Shown in pieces: positions 1 through 18,701 of a stretch of DNA of 18,701 nucleotides. Location of the stretch: IMG/VR virus record IMGVR_UViG_3300021599_001517, positions 1 to 18,701 of that record, one strand, 5' to 3'. The stretch's first letter is position 1. Every line of letters begins with the position of its first letter. Below the pieces are notes generated by a model. It searched no databases. It saw only the letters and a program-made list of their open reading frames with translations, and was not told where the DNA came from. This DNA comes from a virus. Its lineage: Duplodnaviria > Heunggongvirae > Uroviricota > Caudoviricetes. The translations under genes were made by a program, and so were the position numbers.

Positions 1-771
1 GAACAGATATTAGAAGTTTACGAACATAATAGTACCGGTGGGGTAAGTCATATACCCTACTATAAAATACAAAATCGAGGGACACTGGAAATAGCAGCCT
101 GCGGGTTTGGATGTGTGCTAGTCAAGTCGGAAGTGTTTAGATCGATTGGATATCCACAATTTATGTATCATCCGGCACTAGATCATAATCATACAATCAG
201 TGAAGACATAGATTTTTGTCGTAAAGCTAAAGACAGAGGTTTTAGTATTTGGGCTGATACTAGTATATTGTGCAGTCATATAGGACAAACTAATTTTAAT
301 CTAATTCCAGAAGTTCCTGTAGCAGAATCAATAATTGACCATTCAGCAAGATTAAAAGAATTAGGCAGTCAAAGATTAATACCACAAAAACATGTTGAGT
401 TTCTTCAACAACTGTCTATTCAACCAAAAGTAATCTATGATGTTGGTGCTTGTGTACTGCATTGGACCAATGAAGCTAAACGCATATGGCCTAATGCACA
501 GTATGTGGTTTTTGAAGCTATGCCAGAGTGCGAATTCATGTATAAAGAAAATAACTTATTATATCATATAGGTTTACTCAGTGATAGCACAGGTAAAGAA
601 TTAGAATTTTATCAAAACACTTATCACCCTGGCGGTAACAGTTACTATAAAGAAAATATAGAGATAAATCCAGAAGCCGAAAAATATTTTAATGAAAGTC
701 ATCGTTCTAAAAGGTGCTGTAGAAATCTTAAAATCCTGCGATCATGTGATTTTAGAGTTACAAGAAGTTGA
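1..771 (+). CDS. 5'-truncated GT2-like glycosyltransferase C-terminus fused to the N-terminal part of an FkbM-family SAM methyltransferase; reading frame disrupted near 703-706
   Basis: Frame is open from base 1 (EQILEVYEH...ACGFGCVLVKSEVF). GT2-like C-terminal motifs GFGCVLVK, SEDIDFC, IWADTSILCSHIG, then FkbM-like VIYDVGACVLHW and VFEAMP. Homology-like sequence ends at YFNESHR (~705). Confidence 0.7.
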   Translation, partial: EQILEVYEHNSTGGVSHIPYYKIQNRGTLEIAACGFGCVLVKSEVFRSIGYPQFMYHPALDHNHTISEDIDFCRKAKDRGFSIWADTSILCSHIGQTNFNLIPEVPVAESIIDHSARLKELGSQRLIPQKHVEFLQQLSIQPKVIYDVGACVLHWTNEAKRIWPNAQYVVFEAMPECEFMYKENNLLYHIGLLSDSTGKELEFYQNTYHPGGNSYYKENIEINPEAEKYFNESHRSKRCCRNLKILRSCDFRVTRS

Positions 772-895
772 ATATAATAAAGGCGCACCTCTTAAACAAA
801 CTGTAGTAGAGTATATGGAATCGCAGGGTTTTACAAATATGGGCATGTTTAGCAGTAACGGACCAGATGGCGACTACTATTTTACTAGATGCTAA
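704..895 (+). pseudogene. Out-of-frame C-terminal fragment of the FkbM methyltransferase
   Basis: VLKGAVEILKSCDHVILELQEVEYNKGAP is the typical FkbM C-terminal segment, but it lies in a different frame from 1..771 and the usual preceding KxDxxGxE motif is absent. Confidence 0.65.
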
Positions 896-898
896 ATA
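893..898 (+). promoter_or_regulatory. TAAATA late-promoter-like motif upstream of ORF 917
   Basis: Core of the T4-type TATAAATA late promoter; overlaps the upstream stop codon and recurs before many genes in the window. Confidence 0.5.
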
Positions 899-916
899 TG
901 TAAAATTGGATTCATT

Positions 917-1255
917 ATGAGAGCACAAGAAATTATAAAATCTGTACTAGATCTTATTGATCAAATTGAAGGACCACAAGAACCTCAATCTATAGCAGTA
1001 GTCAGCGCAGAGCCTGAGGCAGAAATTGATCTAGACACAACTGATGATCAAATACGTCGTTTTCAACAAATTGCAGGGCTAATGGCTAAAGATCTTAACG
1101 ATACTAGTACCTACGCCAACGAACCAGATGAGATGTATGCAGATATTGATGCAGTGACAACCTTAGCAGGTGGTGGTCATAACGGACCTAAACACCCTAG
1201 CGATATTAGGGGAGAGCATCCTAGCATGTACCCATTCCTACAGCACAGGGGATAA
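917..1255 (+). CDS. Hypothetical acidic protein (112 aa)
   Basis: ORF after a TAAATA motif, tightly packed against the next gene; no recognised family. Confidence 0.8.
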   Translation: MRAQEIIKSVLDLIDQIEGPQEPQSIAVVSAEPEAEIDLDTTDDQIRRFQQIAGLMAKDLNDTSTYANEPDEMYADIDAVTTLAGGGHNGPKHPSDIRGEHPSMYPFLQHRG

Positions 1256-1257
1256 AC

Positions 1258-1692
1258 ATGGCTATAATAAACATCACAGTTCAAAGCCTGTTAAACACAG
1301 CAGTTTATGATCTACAAACAGTAGACACCGCAGGAACTATTGGTGATTTAAAAACTGCCATGGAAACTAACTTTTCATACTCAGCGGATTGGTTTGATTT
1401 AGTATTCAATAATCAAGTATTAGATACTGCACAAACTATAGGTTCTTATGGTATAGTGGAAGGTTCGCAGTTAAGAATTCATAATAAAATTGCAAGGCTA
1501 GCTACTAAAGAATTAAGACAAATAGCAAAATTAGATTTATCTGCATTGGATCGTGCTGCCAGCGGCAATGCTAGAGCAACTTACGACATTACACAGTTAC
1601 CTAATCCTTATAACGACAATGATGTAGATCCAGACGAAAATCCAAACACAGGTGGACTAGTTCAAGGCCGTCCATGGACCACTGGACCATAA
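1258..1692 (+). CDS. Ubiquitin-like (beta-grasp) domain protein with ~70-aa C-terminal extension
   Basis: Residues 22-74 align without gaps to ubiquitin 17-69 with 13 identities (V17,T22,I23,K27,D39,L43,F45,L50,T55,Y59,I61,S65,L67); INITVQSL resembles MQIFVKTL. No GG at the ubiquitin G75-G76 position. Confidence 0.7.
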   Translation: MAIINITVQSLLNTAVYDLQTVDTAGTIGDLKTAMETNFSYSADWFDLVFNNQVLDTAQTIGSYGIVEGSQLRIHNKIARLATKELRQIAKLDLSALDRAASGNARATYDITQLPNPYNDNDVDPDENPNTGGLVQGRPWTTGP

Positions 1693-1693
1693 G

Positions 1694-3046
1694 ATGGGCG
1701 TTCGAAACCCTAACTCAACAAACTATATTCATGCGGACGAGCCTAATCTTCTTAATCTGCATAAGGCTATGGAGTACAATGCTATTGGGCAACCTGTGCT
1801 TCGTGCCAACGTTAACCTAGTAGGCTCAGGCGAAGGTTCTGGAGTTAGTTCCAGCATAGACAGCAAAGGTCGTCTAAAAGTCCAGACACAACAAACTCTA
1901 TTCTTCAACACATTCCAGTATGGTAAAGAAACTGATGTGTGGGATGAGAGCGCAGTCAACGGAGCCTCCGCAGTATTTGACACTTCATTTAGTCAAATAC
2001 GCATGGAGGTGACAAATCAACTGGGATCCAAGGTCATACGACAAACCCGCAACGTTCAACGTTATACTCCAGGCCGCACACAGAGTGTGGCATTCGCTAT
2101 TAGGTTAGATACACCAACAACTGGCATCCGTCGTAGGTTTGGAATGTTTGATGGCACTGATGGATTTTTCTTTGAAGACTGTGGAACTGTTGATCCAGTA
2201 ACAGGTGAGCCACAGTATGCCTGTGTGATTATCAACAGTGATGGTGCTACACCCACAGTGGAAAGAATCTATCGCAAAGACTGGAACGGCGATAAACTAG
2301 ATGGTAACGGTCCCAGCGGTCTCACAGCAGATCCTCAAGCACAGCAGTTAGTCATGATGGATTACGAATGGTATGGTGCTGGACAGGTATCGTTTATGTT
2401 TGTGATGAACGGCTTGCCCAGAGTTATACACACCTTTAACCACGGTAATAGACTACAGAGTCCTTGGGCGAAAACTCCATTCTTGCCCATCAGACTGGAG
2501 ATAGAAAATCTCACTGGAGCCGCGGGCACACACTATCTATGGCAGGGCAGTAATAGTATTCTAGCAGAAGGATCGGTTGAAAAACTAGGCATCGCTGAAA
2601 GTATTCTAACACCGTTAACTGGTATCAACATGCCCTTGTCCAACACATTCTATCCCGTAGTCAGTATTAGAATAAAAAGCACAGCATTAACAGGCATTGT
2701 TATACCTACTTACTTCCAAGCAGGCACTGTAGACAACACTGACATTTACTTTAAACTTATACGCAATGCCACAGTAAACGGCACGTGGGTGGATCATCCA
2801 GATCCCAATGCTTTCACACAGTACAACTATACTTCAACGGGTGCTATCACAGACGGTGTTGAACTGTCAGCAGGTATCATTACAGCAGGCGGCGGTGCCG
2901 CACAGATTAGAGTGGACACCGACACAGTTTATCAAATTGGTCGAAGTAATTTAGGCACAGTCAGCGATAACTTAACCTTGGCTATCGCTGCCAAGAATGC
3001 CAACAAGAATGCTGTGGCCACAATGACTTGGATTGAACAGAGATGA
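1694..3046 (+). CDS. Hypothetical beta-strand-rich protein, possibly a virion structural or lectin-like protein (450 aa)
   Basis: Long ORF rich in T/G/V/N with alternating hydrophobic strands; no catalytic motif recognised. Function is inference. Confidence 0.75.
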   Translation: MGVRNPNSTNYIHADEPNLLNLHKAMEYNAIGQPVLRANVNLVGSGEGSGVSSSIDSKGRLKVQTQQTLFFNTFQYGKETDVWDESAVNGASAVFDTSFSQIRMEVTNQLGSKVIRQTRNVQRYTPGRTQSVAFAIRLDTPTTGIRRRFGMFDGTDGFFFEDCGTVDPVTGEPQYACVIINSDGATPTVERIYRKDWNGDKLDGNGPSGLTADPQAQQLVMMDYEWYGAGQVSFMFVMNGLPRVIHTFNHGNRLQSPWAKTPFLPIRLEIENLTGAAGTHYLWQGSNSILAEGSVEKLGIAESILTPLTGINMPLSNTFYPVVSIRIKSTALTGIVIPTYFQAGTVDNTDIYFKLIRNATVNGTWVDHPDPNAFTQYNYTSTGAITDGVELSAGIITAGGGAAQIRVDTDTVYQIGRSNLGTVSDNLTLAIAAKNANKNAVATMTWIEQR

Positions 3047-3468
3047 TCTACAGAAAATATATAAACATCGTAGAAGCAGCCAACAAAGGTTGTCCTATTG
3101 CTACCTACGACATAGACGTCAACCTAAAGAATCGTCAGAAGGCCATTGATGATTATCACTACGGCCCTGCTAATCCTGAGGAGCCAGAATCATATTGGAA
3201 GGATGCCGCAAAACGATGGGATATTACAGAAAAGACTGCTCGTACAATGCTGTGCGGTAACTGTGCGGCTTTTGATGTATCAGACAAAATGTGGACATGT
3301 ATTGAAGATGGTATCAAAGGTGATGAAAAATCTGCAGATGCTATGGCCACAATCCACAAAGCAGACTTAGGCTACTGCAACTTCCTACACTTCAAATGCG
3401 CCGGAGATCGTTCCTGCACAGCGTGGGTCACTGGCGGAGCAATAGATGACAAGGATCGTACAGAATGA
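3043..3468 (+). CDS. Cys-rich protein (7 Cys), possible Fe-S or metal-binding, HiPIP-like spacing
   Basis: CGNCAAF and GYCNFLHFKCAGDRSCTAW motifs; ATGA overlaps at both ends. Confidence 0.75.
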   Translation: MIYRKYINIVEAANKGCPIATYDIDVNLKNRQKAIDDYHYGPANPEEPESYWKDAAKRWDITEKTARTMLCGNCAAFDVSDKMWTCIEDGIKGDEKSADAMATIHKADLGYCNFLHFKCAGDRSCTAWVTGGAIDDKDRTE

Positions 3469-3857
3469 AAATACAAGATGTAGTTTCTGAAGGCAAGTTT
3501 AGATCTAGAGACATCGAGGATTATAAACCCGATAATGAAAAACTCAACGATCTAAAAAGCAAATATCTTCCAGACTGGGAAATGTTAGATCATAAAACTC
3601 TACAAGCCAAATACGTTGCTAAGGATCACAGACATGCCTTATCATTTGTAAAATTCATTAATGGTCTTTCGGAACGTATGGATCATTTTGCAGAAGTTAC
3701 ACAGGATGTTGCAGAAGTCACAGTAAAGACTACTACATTTGATGTCAAAGGGTTAACTGTATTAGATTTTAAACTGGCAATGAAAGTTGATCGTTACGCT
3801 GAAAAGAATGACATAGAACAAGTGCGTATGCAGGGCAACTTTGGTATGCATGAATAA
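3465..3857 (+). CDS. Pterin-4-alpha-carbinolamine dehydratase (PCD/PhhB/DCoH)-like protein, catalytically degenerate
   Basis: LPDW...HALSF...SERMDHF...VTVKTTTFDVKGLTVLDFKLAMKVD follows the PCD pattern, but the HH and TH motifs read HF and TF. Confidence 0.75.
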   Translation: MKIQDVVSEGKFRSRDIEDYKPDNEKLNDLKSKYLPDWEMLDHKTLQAKYVAKDHRHALSFVKFINGLSERMDHFAEVTQDVAEVTVKTTTFDVKGLTVLDFKLAMKVDRYAEKNDIEQVRMQGNFGMHE

Positions 3858-3868
3858 GGGAGCGAATA

Positions 3869-4003
3869 ATGGAAAAGGAATCAATTTGTAATTATTGTAA
3901 ACATCAAGCACATTGCGGACAAAGTTGCTTAGACGAAAGTTGCGACCATTGTTCAGAATGCGCCTGCGATCATTGTCAAGCAGAATCTACTAGAGAAGAA
4001 TAA
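3869..4003 (+). CDS. Metallothionein-like small protein (44 aa, 9 Cys, 4 His), not in the supplied ORF track
   Basis: Manual translation MEKESICNYCKHQAHCGQSCLDESCDHCSECACDHCQAESTREE; GGGAG at 3858-3862, 6 nt before ATG; TAATG coupling to the next gene; fills the intergenic gap exactly. Confidence 0.8.
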   Translation: MEKESICNYCKHQAHCGQSCLDESCDHCSECACDHCQAESTREE

Positions 4004-4623
4004 TGTTTCGTAGACATCAAATTACATTGATGTCAAATCCGTCCTGTAATAAAAAAATTGAAAATTTAGAATTGACAGATTTTCAATACTACGATAAAGA
4101 TGGATTTGAATTAAATCGCGCAGAACGTAAATTTTACGCTGCAATGAAATATCCTATTGATAATCCTATATTGAATCATACCTGTTGGCAAGAACCGTGG
4201 TTTGAATTAGAAAAAGACAATTTAAATTTAATATTAGATCACAGTATATTTCTTTGTAAATGTAAGTTTGATGGTGAGGCAGAACAACAACTTAGAAGGT
4301 TAAAAGAATCAATTCCTCAAGCTGATTTATTATTAAGAACTAAACAAAAGTGGGGTTTTGATTTTGCGTTAGATGCAGTGCGTGATGGAACAGTGTTTGA
4401 GGTTCTGCATATAGAATACGATCATTACAACTATGATATTTTTAAGAATCGTATGATTAATTTTGAATGGACAGTGCGGCATACTGATTGGCGTGACGCT
4501 GCTGATCGTATATGGTCAGTCAGAGACCAATGGCAAGGTCTACAAGGATTTGATCAAAATCACTGGAAAGCTAACTTTTTATTAGGTTGGACCAAAGCTG
4601 AATTTACAGAGAAAAGCGTATAA
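4003..4623 (+). CDS. Hypothetical protein (206 aa)
   Basis: TAATG-coupled ORF, aromatic-rich; no confident family. Confidence 0.8.
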   Translation: MFRRHQITLMSNPSCNKKIENLELTDFQYYDKDGFELNRAERKFYAAMKYPIDNPILNHTCWQEPWFELEKDNLNLILDHSIFLCKCKFDGEAEQQLRRLKESIPQADLLLRTKQKWGFDFALDAVRDGTVFEVLHIEYDHYNYDIFKNRMINFEWTVRHTDWRDAADRIWSVRDQWQGLQGFDQNHWKANFLLGWTKAEFTEKSV

Positions 4624-4626
4624 ATA
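4619..4626 (+). promoter_or_regulatory. TATAAATA late promoter (perfect T4 consensus)
   Basis: Exact TATAAATA 23 nt upstream of the SNase start; GAGG RBS at 4641-4644. Confidence 0.65.
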
Positions 4627-4649
4627 CAGCTATTATTAGTGAGGTTTTC

Positions 4650-5108
4650 ATGTTTAAAGAAAAACTATTCCTAGCTATGCTAGGATTTTTGCTGTTTTTT
4701 CCACTTAGCAAAGCAGCTTTTGCACAAAAAGCACCACAAGGTGTTACGTATGACGCACAAATTTTAAGGGTAAGCGACGGTGACACTATTGTTATCAGTG
4801 CACCATTTCTTCCTAAGCCGCTCAAACCAGAACTTGCAGTTAGAATCTACGGAGTTGACACTCCAGAAAAAGGCCACAGAGCTCAGTGCCCAAGTGAAGC
4901 TCAGCGAGGGGAAGCAGCCTCAGCATTTACCAAAAACGCAGTAGCTACTACTCAAAAACATCAGGTTACGCTTTACGCCTGGGATAAGTTTGGTGGTCGT
5001 GTACTGGGAGATATCATTCTAAATGGTGTTAGTCTACGTGCCGAACTAATTAAAAATGGGTTTGCCCGTGAGTACTACGGCGAAGCCAAACAAAGTTGGT
5101 GTCAATAA
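4650..5108 (+). CDS. Staphylococcal nuclease (SNase/thermonuclease)-family nuclease with predicted signal peptide
   Basis: RVSDGDTI, VRIYGVDTPE, DKFGGRVLG, LIKNGFAREY motifs; N-terminus basic-hydrophobic-AFA. Confidence 0.9.
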   Translation: MFKEKLFLAMLGFLLFFPLSKAAFAQKAPQGVTYDAQILRVSDGDTIVISAPFLPKPLKPELAVRIYGVDTPEKGHRAQCPSEAQRGEAASAFTKNAVATTQKHQVTLYAWDKFGGRVLGDIILNGVSLRAELIKNGFAREYYGEAKQSWCQ

Positions 5109-5944
5109 TGAAATCATTCCGCAATTATCTTTATGAAGTAGAACGTAGACGTCAGCCTGATGAGGATGATGATTCTGAACGTAAGCCTACTAAAGACAAA
5201 CAGAAAGATCCTTTTGCGGACTTTGATGATCTATTTGCTCCTCGAGATGACAAGTTACCTGCTGCCCCAGAACCGGAGCGCAGACAAGAGGAACCACCAC
5301 GTGACGATGGAGATAGACGCAGACGTGCTAGTCAGGCTGATACACAACGAGCAGCTGGTAATATAGCACCAAATCAACGTATGCGTGATCTGTTAGGTCG
5401 TATGCGTGATATTGAAAATGATCCAGATGATCCAGGATATCCTGATCCAGAACCACCGCAAGATTTGCCCGATGTTAGAGTGAACAATCAAAACTTACCA
5501 GCGGTAGCAGGTGCTAATCTAAGAGCAGCAGGAGTTCAAGATCCAGACTTTCATAAGGTATCTAACTTACCAGGCAATATGAGTCGTGCTATTCGTACAT
5601 TAGGCCGTCAACTGTTTAGATCATTTACCACAACAGATACAAACGACATCTGGATGGTAGGTAATTTAGGTGGGCAAGGTCCTAACTCAAGACAAGAAGT
5701 AAATGCAGTTGCTGGGTGGGTTAGGAATAACGGTGAAGATATTGGTACTGGTGATATTGATTTTGATACTAGTATTCCTGGATATCAAGCAGAAATACAA
5801 CAGTATTCAGCTGGCGGCATTCGTTGGCTATTAGTAAGAGATGAATTTGGTGACTATATCTATAGTTGGCCAGAAGCAGATAGTGTGGGACATAATCGTG
5901 CTGCACAAATAGGTCGTGACCGACCACGTCTAGGAAATGATTAA
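5108..5944 (+). CDS. Hypothetical protein with acidic/Pro-rich disordered N-half; probable head-associated protein
   Basis: Start reassigned from 5096 to the ATG at 5108 (TAATG overlap with the SNase stop), giving MKSFRNYLYEVE. Confidence 0.75.
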   Translation: MKSFRNYLYEVERRRQPDEDDDSERKPTKDKQKDPFADFDDLFAPRDDKLPAAPEPERRQEEPPRDDGDRRRRASQADTQRAAGNIAPNQRMRDLLGRMRDIENDPDDPGYPDPEPPQDLPDVRVNNQNLPAVAGANLRAAGVQDPDFHKVSNLPGNMSRAIRTLGRQLFRSFTTTDTNDIWMVGNLGGQGPNSRQEVNAVAGWVRNNGEDIGTGDIDFDTSIPGYQAEIQQYSAGGIRWLLVRDEFGDYIYSWPEADSVGHNRAAQIGRDRPRLGND

Positions 5945-5947
5945 ATA
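5942..5947 (+). promoter_or_regulatory. TAAATA late-promoter-like motif
   Basis: 5 nt upstream of ATG 5953; no Shine-Dalgarno. Confidence 0.5.
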
Positions 5948-5952
5948 AAATT

Positions 5953-6819
5953 ATGACAAACGCTGGAAAATTATTTGCCGATATGTATAAAGAATCTCTC
6001 ACAGAGGCTTCTACCACTGGAGATATTATTAAAAGTAAACCTGGTGGTTCGGCCATTATGAAAGATCTACACACCACCGAACAAACTCCACATGATTTAA
6101 AATATGATAAAATAGAAAAAATCAGTTGGAGTGAGTTAAAAGATTACAGTCGTAAGAGCTGGGTAGTTATTGTAGGTTCCGAAGGAACTGGTGCAATTAA
6201 AGTCGATAACAATACATATCTTGCCAAAGCTGCTAAAGCAGATGGTGAAGTTAAAAGTTTTAGAAATGACAGAGGCGGCAATATATTAGATTTCCTTAAA
6301 GGTAACATTGGAAAATTAAGAGAGTTCCATGTAGCTTTAAAACAAAAAGATACCTCGGATACTCAAAGACAGCGAAAAGAACTTAATAAGAAACCCGATG
6401 CCGTTAAAGTAAGTCAAGAATCTCTTGTACAAAAATTCAAACCTTTATGGACTAAAGCTATTAATTCAGCCATTGTGGATATTAAAGGTCACGTAGTAAA
6501 TCAAATTAAAAATGATGCATTTGAAAAAGCAGAAAAGAAATTACATCATATTAAAAATTTAGAAAATGCTATACAAAATATGAATCAAGATAGATATGGA
6601 ACAGTTAGTATTATTAAAAGTTCAGTAAATGTAGCAGTCATGATGACCGCTGCTCATTACTATCCAGAAAAAACTGGCGATATAACAAAAGATCGTAATG
6701 GGTATTCTGTTCAAAATAGAGAAGGTGTGAATCAATTGTTAACAGATCTTGAACAAGGTGATACAGCTAAACTTGGAACAGTCCTAGCATTCTTTAAAAG
6801 GACATTGATATCAGGATGA
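5953..6819 (+). CDS. Hypothetical Lys-rich protein (288 aa)
   Basis: Long ORF, ATGA overlap with the next gene; N-terminal SLTEA motif. Confidence 0.8.
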   Translation: MTNAGKLFADMYKESLTEASTTGDIIKSKPGGSAIMKDLHTTEQTPHDLKYDKIEKISWSELKDYSRKSWVVIVGSEGTGAIKVDNNTYLAKAAKADGEVKSFRNDRGGNILDFLKGNIGKLREFHVALKQKDTSDTQRQRKELNKKPDAVKVSQESLVQKFKPLWTKAINSAIVDIKGHVVNQIKNDAFEKAEKKLHHIKNLENAIQNMNQDRYGTVSIIKSSVNVAVMMTAAHYYPEKTGDITKDRNGYSVQNREGVNQLLTDLEQGDTAKLGTVLAFFKRTLISG

Positions 6820-7958
6820 AACTAACACAAATTATTCTAGAAGCAAACATTGCTGCCAAATTAAAAGATCCTAAAATTATAAAAATGTTAGGTATTGCCG
6901 TGCGTCACGACGAAACTTTACCAAAACATAAGATAGCAGCATTAGGTCCAAAACCTGAAGATGATCAGATTCTTAATTTATGGAGCGAAATACTAGATCA
7001 AAGTTTAAGCTCAACTAATTATGGTAATATATCTACCGATGGTAAATTTGATGATTGGTTAACACGTCTTTATATTAATGGCGTGGTTGATTATGAGGAT
7101 ATCAGCGGAGAAGGTGGAGACGCTCTCGGTGCTTGGAAGGCTCTGAGTATACGAGGTAAATTAAAGCCAGAACATCAAGACTTTAACAAATTTAAAAGCA
7201 TAAAAGAAATACAACGTATCGTAAGAATGCAAGAATATCGTACAGAATTAGATAGAATTAAAAATGCCGAAGTTATTGAAAAACATAAGCGTGAAAAGAA
7301 AGAAACCACACTTATAGATAACGAACGTTTCTTGATTACACTGCCTTATAACTACGGTGCTTGCTATACATTTAATAATTCTGCAGGATTCCAAGCCAGC
7401 TTCTGTACAGGATCTAGTTCGGGGCTACGTTGGTTCGAACGCTATGCTCCAGAAGGTCCAATTATTTCTATTTTTGATAAACAAAATCAAGAAGATGAAA
7501 ATGGTAAATGGCAAATGCATGCCCCAACCGGACAGATGAACAACGGAGATCAAAGCGTAACTTATAGAAGTGGTGACAAAAGGTTTTCAGAATTATATCC
7601 TGGATTAATGAAAGAAATTATTGCAGCCATGCAGCAAAAGGCTGAAGAAATTAAAACCAATTCTACTGAAATTACCAGTGGCGGGTACGATGTTGAAGCA
7701 GCAATTAATGACATTAAAGATAAGTTACCTTCTTCTTACGCATCAGAAGCTCCTAAACCAGAAGTTGAACCAGAAGCCGAACCAGGAGCACAAGTTGACG
7801 GTCCTGGAGAATATCTAGTTACACATACTCCTACTGGTAGACAGGCACGTATTAATGCAGACGGTCGTGATGATGCACAACAGAAGTTATTACAAAGACA
7901 TCCTAATATTAATTTAGATGACTTTACATTTGAATTACAGCCCGGAGAGGCTCAATAA
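6816..7958 (+). CDS. Hypothetical protein (380 aa), probable head-associated protein
   Basis: Starts MKLTQIILEAN; central FCT...WFERY..EGP...KWQMH segment; Pro/Glu linker and small C-terminal domain. Confidence 0.8.
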   Translation: MKLTQIILEANIAAKLKDPKIIKMLGIAVRHDETLPKHKIAALGPKPEDDQILNLWSEILDQSLSSTNYGNISTDGKFDDWLTRLYINGVVDYEDISGEGGDALGAWKALSIRGKLKPEHQDFNKFKSIKEIQRIVRMQEYRTELDRIKNAEVIEKHKREKKETTLIDNERFLITLPYNYGACYTFNNSAGFQASFCTGSSSGLRWFERYAPEGPIISIFDKQNQEDENGKWQMHAPTGQMNNGDQSVTYRSGDKRFSELYPGLMKEIIAAMQQKAEEIKTNSTEITSGGYDVEAAINDIKDKLPSSYASEAPKPEVEPEAEPGAQVDGPGEYLVTHTPTGRQARINADGRDDAQQKLLQRHPNINLDDFTFELQPGEAQ

Positions 7959-8053
7959 CACCTACCTTAGGACGTTATCGTTACTTTAGGTGTGCCCGGC
8001 TGCTGGGCAGAACGTTATGGGAGTCGTGCCCCGGAATGGCGTTCTAAGTGAGC
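7959..8053 (+). ncRNA. Candidate structured RNA element (unassigned)
   Basis: GC-rich non-coding gap between convergent genes with several stems: 7959-7964/7987-7992, 7993-7999/8003-8009, 8009-8018/8036-8045, and an alternative 7966-7978/8036-8048. Strand is inferred from G-U pairs forming on +. Confidence 0.45.
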
Positions 8054-8059
8054 ACTAAT

Positions 8060-8644
8060 TCAACTAACTATCTTTTGATAGATTTCTTTCCAGTTCTTGA
8101 CTCGTGGTATCGCTGAATCTTCGTAATCCATATTGTGTCCGTGTTCCATCAGTAGACTTTTAAGACCTAGGCTATTGCCAACTTGACAGTTAACAATTTT
8201 ATCTTCAATCCACCACAGTCCGCTATCACGATAAGGTTCTAAGGCTTCATCTTTGTCTGCACCTGTGTCTAAGAAAATAAATTTTTCAAATGCTGTTTCT
8301 CCAAACAATTTCTTTAAATTCATTTTACGTAGTTCTTGTGCATTTTCATCTTTACTCAATGATGTAATACAATGAAACACATACCCATGTTCTTCGTGTA
8401 GCCGTTTTACATAATACATAGCATCGCGCAATGGAGGCAGGAATCCCATGTGTGCAGATTCGTTAAAAATCTTTATAAGCTTTTTACCTTGATCCATGTC
8501 AATGCCATAACGGGCACCAATATTGTATTTTAAGTTTCCACCATCAACTTTATTAAAGCCATGCTGTCGCATGTACACATCAAAAGCGTATTCCCAATCT
8601 AGCAGAACACCGTCTGCATCTGTTAATATAATTTTATTTTTCAT
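8060..8644 (-). CDS. HAD-superfamily phosphatase, 5'(3')-deoxyribonucleotidase-like
   Basis: Motif I ILTDADGVLLDW, ITS motif II, WIEDK motif IV. Confidence 0.85.
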   Translation of the reverse strand: MKNKIILTDADGVLLDWEYAFDVYMRQHGFNKVDGGNLKYNIGARYGIDMDQGKKLIKIFNESAHMGFLPPLRDAMYYVKRLHEEHGYVFHCITSLSKDENAQELRKMNLKKLFGETAFEKFIFLDTGADKDEALEPYRDSGLWWIEDKIVNCQVGNSLGLKSLLMEHGHNMDYEDSAIPRVKNWKEIYQKIVS

Positions 8645-8832
8645 ATTGTGATATCTATGTTTTGTCCTAATCGATTATCAAGTTCCCTGGCTCTTTGCAT
8701 ATTTTCTATTTTTAGTTTATCAAGATGTTGTTGATGATCTACTCTATCGTCATACAGAGTTTTATCTCGCATTTTCGTAAGATAACGTGCATATTCTTCG
8801 TAGTAGCGTACTGTAGTGGGATTGATTTTCAT
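8641..8832 (-). CDS. Hypothetical helical protein (63 aa)
   Basis: Start reassigned from 8895 to ATG 8832 (ATGA overlap with the upstream stop); ATGA overlap with the HAD gene. Confidence 0.7.
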   Translation of the reverse strand: MKINPTTVRYYEEYARYLTKMRDKTLYDDRVDHQQHLDKLKIENMQRARELDNRLGQNIDITI

Positions 8833-9041
8833 TTGTAGAATAATCCTATAACATAGATAATTAATAGACCAATATTGATTACTACTAAATTCCATTCTTT
8901 AATCCGTAAACTCCAAATCAAATATAGAACAGCACCAATGTTAAGCAACCAAATATTTGTAGGATCAATTCTTAAACTGGTACACATGGCCCCTGCTAAT
9001 GTTATAAAACAAGCAGTCCATTTTAGGATAGAGTTTAGCAT
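8829..9041 (-). CDS. Small membrane protein with three predicted TM helices (70 aa)
   Basis: Three hydrophobic segments; directly follows a perfect sigma70 promoter. Confidence 0.8.
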   Translation of the reverse strand: MLNSILKWTACFITLAGAMCTSLRIDPTNIWLLNIGAVLYLIWSLRIKEWNLVVINIGLLIIYVIGLFYK

Positions 9042-9047
9042 ATTGTG

Positions 9048-9076
9048 ATTATATAATCTGTTATTGAGTATGTCAA
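9048..9076 (-). promoter_or_regulatory. Consensus sigma70 promoter TTGACA-N17-TATAAT
   Basis: - strand TTGACA at 9076-9071 and TATAAT at 9053-9048, 17-nt spacer; ATG at 9041. Confidence 0.85.
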
Positions 9077-9078
9077 GC

Positions 9079-9086
9079 TATAAATA
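9079..9086 (+). promoter_or_regulatory. TATAAATA late promoter for the desaturase
   Basis: Exact T4 late consensus, 4 nt before ATG 9091. Confidence 0.65.
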
Positions 9087-9090
9087 CTTG

Positions 9091-9795
9091 ATGGAAATTA
9101 TTATAGCAACGTTAGTGATGACGCACATCACAATAGTGTGCGTTACACTATATCTACACAGAAGCCAGGCGCATAGAGGATTAGAGTTTCATCCTATAGT
9201 CAGTCATTTTATGCGTTTTTGGTTATGGCTCACAACCGGTATGACTACAAAACAATGGGTTGCAATACATCGCAAACACCATCAAATTACAGACGTGGAA
9301 GGCGATCCGCACAGCCCGCATGTATTTGGAATATGGACCTTAATGTTTAGTGGTTGGAGTTTATATAATAACGCCGCCAAAGATCCCGAGTTCGTAGTCA
9401 AGTACGGAATGGGCACTCCTAACGACTGGATTGAACACAAGCTTTATACACCTCACCACAAACTTGGTATTCTCTTAATGCTGATCATAGACTTATTGTT
9501 ATTTGGACCATGGGGATTCTTAGTGTGGGGCGTTCAGATGATATGGATTCCATTCTGGGCCGCTGGTTTTATCAACGGTGTTGGTCATTGGTGGGGATAT
9601 CGTAATGGCGATACAAATGATTACAGTCACAATGTTAGCCCAATAGGTATTCTTATCGGTGGTGAAGAGCTACACAACAATCATCACTTAGATCCAGCAA
9701 ATCCTAAACTAAGTCGTAAGTGGTTTGAATTTGACATTGGGTGGATGTGGTTTAAGATATTTGAGTTTTTGAAATTAGCAAAACTTAGAACATAA
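9091..9795 (+). CDS. Membrane fatty acid desaturase, delta-9 acyl-CoA/acyl-lipid type (234 aa)
   Basis: Three His boxes HRSQAH, HRKHH, HNNHH; hydrophobic helices; FDIGW motif. Start placed at ATG 9091 because the track's 9064 start lies upstream of the promoter motif. Confidence 0.92.
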   Translation: MEIIIATLVMTHITIVCVTLYLHRSQAHRGLEFHPIVSHFMRFWLWLTTGMTTKQWVAIHRKHHQITDVEGDPHSPHVFGIWTLMFSGWSLYNNAAKDPEFVVKYGMGTPNDWIEHKLYTPHHKLGILLMLIIDLLLFGPWGFLVWGVQMIWIPFWAAGFINGVGHWWGYRNGDTNDYSHNVSPIGILIGGEELHNNHHLDPANPKLSRKWFEFDIGWMWFKIFEFLKLAKLRT

Positions 9796-9827
9796 AGAAA
9801 AAGCACCCGAAGGTGCTTTTCTTTTTT
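9794..9827. terminator. Bidirectional intrinsic terminator
   Basis: AAAAGCACC-CGAA-GGTGCTTTT stem with A-tract before and T-tract after, between convergent genes. Confidence 0.85.
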
Positions 9828-9853
9828 CTAGTATATTACTCTACGAGCGTATA

Positions 9854-10123
9854 TTATTTCTTCACGCCGCTATTAACAAATGCGTACATTTTTTCGGCGG
9901 TTTCAAGTACTTTATCTAGACCTGGAAACTCTGGCATGCCAACCTTAGTAAGAACTTGTCCAGTTTTCTCATCACGAGAAACTGACATTTCCCAACCGCG
10001 AAACTTTGAATGAAAGTCTTCGCTAACTAAGCTCTTAGCCATGTCTAGGATGTCTGTACGGATTTCATATCCGTTTTTATTAAATTTAACTTCTGGTAGT
10101 CTAGGGGTATCAAAATTTGACAT
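9854..10123 (-). CDS. Hypothetical protein (89 aa)
   Basis: Strong AAGGAG RBS upstream; ends before the terminator. Confidence 0.85.
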   Translation of the reverse strand: MSNFDTPRLPEVKFNKNGYEIRTDILDMAKSLVSEDFHSKFRGWEMSVSRDEKTGQVLTKVGMPEFPGLDKVLETAEKMYAFVNSGVKK

Positions 10124-10212
10124 AATTTTCTCCTTTGTGTGTATGTCCGTACTATCAAGCTACTTCTGTTTCGCTGACAGTTTAGTATATATGCCTAAAA
10201 TAAAAAAAACAA

Positions 10213-10788
10213 TTATTTTATGACGCTATCTATCCGTTTGCGAATTATTTCTATTACTGGTTCTGCCAATACCACTTCATAGTGATTGTAGCCAACCTCT
10301 ACTAGTTCCATATCCTCGTGGTGCTTCTGACTATGTATACTGACTACTCCGTCGTTAGGAACTAAGATAAAAGGACTGCGACCCGTAGTAGTAACTATGT
10401 TAGTCCAAGGATGCTGTATCTTAATTTTAGCAGCTTCACGCATAGCCCAACTGCTAGGCCCTATGTCACGCATAAGTCTGCTAAATGGCAAGAAGTATTG
10501 AGCATAGTCTGCTACTTCTGCACCGCCATAAGGTGTGCTTAGAGTTACTGCTCCTAGAACATGTGCGGGCAAATGATGACTAAGGTGTAAGGCATAAATC
10601 CCTCCTAGACTATGAGCAATAAAAAAGCACTGTTTTGAAGCCATTAAACTGATCTTCATAGAGGCTAAGTTATGCTCAAACCCATCGCGGCTGTCGTAGT
10701 TTAGATCTAGCCCTGCACCTAATTGGCTTCTAATATGATTAAAGCTTTCACTAGTGGCATTGGCCCCGTGTATATAAACCAATTGCAT
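10213..10788 (-). CDS. Alpha/beta hydrolase (lipase/esterase-like)
   Basis: YIHG oxyanion motif, AHSLGG nucleophile elbow, NDGVV acid, NHYEVV His: complete catalytic triad. Confidence 0.88.
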   Translation of the reverse strand: MQLVYIHGANATSESFNHIRSQLGAGLDLNYDSRDGFEHNLASMKISLMASKQCFFIAHSLGGIYALHLSHHLPAHVLGAVTLSTPYGGAEVADYAQYFLPFSRLMRDIGPSSWAMREAAKIKIQHPWTNIVTTTGRSPFILVPNDGVVSIHSQKHHEDMELVEVGYNHYEVVLAEPVIEIIRKRIDSVIK

Positions 10789-10792
10789 GGAT

Positions 10793-10798
10793 TATTTA
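10793..10798 (-). promoter_or_regulatory. TAAATA late-promoter-like motif
   Basis: - strand TAAATA 4 nt upstream of the hydrolase ATG at 10788. Confidence 0.5.
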
Positions 10799-10802
10799 CT
10801 GG

Positions 10803-10922
10803 TTATTTGGCCATTATACGTTTAGCTCCGTCGTAGTCGCCTCTACGAGCAAGATAAGTGGCGGCACGAGCTTTGCCAAAAGATTCAAATACTGACCAAA
10901 TATAGTTAAGAACTGTTTTCAT
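10803..10922 (-). CDS. Small amphipathic peptide (39 aa), not in the ORF track
   Basis: Manual translation MKTVLNYIWSVFESFGKARAATYLARRGDYDGAKRIMAK; ATGA overlap with the upstream gene; fills the gap. Confidence 0.7.
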   Translation of the reverse strand: MKTVLNYIWSVFESFGKARAATYLARRGDYDGAKRIMAK

Positions 10923-11095
10923 AGATAATTTTCCTTATGGGAGTTAAATTGCTGGATATAATTTTCCAACTGTGCAGCATCGGTAATGCCTTTGGTGCTT
11001 AGATATTCTTCTAAGCGATTTTGATAGCTAGATCCCGGAAACATTTCTGATAACCGTTCTAAAATTCTTAGCATTCTGTTTGATATGTGTTTCAT
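10919..11095 (-). CDS. Small hypothetical protein (58 aa), weakly DUF3563-like
   Basis: Start reassigned to ATG 11095 with GAGG RBS (11101-11104); the DUF3563 resemblance (...LEEYLS....AAQLE) is by eye only. Confidence 0.7.
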   Translation of the reverse strand: MKHISNRMLRILERLSEMFPGSSYQNRLEEYLSTKGITDAAQLENYIQQFNSHKENYL

Positions 11096-11141
11096 ATTGT
11101 CCTCTGTAAGTGTGTGTAGATTCTTATGGTTTCTACTGATA

Positions 11142-11147
11142 TATTTA
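11142..11147 (-). promoter_or_regulatory. TAAATA late-promoter-like motif
   Basis: - strand TAAATA about 47 nt upstream of ATG 11095. Confidence 0.5.
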
Positions 11148-11170
11148 TGTTGCACCCGCACATACAAAAT

Positions 11171-11199
11171 TTTACTATACTAAATTTTTTTGTTACAAT
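11171..11199 (+). promoter_or_regulatory. Possible sigma70 promoter TTTACT-N17-TACAAT with extended -10 TG
   Basis: TTTACT 11171-11176, TGnTACAAT 11191-11199; a TAAATA also lies at 11214-11219. Confidence 0.4.
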
Positions 11200-11241
11200 A
11201 CAATTAAATTGGTTAAATACTTGAACAGGCTAAATTATTCT

Positions 11242-11511
11242 ATGAAACTAAAAACACGATCAATATTACAAGAGCTGAATTCAATAGCTGAAGTGCGCCA
11301 CACTGATGCTGTTGTAGAAAGTCGTGCCGTTAACGTTATTAATTCGGCCATTAACCTAATTGAATCAATTAAAAATAATTACAGTGCTGAGGAAGCCGAT
11401 GAATTAGAGCGTAGATTGATCAATGCTATCAAAGGGCAGGATACCTCCAAATTTTCCAGAGGTATTCGTAAAATTGCTGAAGATCGCAAAATTAACAAAA
11501 AACCCCTCTAA
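11242..11511 (+). CDS. Hypothetical helical protein (89 aa)
   Basis: Start reassigned from 11209 to ATG 11242, downstream of TAAATA 11214-11219. Confidence 0.75.
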   Translation: MKLKTRSILQELNSIAEVRHTDAVVESRAVNVINSAINLIESIKNNYSAEEADELERRLINAIKGQDTSKFSRGIRKIAEDRKINKKPL

Positions 11512-11535
11512 AACCATAATTTTTTCCAATCAAAA

Positions 11536-11580
11536 TAAATACTATGCCAGCCTCTGAGCGAGGCTTTGATTATGAGGAGA
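11536..11580 (+). promoter_or_regulatory. Late promoter, 5' leader hairpin and strong RBS
   Basis: TAAATA 11536-11541; GCCTC-TGAGC-GAGGC hairpin 11550-11564; GAGGAG RBS ending at 11579. Confidence 0.6.
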
Positions 11581-11587
11581 AAATATC

Positions 11588-11950
11588 ATGGCAGATCTAT
11601 TAAACGAAACAGTTGCAGCCAATTATGGCAAGCATGTAATCAACCAAGCTGACGTAGGTCGTGAGCTTATTGTTAAAGTTGCTTTAACTAACATGACAAA
11701 CGCAAACGTTACAGCTATCCGTAACGCAATCACTCTACCAGGTGGTTCAGGCGGTACATTACCAGCCGACACCGGTGATGCATTTACTGTAGCAGCTATT
11801 GGTACAGCAGATGGTTCAGCTTTTGTAAGCGGAACAACTGACGTTATCTATATGCGTGTTCAAGGTACAGGTACATTCAGTACTGTTGATGCAGCAGGTG
11901 CAACTGGTGCTACTGTAACTGTTGAAGCAATCTTTACACCAGCACTATAA
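11588..11950 (+). CDS. Small Ala/Gly/Thr-rich protein, probable abundant virion protein (e.g. head decoration)
   Basis: Monocistronic with strong RBS and own terminator; codon use skewed to GCT/GCA, GGT, CGT, AAC. Role is inference. Confidence 0.8.
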   Translation: MADLLNETVAANYGKHVINQADVGRELIVKVALTNMTNANVTAIRNAITLPGGSGGTLPADTGDAFTVAAIGTADGSAFVSGTTDVIYMRVQGTGTFSTVDAAGATGATVTVEAIFTPAL

Positions 11951-11972
11951 TTTCCACTCGGGATGGGAAGGA

Positions 11973-12001
11973 AGAGAGCGGATTTATTCCGCTCTTTTTT
12001 T
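11973..12001 (+). terminator. Intrinsic terminator
   Basis: AGAGCGGA-TTTAT-TCCGCTCT stem followed by a T-tract. Confidence 0.85.
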
Positions 12002-12008
12002 ATCTGCG

Positions 12009-12014
12009 TAAATA
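12009..12014 (+). promoter_or_regulatory. TAAATA late-promoter-like motif
   Basis: 10 nt before ATG 12025, just after the terminator. Confidence 0.55.
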
Positions 12015-12024
12015 GTAGCACATT

Positions 12025-12417
12025 ATGGCAAGATACACCATCATCACACTAGTAGACATTACTAGAACACAACCAACAAGATCTGAAACAGACAAAATTA
12101 AATTAGGCCAACAATCTAATTTTAACAGTCTACTTCAGGCCATTGGTTTACGATCAAATGTCAGTTGGGATACTGATCCAAAAATGCATACTGGTTCAAT
12201 ACCTACAACAGACGGTAAAGCCAATCACTGGATTTGGGAGTTTGATACAGAACGCGATGACAGTTTTTTAAAAGATAAGGATCCAGTGGGATTATTGGTA
12301 GATGATTTACACGGTGTTCCTATAATAACTAATCTTAATGAAAATACAGATATTCATCCTGCTGCTTTTGTATCTAAAGGTGACAATACCAATACATGGA
12401 TAAAATCCAATCATTGA
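12025..12417 (+). CDS. Hypothetical protein (130 aa)
   Basis: ORF after TAAATA; no recognised family. Confidence 0.8.
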   Translation: MARYTIITLVDITRTQPTRSETDKIKLGQQSNFNSLLQAIGLRSNVSWDTDPKMHTGSIPTTDGKANHWIWEFDTERDDSFLKDKDPVGLLVDDLHGVPIITNLNENTDIHPAAFVSKGDNTNTWIKSNH

Positions 12418-12496
12418 TAAATATTCAGTAAAGGCACATTTATCTAGGCAATTTCACAAGGCACATATCCGAAAGGAACTTGACCAACAACAGGAG
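12418..12496 (+). promoter_or_regulatory. Late promoter with long leader carrying three AGGCA repeats and an AGGAG RBS
   Basis: TAAATA 12418-12423; AGGCA at 12432, 12446 and 12459; AGGAG 12492-12496. Confidence 0.5.
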
Positions 12497-12507
12497 ATTA
12501 GCCTAAA

Positions 12508-12897
12508 ATGGCGCGAGTAGCAATGTTACAGCCAGTCGCGGAGCGTGTCAGCGTACTGGAAACAAAAGTTGAGAATATCGACGAAAAAATTGACGATCTT
12601 AAAGTAGATGTCAGAGACATGCACGATTGTCTAGATCGTACCAGAGATTTATTAGATGCTAAATTAGACGAAATGTTAACCGAATACAAAGCTAACAGAG
12701 ATAAATTTTATGAACATGCTGATCGTTTACATTTAGAAGACGCTGCGGCACATGCAACTTTAGCAGCTAAGATTGAATCACTAGAAAAACAGAAACATAA
12801 ATTTGTAATGTACGCTATGGTTGGATTGGCGTTTGCAGCAGGAGCAGGGTGGATTAATCAATTAGATCTTAATTCAATTGTCAAATTCTTTTTATAA
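12508..12897 (+). CDS. Coiled-coil protein with C-terminal transmembrane helix (holin/XhlA-like architecture)
   Basis: Heptad-rich N-terminal ~95 aa followed by FVMYAMVGLAFAAGAGWI; the holin role is inference. Confidence 0.7.
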   Translation: MARVAMLQPVAERVSVLETKVENIDEKIDDLKVDVRDMHDCLDRTRDLLDAKLDEMLTEYKANRDKFYEHADRLHLEDAAAHATLAAKIESLEKQKHKFVMYAMVGLAFAAGAGWINQLDLNSIVKFFL

Positions 12898-12917
12898 CAA
12901 TCAAACATAGTTTAAAT

Positions 12918-12942
12918 AAAAGGGCCCAGTGGGCCCTTTTTT
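12918..12942 (+). terminator. Intrinsic terminator overlapping a TAAATA promoter
   Basis: AAAAGGGCCC-AGT-GGGCCCTTTT plus T-tract; TAAATA at 12913-12918; ATG at 12943. Confidence 0.75.
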
Positions 12943-13383
12943 ATGTCTAACTTAAATTCAAAACTACAACAGGTAGTTGAACGCACTCATCGAAAGTTAT
13001 ATGAACAGGACCGAATTATGCCTGTTAAAACCAGCGAAGGTATACTGGTTGGTAACGTTCTTATAGCGTCTGTTGGACATGTAAAAAATCTTTATCAAGA
13101 TAATATTTTGATCTATAAAGAAATAAGTTTAAATGTTGTGGCTATTAAAATTGCTAACATTTTAACAAAAAGTGGAACTACAGCCAGGGCTGAAGCACTG
13201 TATCGAGCTGATCAAGAGTACGGGCGATGGCTTCAAGAAAGCCAATTTTTAAGGCATAAGTATCAAATAGCTCGCAAAAATGGTAACAACGACCGTGCTG
13301 ATATATATCTAGCCAGGTACTGCACAGCTAGAGACAAGGCAAAAAACGCACATTCACACGTACTTGCTTTGGCTGCGTTCTGA
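12943..13383 (+). CDS. Hypothetical basic protein (146 aa)
   Basis: ORF; no recognised family. Confidence 0.8.
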   Translation: MSNLNSKLQQVVERTHRKLYEQDRIMPVKTSEGILVGNVLIASVGHVKNLYQDNILIYKEISLNVVAIKIANILTKSGTTARAEALYRADQEYGRWLQESQFLRHKYQIARKNGNNDRADIYLARYCTARDKAKNAHSHVLALAAF

Positions 13384-13384
13384 A

Positions 13385-13390
13385 TAAATA
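13385..13390 (+). promoter_or_regulatory. TAAATA late-promoter-like motif
   Basis: 24 nt before ATG 13415. Confidence 0.55.
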
Positions 13391-13414
13391 TACGATAATT
13401 CTGGATTTTAACTT

Positions 13415-14368
13415 ATGAAAACACTTGATATTTTTACTAGGCCGTCTGTAAAAAAACTAAACGAAAGCTTTGAAAAAACTTACGGCAAAAAGCTCAATCT
13501 TGAAACTTTTACATTGCCGCAGTTAGAGGACGCTAGAAACAGATTAAGAACAAAAGTTCATCAAATGCGCAATGACAGCACATTTAATGAAACTGTTGAA
13601 AACGAAGATCACCAAAAAACACAGTGGATGCTTGATATCATTAATCAAGAAATTGCTGAAAGATTAGAAGAAGTAGTTGAAGAAGATCAAGATCTAGCAT
13701 CTATGTTTCAAGGTATCGAGACTGAAACAGCAGAAGTTGAATTAAATGATTACGAAACAGATGAAGTCACAGAAATAAGCGGAAGCGATGATGACGAGTC
13801 ATTTGGTATATACGACGGCTACGATTTTAGCCAACAGGAACAATTTGGAGAAAGTATGAACACTCAAGTAAATGAAAACGAACTAAACAAAGCTTCTGCT
13901 GTAGTTTCAGCCAAAGGTATGGTTGACAAGGTTAGCAGATGGATTGAAGAATTAGCAGGTATTGAAAACGACACATTATTATCTTTAGGTGATAGTATTC
14001 GTGACGAAATGGGACAAGAACAAGCCAAGGCATTTTTAAGCTCAGTTGCTCCTGCAATTCAATCTGCATTAGATACACTAAAGCAGGCTAGAGAAACAAT
14101 GAGTACTGGTGTAAGAACCTTAACAGGTGAAGTACAGCCGGCAGAAATGCTAGGCGGTGGTGAAGCTGAAAATGAAGCTCCTCCAGGATTTGAAGAGCCG
14201 GGTGTAGAACCAGCTGATCCTGACGCTATGAACTCTGATGAATTAGAAGCACCAGAAGATGATTTTGCCGCAGCAGAACCAGCAGCAGGTGGTGCAGAAA
14301 CCGCAGGACGTGAACAGCGCGAAAGTATTAACTTTCAAAGTCGTCTATTAAAAGCATTGGCAGGCTAG
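13415..14368 (+). CDS. Highly acidic helical protein, prohead core/scaffold-like (317 aa)
   Basis: Very Glu/Asp-rich, coiled-coil segments, many L/F/V-x-E sites (LNES, FNET, LEE, VNEN). Scaffold role inferred by analogy to T4 core proteins. Confidence 0.65.
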   Translation: MKTLDIFTRPSVKKLNESFEKTYGKKLNLETFTLPQLEDARNRLRTKVHQMRNDSTFNETVENEDHQKTQWMLDIINQEIAERLEEVVEEDQDLASMFQGIETETAEVELNDYETDEVTEISGSDDDESFGIYDGYDFSQQEQFGESMNTQVNENELNKASAVVSAKGMVDKVSRWIEELAGIENDTLLSLGDSIRDEMGQEQAKAFLSSVAPAIQSALDTLKQARETMSTGVRTLTGEVQPAEMLGGGEAENEAPPGFEEPGVEPADPDAMNSDELEAPEDDFAAAEPAAGGAETAGREQRESINFQSRLLKALAG

Positions 14369-14369
14369 C

Positions 14370-14840
14370 ATGAGCTCTTCACAAATTTTAAGGTCATACC
14401 TTGATATTTTAAATGAAAGAGGCGGAAGGGGTGGCGCAGCCTCTAGACCGGCCGCGGCAAAACCTGCTATGCAACAACAGCCAGCTCAAACTGCTCAGCC
14501 TGCTATGCAACAACAGCCAGCTGTACCTAAACCTGGTCAACCTGCTAATTTACAACAGACATCAAAGATACAACAAAAAACAAAAGTAGGATTACAAACT
14601 GTTGGAAAATCACTTACAGGAAAAAATCCTACCGGAGTAGGTCAAGCGGTTCAGGGTTTTAACAAAATTTCACAAGGATCAGCTGTGACTGGTACTCAGT
14701 CTACTGCCTTAGAACCTTTTATCGAACCTTTACAAATGATTTTAGCTAATCCGCAACTGAAACAAAGATTTTTAGCATTGGTTGCACAGGCAAAACAGGC
14801 TACTGCTAAGATTGATCCAACAGCAATACAACAACAATAA
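14370..14840 (+). CDS. Gln/Pro/Ala-rich low-complexity protein (156 aa)
   Basis: Starts ...YLDILNE; contains PAMQQQPA twice. Confidence 0.75.
   Translation: MSSSQILRSYLDILNERGGRGGAASRPAAAKPAMQQQPAQTAQPAMQQQPAVPKPGQPANLQQTSKIQQKTKVGLQTVGKSLTGKNPTGVGQAVQGFNKISQGSAVTGTQSTALEPFIEPLQMILANPQLKQRFLALVAQAKQATAKIDPTAIQQQ
14463..14522 (+). repeat. Perfect 24-nt direct repeat (2 copies, 36-nt period)
   Basis: CCTGCTATGCAACAACAGCCAGCT at 14463-14486 and 14499-14522. Confidence 0.95.
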
Positions 14841-14856
14841 CAGATTTCAATAAATT

Positions 14857-15246
14857 ATGAGATTAAAAGATTTAAAAGAGCACGATGAACAACTAGACGA
14901 AATACTGCCAGCGATTGGTGCTATTGCTGGCGGTGCTGCTCGAGTAGCTGGTGGTGCAATGAGTCGAGGACTTACAAAAGCAGGCGGCGCATTGGCTAGG
15001 GGAGTTAGTTCAGCGGGCGGTGCATTGGTTAGGGGAGTTAAATCAGCAGCCACCACTGTTGGACAAAAAGTAGCAGGTGCTGCCGGTCAAGCTGCATCTG
15101 GACTAGCAGGTGGCGGGATGGACCCTGCCCAAGCCGCCGCAGAAAAAAAACAGCATGATGACGATAAAAGGTCCATTCAGGCAGCTATTAAAGAAAAACA
15201 AGCTGAAATAGCAGAACTACAAAAACAACTGGCAAGCATAGGATGA
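14857..15246 (+). CDS. Gly/Ala-rich protein with three 11-residue amphipathic repeats and a C-terminal coiled coil
   Basis: AGGAMSRGLTK / AGGALARGVSS / AGGALVRGVKS; C-terminus IQAAIKEKQAEIAELQKQL. Confidence 0.8.
   Translation: MRLKDLKEHDEQLDEILPAIGAIAGGAARVAGGAMSRGLTKAGGALARGVSSAGGALVRGVKSAATTVGQKVAGAAGQAASGLAGGGMDPAQAAAEKKQHDDDKRSIQAAIKEKQAEIAELQKQLASIG
14947..15045 (+). repeat. Degenerate 33-nt tandem repeat (3 copies)
   Basis: Units at 14947-14979, 14980-15012 and 15013-15045; units 2 and 3 are near-identical. Confidence 0.85.
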
Positions 15247-15650
15247 GATTCTACGAATTTGTTTTACCTTTAGATGAAATTGAAACAGAGCCAATTGATA
15301 AATTCATTTTAGCTCTTAAGAATTATATTGGCACCGCAGCTATTAAAAAACAACCAGCCGAATTCAATTGGAATGGGTTTGCTAAGATGATGCGTAGTCA
15401 AGGATTCGAGATGGCTGCAGACTATGAAGTTTTTAAATCAATTTATGATCAGCTTCCTCCAGATATGCAAAACTTAGTTTTAGATTTTAATGATAAAACT
15501 GTTCAACTTAACGTTCCCGGAATTAAGAACGACAATCCAGATCTTGAACCAGAACAAGATAGTCAAAATGCTGTAAATCAAATGGCTCAAGGATTGGCAC
15601 CTCAGCAGTTAGCTAAACAATCACAAACTCCACAAGTAACACAAGCTTGA
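15243..15650 (+). CDS. Hypothetical protein (135 aa)
   Basis: ATGA overlap; starts MRFYEF..LDEIE. Confidence 0.8.
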   Translation: MRFYEFVLPLDEIETEPIDKFILALKNYIGTAAIKKQPAEFNWNGFAKMMRSQGFEMAADYEVFKSIYDQLPPDMQNLVLDFNDKTVQLNVPGIKNDNPDLEPEQDSQNAVNQMAQGLAPQQLAKQSQTPQVTQA

Positions 15651-15675
15651 CATACATAAAGTAATAAATTAAAAT
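15647..15675 (+). promoter_or_regulatory. sigma70 promoter TTGACA-N17-TAAAAT
   Basis: TTGACA 15647-15652, TAAAAT 15670-15675; ATG at 15681. Confidence 0.8.
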
Positions 15676-15680
15676 ACTTT

Positions 15681-16355
15681 ATGACTTTACTAATCGAAAA
15701 ATTTCAATACCCCACCACCACAAGAACTACTATAAACGGTAAAAGACATTACGATGCCGGAGACGGCATTCCTGTTCCTAGTGTTACGACTATTCTTGAT
15801 GCAACAAAAGATAAAACTTTTTTACATGAGTGGCGTAAACGTGTAGGCGAACAAGCAGCTCAACAGATTACTACAGAGGCTGCAGGGGTTGGGACCTCAA
15901 TGCACAAGTATCTTGAAGATTATGTCAAAGGAGAACCGCTGACTCCTAAGAGCAATATGGTGCATCAACAAGGTTTTAAGATGGCGCATGTCATTATTGA
16001 AAAGGGCATGAGCAATGTCAGCGAAATGTGGGGCTCGGAAGTTAACTTATGTTATCCTGGGCTGTATGCTGGTACCACTGACGGCGTAGGAGTGTTTAAC
16101 GGCAACCCTGCAATCATTGACTTTAAACAGACCAATAAACCCAAGAAAGAAGAGTGGGTAGAAGACTACTATCTACAACTAGTGGCCTACGCAATGGCTC
16201 ACAACGAGATGCACGGAACAGACATAAAGTACGCACATATCTTGATGTGCAGCAGAGAGCTTCAATATCAACAGTTTGATATTACTCCTGACACATTTAA
16301 CAAGTGGTCTGACAAGTGGTTAGAGCGGGTTCAGCAATACTATGACTCTAGATAA
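15681..16355 (+). CDS. PD-(D/E)XK exonuclease (lambda-exo/Cas4-like superfamily, no Fe-S Cys)
   Basis: PSVTTIL, WGSEVNL, YAGTTDGVG, IIDFKQT, YYLQLVAYAMA motifs. Confidence 0.88.
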   Translation: MTLLIEKFQYPTTTRTTINGKRHYDAGDGIPVPSVTTILDATKDKTFLHEWRKRVGEQAAQQITTEAAGVGTSMHKYLEDYVKGEPLTPKSNMVHQQGFKMAHVIIEKGMSNVSEMWGSEVNLCYPGLYAGTTDGVGVFNGNPAIIDFKQTNKPKKEEWVEDYYLQLVAYAMAHNEMHGTDIKYAHILMCSRELQYQQFDITPDTFNKWSDKWLERVQQYYDSR

Positions 16356-16373
16356 ATACCCTAACAAGGGTAT
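16353..16373 (+). promoter_or_regulatory. TAAATA promoter overlapped by an inverted repeat
   Basis: TAAATA 16353-16358; ATACCCT-AACA-AGGGTAT 16356-16373. Confidence 0.5.
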
Positions 16374-16379
16374 ATTTCT

Positions 16380-17915
16380 ATGGCCGTAGTCCAAATAAGC
16401 AAAATACAAATCCGTAAAGGAAAAAAGTTACAAACTGGGATTCCTCAGTTAAGTGGCGGTGAGTTCGCCTGGGCAGTTGATACACAAGAACTATACATAG
16501 GTAATGGTTCCGTGTTCGAAGGAGCTCCTTTAGTTGGTAATACTAAAATTTTAACAGAATACGATAATATTTTAGATCTTGCTAGAGGTTATAAATTTGC
16601 TTCCGGAAATCCTAGTATAACTAGAAGTGTATCTCGTTCAATACAATCAAAATTAGATGAATATGTAAGTGTGTTTGATTATGGTGCCAAGGGTGATGGC
16701 ACTACAAATGATACTGTTGCATTTCAAAGAGCATTAGATGATCTTTTTTTAAATGCAAATACAAATTTTAAAAAAGCATTATTCATTCCGTCTGGAAATT
16801 ATCTAATTTCTTCAGAATTACGTATTCCTAGTAGTGCAGTTATTATTGGAGACGGCCAGAATAATACAACTCTTCTCATGAATGCTAGTACTGTAACTTT
16901 TAAAACTTCTAGTAATTCAACTTTAGGAAATTTCACAGGGTCTAATAGGCCAGAAAATATTTCTTTATCAAATTTTAAATTTTATTTTACAAGTGGATCT
17001 TTAAATTTAACAGGCGTAAAAAATGCAAAGTTTGATAATATAATTTTTGAATCAACATATTCATTAGGCAACAGTACTGAAACTTCAATGGTTAACTGGT
17101 CTAATGACATTGACAGCACTAAAGTTACTGATATTTTCTTTTCTAATTGTAAATTTACCAAAGGATATATTGCAGTATCTGCAATATTTTCATCGGTACT
17201 AACTACCAGTGTAAATTTTAATAATTGTAATTTTTATATATGTGGTAAAGGAATTTATTTACAAGGGCAAGCCAATCAAAGCAATCAGTGGTCAATTCAA
17301 AATTCTCAGTTTGAATTAATCTTCAATCAAGCCATACATGTAACCAACGGTTACAATATGTCTGTGCAAAATAGTAAATTTTTAATTTGTGCAAATGGAT
17401 TGAATGATGCAGCTACTCCAACTTTACCTGTTATATCATTTTCTCAAACAAAAAATAACACAGTCATTGATTGTTATTTTGATAGAACACAAGAAGCCGG
17501 AGTATCAAATACATCATCTAAACCGGGATGGCCAGAAGTTCAGAATAGTTCAAAAACTACAATTATTAATAATGTTGTTACTGACATTGCACTGTCTGAT
17601 GGTCAAAGAACTTTAGCAGTATTTTCTGCGTTTAATAAATTTATAAAAATTGATTATGTATTAACTTTAGGAACAAGTATTAGAAAAGGTATATTAACTC
17701 TAATAGTTGATGGACTCAGTCCTAGTACTATATCGTTAACTGACGAATTTAATTTTACATCGGGGGTAACAGTCATGACAGGATTTGAATTTGGAACAAA
17801 CGTATTTGATAATAATTTAGATTCTGGGATTGATACTATTCAGTTATGGTATAGAAATCCAATTGCCAATCAATCCACTGGCACTATTTCTTATTTCATA
17901 ACATACGGTGTTTAA
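16380..17915 (+). CDS. Tail fibre/tailspike-like virion protein with right-handed beta-helix (pectate-lyase-3-like) domain
   Basis: N-terminal GEFAWAVDTQELYIGNG anchor-like motif; YVSVFDYGAKGDGTTNDTVAFQRA...FIPSGNYLIS start of beta-helix; repeated F.NC.F/.NS.F rungs. Confidence 0.8.
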   Translation: MAVVQISKIQIRKGKKLQTGIPQLSGGEFAWAVDTQELYIGNGSVFEGAPLVGNTKILTEYDNILDLARGYKFASGNPSITRSVSRSIQSKLDEYVSVFDYGAKGDGTTNDTVAFQRALDDLFLNANTNFKKALFIPSGNYLISSELRIPSSAVIIGDGQNNTTLLMNASTVTFKTSSNSTLGNFTGSNRPENISLSNFKFYFTSGSLNLTGVKNAKFDNIIFESTYSLGNSTETSMVNWSNDIDSTKVTDIFFSNCKFTKGYIAVSAIFSSVLTTSVNFNNCNFYICGKGIYLQGQANQSNQWSIQNSQFELIFNQAIHVTNGYNMSVQNSKFLICANGLNDAATPTLPVISFSQTKNNTVIDCYFDRTQEAGVSNTSSKPGWPEVQNSSKTTIINNVVTDIALSDGQRTLAVFSAFNKFIKIDYVLTLGTSIRKGILTLIVDGLSPSTISLTDEFNFTSGVTVMTGFEFGTNVFDNNLDSGIDTIQLWYRNPIANQSTGTISYFITYGV

Positions 17916-18333
17916 CCTCTATCGCGACGATAGAATTAAAATTTGGAGAGAATTTAGAGATGTGTTAGAAACAAGCAATAATCCGCTACAGGATATTGCT
18001 GAATTTTGGTCTTTAGCTCCATTTGTTAATCCTTATCTAAATCCACAAAAACCTTCTGAATGGCCAGATCCTTGGCGTTTAATTCTCGAAGGCAAATACG
18101 ATGATCTTGCAATTTCATTAGGAATGCTGTATACTCTGAAATTAACACAGCGGTTTATGAATGCCTATTGCGAGATACATACGTCTATGCTCCTCAATGA
18201 AAAACATCCTAAATTTTTCGTAGTTGTAGAGCGGTCTGATGTTTTAAATTTTGAATATAAAAGAAGTTTAAAGATACATGAAGTTTCCCAAATAGATTCA
18301 CAGATAATATGGCAAGGTAGCACTCTGCCATAA
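17908..18333 (+). CDS. Hypothetical protein (141 aa, GTG start)
   Basis: Overlaps the tailspike stop by 8 nt; no confident family. Confidence 0.75.
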   Translation: MFNLYRDDRIKIWREFRDVLETSNNPLQDIAEFWSLAPFVNPYLNPQKPSEWPDPWRLILEGKYDDLAISLGMLYTLKLTQRFMNAYCEIHTSMLLNEKHPKFFVVVERSDVLNFEYKRSLKIHEVSQIDSQIIWQGSTLP

Positions 18334-18336
18334 ATA
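18331..18336 (+). promoter_or_regulatory. TAAATA promoter-like motif upstream of nrdA
   Basis: 40 nt before ATG 18377; GAGG at 18362-18365. Confidence 0.45.
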
Positions 18337-18376
18337 TCTGCTCATCATAAAAAATAATATTGAGGCATAAAGAAAG

Positions 18377-18701
18377 ATGAACATTACAGTTATTAAAAGA
18401 AACGGGGAGAGAGAGCCACTAATGATTGAAAAGTGGCAGGCACAGGTGGCAAAGGTATGTAAGAGCATTGCTGATGTTAGCCAATCAATGATAGAAATCA
18501 AAGCGCAGTTACACTTTTATGATGGTATTACAACTGAAGAGATTGATAATATTACTCTTAGAGCGATTGTAGATTTAATCGACGTAGAACATAATCCTGA
18601 TGTAGGACATACCAATTATCAGTATGTTGCCGGAAAACAAAGATTATCAATGCTTCGTAAAGACGTATATGGATCTTATGAGGTTCCCCATCTTTATGAA
18701 A
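18377..18701 (+). CDS. nrdA: Ribonucleotide reductase alpha subunit (class Ia), N-terminal ATP-cone; 3'-truncated by the window; not in the ORF track
   Basis: Manual translation MNITVIKRNGEREPLMIEKWQAQV...QLHFYDGITTEEID...NYQYVAGKQRLSMLRKDVYGSY, the NrdA ATP-cone pattern. Confidence 0.9.
   Translation, partial: MNITVIKRNGEREPLMIEKWQAQVAKVCKSIADVSQSMIEIKAQLHFYDGITTEEIDNITLRAIVDLIDVEHNPDVGHTNYQYVAGKQRLSMLRKDVYGSYEVPHLYE

Follow-up and report, generated by a model that had tools for sequence, protein, structure and literature searches.

Domains of the Pfam ubiquitin family (PF00240) are a eukaryotic hallmark, and viral examples otherwise belong to viruses that infect eukaryotes. What, then, is such a domain doing in a small gene of a tailed bacteriophage? 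The question was raised by an initial annotation of an 18.7 kb stretch of phage DNA (hereafter the window), which described a ubiquitin domain with a C-terminal tail and suggested that the protein might be a decoy or inhibitor of bacterial ubiquitin-like (Ubl) defence systems, or alternatively an adaptor module of the virion.

The 18.7 kb window opens an IMG/VR record of 82.7 kb that CheckV scores as 24% complete, so the whole genome would measure roughly 340 kb. Relatives of the ubiquitin-module gene are found on contigs of 200-380 kb, two of which are rated 100% complete (357-360 kb), and in one relative terminase, gp32-like and UvsX-like genes adjoin it, an arrangement compatible with a T4-like phage. 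The open reading frame encoding the 144-aa protein, P0001, begins 2 nt past the stop codon of the upstream gene and ends 1 nt ahead of the next ATG, and it is therefore a member of a tightly packed gene row (Table 1). Comparison with five relatives gave dN/dS values of 0.04-0.25 in both halves of the gene, figures that are qualitative because dS is near saturation. These values indicate that the gene is real and under purifying selection.

Table 1. Features of the ubiquitin-module gene and its surroundings (window coordinates)
Feature	Position	Strand	Basis or remark
Upstream 112-aa gene, same tight gene row	917..1255	+	Without family; not conserved in L004, the sole relative compared
Ribosome-binding site (Shine-Dalgarno), AGGGGA	1247..1252	+	By sequence reading; 5 nt ahead of the ATG, within the end of the upstream gene
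Gene for the 144-aa ubiquitin-domain and module protein (P0001), stop included	1258..1692	+	Open ORF; 644 relatives; dN/dS 0.04-0.25 (qualitative)
Ubiquitin-family beta-grasp domain, residues 1-75	1258..1482	+	Pfam PF00240; AlphaFold2 pLDDT >90; top Foldseek and VIA-align matches ubiquitin/ISG15
Conserved module of ~65 residues, residues 76-144	1483..1689	+	Alignments; ubiquitin-less occurrences; single copy per genome
Module helix, residues 84-102	1507-1563	+	
L-V-Q-G-R-P-W, most conserved motif of the module	1657..1677	+	L..[GAH]RPW in 119/120 relatives
450-aa fibre-like lectin protein, phrog_1645 'virion structural protein'	1694..3046	+	PHROG E 8.7e-131
Disordered N-terminus of the lectin protein with conserved peptide, residues 1-37	1694-1804	+	

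The gene had been described as late-expressed. The T4 late promoter TATAAATA occurs in the window at chance level (2 sites against 2.25 expected) with none close to the gene, so late expression is only implied by the tight packing with a structural gene. Among metatranscriptomes, one RNA library has a 226-nt contig (1094-1319, depth 2.4) that runs from the upstream gene into the first part of the ubiquitin-module gene, where DNA carry-over is possible, and a second has two contigs inside the lectin gene, a thin signal to which the same reservation applies. Elsewhere in the window, positions 1-771 hold a frame that is open at its 5' end, with an N-terminal part that matches phage glycosyltransferase PHROGs and a C-terminal part (VIYDVGACV...FEAMPE) that is methyltransferase-like by eye; the frame may be cut short by a frame shift near 690-770. 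A phage pterin-4a-carbinolamine dehydratase gene (Pfam PF01329, E 3.8e-18) lies at 3465-3857, in a row with structural genes.

The ubiquitin domain proved to be real. Pfam PF00240 matches residues 6-75 of P0001 with 28.4 bits (E 1.4e-6), above the curated gathering cut-off of 25.4 bits, and many relatives pass this cut-off too. The gapless alignment of residues 22-74 to ubiquitin residues 17-69 on which the initial annotation was built was reproduced in the same register by hmmsearch against PDB ubiquitins, and a recount returned the 13 identities claimed for it (V, T, I, K, D, L, F, L, T, Y, I, S and L). BLASTP of P0001 against a single unit of polyubiquitin gave 14/53 with no gaps. A profile of 27 family members found single ubiquitin units in the PDB at E values of about 1e-3 to 1e-4 and di-ubiquitin at 1e-8, and it placed family positions 21-73 on ubiquitin 16-68, which is once more the same register.

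Structure prediction agrees with the sequence comparison. With the family alignment as input and no templates, AlphaFold2 produced a beta-grasp fold with pLDDT >90 over residues 1-80 (strands 3-9, 17-23, 46-50 and 71-76; helix 28-39). When this model was submitted to Foldseek against the PDB and Swiss-Prot models, the check that had been proposed for the fold, the top matches were ubiquitin with its variants and fusions, ISG15, NEDD8 and the UBL domains of ubiquilin, Dsk2 and OASL (TM by target about 0.9, rmsd 1.2 Å). VIA-align, an exhaustive structural aligner that is independent of Foldseek, superposed the model on ubiquitin and ISG15 with Z 14.3 and rmsd 1.2-1.5 Å over 75-77 residues, and its best 50 matches were mostly ubiquitin, SUMO or UBL domains.

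The domain is also closer to ubiquitin than to ThiS/MoaD, as had been proposed. No ThiS/MoaD protein appeared among the best 50 structural matches of the model from Foldseek or VIA-align, which by itself is not decisive, and none of the ThiS/MoaD Pfam families matched P0001 at E <= 0.1. Given this Pfam result and the lack of a terminal GG, P0001 does not qualify as a sulfur carrier of the ThiS/MoaD type. V49 and R73, the counterparts of ubiquitin I44 and H68, vary little or not at all in the alignment of 27 relatives, and their conservation suggests that the classical ubiquitin interaction face may be in use.

What had been taken for a C-terminal tail is instead a separate module, at least as conserved as the fold that precedes it (mean pairwise identity of 0.64 for the module and 0.58 for the ubiquitin domain among the 27 relatives). 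Its layout starts with N76-x-I78-x-x-L81, continues with a helix in which Q88, A90, K91, L92 and L94 are invariant in the same alignment, and then runs through R106..Y-D-I..L-P..Y118 to L134-x-x-G-R138-P139-W140, where L134, R138, P139 and W140 are invariant in aligned relatives. No family in Pfam, PHROG or NCBIfam corresponds to the module, and an ESM Atlas feature search with it gave no usable match. In the AlphaFold2 model its last 28 residues (117-144) fall below a pLDDT of 50, behaviour that would be typical of a segment folding on a partner.

A profile search covering 1.8 billion representatives was used to see how the module is deployed. It occurs (a) behind a ubiquitin domain in short proteins of 138-146 aa, the form present in the window; (b) behind a ubiquitin domain and in front of a further C-terminal domain; and (c) without a ubiquitin domain, at residues 3-67, again followed by a C-terminal domain. 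One relative has a beta-rich N-terminal region preceding the ubiquitin domain and the module. The domains that follow the module are Laminin_G_3, PA14/GLEYA, ILEI and Gly_rich_2, and PHROG matches of these C-terminal extensions fall in virion structural, baseplate wedge and tail fibre families. Sixty distinct related loci comprised 40 with the short and 20 with the extended form. Exactly one copy of the module was found per genome in the five genomes searched, two complete ones included.

In another phage the slot of the ubiquitin-module gene is filled by a protein made of the module and Laminin_G_3, without a ubiquitin domain. The large terminase gene (TerL) borders this slot at one end; at the other lie a methyltransferase gene and a 92/93-aa gene, whose versions in the two phages are 78% identical. 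The presence of a ubiquitin-less form in the same slot indicates that the locus is a variable adhesin-type gene cassette with the module as its constant piece. We also considered that ubiquitin-less forms might be split genes, and rejected the idea: the 93-aa gene in front does not encode a ubiquitin domain and is the orthologue of the unrelated 92-aa gene.

The ubiquitin-module family comprises 644 clusters at 90% identity, and the stretch was detected in freshwater and lake metagenomes of 17 studies. Neither a tblastn search of P0001 against 50,697 GenBank phage records nor a megablast search with the first 6 kb of the window gave a match; none of the cultured phages in the GenBank set has a homologue. 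P0001 belongs to no PHROGs, NCBIfam or PADLOC family, with the proviso that PADLOC 2023 may be without models for Bil/Bub Ubls; an AbiEi match at E 0.023 was discarded as noise. All BFVD structural matches came from eukaryotic viruses, save two relatives within the family. Two BFVD/UniProt entries of 'uncultured Caudovirales phage', A0A6J7WM86 and A0A6J5LJ96, are members of the family, and one of them has been automatically named 'Interleukin-like EMT inducer' from its ILEI head. Such naming after the head indicates that the ubiquitin domain and the module are unannotated in public databases, and no published description of the family was found in the literature.

We then turned to the gene with which the ubiquitin-module gene is most often paired. 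The gene immediately downstream encodes a fibre-like protein in 51/60 loci and the large terminase in 3, and in loci other than the window the order ubiquitin-module, fibre, TerL was observed. The fibre-like neighbour is missing in a few loci, and the pairing is therefore not obligatory. In the window the model of this neighbour (1694-3046; pLDDT 81) has a disordered N-terminus followed by two ConA-like/galectin-like beta-sandwiches in tandem, and the top Foldseek matches were the receptor-binding domain of TM4 mycobacteriophage gp23, tandem galectin-8, GH16 glucanases and legume lectins. Across loci the fibre-like protein has three parts, namely a conserved N-terminal peptide, a repeat shaft of variable length (GNVNIPG-type) and a phrog_1645 domain of ~390 residues. 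The peptide comes either as type 1 (R-x-N-[ST]-T-x-Y-x-H-P-x-E-x-N-L-L-x-L-H-K-A-M) or as a shorter type (K-P-W-Y-L-R-N-I-T-E-A-L-A-L-D). Homologues of the lectin fibre (L004:10444-12666; L013, L017, L033, L081) differ chiefly by insertion of a repeat shaft of the GNV.I.G / GNISVTGNIAGITSLPSIQAN type; among relatives the protein ranges from 443 to 859 aa, while both ends, the peptide at the N-terminus and the lectin domain at the C-terminus, are retained.

Lectin homologues of ~50% identity are present in 162 phage records, mostly of Synechococcus myoviruses, and are annotated as virion structural proteins. In these cyanophages no ubiquitin-module gene adjoins the lectin gene, and a weaker form of the conserved N-terminal peptide is visible in their homologues; the proposal that the peptide is the specific partner of P0001 was dropped on these grounds. 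Complex prediction with whole P0001 and residues 1-62 of the neighbour returned a score of 0.00, which weighs neither way on binding. Fusion of the two products by frameshifting or read-through was likewise rejected, since the offset between the frames of the two genes varies (0, 1 and 2 across loci) and there is thus no conserved recoding.

Lake metagenomes offer a view of the locus at the level of populations. DNA contigs of two runs match positions 900-1790 with one or two differences and break at about 1782-1789, just inside the lectin gene. Beyond ~1789 the summed depth climbs to 50-300 from a level of about 10, and variant contigs and loose ends are numerous. The breaks and variants inside the lectin gene (from about 1755), which set in directly behind the conserved N-terminal peptide, could reflect either strain-level hypervariability or a lectin body common to several phage genotypes, and the pattern of breaks is as expected for a host-recognition locus. 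A second, distinct gene of host-recognition type lies at 16380-17915 of the window. Its 511-aa product begins with a match to Mtd_N (Major tropism determinant N-terminal domain) of 24.6 bits, under the 26.3-bit cut-off, and continues as a pectate-lyase-like beta-helix; its PHROGs are tail spike and pre-neck appendage. On three contigs of related jumbo phages (L006, L007 and that of P0134), genes for ribosomal protein S21, HSP20, ClpS, a ClpB-like AAA+ protein and a CHASE2-guanylate cyclase are found near the ubiquitin-module gene.

Because ubiquitin is best known as a tag, we asked whether this domain could be attached to other proteins. The initial annotation had pointed out that GG is lacking at the position of ubiquitin G75-G76, and this holds for the family: none of the 120 closest relatives has GG within residues 69-86, at the end of the fold, and the chain of P0001 continues from there into the conserved helix. 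A chain-terminal Gly was seen in 1/120. The family therefore does not carry the Gly or Gly-Gly at the fold end that would identify a conjugatable modifier. The TGG-L reported near the C-terminus is indeed present (NTGG-LVQGRPW), with the GG at residues 132-133 (bases 1651-1656), 57 residues past the fold. When its conservation was checked as had been proposed, the RPW was kept, whereas GG precedes L..GRPW in only 71/120 relatives (59%), the rest having ST, DG, AG, NG, TG, SG or another pair.

The conjugation enzymes give a similar picture. While only the window had been said to lack E1, E2 and JAB genes, searches of the 82.7 kb record and of the two 100%-complete relatives found neither a ThiF-type E1 (PF00899) nor a Prok-JAB (PF14464), and control genomes were positive for both; for E2, the UQ_con model (PF00179) had no match in the searched genomes, and the control genomes gave none either. 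Host-encoded enzymes apart, the phage genomes thus do not supply a cognate E1 and JAB. Taken together, the lack of E1 and JAB, the lack of a C-terminal Gly, the poor conservation of GG, the ubiquitin-less forms and the lectin fusions make a covalent modifier role of the ubiquitin domain very unlikely.

We consider it somewhat probable that P0001 is a two-part structural adaptor of the phage host-attachment apparatus, present here in a head-less form. Of the two roles initially put forward, that of a virion adaptor module is the one favoured by the lectin fusions, the independence of the module and the synteny with fibre genes; an adaptor is preferred to a decoy because the protein is non-conjugatable and because its module is fused to sugar-binding domains in relatives. 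In this proposal the non-conjugatable beta-grasp of residues 1-75 would serve as a protein-protein interaction or assembly domain rather than a covalent tag. The module, disordered alone, would fold when docking to a virion component and so anchor the protein. Within a modular protein family of uncultured, probably T4-like freshwater jumbo phages the module is the part that stays constant, with carbohydrate-binding heads placed C-terminal to it in relatives and an optional ubiquitin domain N-terminal to it, and P0001 would be produced together with the adjacent lectin-type fibre protein. The fold, the domain make-up, the family, the synteny and the lack of conjugation features are shown by the data, whereas a virion location, an anchoring role and a partner are what we infer for P0001.

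Two kinds of known system are close to such an adaptor. P0001 resembles ubiquitin and the eukaryotic integral UBL proteins (Rad23, Dsk2/ubiquilin, OASL and parkin) in its PF00240 membership and its beta-grasp (Z 12-14, rmsd 1.2-2 Å). Like P0001, the integral UBL proteins have an uncleaved N-terminal domain followed by other modules, and their use of it is non-covalent. P0001 differs from these eukaryotic proteins in being phage-encoded, in lacking the di-glycine, in having a phage-specific module after the domain, with lectin domains further on in relatives, and in having no proteasome or ubiquitin machinery. The second kind is that of the modular adhesins of T4-like cyano- and pelagimyophages, in which a conserved region is combined with swappable lectin heads (Laminin_G_3, PA14), as in the module family; both are located in a variable cassette next to a gene of receptor-binding type. 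Unlike its counterpart in these adhesins, the putative attachment module described here is uncatalogued and mostly preceded by a ubiquitin domain, and in this phage it bears no head.

A non-structural role in assembly would fit the same synteny. P0001 might help the neighbouring lectin fibre (or, in relatives, a fused lectin head) to fold or to be mounted and be absent from the particle, as is reported for lambda gpI. This protein of lambda and T1 (TAPI), the nearest precedent for P0001, has a Ub-like domain at its N-terminus that a linker connects to a small C-terminal domain; its gene adjoins gene J for host specificity and gene K for a JAB/NlpC peptidase, and it is reported to be absent from the mature tail (PMC1779556). 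TAPI and P0001 are alike in being small phage proteins with an N-terminal ubiquitin-like beta-grasp and a small C-terminal part, encoded beside a gene of host-specificity type, a likeness of position that is by analogy only, the lectin neighbour not being a gpJ homologue. The tight coupling to the fibre-like gene and the disorder predicted by AlphaFold2 for the module on its own would both suit an assembly factor.

The resemblance does not extend much further. TAPI is related to ThiS/MoaD and has a conserved Gly at the fold end and a Gly-rich linker, whereas P0001 is of the ubiquitin family and has no such Gly. TAPI is flanked by the JAB/NlpC peptidase gpK, whereas the complete relatives of P0001 and the 82.7 kb record are without a Prok-JAB partner, and the lambda tail I family had no Pfam match to P0001 at E <= 0.1. 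In architecture P0001 is nearer to the eukaryotic integral UBL-domain proteins than to TAPI. Moreover, lectin domains are on the same polypeptide in a third of the relatives, which would be odd for a chaperone that is discarded. Phage fibre chaperone genes usually sit downstream of the fibre gene, which also speaks against an assembly factor at this position. On balance we regard a non-virion assembly factor, the main rival to the adaptor, as unlikely.

The other role initially put forward was that the protein acts against Ubl-based defence. As a decoy or inhibitor of Bil, Bub or CBASS Cap2/Cap3, P0001 could bind E1, E2 or DUB enzymes non-covalently or shield fibres from Ubl conjugation. Such a role would make sense of a ubiquitin domain gene adjoining fibre-type genes, given that the central tail fibre of the phage is a target to which Bil attaches its Ubl (10.1101/2023.09.04.556158), and the near-invariance of V49 and R73 would provide a putative interaction surface. 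The bacterial defence Ubls (BilA, the Bub Ubls and the C-terminus of the type II CBASS CD-NTase) are, as P0001, beta-grasp proteins in the conflict between phage and bacterium. They have a C-terminal Gly, operon-encoded E1/E2 and trimming by a DUB, whereas P0001 is without C-terminal Gly, E1 and JAB.

The proposal of a decoy nevertheless gained no support from our analysis. P0001 lacks a conjugation-type C-terminus and its closest structural matches are eukaryotic Ubls, not bacterial ones; the module is independent, with ubiquitin-less forms filling the same slot; the fusion to lectin heads indicates a structural job; the gene is almost always in an adhesin/fibre cassette; and nothing ties the hosts to Bil or CBASS. 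We therefore judge a decoy or inhibitor to be quite improbable, and we would put equally little weight on the variant in which the ubiquitin domain is a non-covalent mimic, made with or mounted on fibre proteins, that blocks or diverts a Bil-type defence. If it were true, this would be the first phage counter-defence built on the ubiquitin fold.

A role in DNA packaging, as a small-terminase-like or terminase-associated protein, is suggested by gene position, since the gene lies where T4-like phages have gp16, upstream of TerL (directly in 3 loci, one gene off in others). A search for a T4-type TerS (PF11053) in the two complete relatives also found none, a weak argument given that control genomes were blank as well. 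Against a packaging accessory, hhalign with the TerS of cyanophage S-RIM2 gave a probability of 0.1%, P0001 has no TerS Pfam match, the module has a single helix and not the helical core of TerS, lectin fusions would be senseless for a terminase subunit, and no terminase is encoded near the gene in the window. A small-terminase identity was rejected on the hhalign result and the lectin fusions, and any packaging function is in our estimation highly improbable. Least credible of all is a processed conjugatable modifier, cut by a protease after GG 132-133 so that the ubiquitin domain and linker are ligated to targets: the GG-L that inspires it is shared by just over half of the relatives but replaced in the other 41%, it is the residues after GG that are invariant, the GG is remote from the fold, and the two complete relatives encode neither a ThiF E1 nor a Prok-JAB.

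In summary, a large protein family of abundant freshwater jumbo phages has a ubiquitin-type domain among its conserved parts, where it is coupled to an undescribed module, putatively for attachment, and to swappable lectin heads. If P0001 is a structural adaptor, the ubiquitin fold would have been put to use in the adsorption apparatus of a phage, as an adaptor that is mechanical or serves assembly, and the module would be a new one for annotating the receptor-binding cassettes of uncultured phages.
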